The notes under the pieces were generated by a model, which was not told the origin of the DNA, searched no databases, and worked only from the letters and a program-made list of their open reading frames with translations. 24,000 bases of DNA from Gammaproteobacteria bacterium. GTDB lineage: Bacteria; Pseudomonadota; Gammaproteobacteria; Arenicellales; JAJDZL01. The translations under genes and the position numbers were made by a program. The stretch is taken from the NCBI GenBank assembly GCA_022824665.1, contig JAJDZL010000158.1, positions 23,847 to 47,846 of the forward strand, in the 5' to 3' direction. This document shows positions 1-24,000 of the stretch, in pieces (position 1 is the stretch's first letter; the number at the start of each line of letters is the position of its first letter).

Positions 1-329
1 GCTGACGTACCAATGAGCTCCTCGCCTTCAGAGTCTACCAGCACGGCATCGTTCGGTTGCGACACCAGGCGAACGTGCCCGGAACCCAGGGAGCCATATA
101 GATCAATCTGCTGGTGGCGATTCACGCTTCGCGCCCACCGTAGCCGCCCGATCTGACCGCCTTTTTCGGTGCGCAGACTCAATCGGCCCCTGATATTCCA
201 GCCTGCAACGGGCTTTACGGACTCGAGGTGACGACTGAGGACTGCGGGATCAAATGACTGAATGCTCTTTTGCTGGGTTGCACATCCCCCCAGCATCAGC
301 ACGATGGCCAGCACCACCCGGACAAGCAT
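1..329 (-). CDS. lolB: Outer-membrane lipoprotein LolB, N-terminal ~109 codons only (the ORF runs off the left edge, so it is not in the ORF track)
   Basis: My manual reverse-strand translation from the ATG at 329-327 gives MLVRVVLAIVLMLGGCATQQKS...WNIRGRLSLRTEKGGQIGRLRWAR...IDLYGSLGSGHVRLV. It has a lipobox (LGGC) and a LolB-like W..GRLSL / W core. Its ATG shares one base with the TGA of the upstream TPR gene (TGATG). The TPR-lolB order is as in Pseudomonas. Confidence 0.7.
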   Translation of the reverse strand, partial: MLVRVVLAIVLMLGGCATQQKSIQSFDPAVLSRHLESVKPVAGWNIRGRLSLRTEKGGQIGRLRWARSVNRHQQIDLYGSLGSGHVRLVSQPNDAVLVDSEGEELIGTS

Positions 330-2080
330 CATTGGCCGGTCAATCGTTCTATCGTCTCAGTCAGGATTTCGCTGTCGGGCGTTTTCTTGCGGGCTCGTTC
401 CCAAATTCGCCTGGCCTTCTGCGTGCGCCCTACGATCCAGTACACCTCACCAAGATGGGCCGCCATCACCGGATCATCACGACGCGACAGTGCGACCTCC
501 AACAACTCAATTGCCAGGTCATACTCACCCTGTTTGAAGTGCGCCCAACCCATACTGTCCAGAATGTAGGGATCATTCGGCTTTTGCTCCAGTGCTCGTT
601 CAATATAGCGCGTACCCTCTTCGAGACGGTCGGTCTGGTCGATCAGTGTATAACCCAGCGCATTAAGTGCCAGCGGATTTTCCGGTTGCTGCGCCAGCAC
701 TGCGTTAACAGCAGCTTCAACCTGGTCGATCATGTTTAACTCTGCTGCGGTGTAGCTTTTCGCAATCAAGAGCGTGGTATTGGCGGGAAATTCATTGAGT
801 GCCGATTCCAGCACTGACAGGGCCTGCTGAAACTGACTGTTCTCGCGGTACAAGCCCTCGATGATGAGGATAATGCGGATTCTTTGCTGATTATTTTCAA
901 CAGGATATTCTTGCAGCAGATCAACTGCCTCAGCCACACTGCGGGTGCCGGCAATATACTTGGCGGTCAGCAGAAAACGGCTGAATGCAAGATTGCGACT
1001 GCTAATCCGGCTGATCCAGTTGCTGGCCTCTTCATAGTTTTCCTGATCCATCGCCAACTCAGCGAGACTCACCAGCACGTGCTGATTGTTTGGCTGCAGG
1101 GTGTGAAATTCAAGGAACTTGTCGCGCGACAGGTCGGGGTAATTCGCCTGTTCATGCAATGTTCCCAGCATATACATCGATTCGGCATCAGCAATGATTT
1201 CATACTGTTTGACCGCCTCACGATAATAGCCCTGATCAGCCAGATACGCGGCGTAGCTGTGTCGCAGCTTGTCAGAGTTCGGATGACGGGTCAGAAATCT
1301 TTCGACAAATTCGAGTGCCGCTTCAACTTTGCCCCGGCCCAGGCTAAGCGAAAACGATACTGCTGCCAGATCATCAGAATTCGGATCCATCGCGAAGCCA
1401 TCTTCAACCAGACTATCGATCAATGCACCGTCCTTTTCAGCTGCAATAGCAAGTTCAATTAGCTGCAGACGGCCATATAAGCTCTCTGAATTGTCTTCGA
1501 TAACCCTTGCAAACAGATCATAGGCGAGCTCGGGGGTCAAATTGCTGCTCAGCGTTCTGCCAATATTCTGAATCGTCGATTCCTCCGGTTCCGTCGACAG
1601 CTTCAGCGTCTGTCGAAAACCCTCGACTGCACGATCATACCTTTGCGTGGCAACTTGTGAAACCGCATTGGCATACCAGGCTGTTGCCGATTGGGGGCGC
1701 AGCTCCACCCACAGGTCTGATGTATTTGAAGCCACATCAAACTGCCGATGACTGATGGCTCTTAAGGAAACTGTTTCAGCAATGCGCGGGTCGCGGGTTT
1801 CAAAGGCAAGTTTTTCGAAAATTTCCAGTGACGTCAGTACATCGTTTCGAAAATAAGCGATCTCTGCAACCAGCAGATTGTGGAGCAACTCGGCTGACAG
1901 TTCATTAGTCGGTATACCGACTGCCACCAGATTAGTTTCAGCAGCCTCCAGCTCGTCAGGCGTGCCAGCCTGTTGCGCCACCGGAACGCATGCGGCCAAT
2001 TGCAGTGCACCAGCAATTGCAACTAGCAGCAAAGGTCGTTTAATAAGAGCAGACACTTTAAGTTTATCTTTTTCGGTCAT
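329..2080 (-). CDS. TPR-repeat lipoprotein (homologue of the TPR protein that precedes lolB in pseudomonads)
   Basis: 597-aa ORF 329-2122. The internal Met at 2080 gives MTEKDKLKVSALIKRPLLLVAIAGALQLAAC, a basic n-region, hydrophobic core and L-A-A-C lipobox, so 2080 is my preferred start (2122 is the alternative). Many TPR-like helical pairs are present, e.g. GEYDLAIELLEVAL and YYREAVKQYEII. Confidence 0.75.
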   Translation of the reverse strand: MTEKDKLKVSALIKRPLLLVAIAGALQLAACVPVAQQAGTPDELEAAETNLVAVGIPTNELSAELLHNLLVAEIAYFRNDVLTSLEIFEKLAFETRDPRIAETVSLRAISHRQFDVASNTSDLWVELRPQSATAWYANAVSQVATQRYDRAVEGFRQTLKLSTEPEESTIQNIGRTLSSNLTPELAYDLFARVIEDNSESLYGRLQLIELAIAAEKDGALIDSLVEDGFAMDPNSDDLAAVSFSLSLGRGKVEAALEFVERFLTRHPNSDKLRHSYAAYLADQGYYREAVKQYEIIADAESMYMLGTLHEQANYPDLSRDKFLEFHTLQPNNQHVLVSLAELAMDQENYEEASNWISRISSRNLAFSRFLLTAKYIAGTRSVAEAVDLLQEYPVENNQQRIRIILIIEGLYRENSQFQQALSVLESALNEFPANTTLLIAKSYTAAELNMIDQVEAAVNAVLAQQPENPLALNALGYTLIDQTDRLEEGTRYIERALEQKPNDPYILDSMGWAHFKQGEYDLAIELLEVALSRRDDPVMAAHLGEVYWIVGRTQKARRIWERARKKTPDSEILTETIERLTGQ

Positions 2081-2376
2081 AACGGCGAAAACAACCGGCC
2101 TGGTCCGGCCGGCTATACGCATAATGCGGGCGGCAGCTGAACGCGAGATTCAATACCCCCAATAATCGAATACCTCGATGTATGGCCGCTACTGAACTCA
2201 CCCGGCCACCGGTGAAATTGAGCTCGTCCAGTATCCTTAAGAGGTTAGTTTCCTTGGCTTCATTATAATGATTGTGTTGTCGGTCACATTAGTTTCACTT
2301 TGCCCCACCGGCAGTTACACCAGTTCACCAAAATGCATGCGGTTTGCAACGTTCCACCCTGCTCCAGCTGCGCGAC

Positions 2377-3465
2377 ATGAAAGACACATTAAGAGAAAAA
2401 CTCAAGGTGCTGCTCGCAAGATACGACACCCTGAATCAGCAGTTGTCGGACTCTGAAGTGCTGCAGCAGCCCAATCAGGTGCGGGATTTGTCAATCGAAC
2501 TCGCCGAAATCTCGGAAGTCGTCCAGACTTACGAGAAATATTGCGCATTAGAGGAGGAATTGGCAGAGGCCGACGCGCTATTGCAGGACCCCGACCCGCA
2601 AATTCAGACTTTCGCCAAGGAGGAGTGTGAGAGCATTGAAAGTGGCCTAAAAACAACACTGGAGGACTTGCAGAGGCTGCTGCTGCCAAAAGACCCCAAT
2701 GACAAACGTAATATTTTTCTCGAAATTCGCGCTGGCACCGGCGGCGATGAAGCCGCGATATTTGCGGGCGATCTGCTTCGCATGTACAAACTCTACGTTC
2801 AGAACCAGGGCTGGAAAAGCGAAACCGTCAGTCAGAATGAAGGCGAACATGGCGGCTTCAAAGAGGTTATTTTGCGCGTGATCGGCAAAGGCGCCTATTC
2901 AAGGCTTAAGTTCGAATCCGGTGCACACCGGGTACAAAGGGTGCCCAAAACTGAAACGCAGGGCCGAATTCACACCTCCGCTTGCACGGTGGCGATTTTG
3001 CCGGAAGCTGACAAGATCGATGACGTTGAGATCGACACACAGGATCTTCGCGTCGACACTTATCGGGCTTCAGGTGCAGGCGGACAGCACGTCAATCGTA
3101 CCGATTCTGCAGTGCGAATCACACACCTGCCGTCGGGCATCGTGGTCGAGTGTCAGGACGAGCGCTCGCAGCATCAGAACCGCGCCCGGGCGATGGCAAT
3201 GCTGCGTGCACGTCTTTTACAGGCTGAGATCCAAAAGCAGCATGAACAGCAGACCGAAGCGCGCCGACTGATGGTCGGCAGCGGCGATCGCTCAGAGCGC
3301 ATCCGGACTTACAATTTTCCGCAAAGCCGGGTCACCGATCATCGCATCAACCTCACGCTTTATAAACTTGATGAAATCATTGCCGGCAACATTGACCTGA
3401 TCATCGAGCAGCTCACAACAGAATACCAGGCGGGGCTGATGGCTGACATGAGCGGCTTTCAGTGA
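2377..3465 (+). CDS. prfA: Peptide chain release factor 1
   Basis: GGQ motif ([28 protein letters not shown]) and a P-x-T-type tripeptide (PKT). At 362 aa from the ATG at 2377 (MKDTLREKL...) it is close to E. coli RF1 (~360 aa). The track start at 2344 is a TTG 11 codons upstream. Confidence 0.95.
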
Positions 3466-4370
3466 CCCAATTGAAATCGCTTACGGTTGGCGCAGCAAGG
3501 CGCGCGGGACGCGCAGTGCTAGGCGCCACAATCGACAGCGCCGCGCTGGATGCGGACCTGCTGCTTTGCGAAACGCTTTCGCTTGAGCGCAATATGCTGG
3601 ACCTGCTGGAGCGAAGCGAGCTTGACACCGCGCAGCGAAGTCGCTTTGAAGCGCTGCTGCAGCGCAGACTCGATGGCGAGCCGGTTGCATACATGATCCG
3701 CACGCGGTCTTTCTGGACGATTGAAGTTGAGGTCAGCCCTGCAACACTGGTGCCCCGTCCGGAAACTGAGCTCGTGGTCGAGCGCGCACTTTATCACGCA
3801 AGCAATCTCAGGCAGCCACAGATTGCTGATCTCGGCACAGGTTCAGGCTGTATTGCGCTGGCACTTGCAAGCGAGCTTTCTCATGCACGGATTGTCGCAA
3901 CTGACCTGTCTCATGACGCGCTTGCAATTGCCAAGCGCAACCAAACGCTTCTCGGCTTGAACAATATCGAGTTTTTGCACGGCGAATGGACCTCAGCGCT
4001 ACCGGCTGAGGAGTTTGACATTATCGCGGCCAACCCGCCGTATATTGCCGATGGTGACCCTTGTCTTAAGAACAAATTCATGCGTTTTGAACCGCAGATG
4101 GCGCTCATTGGCGGGCCAGACGGGCTGGAATCGATCCGGGAAATCGTCGCCGGCGCATTTGAGCATTTAAAGCCCGGCGGCACTTTGATCATTGAACACG
4201 GCTATGACCAGGGGGAAACAGTCCGCGGCCTGCTGCAAGCGATCAATTTAACCGGCTGTCAAACCTTTCGTGATCTCGCAGGCCTTGAACGGGTAACCGA
4301 GGGACAAAAACCGCTGAGTTCCGGTTTATTCCCGAACAGTCATGCGAATTCAGCCACGACCGGGGTGTGA
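3462..4370 (+). CDS. prmC: Release-factor glutamine N5-methyltransferase PrmC (HemK)
   Basis: NPPY catalytic motif (IIAANPPYI) and SAM-binding [14 protein letters not shown]. The GTG start overlaps the prfA stop (GTGA at 3462-3465). This is the conserved prfA-prmC order. Confidence 0.9.
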
Positions 4371-5104
4371 TCTGACGGGCGCTCCCACTTTCTCGGCTCC
4401 TTGTCAATATGACAGCCGGTGCAGGAGTCACGAAGCTCATCGCTAATCAGGATGTGATCAATTCTGAGCCCCAGATCACGACGAAACCCTGCAGCCCGAT
4501 AGTCCCACCAGGAAAAACTTCGCTCAGGCTGGTCGAACAGGCGAAACGCGTCACTTAAGCCAAGCCCGATAAGCTCGTTGAATTTATCCCGCTCCGGGGT
4601 GCTGCAGAGTATCTTGCCCTCCCACTGATCGGGATCGTGGACATCTTCATCAGCGGGTGCGATATTGAAATCTCCGAGCACTGCCAATTTGGCGTGGTTC
4701 GCAAGTTCCTGCTCAATATAGCGGGTCAGGTGCCCAAGCCACTCAAGTTTATAGTCGTATTTCTCCGAACCAACCGCCTGTCCGTTCGGCACATAGACAT
4801 CAATAATGCGAACGCCATCGACTGTCGCGGTCAAAACCCGTCGCTGCGGGTCATCATAACCGGGGATCCCCTGAACCACATCACTCAACTCGCCTCTCGC
4901 CAATATCGCGACACCGTTATACGTCTTCTGTCCGAAATAACTCATCGAAAACCCGGCCTGTGTTAGTGCCTCGACAGGAAAATTTTCATCGACAGTCTTG
5001 GTCTCCTGCAGGCAAATGACATCCACAGCATGCGATTCATTCCATTGGCAGACATGCTCCAATCGCACCTTCAAAGAATTGACGTTCCATGTAGAAATTT
5101 TCAT
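4340..5104 (-). CDS. xthA: Exodeoxyribonuclease III (AP endonuclease, Xth family)
   Basis: MKISTWNVNSLKVRL..., QETK, GLRIDHILIS and PSDHTPV motifs typical of ExoIII/EEP nucleases; 254 aa. Confidence 0.9.
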   Translation of the reverse strand: MKISTWNVNSLKVRLEHVCQWNESHAVDVICLQETKTVDENFPVEALTQAGFSMSYFGQKTYNGVAILARGELSDVVQGIPGYDDPQRRVLTATVDGVRIIDVYVPNGQAVGSEKYDYKLEWLGHLTRYIEQELANHAKLAVLGDFNIAPADEDVHDPDQWEGKILCSTPERDKFNELIGLGLSDAFRLFDQPERSFSWWDYRAAGFRRDLGLRIDHILISDELRDSCTGCHIDKEPRKWERPSDHTPVVAEFA

Positions 5105-5299
5105 CGTTGTTCCTCAAAAATTGCCATGACGCGACTAAGCGATAGACTTTTACTCATTCTATAATACCGCTTGCCGCGCAGGATGAATGTCATCGTTTTC
5201 ACCCGAATGCCTCGCTTCATTGCCTTGATGCACCGCTCTCAAGGTGGATTGGCCGGTGCATTTCTGTTATTCCTTCGCAAATTTTTGTGCGCGCATAGT

Positions 5300-5376
5300 G
5301 GCTATGTAGCTCAGCTGGTTAGAGCACGGCACTCATAATGCCGGGGTCGGTGGTTCGAGTCCACCCATAGCCACCA
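5300..5376 (+). tRNA. tRNA-Met, anticodon CAT (elongator type), encoded CCA end
   Basis: The 77-nt sequence GGCTATG-TA-GCTC-AGCTGGTTA-GAGC-A-CGGCA-CTCATAA-TGCCG-GGGTC-GGTGG-TTCGAGT-CCACC-CATAGCC-ACCA folds by hand into a cloverleaf with all four stems paired. It is very similar to E. coli elongator tRNA-Met. A lysidine-modified tRNA-Ile2 cannot be strictly excluded from sequence alone. Confidence 0.9.
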
Positions 5377-5437
5377 CTTTGACCCGTGCATGCGTCTCAC
5401 TGCTTCCCTTAAACAACCATCCACACCGCAGCCCGCG

Positions 5438-6688
5438 TCAGTTGTCAGTACGGTCGCGCTCATCATCAGCCAAATGTGCGCGAAAGTCTTCCCGCTCAAT
5501 CAACGCGGCAACCGTTAACCCGATGACGAGTCCCCAGAACGGCGCGCCGATATTCCAGATTGAAACATCGGAAACCGTTACCAGCAAGGCGATCAGCGCA
5601 CTCATCTGAAATCTGCCGGAAAACGCAACGACAAAAGCCCTCAGCAACACCGGCAGCAGTGCCAGCCCGGCCAGCACCGCGATAAACTCTGCCGGCAATT
5701 TAACGATCAGCCAGGTTGCAGCAAACGCAAAGATGCCAAAAACAGTCATCAACGCGCCAAACACCACACCTGCGGTATATTGCCGGAGCCGCTCACCGGC
5801 ACTTGCCAGCACCGCATTGGACGGTCCTGTGACACAGGTTGATACCGCACCAAAAAGTGCATTTACGGCGGCTCCCGCGCCGCAGGCGATCGTCATATTG
5901 TTGACCGGCGGCCGATGTCCGCTATTCATTAACACTGCAAATCCCTGCGCATTTTGCGCCACCAGCACTGTTATCGCAAGCGGCAGAACCAGTTCAAAAA
6001 GCGCTTGTTGAGAGAACTGCGGTAGCTGAAAAACCGGCCATGCAAGCCATTGCGGCACGCCCTGTCCGGCATTGAAATCGCCGCCGATCAGCACGACTGC
6101 AATCCCCGCGACAAGTGCCATGACCACCGGCGGCGCATAGACACCAAGACCCGGCATCAGCAGTACACCGACATAAGCCAGAACCATGGCTGCTGACAGC
6201 ACAAACTCACTCTCAAAGGCAAGCACCAGGTCCAGTCCGAACTGTAGAAAAATACCAGCTACCATAGCCAGCACAACCGGCATCGGCATGTAGCGCATCG
6301 CCTTTCGAACACTGCCGGAAAAACCGATTGCAGCGAGCAGCAGCGCGGTGACCCAAAACGCACCGATGACTTCAGCGAAACTTAAGTGATCCAACGCGGA
6401 TGCCAAGAGCACTGTGCCCGGAATTGTCCAGGCAAAACTGAGCGGTTGGCGATAGGCAAGCGAAAAGCCGATGGTCATCAGGCCACTGAAGACGCAGGCG
6501 GCAAATATCCACGAACCAATCTCAATTTCACTCAGTCCGCCTGCCAGCCCGACAGAGATAATGATTGCCACCGGCCCAGTGCTGGAAAACAAAAACGCAA
6601 CGATCGCAGTGGCGATATAAATACCGCCAATGTCACGGCCAAACTGACGAAGGCCCGCGATGGGGCGCTCTACAGGTTCAAAAATCAT
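5438..6688 (-). CDS. Polytopic inner-membrane permease, BenE (benzoate/H+ symporter, YdcO-like) family
   Basis: 416 aa, almost entirely hydrophobic with about 12 predicted helices. The N-terminal region (...AYRQPLSFAWTIPGTVLLASAL...) resembles BenE-family sequences from memory. The family call was not verified by search. Confidence 0.55.
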   Translation of the reverse strand: MIFEPVERPIAGLRQFGRDIGGIYIATAIVAFLFSSTGPVAIIISVGLAGGLSEIEIGSWIFAACVFSGLMTIGFSLAYRQPLSFAWTIPGTVLLASALDHLSFAEVIGAFWVTALLLAAIGFSGSVRKAMRYMPMPVVLAMVAGIFLQFGLDLVLAFESEFVLSAAMVLAYVGVLLMPGLGVYAPPVVMALVAGIAVVLIGGDFNAGQGVPQWLAWPVFQLPQFSQQALFELVLPLAITVLVAQNAQGFAVLMNSGHRPPVNNMTIACGAGAAVNALFGAVSTCVTGPSNAVLASAGERLRQYTAGVVFGALMTVFGIFAFAATWLIVKLPAEFIAVLAGLALLPVLLRAFVVAFSGRFQMSALIALLVTVSDVSIWNIGAPFWGLVIGLTVAALIEREDFRAHLADDERDRTDN

Positions 6689-6813
6689 CTCAAGTGCTGC
6701 TAACCATTCAGATCAATGCAATGTATTCTATGCAATTTGTACTCACTGACTGGTTGAAGTTTTTTGACCGACTGCAACTCGCCCCGCTGTTCACATAAGG
6801 AGCGCATTAACTG

Positions 6814-7986
6814 ATGAAATTTACCAAACTGGCTGACCGGGTGGGCGGTCCAGGCGCAGATGCATGGGACATTCACTTTGCGGCAATTGAACGGCAGCGC
6901 AACGGGGACAACATCATCGTCCTGTCAATCGGGCAGGAAATGCTGGAGGCGACTCCGTCGGTCATTATTGAAGCAGCCAACAATAGTCTGCAGCGTGCTC
7001 GGCATCACTACAGTGAAATCGGCGGCGAAGAAGATTTGCGGGCAGCCATCGCGAAGCGCTATTCAGCCCAATTGGGCCGGGCTATTGAACCCGACAATGT
7101 CGCCGTCATGTCCGGCGCGCAAAATGCATTGTTTGCCGCATCGCTGTGTGTTCTGGAAGCAGGTGATGAGGCAATCGTCCTGGAACCGTATTATGCAACG
7201 TACCCTGCAACATTCACGGTTGGCGGTGCCCGTCTGGTACCGATCACAACTAAGCCGGAAAAAGATTTCATCCCATCTGCTGATGACATCATGCAAAAGA
7301 TAAACGAACGCACCCGTGCAATTATCGTAAACTCGCCGCACAATCCCTCCGGAATGGTGTATCCGCGCGAATTGATCAATCAAATTGTGCAGATCTGCCG
7401 CAGCAATAACATCTGGCTGATAAGCGACGAGGTTTATGCTTTTCTCGCTGAACCCGGTACGTTTTGCTCACCTGCATCACTGCCTGATGCGTTCGATCAT
7501 TGCATCACCGTGTCGAGTGTGTCCAAGTCCCATCGAATGACCGGTTGGCGGGTCGGCTGGGCCATCGCAAGCAAACCGCTGATTGATCAGATGTTCAATC
7601 TGTCTGTATGCATGAGCTACGGATTGCCCATGTTCACCCAGGACGCGGCGCTCGTCGCCCTTGAGCACTCAGCTGTCATCGAAGCCGAAGTGAGACGCGA
7701 AATCAACCGAAAGCGGCAAATGGTCATCTCCCTTTTGAACCAAATCGACGGCATTGTCGTGCGCGGATCAAAGGTCGGAATGTTTGTTGTATTTGATGTC
7801 AGGGCTGTGCCTGTCAGCGCCAATACTTTCGCCTGGCAACTGCTTGAGCACTATGACGTTGCTGTGCTGCCGTGTACGGCGTTCGGTCCGAGCGGTACCG
7901 GCATTCTCAGAATGAACATCGGGGAGTCAGACGAAAACCTCCAGCACGCCTGCGACAGGATCGGCAAACTCATTCGGAGCCTTTGA
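6814..7986 (+). CDS. Pyridoxal-phosphate-dependent aminotransferase, class I (aspartate/aromatic-type)
   Basis: NSPHNPSG and SVSKSHRMTGWRVGW (PLP-lysine motif S-x-SK...G-x-R-x-G); 390 aa. AAGGAG Shine-Dalgarno at 6797-6802. Confidence 0.85.
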   Translation: MKFTKLADRVGGPGADAWDIHFAAIERQRNGDNIIVLSIGQEMLEATPSVIIEAANNSLQRARHHYSEIGGEEDLRAAIAKRYSAQLGRAIEPDNVAVMSGAQNALFAASLCVLEAGDEAIVLEPYYATYPATFTVGGARLVPITTKPEKDFIPSADDIMQKINERTRAIIVNSPHNPSGMVYPRELINQIVQICRSNNIWLISDEVYAFLAEPGTFCSPASLPDAFDHCITVSSVSKSHRMTGWRVGWAIASKPLIDQMFNLSVCMSYGLPMFTQDAALVALEHSAVIEAEVRREINRKRQMVISLLNQIDGIVVRGSKVGMFVVFDVRAVPVSANTFAWQLLEHYDVAVLPCTAFGPSGTGILRMNIGESDENLQHACDRIGKLIRSL

Positions 7987-8081
7987 GCAAGCACTGCTCA
8001 ATCTTGTCACGCCCGCTGTAATAAAATTTGAGGCGTTTGACTGAATGCCCTGCCGCTGACCGGCTACCACAGATTCAAGAC

Positions 8082-9287
8082 ATGCTGCGCGCACCGCCAT
8101 TTAATTCAGAACTTGAGGACTTCCGACACACAGTTCGCGAGTTTATTCGGGTCAATTTACCGGACCACATTCGCCAGCAGGTTGCCGCAGAAAAAATGGA
8201 CCTGCCGCGTGAAGATCAGGTCTGCTGGCACCGAATTCTCAGAGACAACGGCGGCTGGTGCTGCCCCGCATGGCCCAAAGAGCACGGTGGCCCCGGCTGG
8301 AGTGATGAACAACAGTATGTTTTCGAGCAGGAACTCGCGCTCGGCAATGCGCCGCGACTAATGATTTACGGTGTCGGCATGCTTGGACCGACGCTGTTTG
8401 AGTATGGCAGCGAACAGCAAAGAGAACGCATTTTGCCCGACATCCTGAATGCCGATACCTTCTGGTGTCAGGGTTTTTCTGAGCCGGGTTCTGGTTCTGA
8501 CCTTGCTTCGCTGAATTGCCGGATGACGCCCGATGGTGATGAATACATCGTGAACGGTTCTAAAATCTGGACCAGCGAAGCGCATCTCGCGGACTGGATA
8601 TTTGGTCTTTTTCGCTCCAGTGTAGAAGCACGCAAACAGCAGGGCATCACGTTCTTGCTGATTGATCTTGCCTCTCCCGGTGTAACGGTCCGGCCGCTTA
8701 AGATTTTTGAAGATACCCATGAAGTCAACCAGGTGTTTTTTGACCAGGTGCGCGTACCCAAAGAAAATGTGGTCGGTCGACTCGGGGAGGGCTGGGAGAT
8801 TGGCAAGTACCTGCTGAGCCTGGAGCGGTTCGGTACGGCTGAGGTGTCACGCACCAAAGCCACCATGCAACGCCTGACCGAGTTGGCGTTCGCTGAGATA
8901 CCGGGTGGGACGCGGCTGATCGATCATGTAGATTTCGCTGAGCGTTTCTGTCGCGCAGAGCGTGCGCTACACGCACTGGAAATGACGGAAAGGCGCATTT
9001 TGCTGGGCGATCAACGCGCCGAGTCAATCGGAACCGGTGCTTCCATGCTGAAAATTCGCGGCACTGAAATTCAATCTGATGTTTTTCGCCTGACGGCTGA
9101 AGCAAGTGCGCATTTTGCACACATCGATATCCCGCGCAGCCAGGCGGGCTGCCACTCCGATAGCCCGTACCAACCCGGTGACGCAGCGAGAAACTATTTC
9201 AATTACCGAAAAACCCCGATCTACTCCGGGTCAAACGAGATTCAGCGCAACATCATCGCAAAACTTGAACTGGACCTCAGATCGTGA
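8082..9287 (+). CDS. Acyl-CoA dehydrogenase family protein (probable catalytic subunit of a two-gene pair)
   Basis: GFSEPGSGSDLASL, IVNGSKIWTS and C-terminal PIYSGSNEIQRNIIA are ACAD hallmarks. The ATG at 8082 (MLRAPPFNSELEDFRHTVREFI) is a more typical ACAD N-terminus than the TTG at 8028 used by the track. Confidence 0.85.
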   Translation: MLRAPPFNSELEDFRHTVREFIRVNLPDHIRQQVAAEKMDLPREDQVCWHRILRDNGGWCCPAWPKEHGGPGWSDEQQYVFEQELALGNAPRLMIYGVGMLGPTLFEYGSEQQRERILPDILNADTFWCQGFSEPGSGSDLASLNCRMTPDGDEYIVNGSKIWTSEAHLADWIFGLFRSSVEARKQQGITFLLIDLASPGVTVRPLKIFEDTHEVNQVFFDQVRVPKENVVGRLGEGWEIGKYLLSLERFGTAEVSRTKATMQRLTELAFAEIPGGTRLIDHVDFAERFCRAERALHALEMTERRILLGDQRAESIGTGASMLKIRGTEIQSDVFRLTAEASAHFAHIDIPRSQAGCHSDSPYQPGDAARNYFNYRKTPIYSGSNEIQRNIIAKLELDLRS

Positions 9288-10435
9288 TCGATCAATCGAC
9301 GTTTGAACAGCAATCGCTGATCGAAGATGCGGCCCGGCGCTTTCTTGAGAAAAACTATTCGTTTGAGAAGCGCCGCGAGATCATTGCCGAAGAACCGGGC
9401 TATTCAACCGATCATTGGCGCGAGATGGCGCAGCTTGGCTGGATGCTACTGCCGATCTCAGCCGAATTTGGTGGTTTGGGCGGCAGCACTGCACTGGTTT
9501 TAACGCTGCTAAAGGAGTTCGGCCGGACGCTCTACGTTAGCCCTTACCTGGCAAGTGCTGTTACATCAGCGAGAATTATTGAAAAAATGGCCGCGCGACC
9601 CGTCGGCCAGCAAATACTCGAAAAGATCGGTTCTGGCGAAGTCATTGTTTCACCAGCCATTTATGAGCCCCAGGCCCGATATGATTTGAACAATGTTGCG
9701 ACGACCGCAAGCACTGCGCGGGGCGCCATTTTGCTAAGCGGCGCAAAAACCGCGGTGCTTTACGGCAATGCTGCATCGCACCTGCTGGTGCTGGCTCAAA
9801 ATGCCGGCAACCACGAGAGCCATCGGGAATTCTCGCTGCATTTGATTCCTAAAGATACTGAAGGCGTTCAACTGACCCATTACCGTACCCACGATGGCGC
9901 ACGGGCATCGGATGTGAAACTGGACAACGTTGAATCGCGCGACCCGCAAATGATTTGGCAGGGAGAGCAAACGCTAACAGAAATTTCGCAGGCAATGAAT
10001 CTTGCCAATGCGGCAATCTCGGCGGAATTGGTCGGTGCAATGGAGGCTACGCTCGAGTTAACCCTCGACTTCGTCAAAACACGCACCCAGTTCGGTCAGA
10101 AACTGAGTTCTTTTCAGTCCCTGCAACACCGATTGGTGGATATGTACATGCGCTGCCAGATGGCGGAGTCTTTGAGCCGGGAAACAGCGCGTGCAATCGA
10201 TTCATTTCGTGGTGCTGAGCAGGACATAATGGTATCCGCGGCAAAATGTGAAATTGCCAGAGCCGCACTGCTGAATGCAGAAGAAGCCATACAGTTGCAT
10301 GGAGCCATGGGCATGATGGATGAAATGGCAGTCGGCCACTACCTGAAACGCGTATTCAGTTTGAGTCTTTTGTTTGGTGATGCCGACTACCACCAGGCAC
10401 GGTACCGCAGTCTTAGACTTAAGGCTGCCAGTTAG
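9284..10435 (+). CDS. Acyl-CoA dehydrogenase-like protein (probable non-catalytic partner subunit)
   Basis: 383 aa with an ACAD-like layout (N-terminal helical LIEDAARRFLEKNY, C-terminal QLHGAMGMMDEMAVGHYLKR). The GTG start overlaps the upstream stop (GTGA at 9284-9287). It lacks Glu at both usual catalytic-base positions (see findings). Confidence 0.75.
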   Translation: MIDQSTFEQQSLIEDAARRFLEKNYSFEKRREIIAEEPGYSTDHWREMAQLGWMLLPISAEFGGLGGSTALVLTLLKEFGRTLYVSPYLASAVTSARIIEKMAARPVGQQILEKIGSGEVIVSPAIYEPQARYDLNNVATTASTARGAILLSGAKTAVLYGNAASHLLVLAQNAGNHESHREFSLHLIPKDTEGVQLTHYRTHDGARASDVKLDNVESRDPQMIWQGEQTLTEISQAMNLANAAISAELVGAMEATLELTLDFVKTRTQFGQKLSSFQSLQHRLVDMYMRCQMAESLSRETARAIDSFRGAEQDIMVSAAKCEIARAALLNAEEAIQLHGAMGMMDEMAVGHYLKRVFSLSLLFGDADYHQARYRSLRLKAAS

Positions 10436-10480
10436 TGTCGTGAGATATGATTAGACGAAACACATGACGACAGCGGGACA

Positions 10481-10870
10481 ATGAGCAGTACAAGACAAAC
10501 AGATTACGACATTCATGTCAGTGTCGAAACACACTACCTCGCTAATCAGTCGGATCCATCCGAGGACCGATATTTATTCGCCTATACCATCACCATCACC
10601 AATCACGGCCTGATTGGTGCCCAGCTGCTCAGAAGGCACTGGATCGTTACAGACGGCGACGAAAATGTGCAGAATGTCCGTGGCGATGGCGTTGTTGGTG
10701 AACAGCCACATCTGTTACCCGGTGAATCCTATCGCTATACCAGCGGGACAGTCCTTGAAACACCGGTTGGCACCATGGAGGGAAGCTACCAGATGATTGC
10801 CGATGACGGAACGCAATTTGATGCACAAATTCCAGTATTTGTGCTCTCTGCAAAGCGGGTGTTTCATTGA
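10481..10870 (+). CDS. apaG: ApaG (DUF525) protein
   Basis: YLFAYTITITNHG...QLLRRHWIVTDGDENVQNVRGDGVVGEQPHLLPGESYRYTSGTVLETPVGTMEGSYQM matches the highly conserved ApaG core; 129 aa. Confidence 0.9.
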   Translation: MSSTRQTDYDIHVSVETHYLANQSDPSEDRYLFAYTITITNHGLIGAQLLRRHWIVTDGDENVQNVRGDGVVGEQPHLLPGESYRYTSGTVLETPVGTMEGSYQMIADDGTQFDAQIPVFVLSAKRVFH

Positions 10871-10930
10871 CCCGATGAGCGGCTTACTCAAAGCGTCTGT
10901 GATTGGTATTCCGATCCCGTAAATTGATCA

Positions 10931-11135
10931 CGCACTTTTCATGTTAGTCTGAAGTTCCAGAGCACATTCGTAGTTAAGTTCTTCTAATTAAGGCATTTTT
11001 AGGCAATTTATTTTTTGCCATTCTGCCTACAACAACCAAAAATCGTAAGCCGACTATACGGACAAAAGATATAGATAATGAAAGGGTTAGATTGCCTGGA
11101 CAGGCAAAAAAGGCTCAGAACTTCAGATTAGTGCG
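10931..11135. repeat. Imperfect inverted repeat bounding an AT-rich ~150-bp core in the apaG/gyrB convergent spacer
   Basis: Left arm CGCACTtttcatgtTAgTCTGAAGTTCcaGAGC (10931-10963). The reverse complement of the right arm (11113-11135) reads CGCACTAATCTGAAGTTCTGAGC. The interior holds nested hairpins, aggca..aggcaa-tttatttt-ttgcc..tgcct (10991-11028), and ttgcct-ggac-aggcaa (~11093-11108). Confidence 0.5.
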
Positions 11136-11214
11136 CTGTGCTCGAAGCTTGAATGCTCAACGACTCGGCCTGCAAATGATCCGCTCATCATTAACAGCCG
11201 TCAGGAACAAACGG

Positions 11215-13653
11215 TCAGATGTCGATATTTATCGCTGACAGCGCTTTGGCCTCGATAAACGCTCGGCGCGGCTCCACTTTGTCACCCATCAGGGTTTCAA
11301 AGGTACCATCTGTGTTGAAAAGATCCGTGATCGCAACACGGCGCAGTTGGCGCTCATTCATGTCCATCGTTGTTTCGCGCAACTGATCCGCATTCATTTC
11401 ACCCAGACCCTTGTAGCGCTGGATCGTCATTGCTTTTCTCGCATCGTGCATCAGCCAGTCGATCGCTTCCGCCAAATCAACGAGTTCAGCGCGCTTCGAG
11501 CCACGTTTGACAATGACTGCGGATACCTCGTGTTTACGCATCTCCTCGGCAAGCGCAATCAGCGAGCGATAACTTGAAGAGCTGGCAATCACCCTGTCCA
11601 GCACCGATTCGGTGCGGCTGCCCATGTAATCTCTTTCTATTCTGATACCAAGTCCAGTGTTATCGCCAACCGGCACCACCTCAATCGTATACCGCCCGCC
11701 GGCATCTTCAAGTGCCTCCGCCAGCATTCCGGCAAACGACTCAAGATAAAGCCGATCATTAAACCGTTTGGCATCAAGCGGCTGAAATTTGCTTAGCAGC
11801 TCAAGCACTTGCGGGTCGATGCGATCAGCCAGAGTTTGTGCAGCATGCCTGGCGCTCACCCTTGTACGACATAGATTTTCAAGTGTATCAGCTTCGAAAA
11901 CGAACGCATCTTCATCGTTGACAGAGCCATTCATCAGTTGAACTTTCGCTTCCTGTATTGCATGTTTCAGAACATAGTTATCAAGCTCGTTATCGTCATT
12001 GAGGTATTGTTCTGACTTTCGGTGCTTCGCCTTATACAGTGGCGGCTGTGCGATATACAGATGGCCCCGTTCAATGAGTCTGCGCATCTTGTTATAGAAA
12101 AACGTCAGCAGCAGGGTGCGAATATGTGAGCCGTCAACATCCGCATCAGTCATGATAATGACGCGGTGATAACGAAGTTTTTCAATATCAAAATCCTGGT
12201 CAACCCCGGTACCAAGCGCAGCGATCAGCGTCTGAATCTCTTCTGATGCAAAAATCTTGTCAACCGATGCCTTTTGTACATTCAGAATCTTGCCCTTGAG
12301 CGGCAAAATTGCCTGGTATTTTCGATCGCGCGCCTGCTTTGCGGAGCCACCGGCAGATTCGCCCTCCACCAGGAACAGTTCACTTTGCGCAGGGTCCTTT
12401 TCCTGGCAATCGGCAAGTTTGCCGGGCAGGGTGGTTGAATCGAGCGCATTGCCGCGCGCTCTCGCCCTTTCTTTTTGCACGCGCTCTCGAACTGCGGCGG
12501 CATTGACTGCTTTTTCACAAATCTGTTGGGCAACCTTGGGGTTTTCCTCCAGAAATTCCTTCAGGCCTTCACCGATAACCGAGCGCACTGCACCTTCAAC
12601 ATTGGACGAAACCAGTTTGTCTTTGGTCTGGGATGAGAATTTGGGATCGTGTACCCTGACCGTCAGTATTGCAATGAGTCCCTCGCGAATATCTTCACCC
12701 TTGATGCTGATTTTTGTGCCGATGCCATTCGCGTCCATGTAGGAGGCGACTGTCAAAGTCACACCCTTGCGGAATCCAGTCAGGTGAGTGCCGCCGTCGC
12801 GCTGATAAATGTTGTTGGTGTAGCTGCGGGTGTTCTCGTCGTAGTATTGACTGCACCACTGCAGTGCTGCACTGACTGAAATCCCGTCCCGCTCGCCACT
12901 GACTGCGATCACGTCCTCATTGATACGCTCCCGCGAACGGGTCATGTCGGCGACATATTCGAAAATGCCGCCGGCCTTTTCCATAATGTCGCGGCGACCG
13001 TCTCGTTCATCATTGAGTTCTATTTTTACGCCAGGATTGAGGTAGGTGAGCTCTCGCAGCCGCTCGTGCAGCGTTGCAAAACTGAAGGTTGTATCACTGA
13101 AGTACTTTTGCGAGGGCTTAAACCGAACTGAAGTTCCCGTCAGTTTCGTCTGACCGATGGTTCTGAGCGCAGCAACCGGCTCACCCTCTTCAAACTCCTG
13201 GTAGTGAACCTCACCTTCCCGATAAATAGTCATTTCGACTTTTTCGGAAAGCGCATTGACGACCGATACGCCAACTCCATGCAGACCACCCGATGCGGTG
13301 TAAGACTCGTCATCAAATTTGCCGCCGGCATGCAACACTGTCATAATAATCGTCGCACTGGGCAGATCTTCGCCGTTCGGACCTTCCCCCTCCATAATTC
13401 CGACTGGAATCCCGCGGCCGTTATCCTCAACCGACACTGCACCGTCGGCGTGAATCGTAACAACAATGCGATCGCAAAATCCCTCTGCGACTTCGTCAAT
13501 CGCGTTATCGACCACCTCGGTGACCATGTGATGCAATCCAGTACCGTCATCGGTATCCCCGATATACATTCCAGGGCGTTTGCGGACCGGCTCCAAACCG
13601 CGCAATACCTTGATACTGGAGCTATCGTAGCCGTTGCTTGCTGCTGATGTCAT
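11215..13653 (-). CDS. gyrB: DNA gyrase subunit B
   Basis: 812 aa. GHKL ATPase motifs (GLHHMVTEVVDNAIDE, GGLHGVG), Toprim (LFLVEGESAGGSA, IMTDADVDGSHI), PLKGKILNV and QRYKGLGEMN. Confidence 0.97.
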   Translation of the reverse strand: MTSAASNGYDSSSIKVLRGLEPVRKRPGMYIGDTDDGTGLHHMVTEVVDNAIDEVAEGFCDRIVVTIHADGAVSVEDNGRGIPVGIMEGEGPNGEDLPSATIIMTVLHAGGKFDDESYTASGGLHGVGVSVVNALSEKVEMTIYREGEVHYQEFEEGEPVAALRTIGQTKLTGTSVRFKPSQKYFSDTTFSFATLHERLRELTYLNPGVKIELNDERDGRRDIMEKAGGIFEYVADMTRSRERINEDVIAVSGERDGISVSAALQWCSQYYDENTRSYTNNIYQRDGGTHLTGFRKGVTLTVASYMDANGIGTKISIKGEDIREGLIAILTVRVHDPKFSSQTKDKLVSSNVEGAVRSVIGEGLKEFLEENPKVAQQICEKAVNAAAVRERVQKERARARGNALDSTTLPGKLADCQEKDPAQSELFLVEGESAGGSAKQARDRKYQAILPLKGKILNVQKASVDKIFASEEIQTLIAALGTGVDQDFDIEKLRYHRVIIMTDADVDGSHIRTLLLTFFYNKMRRLIERGHLYIAQPPLYKAKHRKSEQYLNDDNELDNYVLKHAIQEAKVQLMNGSVNDEDAFVFEADTLENLCRTRVSARHAAQTLADRIDPQVLELLSKFQPLDAKRFNDRLYLESFAGMLAEALEDAGGRYTIEVVPVGDNTGLGIRIERDYMGSRTESVLDRVIASSSSYRSLIALAEEMRKHEVSAVIVKRGSKRAELVDLAEAIDWLMHDARKAMTIQRYKGLGEMNADQLRETTMDMNERQLRRVAITDLFNTDGTFETLMGDKVEPRRAFIEAKALSAINIDI

Positions 13654-13757
13654 ATGGTCTGATTATTGATGAAGAAATCTGTTCAATTGATGCACCCGGT
13701 TCATCAGGCACTTGGGATATGCCTGCAACAAAAGGTCAGGCAAACAAACTGTCGAGC

Positions 13758-14972
13758 TTAAGTGTCTTTGAGTAACATAACGAGAAAGGTTGTCGAAGCC
13801 TCTTCCGGAAACTTGATCTGGCAGGCAGATTGCGTCGCGCGCAGATAAAGCTCAACATTCTCACATTCCGGCATCGCTTCCAGTGCATCCAGCAGATAGC
13901 GGTAATTAACCTGAAATTTGTGCTCGGAGATGTTCTCGTCTACGTTCATCGTGTGTTCAATTTTCTTCTGCACGATGTCTGCTACCATATCCAGCCGGCC
14001 ATTGCTGACGACTACGTTTGCAGCAATTTTCCCCTTGTTCGGATCTTTGTGTGCCATACCGAGAATTCCGACCATGTTCAGACCGCTGGCCAACTCGCTG
14101 CGGTCTGCCCTAAACGCCAGCTCCAGGTTGCCGGGCACTGCAGCCCGCCAGTCCGGAAAGGCGCCTTCCATTAATTTCGAAGTGAACGAAAAGTTCGGTG
14201 TTGACATTCGTAAATGCGCGCTTTTGAACTGCACTGTTACTCTTGATGTCAGAGACGACAGCACCTTGCTCAATTCAATTGCGGTTTTTCTCGGCACCAC
14301 TGCGCGGTGTCGAAGTTCTAAATCAGGTGCGTCAATATTGGACTCGCTCATCGCCATACGATGACCGTCGGTGGTAACCGCCCGCACACAGCTGTCGGCA
14401 ATCTCCAGCAACGTCGCATTCAGATAATGACGCGGCTCATTCTTACCCATCGCATGCTCGGTTCGCCGGAAAATGTTACGCAGCGCATAGCGATCCATAT
14501 CGAATTGCACAGTCCATTCTTCCTCACCGACGTTCAGGTATGGAAAATCTTCAGCATCAAGCAGCGACTCGGTCATTGCGTTTTTGTAGTCCTCTGTCGA
14601 AAATTGTGCGTCCGGCGCACTCCCGTTCGCATTCGCAGCAGGCACACTGTCCACTTGAGCACTGTCAATGTTCTCTACAACCAGCCTGGTACCAGCCTGG
14701 TTGAAGTCCAGCCTGCTGCCGCTTGGCTGACGCCGGCAGTACTCCAGCAACATCTGCGCTGAACAGACAAACTTTCCTTCCGCAGAGACCTCCACATCCT
14801 CGATTCTTTCGCTGGCCTCGAGATCGATGCTCGATCCCCACAAACGGATGCCACCGTCGACCGATTCGATCAATACCTGGGCCAGTATTGGAATAGTTGG
14901 ACTGCTGTCGATGACCGATGCCACGCGGCTCAACGGCTCGATGATCGTATCTTTTTCAATTGTGAATCGCAT
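13758..14972 (-). CDS. dnaN: DNA polymerase III beta sliding clamp (divergent, with an internal insertion)
   Basis: MRFTIEKDTIIEPLSRV... parallels E. coli MKFTVEREHLLKPLQQV. VTTDGHRMA, VVPRKTAIEL and FTSKLMEGAFPDW match the conserved clamp motifs. It lies between dnaA and gyrB. 404 aa versus ~366 typical. Confidence 0.9.
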   Translation of the reverse strand: MRFTIEKDTIIEPLSRVASVIDSSPTIPILAQVLIESVDGGIRLWGSSIDLEASERIEDVEVSAEGKFVCSAQMLLEYCRRQPSGSRLDFNQAGTRLVVENIDSAQVDSVPAANANGSAPDAQFSTEDYKNAMTESLLDAEDFPYLNVGEEEWTVQFDMDRYALRNIFRRTEHAMGKNEPRHYLNATLLEIADSCVRAVTTDGHRMAMSESNIDAPDLELRHRAVVPRKTAIELSKVLSSLTSRVTVQFKSAHLRMSTPNFSFTSKLMEGAFPDWRAAVPGNLELAFRADRSELASGLNMVGILGMAHKDPNKGKIAANVVVSNGRLDMVADIVQKKIEHTMNVDENISEHKFQVNYRYLLDALEAMPECENVELYLRATQSACQIKFPEEASTTFLVMLLKDT

Positions 14973-15250
14973 AGTTAACCGAAGAAAAAATTAGTGATCT
15001 AATATTTTATTTTTTATTAGGTCTGTGAAGTACACCAACAACCCAAATAAATGCGGTGTAATCAACTGGATAAATCACCAAAACCTGTTAAGTATTCAGT
15101 GAGGCTAAAGTGGAAGATTGTGGACAGGATTCAACTTGAAATCAGCTCGATTGAGTTATTCACATTGATTCATCAAATTATACACCGGTTGTTAACAACT
15201 TGCAGTAGGCTGTGACGCTCAAATGTGCTTTTTCCGGATCTCGATCTGAC
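14973..15250. promoter_or_regulatory. Long AT-rich dnaA-dnaN spacer with DnaA-box-like 9-mers (candidate oriC or DnaA-regulated dnaN promoter region)
   Basis: 278-bp spacer. It has a near-pure A/T tract around 14985-15020 (aaaaaattagtgatctaatattttattttttattag). Matches to TTATCCACA or its complement: TTATTCACA 15156-15164 (8/9), TTATACACC 15178-15186 (7/9), TGTGGACAG 15119-15127 (7/9) and ACTGGATAA 15065-15073 (7/9). No perfect box. Confidence 0.35.
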
Positions 15251-16618
15251 TTACTGCACGAACTGTTCGTGCAGGTTTTTGTACTCGTCCCGAAACTGCT
15301 TGTCCTGTTGTTCGCGTTCACGCACTTTTTTGAGCGCGTACAAGACAGTCGCATGATTCTTGCCGCCAAATGCTTTGCCGATTTCCGGCAGACTCTTGCT
15401 GGTAAACTCCCGACAAAGACTCATTGCCACCTGGCGTGCCAAAACCAGGTCAGCTCTTCTTTTTGCTGACAGGATATCCTTGAGCCGCACGTCGTAATAG
15501 CGTGCAACGGCTGCCTGAATATCATCGATGGTGATGGTTCGGTTGCTGAACTCAAGCAAGTCCTCCAACTGATTCCTGACAAACGCAATGGTGATTTCCT
15601 TGCCCATGAATCGATGGCTGGCTGCCAGTTTGTTGAGTGCACCTTCCAGTTCGCGTACACTGGTTGTGATATTTTCGGCCAGGAACCTCAGTACTTCCGG
15701 TTTGATATGAATATCACGCAGCTTGGCCTTGATTTCCAAAATGGCAATACGCGTTTCGAGCTCCGGCGGACTAATCCGCACGGTTAGCCCCTGACTGAGC
15801 CGCGACTTGATCCGGTCTTCCACCTGCACGAGTTCCCGGGAAAATTTGTCGCTGGTAATAATCACCTGTTTGCCACCTTCCAGCAGAAGATTGAATGTCT
15901 GCAGGAATTCCGCCTGTGAGGACTCCTTGCCAGAGAACAGGTGAATGTCGTCGATAAGGAGCGCATCCAGTTCACGATATGCGTTCTTCATTCGCTCGGC
16001 AGCTTCATTGTTACGATTCAAAATAGCGTTAATGATGTGCTGAACAAAATTCTGTGCGTTGACATAGCCGACCTTGGCGTTCGGGTATCGATCCTGCAGC
16101 GCGTGACCGACCGCCTGCATGAGGTGTGTCTTGCCAATTCCGACTGTACCATAAAGAAACAGCGGATTGTATTCACGCCGGCCAGGGTCTTTGCTGGCCG
16201 CCTCCGCGGCACAGCGGGCGAGCCTGTTTGAATCGCCGACGATGTGCTGGTCAAACGTGAAAATTGGCGACAGCGGGCTGAATCCGAACTTCAGCGTGCC
16301 GCCCTTGTTTTTTGAAGAATTGCTGGCCGGCAGCGCCCTGCTTTTACCGTTCCCGCTGCGCGCGAGAGGTGCGCCTGTTGATTCCAGTTCAACTTTAACG
16401 GATATCCGGTCGCCATAGTATGCACTGGCCAATTCGGTAATGCGCTCCAGCCACCTCGATTCAACCGCGTTTCGAACATATGGGTTCGGTGCCCTGAGCA
16501 CCAGCGCACCATTGACCGCATCCGCACTCAATGTGCGAAGTGAGGCGTGGAGGTCTTTTTCGCTAACCTCCTGCCCCAGCTGGACAAGGACAGTTTCCCA
16601 TAAACTCAAAGGTATCAT
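15251..16618 (-). CDS. dnaA: Chromosomal replication initiator protein DnaA
   Basis: Walker A GTVGIGKTHLMQAVG, Walker B LLIDDIHLF, and the C-terminal DnaA-box-binding helix-turn-helix (ARQVAMSLCREFTSKSLPEIGKAFGGKNHATVLYALKKV); 455 aa. Confidence 0.97.
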   Translation of the reverse strand: MIPLSLWETVLVQLGQEVSEKDLHASLRTLSADAVNGALVLRAPNPYVRNAVESRWLERITELASAYYGDRISVKVELESTGAPLARSGNGKSRALPASNSSKNKGGTLKFGFSPLSPIFTFDQHIVGDSNRLARCAAEAASKDPGRREYNPLFLYGTVGIGKTHLMQAVGHALQDRYPNAKVGYVNAQNFVQHIINAILNRNNEAAERMKNAYRELDALLIDDIHLFSGKESSQAEFLQTFNLLLEGGKQVIITSDKFSRELVQVEDRIKSRLSQGLTVRISPPELETRIAILEIKAKLRDIHIKPEVLRFLAENITTSVRELEGALNKLAASHRFMGKEITIAFVRNQLEDLLEFSNRTITIDDIQAAVARYYDVRLKDILSAKRRADLVLARQVAMSLCREFTSKSLPEIGKAFGGKNHATVLYALKKVREREQQDKQFRDEYKNLHEQFVQ

Positions 16619-16698
16619 GAAATTTCCGTACGGCGACTCGCGAATGTTAAATCGTTGGGTCTGCGCCTGAAGAACCCGACGAGCGAAGCGCAGGGTCG

Positions 16699-16728
16699 TT
16701 AGTACCCGACATTGTCTTAGTACCCGAC
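16699..16728. repeat. 12-bp direct repeat TTAGTACCCGAC x2 (18-bp period) upstream of dnaA, plus a third ACCCGAC core at 16674-16680
   Basis: Exact copies at 16699-16710 and 16717-16728. They lie 81-110 bp upstream of the dnaA start codon in the dnaA-rpmH divergent region. Confidence 0.6.
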
Positions 16729-16839
16729 TTTACCGGCAAAAATAGCGGCACTCAAAATAGCCGCTCCGGTCGTGCTATCTTACACCAAATTCACCACAAG
16801 CGTTAATAGAATTTTCCTTCCTGCGGCAGGATTTTCGTT

Positions 16840-16848
16840 TGCTATAAT
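16840..16848 (+). promoter_or_regulatory. Candidate extended -10 promoter element for rpmH-rnpA-yidD-yidC
   Basis: TGcTATAAT (TG at 16840-16841, TATAAT at 16843-16848), about 95 bp upstream of the rpmH ATG. No convincing -35, which is consistent with an extended -10 promoter. Not experimentally supported. Confidence 0.35.
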
Positions 16849-16942
16849 TTTTCAACCAATTTTGCGCATGATAATATGCAGCAATCCGCGCCAATGAGAC
16901 GGACACGTCGCCTAATGGGAACACCTAACTGGATTTATTCTT

Positions 16943-17077
16943 ATGAAACGCACATTTCAACCCAGCAATCTGAAACGAAAGCGAAAGCACGGGTTCAGGG
17001 CCCGAATGCGAACCCGCGGTGGGCGGGCGGTGATCAACGCACGCCGGGCACGGGGACGTGCGCGTTTAAGTGCGTGA
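16943..17077 (+). CDS. rpmH: 50S ribosomal protein L34 (too short for the ORF track)
   Basis: Manual translation gives [44 protein letters not shown], 44 aa, a near-canonical L34 sequence, divergent from dnaA. Confidence 0.95.
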
Positions 17078-17438
17078 TGCCTCCGGGCCGCAGCAAGGTT
17101 TTCAGCTGTCACGCAACTGCAGGCTGACCAGATCGGCTCAGTTCAAGGCAGTCTTCAGTCAACATAGCAAGGTTTCAAATCGTTATTTTCGGATACTGGT
17201 TCAACACAGGCAGGACTCACCTGATTCACGACTAGGAATTATCGTCTCCCGCAGGGTATCGCGCAAAGCTGTCAATCGAAATCGTATCCGGCGCCAGTTG
17301 CGTGAAGCGTTCAGGCTCAAGCGTCACAATCTGAAAAAAATGGACCTGGTCGTTATTGCTCACCGCAGCTGTGAGGACACGGTCAACAAAGAGCTTCGCA
17401 GACAAATCATCAAGTTGTTCAACAAACTCGAATCATGA
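17070..17438 (+). CDS. rnpA: Ribonuclease P protein component
   Basis: RNR motif region [24 protein letters not shown] and MDLVVIA; 122 aa from the GTG at 17070, which overlaps the rpmH 3' end by 8 nt. The start codon is uncertain. Confidence 0.85.
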
Positions 17439-17662
17439 AACGCATTCTCATCGTTTTCGTAAAGGTTTATCGCTATGCGATCAGTCCCTTTATGGCACCG
17501 TGCTGTCGCTTTCATCCGACCTGTTCCAGTTATGCGCTGCAGGCGCTTGAGCAGCATGGCGCGTTGAAAGGCACCTGGTACTCGATTCGCCGAATCAGCC
17601 GCTGTCATCCCTGGCATCCGGGTGGCTTTGATCCGGTTCCACGCACGCAGGACCAAAACTGA
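17435..17662 (+). CDS. yidD: Membrane protein insertion efficiency factor YidD
   Basis: [31 protein letters not shown]...[14 protein letters not shown] is the YidD signature. ATGA overlap with rnpA. Confidence 0.9.
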
Positions 17663-19359
17663 TGGATTTTCGCCGCGCGCTGCTGTCGATTTCGCTTGGC
17701 CTGGTTTTGCTGCTGATCTGGCAGGCATGGCTCGACTTTGACAGGGGACAATCGGAATCCGTACCAGTCGGCGAGCGCGCTCAACTTGACTCAGAGCTAC
17801 CTGCAACCCCGGTTGCACAGCCGCAAACACAGCCCTCAGCAGTACCTGAAGCACCCGATGCACCAGCCGCGCCCGCTACCGCGGGCATTTTGCCGCAGGT
17901 TCAGCAGGAAACTGGCACCCTGATTACGGTTGAGACGGATTTACTGAAAGTCAATCTCGATACAGTCGGCGGACAACTGCGCGATGCTCGCTTGCTCAAA
18001 TATCCGGTGGAGGTTGAAATGCCGGATGTACCGTTCAGGCTGCTGAAAGATCAGCCTCCGGATTTGCTGATTGCGCAGTCGGGACTGGTCGGCAATGATT
18101 TCGAGTACCCCAATCACAAAACCGAGTTCAGTGCGGAAGAAAACGCCTATACGCTAGCGACGGATGAGCAGACTTTAGAGGTACCGCTTTACTGGCGCGC
18201 TGCAGACGGTGTCGAGTACACCAAGATATTTACCTTTTACCGAGACAGCTACCTCATTGATATCGAATACCGGGTGGACAATCGCAGCGGTCGAACCTGG
18301 CAAGGCTATCAGTATGGCCAGTTTCTGGCGACTGAGCAGGACTCTGAGCGCGAGGGATTCTTGTTCCTGCAGGCCTTGCCCAGCTACCAGGGCGCGGCAA
18401 TCTATACGCCTGAGGACAAGTATGACAAGATTGACTTCAAGGAAATTCGCAACGACAAGCCGGTGTTTGAGACTGAATCGGGCTGGGTGGCCATGCTGCA
18501 GCACTATTTTGTCACGGCCTGGCTGCCGGAAGAAAGCGCCCCTTACCGTCTTTACACCAGAACGCTCGCTGACACCGCGGCGCAGACTCGCTATCAGGTC
18601 GGCTATGTCACGCTGACACCCACCACGGTCGCCAATGAATCGGTCGGCTCCCTTAACAGTCGGATCTATGTCGGTCCCAAGGAACAGGATCGGATCAAGG
18701 ACCCTGCCGAGGGCCTGATTCTTACCGTCGATTACGGCTGGCTGACACCCGTCTCTTCACCGCTTTTCTGGATCCTGAGAAAAATTAACGATTTCGTTCA
18801 GAACTGGGGCTGGTCAATCATCATTCTCACCCTGCTCGTGAAGATCGTTTTCTATCCGCTGTCGGCAGCCAGTTACAAGTCGATGGGGAAAATGAAAAAA
18901 CTGCAGCCGCGCTTAAAGACGCTTAAAGAGCGCTATGGCGATGACAAGCAGAAGCTCAACCAGGAAATGATGCAGATTTACAAGAAAGAGAAGATCAATC
19001 CGTTGGGTGGCTGTTTGCCAATTCTGATTCAAATACCTGTATTTATTGCACTTTATTGGGTTTTGCTGGAAAGTGTCGAGCTTCGCCAGGCGCCGTTTAT
19101 CTTTTGGCTCACTGATCTTTCCCGGTCTGATCCATATTTCGTGCTGCCCGTTTTGATGGGCGCATCGATGTTTGCACAACAGTTTTTGAATCCGACCCCG
19201 CTGGATTCGCTGCAAAAGAACATCATGATGAGCCTGCCCATTGTTTTTACGATATTCTTTCTGTGGTTCCCGTCCGGGCTGGTGCTTTACTGGCTCGTCA
19301 ATAACATTCTTTCAATTGCCCAGCAGTGGTACATCACACGCAAACTGCTGACCGAGTAG
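17662..19359 (+). CDS. yidC: Membrane protein insertase YidC
   Basis: N-terminal [23 protein letters not shown], a large periplasmic P1 domain, and a C-terminal 5-TM core (GWSIIILTLLVKIVFYPLS...MKKLQPRLKTLKERYGDDKQKLNQEMMQIYKKEKINPLGGCLPILIQIPVFIALY); 565 aa. The start shares one base with the yidD stop. Confidence 0.95.
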   Translation: MDFRRALLSISLGLVLLLIWQAWLDFDRGQSESVPVGERAQLDSELPATPVAQPQTQPSAVPEAPDAPAAPATAGILPQVQQETGTLITVETDLLKVNLDTVGGQLRDARLLKYPVEVEMPDVPFRLLKDQPPDLLIAQSGLVGNDFEYPNHKTEFSAEENAYTLATDEQTLEVPLYWRAADGVEYTKIFTFYRDSYLIDIEYRVDNRSGRTWQGYQYGQFLATEQDSEREGFLFLQALPSYQGAAIYTPEDKYDKIDFKEIRNDKPVFETESGWVAMLQHYFVTAWLPEESAPYRLYTRTLADTAAQTRYQVGYVTLTPTTVANESVGSLNSRIYVGPKEQDRIKDPAEGLILTVDYGWLTPVSSPLFWILRKINDFVQNWGWSIIILTLLVKIVFYPLSAASYKSMGKMKKLQPRLKTLKERYGDDKQKLNQEMMQIYKKEKINPLGGCLPILIQIPVFIALYWVLLESVELRQAPFIFWLTDLSRSDPYFVLPVLMGASMFAQQFLNPTPLDSLQKNIMMSLPIVFTIFFLWFPSGLVLYWLVNNILSIAQQWYITRKLLTE

Positions 19360-20714
19360 ATGCGCGCGGACCCGATACGATCGCTGCCATCTCGACCCCT
19401 GCCGGGGTGGGCGGTATTGGCGTTGTGCGTCTGTCAGGCACCCAGTGCCGTCCGATTGCCAGCGCGCTGGCCGGTGCAGTCCCGCGGCCGCGCAAGGCGC
19501 AGTATCAAACGTTCAAAGATGCTGATGGCAGGCCGATAGACCAGGGCATTGCGCTCTACTTTCCCGCGCCACGCTCCTATACTGGCGAGGATGTTCTGGA
19601 GTTGCAGTGTCACGGTGGGCCAGTCGTGCTCAACATGCTGCTGGGTCGGGTGCTCGAGCTCGGCGCGCGCACCGCTCAGCCTGGCGAGTTCACCGAACGC
19701 GCCTTTTTGAACGACAAACTGGACCTGGCCCAGGCCGAAGCAGTTGCTGATCTGATTATGAGCTCTACTGAGGCTGCTGCGAGAAGCGCAATGCGTTCCT
19801 TACTCGGCGATTTTTCCGCCCGCGTTCACGAGATTCGCCAATCAATCCTCGAGCTTAGAATGTACGTGGAAGCGGCAATCGACTTTCCCGAAGAGGAGAT
19901 TGACTTTCTTGACGACCAGAGTATTGTTCAGCAGCTCGATCAGATTCGCGATGAGTTGACTGACTTTCTTGCCAGCGCGGCGCGCGGGCGAGTGTTCCGT
20001 GAGGGTCTGGATGTGGCCATTGCCGGGTTGCCGAATGCGGGCAAGTCCAGTCTGCTCAACTGCCTGGCGGGCATGGAGCGTTCGATTGTTACGCCACAGG
20101 CCGGAACCACTCGGGATACCGTTGATTTGATGATTGATCTCAATGGCCTGGCGGTTCGTCTGACTGATACAGCGGGGCTTCGCGCGAGCACCGATCCAGT
20201 CGAACGGGAGGGCATCGATAGAGCCTGGCTGGCGGTTCGTGAGGCGTCCCTTGTGCTATACCTGGCTGACATGGGTCAGGGTCTGACCGACGCGGACCTC
20301 GAGAACCTCTCACACCTTGAAAACTGCAATGTGCTGCTGGTCTGGAACAAGATTGACCTTGCGCAGGACAGCTTTGCACCACCGGCACTGCCCAAGGGTG
20401 TGAATGAACAGCTGTCAATTTCGGCCAAATACACGCTTGGAATTGATTTAATTGGCAGCTACATTCAACAGTTTGCAGGTTTTACAGTCAGTGAGGAGAG
20501 CCTCTTTCTGGCCCGTCACCGGCATCTTGAAGCCATGCAAAATGCGCTTGAATTTATTAACCAGGCATACACTGCGCTATACGAGCAGCGTTTGGGGGAT
20601 CTCGGCGCCGAAGACTTGCGGGACGCGATGAATGAGCTGGGCAAGCTGGTCGGTGAGATTTCACCCGATGATCTGCTCGGCGAGATATTTGCCAACTTTT
20701 GTATCGGTAAATAG
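19326..20714 (+). CDS. mnmE: tRNA modification GTPase MnmE (TrmE)
   Basis: DTIAAISTPAGVGGIGVVRLSG, G1 GLPNAGKSSLLN, G3 DTAGLR, G4 NKIDL and the C-terminal FCIGK. The only in-frame start I find is the GTG at 19326, overlapping yidC by 34 nt. Confidence 0.93.
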   Translation: MVHHTQTADRVDARGPDTIAAISTPAGVGGIGVVRLSGTQCRPIASALAGAVPRPRKAQYQTFKDADGRPIDQGIALYFPAPRSYTGEDVLELQCHGGPVVLNMLLGRVLELGARTAQPGEFTERAFLNDKLDLAQAEAVADLIMSSTEAAARSAMRSLLGDFSARVHEIRQSILELRMYVEAAIDFPEEEIDFLDDQSIVQQLDQIRDELTDFLASAARGRVFREGLDVAIAGLPNAGKSSLLNCLAGMERSIVTPQAGTTRDTVDLMIDLNGLAVRLTDTAGLRASTDPVEREGIDRAWLAVREASLVLYLADMGQGLTDADLENLSHLENCNVLLVWNKIDLAQDSFAPPALPKGVNEQLSISAKYTLGIDLIGSYIQQFAGFTVSEESLFLARHRHLEAMQNALEFINQAYTALYEQRLGDLGAEDLRDAMNELGKLVGEISPDDLLGEIFANFCIGK

Positions 20715-20781
20715 CGTTGTTGGCTTCAATACCAAGTAAACTATTGAATCAGAACGAACGCTTCCCTAACCGGTTTATTTC

Positions 20782-21717
20782 GTGATGCAAAACAATCAAT
20801 CTGCCAGGGTGCTGGCCCAACTGGGCATTGTGCTGGCATTTGTCGCAGGCATAGCCCTGTGGCAGCACGAGTATCTGATCAATCTGTACATCGCCAATCA
20901 GCTTACCAAAGTCGGCTGGGTGGTGAACGGTGCAATACTGGCTCTGTTTTTACTGGGTCTGACGCAGATGGTGCGGCTTTTGTTACACTATCGCCTTGAA
21001 GAAAATGCGCTGAATGCCTTTTCCAAGGCCGTGAAAAGTGGCGCGACAGACAATATGGACAAGCTGTTGCCGGCAAATTCGATTATCGGCCAGCGTTACC
21101 ATACAGTTGCGGGTTTTTTCAGCTCGCGGACAGAAATCAATCACAATGCACTGGCCGCGACCTTGCTGGCCCGCGAGACGAGCAAGACGAGTTTCATCAA
21201 GTTCGTCAACAACATCCTCATTCTGGCCGGGGTATTTGGCACCATTGTTTCCCTGACCGTCGCGCTGATAGGCGCATCCACCGCAATCTCTGCGACCGAC
21301 AGTTTACGCGGCATTGATGTTGTAATCCACGGCATGTCAACTGCGCTTTCGACCACCATGACGGCAATTTTGGCTTATTTCATATTTGGGTATTTTTACC
21401 TCAAACTCATGGACACACAGTCCTACATCCTGGGGCGGGTTGAGCACGAAACTGCAACTGAACTGATCCCGCGCTACCAGGTGGCGACCCGTTCACCCGA
21501 GCAGGCACTAAGCGAGCTGTTGACTGGAACGGTTGAAACCATCAACAAGTTCAATGAATTCATCAACAAGATGCAGACCATTGGTGAATCACAAAACCAG
21601 GTGCTGGAGAACTTCGAGCAGCTGACCAACGAGAACATGCGGGTCCTGAGCGACATCAGGAGCATATTGCGCGCCGGCTTCAGACTACGGGACGAATCCG
21701 AAAGCGAGCAGGGCTAG
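20782..21717 (+). CDS. MotA/TolQ/ExbB-family proton-channel-like membrane protein with a coiled-coil cytoplasmic tail
   Basis: 311 aa with four hydrophobic segments (about residues 8-27, 44-68, 142-166, 177-209). The last two, ILILAGVFGTIVSLTVALIGA and GMSTALSTTMTAILAYFIFGYFYL, fit the G-x-x-GT ... AL-x-TT pattern of the MotA_ExbB core. Residues 235-300 are heptad-like (LSELLTGTVETINKFNEFINKMQTIGESQNQVLENFEQLTNENMRVL). The start is GTG 20782 or ATG 20785. Confidence 0.7.
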   Translation: MMQNNQSARVLAQLGIVLAFVAGIALWQHEYLINLYIANQLTKVGWVVNGAILALFLLGLTQMVRLLLHYRLEENALNAFSKAVKSGATDNMDKLLPANSIIGQRYHTVAGFFSSRTEINHNALAATLLARETSKTSFIKFVNNILILAGVFGTIVSLTVALIGASTAISATDSLRGIDVVIHGMSTALSTTMTAILAYFIFGYFYLKLMDTQSYILGRVEHETATELIPRYQVATRSPEQALSELLTGTVETINKFNEFINKMQTIGESQNQVLENFEQLTNENMRVLSDIRSILRAGFRLRDESESEQG

Positions 21718-21735
21718 GACCGGGGACCGGCGGAC

Positions 21736-24000
21736 ATGGCAGCGGACTCTGGCGGTTTCGTTGACCTGCGCGTTCACCGCGCCACTGAAGGCAACCACTC
21801 CGACGACAGCATATGGCCATCATTTACCGACATCATGATGGTTGTTGTGATGATCTTTCTGATGGCTGCGGTGATCTTTATGTTGCGCAACCTGCAACTC
21901 GACGAAGATATCGCAAAAGCCACCACGGCTGAAATCGAAGCGCAGGAGGAAACTCAGTCACTTCGCGAGAGAACGGCATATCTTACTGATATTATTAATA
22001 AAACAAAAGCCGAGCTGACGCTTACTGAAAACCAGAGAAGTGAGCTTGAAGCATTGTCCGAGGTGCGTGGCACGCGTATCACGGAGCTTGAAGTCGAGAC
22101 TGCCCGGCTGTACCAGACCCAGCAGCAGCTTGCTGCCGAGGTCGCCGGTCTGAACCAGCAGATCGAAGACATTCGACAGCAGCGAAACGCACTGACTCAA
22201 CGTGTCAGTTCGATGAATCAGACCATTGCCGAGCTTAATTCTCTGATCGATGACCGGGCGCTCGAGTTTGAAGTTCTGCAAACCGAATTTACCCGCAAGC
22301 AGCAGCAATTGAGTCTGCTTGAACAGACGCTCACGCAGCGCACCCAAGAGCTGCAGGACTTGACACTGGCGCGCGCGCAATTGCAGGGCGTCATTGATCA
22401 GCTTCAGGAAGTTAAGTCTGAACAGGCACTTGTAATTGAGCAGCAGGTTGAGACACAGGCATTGTTGCGGGAGGAGATATCGAAGCGCGCGAGCGAAATT
22501 CAGGAATTCGAACGCCAGCTGGCAGCCCGTGATGATGCCATTGAGCAGCTTCAGGGAGTTAAGTCTGAACAGGCACTTGCAATTGAACAGCAGGTCGAGA
22601 CACAGGCATTGTTGCGCGAGGAGATATCGAAGCGTACGAGCGAAATTCAGGAATTCGAACGCCAGCTGGCAGCCCGTGATGATGCGTTCCGGGAGCTTAG
22701 CGAGGCAAGCCAACTCCTGCAGTTGGATGTTGACACCCTGTCAGCCAGTCAGCTTGACAATGCCAGGACGATTGCAATCCAGCGGCAAAGCCTTGAATCA
22801 TTAACCGCGCGCTATGCCACCCAACAGGCGGAACTTGAACGTGTTCGAACCGAATCAGCCGCGCGGGACATTGAGTTTGCCAGAACCCGGGACCAGCTGA
22901 CAGCCGCGCTGGCAGATCTGGCTGAAACAAAACAGGTCAGTGAAACGACAAGTGCGCGTCAGCAAGGGGAGCTTTTTGCAATTAGACAGTTGCTCACTCA
23001 AAGTGATCAAACCGTGGAAGTTCAAAAGCAAGAGCTGGCATCCCTGCGTGCGCAGTATGCGGAGCGCCTGGCGGAGCTCAACCGGGTTGAAGCCAACTAC
23101 ATTCAGCGCGAGCGCGAATTGGTGCGCTTGCAGGAACATCTGACAACAGCCATTGAGACGGCCGAAGCACTGAAGGCCCGACTACAGGAGCGGGATACCG
23201 AAATTGGCACACTAAACATCCGGATTGCTGCGCTCGGTGATGAAGTTGACACCTTGAATCGAGCCGATGTAGTCTCAAATGATCAAATAAATCAAATGGT
23301 TGATGAAATTCTGAGTTATCAGAACCAGATTGCCGGGCAACTTGGCCAAATTGCTGAGCTTGAGCAAAACCTGCGTCAGACTGAAGTCGAAAAGGATGAC
23401 ATTGAACGCGAGCTTGAATTCAGCCGGCGGTTGCAGGCCGACCGCCAGGAACAGTTGCAAACCATGCAGGCACTCATGCAGCAGCTGAGCGACGATCTCA
23501 AGGTACGCGATGAGCGACTGGAGTCACTTGCAGCCGAAAATCAGAGTTTGAAGGAGTCTGGTGTGCGCGGTGAGAAACAGATTGTCGAGCTTCGTCAGGC
23601 CTATCAGGAGCGACTGGCCGAATTGGCCAGCATGGAAAGCGCGCTCGCGGCAAGCAGCGGACAGCTGGCTGAACTGCAAAGCGAAATCGTTGATCTTGAA
23701 GAAGAACGTCAACTGATGCTGAGACCCGCGCGAAGTCCGGCTAATCGCTATGTTGTTGAAGTCTACTATGACCGGAGCACTGCAGGGGAACCGATTTATC
23801 AGTACCGCGTGCCAGGCCAGAGCCTGGCCTATACCGTCAGCCGGGAAGCGCTGGATGATATTCTTGAGCAACTGAAAAAGGAGCGTTCTGAAGGCCTGTA
23901 TACCCGGGTCATCTTTCCAAACGAAGACCGATTGACGTTCGGTGATGCGTGGGCGTTCACACAGCATATCCAGTCCAATTACGATTACTATAGCCAGTAA
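21736..24000 (+). CDS. ExbD/TolR(MotB)-like membrane protein carrying a ~600-residue coiled coil between the Asp-bearing TM helix and a small C-terminal domain
   Basis: 754 aa, 18 bp after the previous gene. Residues 27-45 (WPSFTDIMMVVVMIFLMAA) align with E. coli ExbD TPFIDVMLVLLIIFMVAA, including the essential Asp (D32 here, gac 21829-21831). Residues ~55-660 are Q/E/L/A/R-rich heptad sequence. Residues ~670-745 (YVVEVYYDRS...YRVPGQSLAYTVSREALDDILEQLKK...LYTRVIFPNEDRLTFGDAWAFTQHI) follow the strand/helix pattern of the ExbD/TolR periplasmic domain. I found no OmpA-type N-x-x-L-S-x-x-R-A motif. Confidence 0.65.
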   Translation: MAADSGGFVDLRVHRATEGNHSDDSIWPSFTDIMMVVVMIFLMAAVIFMLRNLQLDEDIAKATTAEIEAQEETQSLRERTAYLTDIINKTKAELTLTENQRSELEALSEVRGTRITELEVETARLYQTQQQLAAEVAGLNQQIEDIRQQRNALTQRVSSMNQTIAELNSLIDDRALEFEVLQTEFTRKQQQLSLLEQTLTQRTQELQDLTLARAQLQGVIDQLQEVKSEQALVIEQQVETQALLREEISKRASEIQEFERQLAARDDAIEQLQGVKSEQALAIEQQVETQALLREEISKRTSEIQEFERQLAARDDAFRELSEASQLLQLDVDTLSASQLDNARTIAIQRQSLESLTARYATQQAELERVRTESAARDIEFARTRDQLTAALADLAETKQVSETTSARQQGELFAIRQLLTQSDQTVEVQKQELASLRAQYAERLAELNRVEANYIQRERELVRLQEHLTTAIETAEALKARLQERDTEIGTLNIRIAALGDEVDTLNRADVVSNDQINQMVDEILSYQNQIAGQLGQIAELEQNLRQTEVEKDDIERELEFSRRLQADRQEQLQTMQALMQQLSDDLKVRDERLESLAAENQSLKESGVRGEKQIVELRQAYQERLAELASMESALAASSGQLAELQSEIVDLEEERQLMLRPARSPANRYVVEVYYDRSTAGEPIYQYRVPGQSLAYTVSREALDDILEQLKKERSEGLYTRVIFPNEDRLTFGDAWAFTQHIQSNYDYYSQ
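22399..22692 (+). repeat. Tandem direct duplication, 2 x 147 bp (49 codons), in frame inside the coiled-coil gene
   Basis: Copy 1 at 22399-22545 and copy 2 at 22546-22692. By my manual alignment there are about 7 substitutions over the first ~140 nt. Protein copies: QLQEVKSEQALVIEQQVETQALLREEISKRASEIQEFERQLAARDDA versus QLQGVKSEQALAIEQQVETQALLREEISKRTSEIQEFERQLAARDDA. Confidence 0.95.

Follow-up and report, generated by a model that had tools for sequence, protein, structure and literature searches.

Two-gene locus and its genomic context

The window (the whole 24,000-nucleotide stretch of DNA that was analysed) ends with two open reading frames, A and B, which lie immediately 3' of mnmE (19326-20714) on the same strand; their features are listed in Table 1. 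The ORF coordinates agree with the original prediction of two plus-strand genes 18 bp apart directly after mnmE. A reads from a GTG codon, which gives 311 aa; database entries have a 310-aa form that starts from the ATG one codon on, at 20785, which is likely to be the true start. The stop codon of B coincides with the window edge. From its N- to its C-terminus, B is predicted to have a cytoplasmic motif, a transmembrane helix bearing the Asp, a coiled-coil rod and an α/β domain.

Table 1. Coordinates of the A-B locus and of its features in the window
Feature	Position	Strand	Description
Gene A	20782..21717	+	ORF; 311-aa membrane protein of modelled MotA/ExbB/TolQ/ZorA fold, predicted pentameric channel subunit
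A transmembrane helices 1 and 2	20809..20985	+	aa 10-27 and 44-68; model helices H6-27, H43-86
A transmembrane helices 3 and 4	21202..21399	+	aa 141-206, channel core; GVFGTIVSL (T154), HGMSTALSTTMTAI
A cytoplasmic helical tail	21400..21714	+	aa 207-311; model helices H176-236, H239-299
A/B intergenic spacer	21718..21735	.	18 bp
Gene B	21736..24000	+	ORF; 754 aa and stop, predicted dimeric axle subunit
B N-terminal motif	21754..21771	+	aa 7-12, G-F-V-D-L-R; conserved, predicted cytoplasmic
B transmembrane helix	21814..21885	+	aa 27-50, WPSFTDIMMVVVMIFLMAAVIFML; Asp32 codon 21829-21831
B rod	21892..23718	+	aa 53-661; proline-free, E/L/Q/A/R-rich, predicted coiled coil
Tandem duplication in the rod	22392..22685	+	TRF; 147 bp (49 aa, seven heptads), two in-frame copies, 94% identity
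B C-terminal domain	23719..23997	+	aa 662-754 (~95 aa); RPAR junction, then β1-β2-β3-α1-β4-α2-β5

A and B are conserved as a pair: B directly follows A in 77 out of 77 complete loci, which represent at least five unrelated housekeeping contexts. The A-to-B spacing in orthologues ranges from -4 to +55 bp, with a single exception of 253 bp (L083), and such short distances are consistent with A and B forming one operon. On a near-identical contig mnmG, rsmG, parA and parB are located directly 3' of B, past position 24000, which means that the window end does not cut off a partner gene. The mnmE / A-B / mnmG-rsmG-parAB order is kept in several gammaproteobacterial orders; in Thiodiazotropha, Mariprofundaceae and others the pair is located away from the origin genes. 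No conserved third gene accompanies A-B in the five or more housekeeping contexts. The absence of known output partners, originally noted for the window, holds there as well: TonB, TolA, Pal, flagellar, gliding and ZorC-G genes are linked to the pair in none of them, and the same is true of TolB in the contexts examined. A partner gene could reside elsewhere in the genome, unlinked to A-B.

More than 2200 homologues of A, at least 566 genomic loci carrying the family and 362 clusters (at 50% identity) matched by an HMM of the B end domain were found. The A-B pair is a real, conserved and uncharacterised family of marine sulfur- and iron-oxidising bacteria, presumably including numerous non-motile symbionts and bacteria of the SUP05 type. 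Our search of the literature found no published description of it, in agreement with its having been proposed as undescribed; overall, the original observation of the pair is confirmed and its interpretation partly supported. The pair is inherited vertically. Divergence of A follows that of mnmE and mnmG (Spearman 0.92 and 0.86, respectively), searches of the IMG/VR viral contigs and of the PLSDB plasmids gave no relatives, and the pair is not located on mobile DNA or in defence islands, a survey of which had been advised earlier.

Conservation of the predicted channel subunit and axle helix

The AF2 model of A (pLDDT 85.8) has the MotA/ExbB/TolQ/ZorA fold. The best 50 Foldseek matches of this model in the PDB are all ExbB, TolQ, ZorA, MotA or PomA, 49 of them with a probability of 0.90-1.00 and one with 0.72; the top positions belong to ExbB and TolQ. 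This agrees with the earlier placement of A in the MotA/TolQ/ExbB class. The Pfam MotA_ExbB model matches aa 128-213, which span TM3-TM4, with 21.2 bits, below the Pfam cut-off of 22.9, so the class assignment leans on the predicted fold. In the Pfam searches advised earlier, A thus stayed below the threshold for MotA_ExbB, as did B for ExbD. The A-family sequence profile retrieved no ExbB, MotA or ZorA chains from the PDB. Among the defence and NCBIfam libraries ZorA was the sole model type matching A (11 out of 15 family members), and the region recognised by the PADLOC ZorA models is again TM3-TM4. The model has four transmembrane helices, as in MotA and ZorA, while ExbB and TolQ have three, and its Foldseek alignment covers 309 columns with ZorA (8qyd_A) and about 222 with ExbB. 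We infer the membrane topology of A from its homology to MotA and ZorA.

The alignment of 52 homologues of A has invariant or nearly invariant residues in both channel helices: G150, G153 and T154 in the first and H183, S190-T191-T192 and T194 in the second, the Ser/Thr cluster being a part of the HGMSTALSTTMTAI motif. The short periplasmic loop between TM1 and TM2 is also conserved (W27, Q28, Y36, N39, Q40, T42). The tail ends with the invariant motif L296-x-x-G299-F300-R301-L302 (LRxGFRL, nt 21667-21687).

In B, the residues F8, L11 and R12 of the N-terminal motif are invariant and D10 is at least 90% conserved in 18 diverse orthologues, with the same result in the 77-sequence alignment; the motif is missing from a few distant members. 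The W27-P28-S29-F30-T31-D32 (WPSFTD) stretch is invariant among homologues, and R51 and N52, which directly follow the helix, are conserved. Asp32, predicted earlier to be the single protonatable residue of this helix, is kept in all 77 orthologues taken from genome loci as well as in all 106 full-length cluster representatives. The motifs originally singled out in both subunits are thus present and invariant or nearly so.

Judging by profile matches, the B helix is homologous to the axle helix of the 5:2 motors. The profile of the B N-terminus matches ZorB chains in the PDB (8vvn_B, E 1.7e-6; 8vvi_A, 5e-5; 8qyd_F, 8e-3), and 18 out of 18 orthologues are recognised by the PADLOC ZorB model (best E 3.8e-10; a value of 3e-8 is also quoted for the B N-terminus) as well as by NCBIfam ZorB1. 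The Pfam ExbD model gives sub-threshold matches (E 0.007-0.011) in 7 out of 18 orthologues, and MotB_plug matches just one (E 0.076). With E values of 1e-8 to 1e-10 for ZorB/MotB-type profiles versus 0.007 for ExbD, the helix is closer to ZorB/MotB than to the ExbD/TolR helix proposed at first, and in sequence A is nearest to ZorA rather than ExbB and B to ZorB rather than ExbD.

Rod and end domain of B

Pro is absent from B between aa 29 and 663, and of the 106 cluster representatives 103 likewise have no Pro in the rod. Profile searches with the rod returned only coiled-coil-type noise. Relatives are labelled "chromosome segregation ATPase" in databases, a name which is a coiled-coil artefact.

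Rod length in orthologues ranges from about 100 to about 1115 aa, with both ends of B remaining conserved. The predicted coiled coil in the window is as enormous as described earlier (610 aa, about 90 nm), but it is not typical: across the family the median is ~200 aa (~30 nm), and the giant form arose in Arenicellales through tandem duplications that preserve the heptads. The 147-bp duplication in the window is a recent one. Rod arrays of orthologues have periods of 42, 49, 77, 77, 77, 154 and 14 aa, plus 81 aa twice, and heptad register is preserved in 8 out of 10 tandem arrays. The Arenicellales rods (465-1115 aa, 70-170 nm) far exceed the width of any periplasm and come in lengths that are not quantised, so a simple strut between the inner and outer membranes is not the whole story in this order.

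The end domain is C-terminal in all 362 clusters, is modelled by AF2 with pLDDT above 90 and has the conserved motifs LY.k.i.P, EAW.FT and a terminal YDYY. It has no Pfam match and no significant Foldseek match in the PDB. No ExbD/TolR chain is present among its best 50 Foldseek matches; the weak ones are RNase H-like nucleic-acid enzymes (E 0.02 or worse, insignificant), and conserved acidic catalytic residues were not found in the domain. Aligned to ExbD/TolR by hhalign, it pairs α1-β-α2 with their equivalents at a non-significant E of 0.085-0.45. Pfam detects no OmpA-type peptidoglycan-binding domain in B.

Proposed motor, its alternatives and known relatives

We consider it fairly probable that A and B make up an inner-membrane motor of the 5:2 MotAB/ExbBD/ZorAB class, self-contained and driven by ions (probably protons), with a periplasmic rod carried by the Asp subunit. 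Five copies of A would form a membrane ring with an ion path lined by the Thr/Ser-rich TM3 and TM4, and two copies of B would place their N-terminal helices, each with its Asp32, inside this ring; both the 5:2 stoichiometry and the position of Asp32 within the ring are extrapolated from homology. A would then be rotated relative to B as the Asp takes up and releases protons. The periplasmic part of B, presumably a parallel two-stranded coiled-coil rod, would be the transmission element itself, and the paired small α/β domains at its tip may dock on peptidoglycan or on an outer-membrane target. The end domain shows no signature recognisable as peptidoglycan-binding, TonB/TolA-like or ExbD-like, so what it docks on is a guess. 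The LRxGFRL end of the A tail and the GFxDLR N-terminus of B suggest that the cytoplasmic face is regulated or binds a partner. Such a motor would operate without a linked gene for a separate adaptor of the TonB/TolA type or an effector of the Zorya type, and may be a vertically inherited housekeeping envelope system of chemolithoautotrophic Gamma- and Zetaproteobacteria. Most plausibly, the force that A-B applies or senses acts between inner membrane and outer envelope layers.

The same kinship of both subunits with ZorA and ZorB, the conserved helical tail of A with its invariant end and the alignment of the ZorA core and tail base with full-length A would also suit a Zorya-like envelope-damage sensor or defence module, where the periplasmic part of B senses and the A tail signals to an effector encoded elsewhere. 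We regard this as rather unlikely, as the scores are far under the ZorA/ZorB family cut-offs, the tail of A has just ~100 aa compared with the elongated tail of ZorA, B has no OmpA-type domain, genes similar to ZorC, D, E, F or G are adjacent in no context, and the housekeeping neighbourhoods, vertical inheritance with mnmE and mnmG and absence from plasmids and viral contigs all point away from defence. It is unlikely that A-B is an accessory Ton/Tol-type motor, an ExbBD/TolQR paralogue that powers a separately encoded TonB/TolA-like transducer or an outer-membrane process and whose B rod is merely an elaborated ExbD/TolR periplasmic region. The top Foldseek matches of A, the weak Pfam ExbD matches on the B helix and the secondary-structure order of the end domain, which resembles the periplasmic domains of TolR and ExbD, fit this reading. 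However, the ExbD/TolR profile scores are much weaker than the ZorB/MotB-type ones, neither hhalign nor the fold matches relate the end domain to ExbD/TolR significantly, A has four transmembrane helices instead of three, and TonB, TolA, TolB and Pal are linked in no context.

A degenerate stator without motor activity, anchoring a long periplasmic coiled coil as a passive tether for envelope spacing or scaffolding, could account for the high variability of rod length and its quick change by duplication, as expected of a spacer, and for an output partner not being identified. This is improbable: the ion-path residues (Asp32 of B, T154 and the S/T cluster 190-194 of A) are invariant over large distances, which is hard to explain without an ion-coupled function, and conservation of A equals that of mnmE. 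Finally, the mnmE / A-B / mnmG-rsmG-parAB gene order, the charge bias flanking the B helix, which is ambiguous as to topology, the RNase H-like matches of the end domain and the database label of relatives could hint at an inverted topology, with the rod and end domain of B in the cytoplasm near the chromosome origin (e.g., in membrane tethering or segregation). This appears highly improbable, since the N-terminus and helix of B are homologous to those of ZorB/MotB, whose N-in, C-out orientation is set by the complex (PMC11890865), the pair lies away from origin genes in the taxa mentioned above, the RNase H-like matches are insignificant and the label is an artefact, and the window has no excess of DnaA boxes.

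The proposed self-contained motor can be compared with several known systems. The closest in sequence is ZorAB, which forms the motor core of the anti-phage system Zorya (8QYD, 8VVN, 8VVI). ZorA shares with A the four transmembrane helices and the helical C-terminal extension, its tail being about 500 aa long. ZorB matches B in the N-terminal segment and Asp helix and has an OmpA-type domain where B has a coiled coil and an unclassified end domain. Zorya also includes the ZorC-G effectors, while A-B has none linked and sits, vertically inherited, in a housekeeping context off mobile DNA. The bundled C-termini of ZorA form an elongated tail required for defence (PMC11890865). The A-B arrangement, initially described as the reverse of Zorya, is so by half: A retains its own conserved helical cytoplasmic tail of ~100 aa with the LRxGFRL end.

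MotAB and PomAB resemble A-B in the four-helix A and in the cytoplasmic N-terminal segment of B followed by a W...D transmembrane helix, and their structures 8UCS, 8BRD and 8GQY are among the Foldseek matches of A; the differences are that B has no OmpA/MotB peptidoglycan-binding domain and that flagellar genes are not nearby. The MotB-like PRK09040 matches the N-terminus and helix of B in 18 out of 18 orthologues (best E 3.5e-8) and PRK09039 ("peptidoglycan-binding protein") in 15 out of 18; the full-length B of the window aligns with PRK09039.1-1 over its aa 19-175, from the helix into the rod start. B scores 20 bits against cut-offs of 194-388 for these families, which are functionally uncharacterised themselves and are named for a peptidoglycan-binding end missing in B. 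GldLM and PorLM, the motor of gliding and type 9 secretion, share the architecture of A-B: a central subunit in two copies has a single N-terminal helix and a long dimeric extension across the periplasm, which itself serves as output shaft. The extension of GldM consists of globular domains, not a coiled coil, and the charge pair of GldLM is formed by an Arg of GldM and a Glu of GldL, with no Asp on the axle. A-B differs in its gene context, which is neither T9SS nor gliding, and no search gave a sequence match to GldLM/PorLM.

ExbBD-TonB and TolQR-TolA share with A-B an Asp helix in a Thr-lined ring and a long periplasm-crossing element with a small α/β end domain; domain II of TolA is α-helical in Proteobacteria (PMC12204202). 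In the Ton and Tol systems the rod is a third protein held at the ring periphery by its SHLS/His helix, while in A-B the rod and the central Asp subunit are fused into one protein. Such a fusion of the Asp helix to the transducer has a predicted precedent in the TPH-vWA proteins (Mol Biol Evol 2025), where a TolQ-like gene occurs without a separate TolR/ExbD and the "transpore helix" with its Asp forms a direct fusion with a presumed force-transducing periplasmic protein (PMC12204202). The TPH-vWA genes often form heterologous pairs, and their products have the vWA output domain behind a disordered or proline-rich linker (PMC12204202), whereas A-B has a single B gene, a coiled-coil rod, an unrelated ~95-aa α/β domain and a four-helix ZorA/MotA-like A.

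Gene layout around the A-B pair

The window is an origin-proximal chromosomal gene cluster from a metagenome-assembled genome of Arenicellales (Gammaproteobacteria). Gene A, coding for a predicted channel subunit, and gene B, coding for the Asp-bearing predicted axle subunit, are transcribed in the same direction directly after mnmE. Coordinates of these genes and of other features are collected in the table below.

Features of the window and of the A-B pair
Feature	Position	Strand	Remarks
gyrB, dnaN, dnaA		-	in this gene order
tRNA gene	5300-5373	+	Rfam RF00005, 72 bits; sole Rfam match in the window
dnaA	15251-16618	-	
rnpA, yidC, mnmE		+	after dnaA, followed by A and B
Gene A	20782-21717	+	311 aa
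Motif L296-x-x-G-F-R-L302 of A	21667-21687		aa 296-302, extreme C-terminus
Gene B	21736-24000	+	754 aa; 18 bp from A; stop codon at the window edge
Motif G-F-x-D-L-R of B	21754-21771		aa 7-12
ORF overlapping B	21958-22713	-	
Tandem duplication in B	22392-22685		two copies of 147 bp, 94% identity, in-frame
ORF overlapping B	22436-22804	+	
ORF overlapping B	23524-23967	-	

The original prediction had allowed for a known partner gene just past the end of the window. The same genes are present on a near-identical 63.7-kb contig, which continues with mnmG, rsmG, parA, parB and a BamC-like gene, so no partner is located just beyond position 24000. The A protein of the window is 100% identical to its counterpart in this deposited contig. 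The B protein differs from the one encoded in the genomic locus L001 (10952-13216) by two C-terminal residues among those aligned (V/I in VVEV/VVEI and A/E in SREA/SREE); these differences from the deposited contig account for the lack of a match in the exact-sequence look-up of B.

The cumulative GC skew has its minimum near 17-18 kb of the window, where the skew turns. Sites resembling the DnaA box (TTATCCACA, with one mismatch allowed) show no enrichment in the window (3 found, 3.5 expected), and the promoter and terminator scan gave counts equal to the shuffle expectation. The AT skew reaches +0.17 to +0.18 over 22-24 kb, the region of B. Several ORFs of up to 251 aa, including the three listed in the table, overlap B in alternative frames or antisense. 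They look like by-products of the repetitive codon composition of the coiled coil, not genes.

Assignment and architecture of subunits A and B

The sequence evidence for the assignment of A is weak. The Pfam MotA_ExbB family (PF01618) matches aa 128-213 with 21.2 bits (E 2.6e-4), below the gathering threshold of 22.9; a few family members (P0059, P0062, P0063) have a precomputed match to this family. PADLOC ZorA models match A at E about 5e-4, ZorA_2 gives 9.1 bits, and the NCBIfam family-level cut-offs for ZorA and ZorB (100 and 400 bits) are not reached. NCBIfam MotA, TolQ and ExbB models do not match A, and the A-family profile found no motor chain among the PDB sequences. The AF2 model of A, built on 52 homologues, has a mean pLDDT of 85.8, and all of its best 50 Foldseek matches in the PDB are ExbB, TolQ, ZorA, MotA or PomA chains, with a probability of 0.90-1.00 in 49 cases and 0.72 in one; the best E value is only 6.8e-3 and TM-scores are 0.4-0.63. 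We consider the model together with these matches to settle the assignment of A to the A-subunit fold of the 5:2 motors, in which five A-type subunits are combined with two B-type subunits.

In the model, A has four transmembrane helices, as in MotA and ZorA. TM3 and TM4 extend into long cytoplasmic helices, and the C-terminal tail of about 105 aa is predicted to form two helices. GVFGT154 and S190-T191-T192 do not vary among the 52 homologues, and T194 is kept in at least 90% of them. The short periplasmic loop is conserved as well, and the motif at the extreme C-terminus is invariant. The length of A is steady throughout the family (296-346 aa, mostly 300-319).

B consists of four parts: a conserved N-terminal motif, the Asp helix (WPSFTD32IMMVVVMIFLMAAVIFML), a rod and an end domain. 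As the original prediction required, Asp32 is conserved; it is invariant both in the 77 orthologues from genome loci and in all 106 full-length cluster representatives. A single Asp is common to ExbD/TolR, MotB and ZorB, therefore it does not discriminate among them. The helix had initially been taken for an ExbD/TolR match, a reading that the profile searches overturned. The N-terminal profile of B found ZorB cryo-EM chains in the PDB (8vvn_B at E 1.7e-6, 8vvi_A at 5e-5 and 8qyd_F at 8e-3), whereas ExbD and TolR chains appeared only at E 0.3-1; 8VVN and 8VVI are Zorya structures (PMC11890865). PADLOC ZorB models match B in all 18 orthologues (best 3.8e-10, window 2.8e-8), as do NCBIfam ZorB1 (15.9 bits) and PRK09040. 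Pfam ExbD (PF02472) covers the helix region only, with 16.3-16.8 bits against a gathering threshold of 25.4, and NCBIfam tolR matches just one of the 18 orthologues (E 0.041). By these profile comparisons, the N-terminal segment and helix of B are clearly homologous to the axle helix of the 5:2 motors and are ZorB/MotB-like rather than ExbD-like.

The end motif of A (LRxGFRL) and the start motif of B (GFxDLR) are alike, and both are predicted to be cytoplasmic. In L084, the locus of a distant family member, GF.L is kept in A and F.DLR is absent from B.

The rod extends from aa 53 to about 661, contains no proline, is rich in E, L, Q, A and R, and matches only coiled-coil "noise" families in profile searches. 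A giant rod, as in the original prediction, is present in the window, with about 610 aa (about 90 nm), but its size does not characterise the family: over 106 full-length representatives the median rod is 200 aa, or about 30 nm if it forms a straight coiled coil, with a 5-95% range of 151-483 aa. The window rod is therefore part of a lineage-specific expansion; Arenicellales rods span 70-170 nm. The complete B protein varies from 319 aa in Thiodiazotropha to 1261 aa in an Arenicellales genome, and proline is absent from the rod in 103 of the 106 representatives. Ten rods carry repeat arrays (the window and the loci L005, L006, L008, L016, L018, L019, L020, L030 and L042). Eight of the ten periods are multiples of 7 aa (14, 42, 49, 49, 77, 77, 77 and 154 aa) and the other two arrays have a period of 81 aa, which directly supports a heptad-constrained coiled coil. 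Rods differ by several hundred residues among Arenicellales genomes whose A is 56-78% identical to that of the window. The expansion of the rod is recent and ongoing, and proceeds via in-frame tandem duplications.

The end domain (aa 662-754) starts with an RPAR motif and ends with YDYY. Its AF2 model, predicted from a 10-sequence alignment, has a pLDDT above 90 and the topology β1-β2-β3-α1-β4-α2-β5 over about 95 aa. No Pfam family could be assigned to it, PF02472 matching in one of 18 orthologues at E 0.046. Pfam did not match a vWA domain or GldM/PorM in B either, and the OmpA-like peptidoglycan-binding domain (PF00691) did not match the window B, its end domain or four orthologues even with E values of up to 10 admitted. 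Foldseek found nothing significant for the end domain in the PDB. The best matches were RNase H-like enzymes; we dropped an RNase H-like nuclease as a candidate, as E was 0.02 or worse, the probability at most 0.72 and the acidic residues are not conserved. Similarity to ExbD and to a four-sequence ExbD/TolR alignment was not significant in hhalign, and Pfam and the PDB profile search gave no significant similarity either, so an ExbD/TolR kinship of the end domain is a suspicion only. An HMM of the end domain retrieved 362 clusters from 1.84 billion representatives, 329 of them with E no higher than 1e-10. In all 362 the domain is C-terminal, and it never occurs in another architecture.

Distribution and genomic context of the family

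More than 2200 homologues of A are present in a 5.8-billion-protein collection, and at least 566 A loci were found among the GTDB species representatives. The B orthologues come from the genomic neighbourhoods of A homologues and from a complete HMM scan. In word-index homology searches the end domain by itself gave no matches; with full-length B, coiled-coil candidates overwhelmed the search, which yielded only 9 matches. Carriers include Arenicellales, Candidatus Thiodiazotropha, Sedimenticolaceae, tubeworm endosymbionts, SUP05-clade Thioglobus, Acidiferrobacteraceae and Chromatiales, as well as a member of Mariprofundaceae (Zetaproteobacteria). The two genes are conserved as a pair, in agreement with the original prediction: B follows A in each of the 77 loci with a complete B, at a spacing of -4 to +55 bp except for L083 (253 bp), and both B termini are conserved in these loci.

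The mnmE / A-B / mnmG-rsmG-parA-parB order is kept in Arenicellales and several other gammaproteobacterial lineages. Elsewhere the pair is located between the glycerate-kinase and Slp lipoprotein genes (Thiodiazotropha), between SDF transporter and HIT/DciA genes (Mariprofundaceae), after a patatin gene or before an EamA gene. No third gene is common to the flanks in at least five contexts; two unannotated downstream ORFs that we compared are unrelated to each other. In three related loci (L032 10217-14096, L033 10132-14113 and L037) a minus-strand operon coding for a MoxR AAA ATPase, an unannotated protein and a TgpA-type transglutaminase is inserted between B and mnmG and breaks the usual order.

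Defence was one of the functions originally suggested. No defence, flagellar, gliding, Ton or Tol genes are linked to the pair in the contexts examined. Neither the viral contigs of IMG/VR nor the plasmids of PLSDB contained a relative, and we dropped a mobile or defence element as an explanation. Over 35 loci, the identity to the window A rises and falls with that of mnmE and mnmG on either side (Spearman 0.92 and 0.86), and the conservation of A equals that of mnmE. Taken together, the housekeeping contexts, this tracking and the absence of relatives on mobile DNA characterise a housekeeping module that is inherited vertically rather than a defence island. As A-B is conserved as strongly as core housekeeping genes, it is probably important for the envelopes of its carriers.

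Relation to known 5:2 motors and possible mechanism

By its predicted fold and its axle helix, A-B is a member of the 5:2 motor superfamily and may be expected to work like one. The core of the original prediction, an ion-motor gene pair, therefore stands with corrections, A being placed by its AF2 model and Foldseek matches and B by its likeness to ZorB/MotB profiles. Nevertheless, A-B falls outside every named system compared. Zorya effectors (ZorC/ZorD, ZorE, ZorF/ZorG) are not linked to it, the downstream and other contexts containing housekeeping genes; it also lacks the peptidoglycan-binding domain of Zorya, and its scores are sub-threshold. ZorA has a long cytoplasmic tail of bundled C-termini, whereas the tail of A is short. 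The original description of the domain layout as the reverse of Zorya is accurate in that the rod is on B, but A does keep a helical tail of its own. MotAB shares the four-helix A-type subunit with ZorAB and A, but A-B has no OmpA domain or plug and no flagellar context. The four helices of A and the sub-threshold scores separate the pair from ExbBD/TolQR; neither a TonB/TolA-type transducer (SHLS helix) nor TolB or Pal is encoded within 8-10 kb in the contexts examined, and there are no tolR or exbD genes in the fetched loci. GldM resembles B in having the output element fused to the axle, but GldM domains are absent from A-B, and no T9SS or gliding genes are located nearby. A conceptual precedent for fusion to the Asp helix is provided by the predicted TPH-vWA proteins of TPH-vWA/TolQ-like pairs, described in 2025 (PMC12204202), which parallel the axle-fused output of B. 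B differs from them by the lack of vWA, its end domain being a β3-α-β-α-β unit.

By homology, two B helices would be enclosed by five A subunits, Asp32 would point towards the ring of invariant Thr/Ser residues in A, and ion flow would cause relative rotation of A and B. The constant A-then-B pairing is consistent with an A5B2 assembly of this kind, in which the A ring encloses the B helices. Homology to ZorB/MotB also implies an N-in orientation of B, so the rod and the end domain should be periplasmic. The Gram-negative periplasm is about 30 nm wide. The modal rod has about the same length, so the paired end domains may extend as far as the layer of the peptidoglycan or of the outer membrane.

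The output element would be fused to the axle, and either subunit could be the moving one: as in MotAB and ZorAB, A may rotate together with its conserved cytoplasmic tail around an anchored B, or B may act as a moving shaft. We speculate, with considerable doubt, that A-B could represent a third wiring of the 5:2 motor, distinct both from stators that push a rotor (MotAB, ZorAB) and from pullers that act through a peripheral adaptor (ExbBD-TonB, TolQR-TolA). Here the Asp axle would be a long two-stranded coiled coil; its rotation against the ring would twist the rod or wind it up, and an outer-envelope target, contacted by an end domain of a previously unseen kind, would be pulled or turned as a result. 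Rod length would be freely tuned through heptad-preserving duplications. With such a wiring, A-B might serve marine sulfur- and iron-oxidising bacteria as a housekeeping machine of the envelope that possibly replaces or supplements Tol-Pal.

5:2 motors power flagella, nutrient import, envelope integrity, gliding, secretion and phage defence, and each newly understood family is another route from ion flow to work. A-B adds a compact two-gene system with a putative transmission rod in the axle, a predicted docking domain and a rod length varying at least six-fold between relatives. It makes testable the transfer of torque or tension along a coiled coil and the importance of rod length for function. 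The pair is abundant in bacteria that are important ecologically but have been little studied, such as Arenicellales, SUP05-type bacteria, symbionts of lucinid clams and tubeworms, and Zetaproteobacteria. Our full-text literature search retrieved surveys of motor diversity (PMC12505986, PMC9389320, PMC12204202) and no description of the A-B family. In databases, relatives of A and B are labelled "hypothetical", "MotA/TolQ/ExbB family", "chromosome segregation ATPase" or "EnvC". The labels of the B relatives P0135 and P0137/P0279 ("chromosome segregation ATPase", "septal ring factor EnvC", "predicted nucleic acid-binding Zn-ribbon protein") are misannotations driven by the coiled coil, which the present analysis corrects.

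Follow-up and report, generated by a model that had tools for sequence, protein, structure and literature searches.

A probable relative of the Ton/Tol and flagellar-stator motors whose Asp-bearing subunit carries a 600-residue coiled coil

The window analysed here is a 24,000-nucleotide stretch of a gammaproteobacterial (Arenicellales) contig (GCA_022824665.1, JAJDZL010000158.1). At its end lie two consecutive genes on the forward strand, named A and B in what follows, with these features:

20785 to 21717, + strand: A subunit gene, TolQ/ExbB/MotA-like, 310 aa, ATG at 20785 (GTG at 20782 also possible)
21736 to 24000, + strand: B subunit gene, encoding the protein of the earlier note, 754 aa plus stop codon, ATG start, from the list of open reading frames
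21736 to 21810, + strand: N-terminal segment of B, residues 1-25, with a conserved GF-x-DLR motif; cytoplasmic by homology
21811 to 21885, + strand: putative transpore/TM helix of B, residues 26-50, with the motif W27-P-S-F-T-D32-I-M (D32 codon at 21829-21831)
21892 to 23706, + strand: coiled-coil rod of B, residues 53-657 (605 aa), from the lack of Pro, heptad periodicity and register tracking
22392 to 22685, + strand: tandem duplication within the rod, 147 bp = 49 codons = exactly 7 heptads, from Tandem Repeats Finder
22852 to 22875, + strand: sole mid-rod break of the heptad register, residues 373-380, from a register-tracking dynamic programme
23707 to 23997, + strand: C-terminal head domain of B, residues 658-754, with a P-A-R-S motif at its start and Y-D-Y-Y at its end, modelled with AlphaFold2 (AF2)

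The B gene encodes one N-terminal TM helix, followed by a 605-residue proline-free heptad rod and a conserved alpha/beta domain of about 95 residues. The earlier note had chosen the correct open reading frame but began the gene at 21811, which is codon 26 and encodes the first residue of the TM helix; the start codon is at 21736. The gene calls on a metagenome scaffold from ENA (L149) include the same 754-aa B gene, and the A protein encoded there is identical. B orthologues occur at 60 genome loci, and a chance reading frame is ruled out because the protein is conserved over these loci and over 360 clusters at 50% identity. Scans for promoters and terminators near the pair did not exceed chance level.

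The A gene lies directly upstream of B in 61 of 61 loci, and in three distant taxa, where the neighbouring genes are unrelated, the two genes overlap by 4-7 nt. The earlier note does not mention this partner gene. Four TM helices are predicted for the A protein, whose cytoplasmic loop is short; its C-terminal tail, some 100 residues long and helical, finishes on a conserved GFRL motif. It scores 21.2 bits (E 2.6e-4) against the Pfam MotA_ExbB model (PF01618), narrowly missing the cut-off of 22.9, and 29 of 33 A orthologues match this model at E ≤ 0.01 (best 3e-6). When the PDB was searched with a profile of full-length A, all matches were coiled-coil noise produced by the tail; the TM core by itself gave no sequence match there. 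For the AF2 model of A (pLDDT 80.6), the best 50 Foldseek matches in the PDB are almost all TolQ, ExbB, MotA, PomA or ZorA, the leading ones with a probability of about 1.0, a target-normalised TM score of 0.56-0.64 and an E-value of about 0.02 (not <0.001). The model thus points to a MotA/TolQ/ExbB membrane core, with a predicted fold nearest to TolQ/ExbB. T153 and T191 of A are invariant (33 and 40 sequences) and align to T148 and T181 of ExbB, the pore threonines of the last two TM helices.

The sole hydrophobic helix of B, residues 26-50, reads IWPSFTDIMMVVVMIFLMAAVIFML. In the segment that precedes it, F8, D10, L11 and R12 are near-invariant (alignment A1), F8 likewise in alignment A7, and within the helix W27, P28, F30, D32 and F41 are invariant across 40 diverse family members. 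A search of the PDB with the N-terminal B profile gives ZorB chains (8vvi_A, 8vvn_B, 8qyd_F) as the best sequence matches, at E 1.8e-4 to 1e-3, and ExbD only after them, at E 0.07-0.5; in these alignments D32 falls Asp on Asp with the ZorB and ExbD chains. By sequence, the TM helix of B is nearest to those of ZorB and MotB, with a weaker resemblance to ExbD. The assignment in the earlier note of a MotB/ZorB/ExbD-type transpore helix is borne out by the invariant Asp and by these matches. Its label “ExbD-like” for the protein names a kinship that the helix does have, but the weaker one, and undersells the MotB/ZorB-like character.

On which side of the membrane does the rod lie? MotB, ZorB and ExbD are all N-in. 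An N-in B with a periplasmic rod is the expected arrangement, because the partner gene is TolQ/ExbB-like by fold and the B helix is of the MotB/ZorB/ExbD type. It is homology that places the rod in the periplasm, since the charges that flank the helix favour neither orientation: K+R averages 1.7 ahead of it and 2.0 over the 15 residues that follow, and the positive-inside rule yields no verdict on topology. The rod would be cytoplasmic if B were N-out, or if the pair were a Zorya system turned around; the coil would then be an intracellular signalling tail like that of ZorA, possibly with a role in phage defence. In ZorA a long coiled-coil tail does occur and its length varies, the B helix is nearest in sequence to ZorB proteins, the charge bias is uninformative, and A gives PADLOC matches to ZorA, which are weak (E 5.5e-4) and fall in the shared MotA core. 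However, the Asp of B sits five residues into the helix from its N-terminal side in the alignments, as in the N-in proteins MotB, ZorB and ExbD. Moreover, the predicted A fold superposes on ExbB/TolQ, which would make the loop and tail of A cytoplasmic, and this tail is short. The genomic context likewise argues against defence. Neither ZorC, ZorD or ZorE-like effectors nor other recurrent defence genes were found near the pair, and in Arenicellales it occupies a fixed housekeeping position, yidC-mnmE-A-B-mnmG-rsmG. On balance, a cytoplasmic rod seems very improbable. A mobile defence island was also considered and rejected because the search found no plasmid or phage matches to the pair and its chromosomal position is fixed. 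In the loci examined, the neighbours are mnmE, mnmG, rsmG, parAB or unrelated metabolic genes.

The rod itself (residues 53-657) lacks Pro altogether, contains 2.0% Gly and is rich in E, L, Q, A and R. Its periodicity at 3.5 residues stands well above shuffled sequences (local Fourier power, z = 10.5), and so does the enrichment at positions a and d in the best register (0.46 vs 0.26 +/- 0.018 in shuffles, z = 11.3). The earlier note's claim of a coiled coil of about 600 residues after the TM helix, genuine and exceptionally long, is therefore upheld. Register tracking finds breaks at residues 95, 113, 373 and 380 only, leaving two unbroken heptad runs, 113-372 (260 residues) and 380-657 (278 residues), in which a is L/I and d is L. 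Such a core, with I/L at a and L at d, fits a parallel dimer under Harbury-type rules, and the B coil may well be one. With a rise of 0.1485 nm for each residue, the fully extended rod would measure about 90 nm; a periplasm is generally 25-30 nm wide, a general figure rather than one for this organism. The earlier note offered folding back into about three segments as one way to fit the rod in. The register, with a single central break, speaks against this, and a three-segment fold-back is rejected because each of the two runs alone exceeds the width of the periplasm. The tandem duplication within the rod has a period of 147, 2.0 copies and 94% matches with no indels, and the protein matches itself at an offset of 49 residues. 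Matches of B to SMC, Rad50, JetC and LmuB were set aside as generic coiled-coil similarity, far under the cut-offs and with no ATPase heads. The same holds for PF24161, a precomputed domain in four homologues, which is a faint CCDC39 match attributable to coiled-coil noise.

Rods of this length are not the rule in the family. In an unbiased sample the median is 199 residues, which makes the earlier comparison with TolA domain II (median 192, range 110-335 residues; PMC12204202) an apt one, in length only. Most rods have about 150-200 residues. Just spanning the periplasm is nonetheless not a general rule, because rods of 250-400 residues are common and 13% of members have 500 or more. The shortest rods of the series have 100 residues and the longest more than 1,100 (up to 1,116), and B ranges from 294 to 1,261 aa while A stays at 302-345 aa; in 97% of the family the rod is free of Pro. 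The rods of Arenicellales, 600-1,116 residues long, carry in-register tandem repeats (49 aa in the B protein described here, 77 aa elsewhere), and the repeat periods in rods are mostly multiples of 7 (49, 77, 63, 98 and 28 aa). The 600-residue rod is a lineage-specific expansion in Arenicellales through tandem repeats of whole heptads.

Could B simply be a structural element? It might be an inner-membrane-anchored periplasmic scaffold or spacer, comparable to Lpp or to a periplasmic filament, which A would assemble or anchor without any energy conversion. The rod makes up most of B and its length varies freely by gain and loss of repeats, as is typical of spacer and stalk proteins, and the Pfam crescentin rod model gives weak matches in 20 of 78 family members. 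These matches are, however, of the generic coiled-coil kind and far under threshold. The most conserved positions, on the other hand, are the proton-handling residues D32, T153 and T191, which is hard to explain without ion flow, and the predicted fold of A is that of a motor subunit. A purely structural role is thus considered unlikely.

The C-terminal head defines a family of its own. An exhaustive profile search (E ≤ 1e-3) finds it in at least 360 clusters at 50% identity, always C-terminal, in marine Gammaproteobacteria and Zetaproteobacteria; a word-indexed protein search with the domain alone gave no matches, which reflects the sensitivity limit of that tool and not an absence of relatives. 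The residues R, L, Y, A, F, D, Y and Y are invariant. AlphaFold2 predicts the order strand-strand-strand-helix-strand-helix-short strand, with block-mean pLDDT values of 77-89 in the core (mostly 85-89). The earlier note had proposed an ExbD/TolR fold for this domain, which is weakly supported. In its favour, the order of secondary-structure elements is the same, and a profile-profile alignment, with the ExbD side built from 78 sequences, pairs exactly those elements that the earlier note had aligned; its score of 18.0 was reached by none of 150 block shuffles (11.0 +/- 1.9). Against it, HHalign assigns the pairing a probability of <5%, neither a sequence search nor Foldseek gives the head a significant match in the PDB, and ExbD/TolR is absent from the best 50 Foldseek PDB matches. 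The Pfam ExbD model (PF02472, cut-off 25.4 bits) does not match the 754-aa protein at E ≤ 1. It matches 4 of 32 isolated C-terminal domains (best E 0.024), and among 78 whole family proteins the best E-value is 7.7e-5; one member that was inspected scores 16.6 bits, through the helix region. The domain is indeed not OmpA-like, as had been noted: OmpA gives no match for B and is not among the recurrent families in 78 full-length or 32 isolated C-terminal sequences. TonB_C, TolA and vWA have no matches for B or for the isolated domains either. The impression that B belongs to no recognised family also stands, in that it is covered by none of the families in Pfam, NCBIfam or PADLOC.

It is conceivable that the pair is an ordinary ExbBD/TolQR paralogue, whose TonB or TolA partner is encoded at another locus and whose rod is just an unusually long linker. 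The predicted A fold is nearest to TolQ/ExbB and there are weak ExbD signals at both ends of B. Nevertheless, the Pfam ExbD threshold is reached by no family member, ExbD and TolR lack a coiled coil and their linker is short, the pair has no adjacent tonB- or tolA-like gene in any context examined, and the head and the helix motif together define a separate and well-conserved family of at least 360 clusters. An ordinary paralogue is for these reasons decidedly improbable.

The preferred reading is that A and B form a self-contained two-gene motor of the 5:2 type, driven by the proton-motive force, in which B provides its own periplasmic arm; this is probably correct, though far from certain. 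The stoichiometry is presumably A5B2. Five copies of the TolQ/ExbB-like A subunit would form a ring, and the N-terminal helices of two B copies, carrying Asp32, would be inserted in its pore, where protons would be handled by Asp32 together with T153 and T191 of the ring. From there, B would run on into the periplasm as a parallel two-stranded coiled-coil stalk, without handing the work to a separate arm. At its tip, the small alpha/beta domain, perhaps a remote relative of the ExbD/TolR type, may engage an envelope partner, for example the cell wall or a component of the outer membrane. In most members a stalk of 150-200 residues (22-30 nm), similar in length to TolA domain II, would just span the periplasm. 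In the Arenicellales lineage of the B protein described here, tandem duplications that keep to whole heptads have extended the stalk to 605 residues. Rods of 90-166 nm would be too long to stand upright; the surplus would have to be slanted or run in the envelope plane, and would serve as a long tether or shaft.

A bolder version makes the B dimer itself the moving part instead of a static anchor: a two-stranded coil of 90-166 nm in the periplasm, turned or pulled by the ring, would work as a proton-driven flexible shaft or winch along the envelope. This is quite unlikely. If true, such a device would act over several periplasm widths, its reach could be tuned quickly in evolution by gain or loss of heptad-exact modules, and the way in which it passes mechanical energy on would have no described counterpart in the bacterial envelope.

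Ion-driven 5:2 motors power flagella, nutrient import, outer-membrane maintenance, gliding and phage defence. There is a fair chance, somewhat better than even, that A and B are an unnamed relative of the proton-driven Ton/Tol/flagellar-stator motors. For this class, a 600-residue coiled-coil stalk (up to 1,100 in relatives) with a small head on the axle protein is an undescribed layout. How does the rotation of a 5:2 motor become work across the periplasm? The family bears on this question as a candidate minimal two-gene motor in which the axle protein would itself be the arm, with a natural length series from 100 to >1,100 residues. It makes several questions testable: whether reaching the target is all that is required of the arm's length, whether length beyond that is neutral or useful, and whether force can pass through the axle in a system that lacks TonB and TolA. 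Its members, moreover, are a sizeable set of conserved envelope proteins that lack annotation, carried by marine sulfur and iron oxidisers and by bacteria associated with sponges.

In known systems, the B subunit either hands its work to a separate TonB/TolA arm or ends in an OmpA-like peptidoglycan-binding domain. With ExbB-ExbD-TonB and TolQ-TolR-TolA the pair shares the nearest A fold (TolQ/ExbB), the pore threonines and a single Asp-bearing helix in B. It differs in having two genes instead of three, with no TonB/TolA nearby, and in that the spanning element is a heptad coiled coil within B rather than a separate arm; A, furthermore, has an extra N-terminal TM helix compared with ExbB and TolQ. 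The head resembles ExbD/TolR in its secondary-structure order, with a weak profile signal, but a 605-residue coiled coil replaces the short linker between helix and domain. Unlike TolA and TonB, B carries in its helix an Asp of the pore-inserted type and not the SHLS motif, and it has no TonB_C or TolA match. TolA domain II reaches a maximum of 335 residues (PMC12204202), against 605-1,116 for the rods in Arenicellales.

MotA-MotB and PomA-PomB have the same gene order and the same Asp-bearing helix motif, and a B dimer would be expected by comparison. In the present pair, though, there is neither an OmpA-like peptidoglycan-binding domain nor a MotB-type plug-linker, and no flagellar genes lie near it. 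The condensed cytoplasmic loop of A is like that of the non-flagellar “generic ion transporters” (PMC12505986), and unlike that of MotA. Residues 19-175 of B, that is, the helix and the first part of the coil, match positions 8-178 of NF006542/NF006543 (PRK09039, “peptidoglycan-binding protein”) at E 6e-5, with a score of 22 bits vs a cut-off of 388. The match suggests another family with a MotB-like helix followed by a coil, which presumably ends in an OmpA-like domain that is absent from B. ZorA-ZorB shares the helix motif W-x-S-[FY]-x-D-[LM]-M-T, with 8VVI, 8VVN and 8QYD as the best PDB matches, and a very long coiled coil of variable length on a 5:2 motor. There, however, the coil belongs to ZorA as its cytoplasmic tail, and ZorB has a peptidoglycan-binding end, whereas here the coil is on B, the tail of A has about 100 residues, no effector genes are present and the position is a housekeeping one.

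Two systems come close in the way that force might be transmitted. In one, a TolQ-like gene is tightly paired with a gene for a vWA protein that has a transpore helix; tolR and exbD are absent, and a proposal based on prediction alone sees direct force transducers in such pairs (PMC12204202, section 8, Mol Biol Evol 2025). Like B, the vWA proteins would combine their own ExbD-like Asp helix with a periplasmic arm and head, and do without a separate exbD/tolR. The differences are that they have a vWA head, a short linker and usually heterologous gene pairs, while the present family has a single B gene with a long coiled coil and a head of about 95 residues that has no similarity to vWA. The gliding and type IX secretion motor of Bacteroidota, GldL-GldM, has no detected sequence relationship with the pair, and the GldM shaft consists of four globular domains over about 18 nm, with no coiled coil. 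Yet GldM is a long dimeric periplasmic shaft, thought to carry the output of the motor across the periplasm (PMC9389320), and it is in this respect, a B-like subunit that would itself be the shaft, that the two systems resemble each other.

The long-rod protein (B) is encoded by one ORF, in which the start at 21811 assumed in an earlier note is codon 26 and the first residue of the sole hydrophobic helix. This 754-aa gene is also called on a 63.7-kb ENA metagenome scaffold, downstream of a protein identical to A, the TolQ/ExbB/MotA-like product of the preceding gene. ORF sizes matched against this scaffold identify the window as the origin-proximal gene set:

within 11215-20714, minus strand: gyrB, dnaN and dnaA, by ORF sizes matched to the ENA scaffold
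within 11215-20714, plus strand: rnpA, yidD, yidC and mnmE, by the same matching, then the A and B genes
20785-21717, plus strand: A gene, 310 aa, between mnmE and the B gene
21736-24000, plus strand: B gene (rod protein), one ORF, 754 aa
22392-22685, plus strand: tandem duplication inside the rod, 147 bp, 2.0 copies, 94% identity, no indels

In one complete Arenicellales genome, as on the scaffold, mnmG, rsmG, parA and parB come after B, and in Arenicellales the A-B pair keeps a constant site, with mnmE on one side and mnmG on the other. An additional 2.5-4 kb of DNA lies between B and mnmG in four Arenicellales loci (L030, L032, L035, L059) and between mnmE and A in two (L013, L017), so the otherwise fixed position can receive insertions. 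In the window, yidC ends at 19359, past the predicted mnmE start at 19326, so that the two overlap, and dnaA and rnpA are about 450 bp apart.

The rod (B residues 53-657) contains no proline and 2% glycine, with E, L, Q, A and R predominating. Its 3.5-residue hydrophobic periodicity stands about 10-11 standard deviations over shuffled sequence, and a register-tracking pass found heptad breaks at residues 95, 113, 373 and 380 only, leaving the heptad pattern intact over two stretches, one of 260 and one of 278 residues. L or I prevails at position a and L at position d, as established rules expect for a parallel two-stranded coil. Periodicity, register and AlphaFold2 data bear out the earlier description of a TM helix, a long heptad rod and a distinct C-terminal domain. 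Fully extended, the rod is computed to measure about 90 nm. The length of the two unbroken stretches, 38 and 41 nm, argues against fold-back into three segments, which had been suggested for so long a rod.

Rod length varies widely: among 175 full-length family members it lies between 100 and 1,116 residues, most often at 150-200. The median, taken from an unbiased set, is 199 residues, close to that of TolA domain II (median 192, range 110-335; PMC12204202). The 605-residue rod of the window falls in the long tail of the distribution, which is concentrated in Arenicellales. The additional length arises from tandem repeats that preserve the heptad frame. The 147-bp unit in the window is 49 codons, exactly seven heptads, and thus keeps the coiled-coil register; 49 aa is also found among orthologue periods, together with units of 77 residues (11 heptads, up to about seven copies), 63, 98 and 28 residues, and one clade has an 81-residue unit, which is not a multiple of seven. 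Repeat arrays are the source of most length differences among orthologous rods, and arrays of near-identical repeats occur in eleven numbered loci (L004-L008, L012, L013, L014, L016, L020, L023), that of L014 covering residues 395-968 of a 1,261-aa orthologue. Such near-identical copies indicate recent change, although their numbers are taken from metagenome assemblies, in which misassembly could have altered them. In one metagenome bin (PBDS01, isolate SP340), two contigs (L046 and L055) encode one 841-aa copy apiece, and the heads of the two differ slightly; either paralogy or a mixture of two strains in the bin may explain this.

The head, the C-terminal domain of B, was the query of an exhaustive profile search; at E <= 1e-3 it retrieved 360 clusters (50% identity), 322 of them with E <= 1e-10, and the head is C-terminal in every cluster found. 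A word-indexed protein search with a 111-residue C-terminal query gave no match to this large family; negatives from such searches on short domains are therefore untrustworthy. Carriers include Ectothiorhodospiraceae, Chromatiales, Sedimenticola, the scaly-snail endosymbiont, Mariprofundaceae, Arenicellales and Candidatus Poriferihabitaceae, while Acidiferrobacterales and Candidatus Thiodiazotropha are attested via homologues of A. No copies of the rod protein were found in the plasmids and phages searched. Source annotation of sampled members reads 'hypothetical protein', plus two spurious names, and B has no covering family in Pfam, NCBIfam or PADLOC; the feature is real and its family unannotated. 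The A gene lies directly upstream of the rod gene in 61 of 61 loci, its product constant in length (302-345 aa) whereas that of the rod gene can be anything from 294 to 1,261 aa long. Since the two genes overlap by a few bases in three distant taxa, where their neighbours are unrelated, the pair is the unit.

Which kind of pair is this? A search of the PDB with the AlphaFold2 model of A (pLDDT 80.6) returns almost solely TolQ, ExbB, MotA, PomA and ZorA, with TolQ and ExbB on top (probability about 1.0, target-normalised TM 0.56-0.64). Two motifs, G-V-F-G-T153 and A-L-S-T-T191, are invariant, and in the alignment their threonines coincide with T148 and T181 of the ExbB pore. Pfam MotA_ExbB is matched by 29 of 33 A orthologues; the window's A scores 21.2 bits, just under the cut-off of 22.9. 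An ordinary ExbBD or TolQR paralogue is very improbable, given that the Pfam ExbD threshold is not reached and that the pair has no TonB or TolA neighbour in the loci examined. The A C-terminus (window 21600-21714, residues about 272-310) has a helical tail of variable sequence, in which some sponge-symbiont orthologues have about 30 extra residues inserted, before a strongly conserved L-L-R-x-G-F-R-L motif in which G298, F299 and R300 are invariant.

In B, residues W27, P28, F30, D32 and F41 are invariant across 40 diverse members. When residues 1-60 are used as a profile, the best solved relatives are ZorB in three Zorya cryo-EM structures (8VVI and 8VVN, both from PMC11890865, and 8QYD; E 1.8e-4 to 1e-3), followed by ExbD (E 0.07-0.5), always Asp on Asp. 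Judged by its sequence, the helix is of the MotB/ZorB/ExbD transpore type. The transpore helices of these three proteins are all N-in and A superposes on ExbB/TolQ, so that, by homology, rod and head should be periplasmic; charge counts either side of the helix give no independent decision. A cytoplasmic, Zorya-like tail is unlikely: it is opposed by the orientation of the B helix, the short A tail and the housekeeping position of the pair, and no effectors were found nearby. Family-wide, N52 and L55 hardly vary; they follow the TM helix directly (R-N-x-E/Q-L; window 21889-21900, B residues 52-55), at the site of the MotB plug, and this segment may gate the channel.

The last 97 residues of B form a distinct domain (AlphaFold2 core pLDDT mostly 85-89), ordered strand, strand, strand, helix, strand, helix, short strand, with the order and spacing of TolR and ExbD. 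Pfam ExbD is weakly matched by 4 of 32 isolated heads (best E 0.024). Against an ExbD profile of 78 sequences from metagenome loci, HHalign pairs head strand 3, helix 1, strand 4 and helix 2 with ExbD residues 80-123, scoring 18.0 (P 0.008); 150 block-shuffled profiles gave 11.0 +/- 1.9 and all stayed below 18.0. The elements that the earlier note had assigned to an ExbD/TolR domain are thereby paired again, but at an HHalign probability under 5%; a PDB sequence search with the head profile gave no match, and Foldseek placed no ExbD or TolR among the top 50, its best matches being RNase H-like proteins (E of 0.08 or more). Tentatively, we lean towards a distant relationship between the head and the ExbD/TolR domain.

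The best-supported reading is that the products of two genes, A and B, form a proton-driven 5:2 motor, whose B dimer would serve at once as axle and periplasmic arm. A purely structural spacer is improbable, as it leaves unexplained why conservation is highest at the proton-handling residues. In the motor, a rod of typical length would just span the periplasm; the 605-residue rod would be unable to stand upright and, its runs arguing against a three-segment fold-back, would be expected to lie obliquely or in the envelope plane. A 5:2 motor review includes no system of this kind (PMC9389320), and coiled coils in B subunits go unmentioned in a phylogenetic survey of MotAB homologues from 2025 (PMC12505986). 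The axle-plus-arm principle has already been proposed for TolQ-like genes paired with vWA proteins bearing their own transpore helix (PMC12204202, section 8), which share with the A-B pair a B-type helix plus its own arm. The pair would belong to a known kind of machine, set apart by a stalk whose extreme length evolves rapidly.
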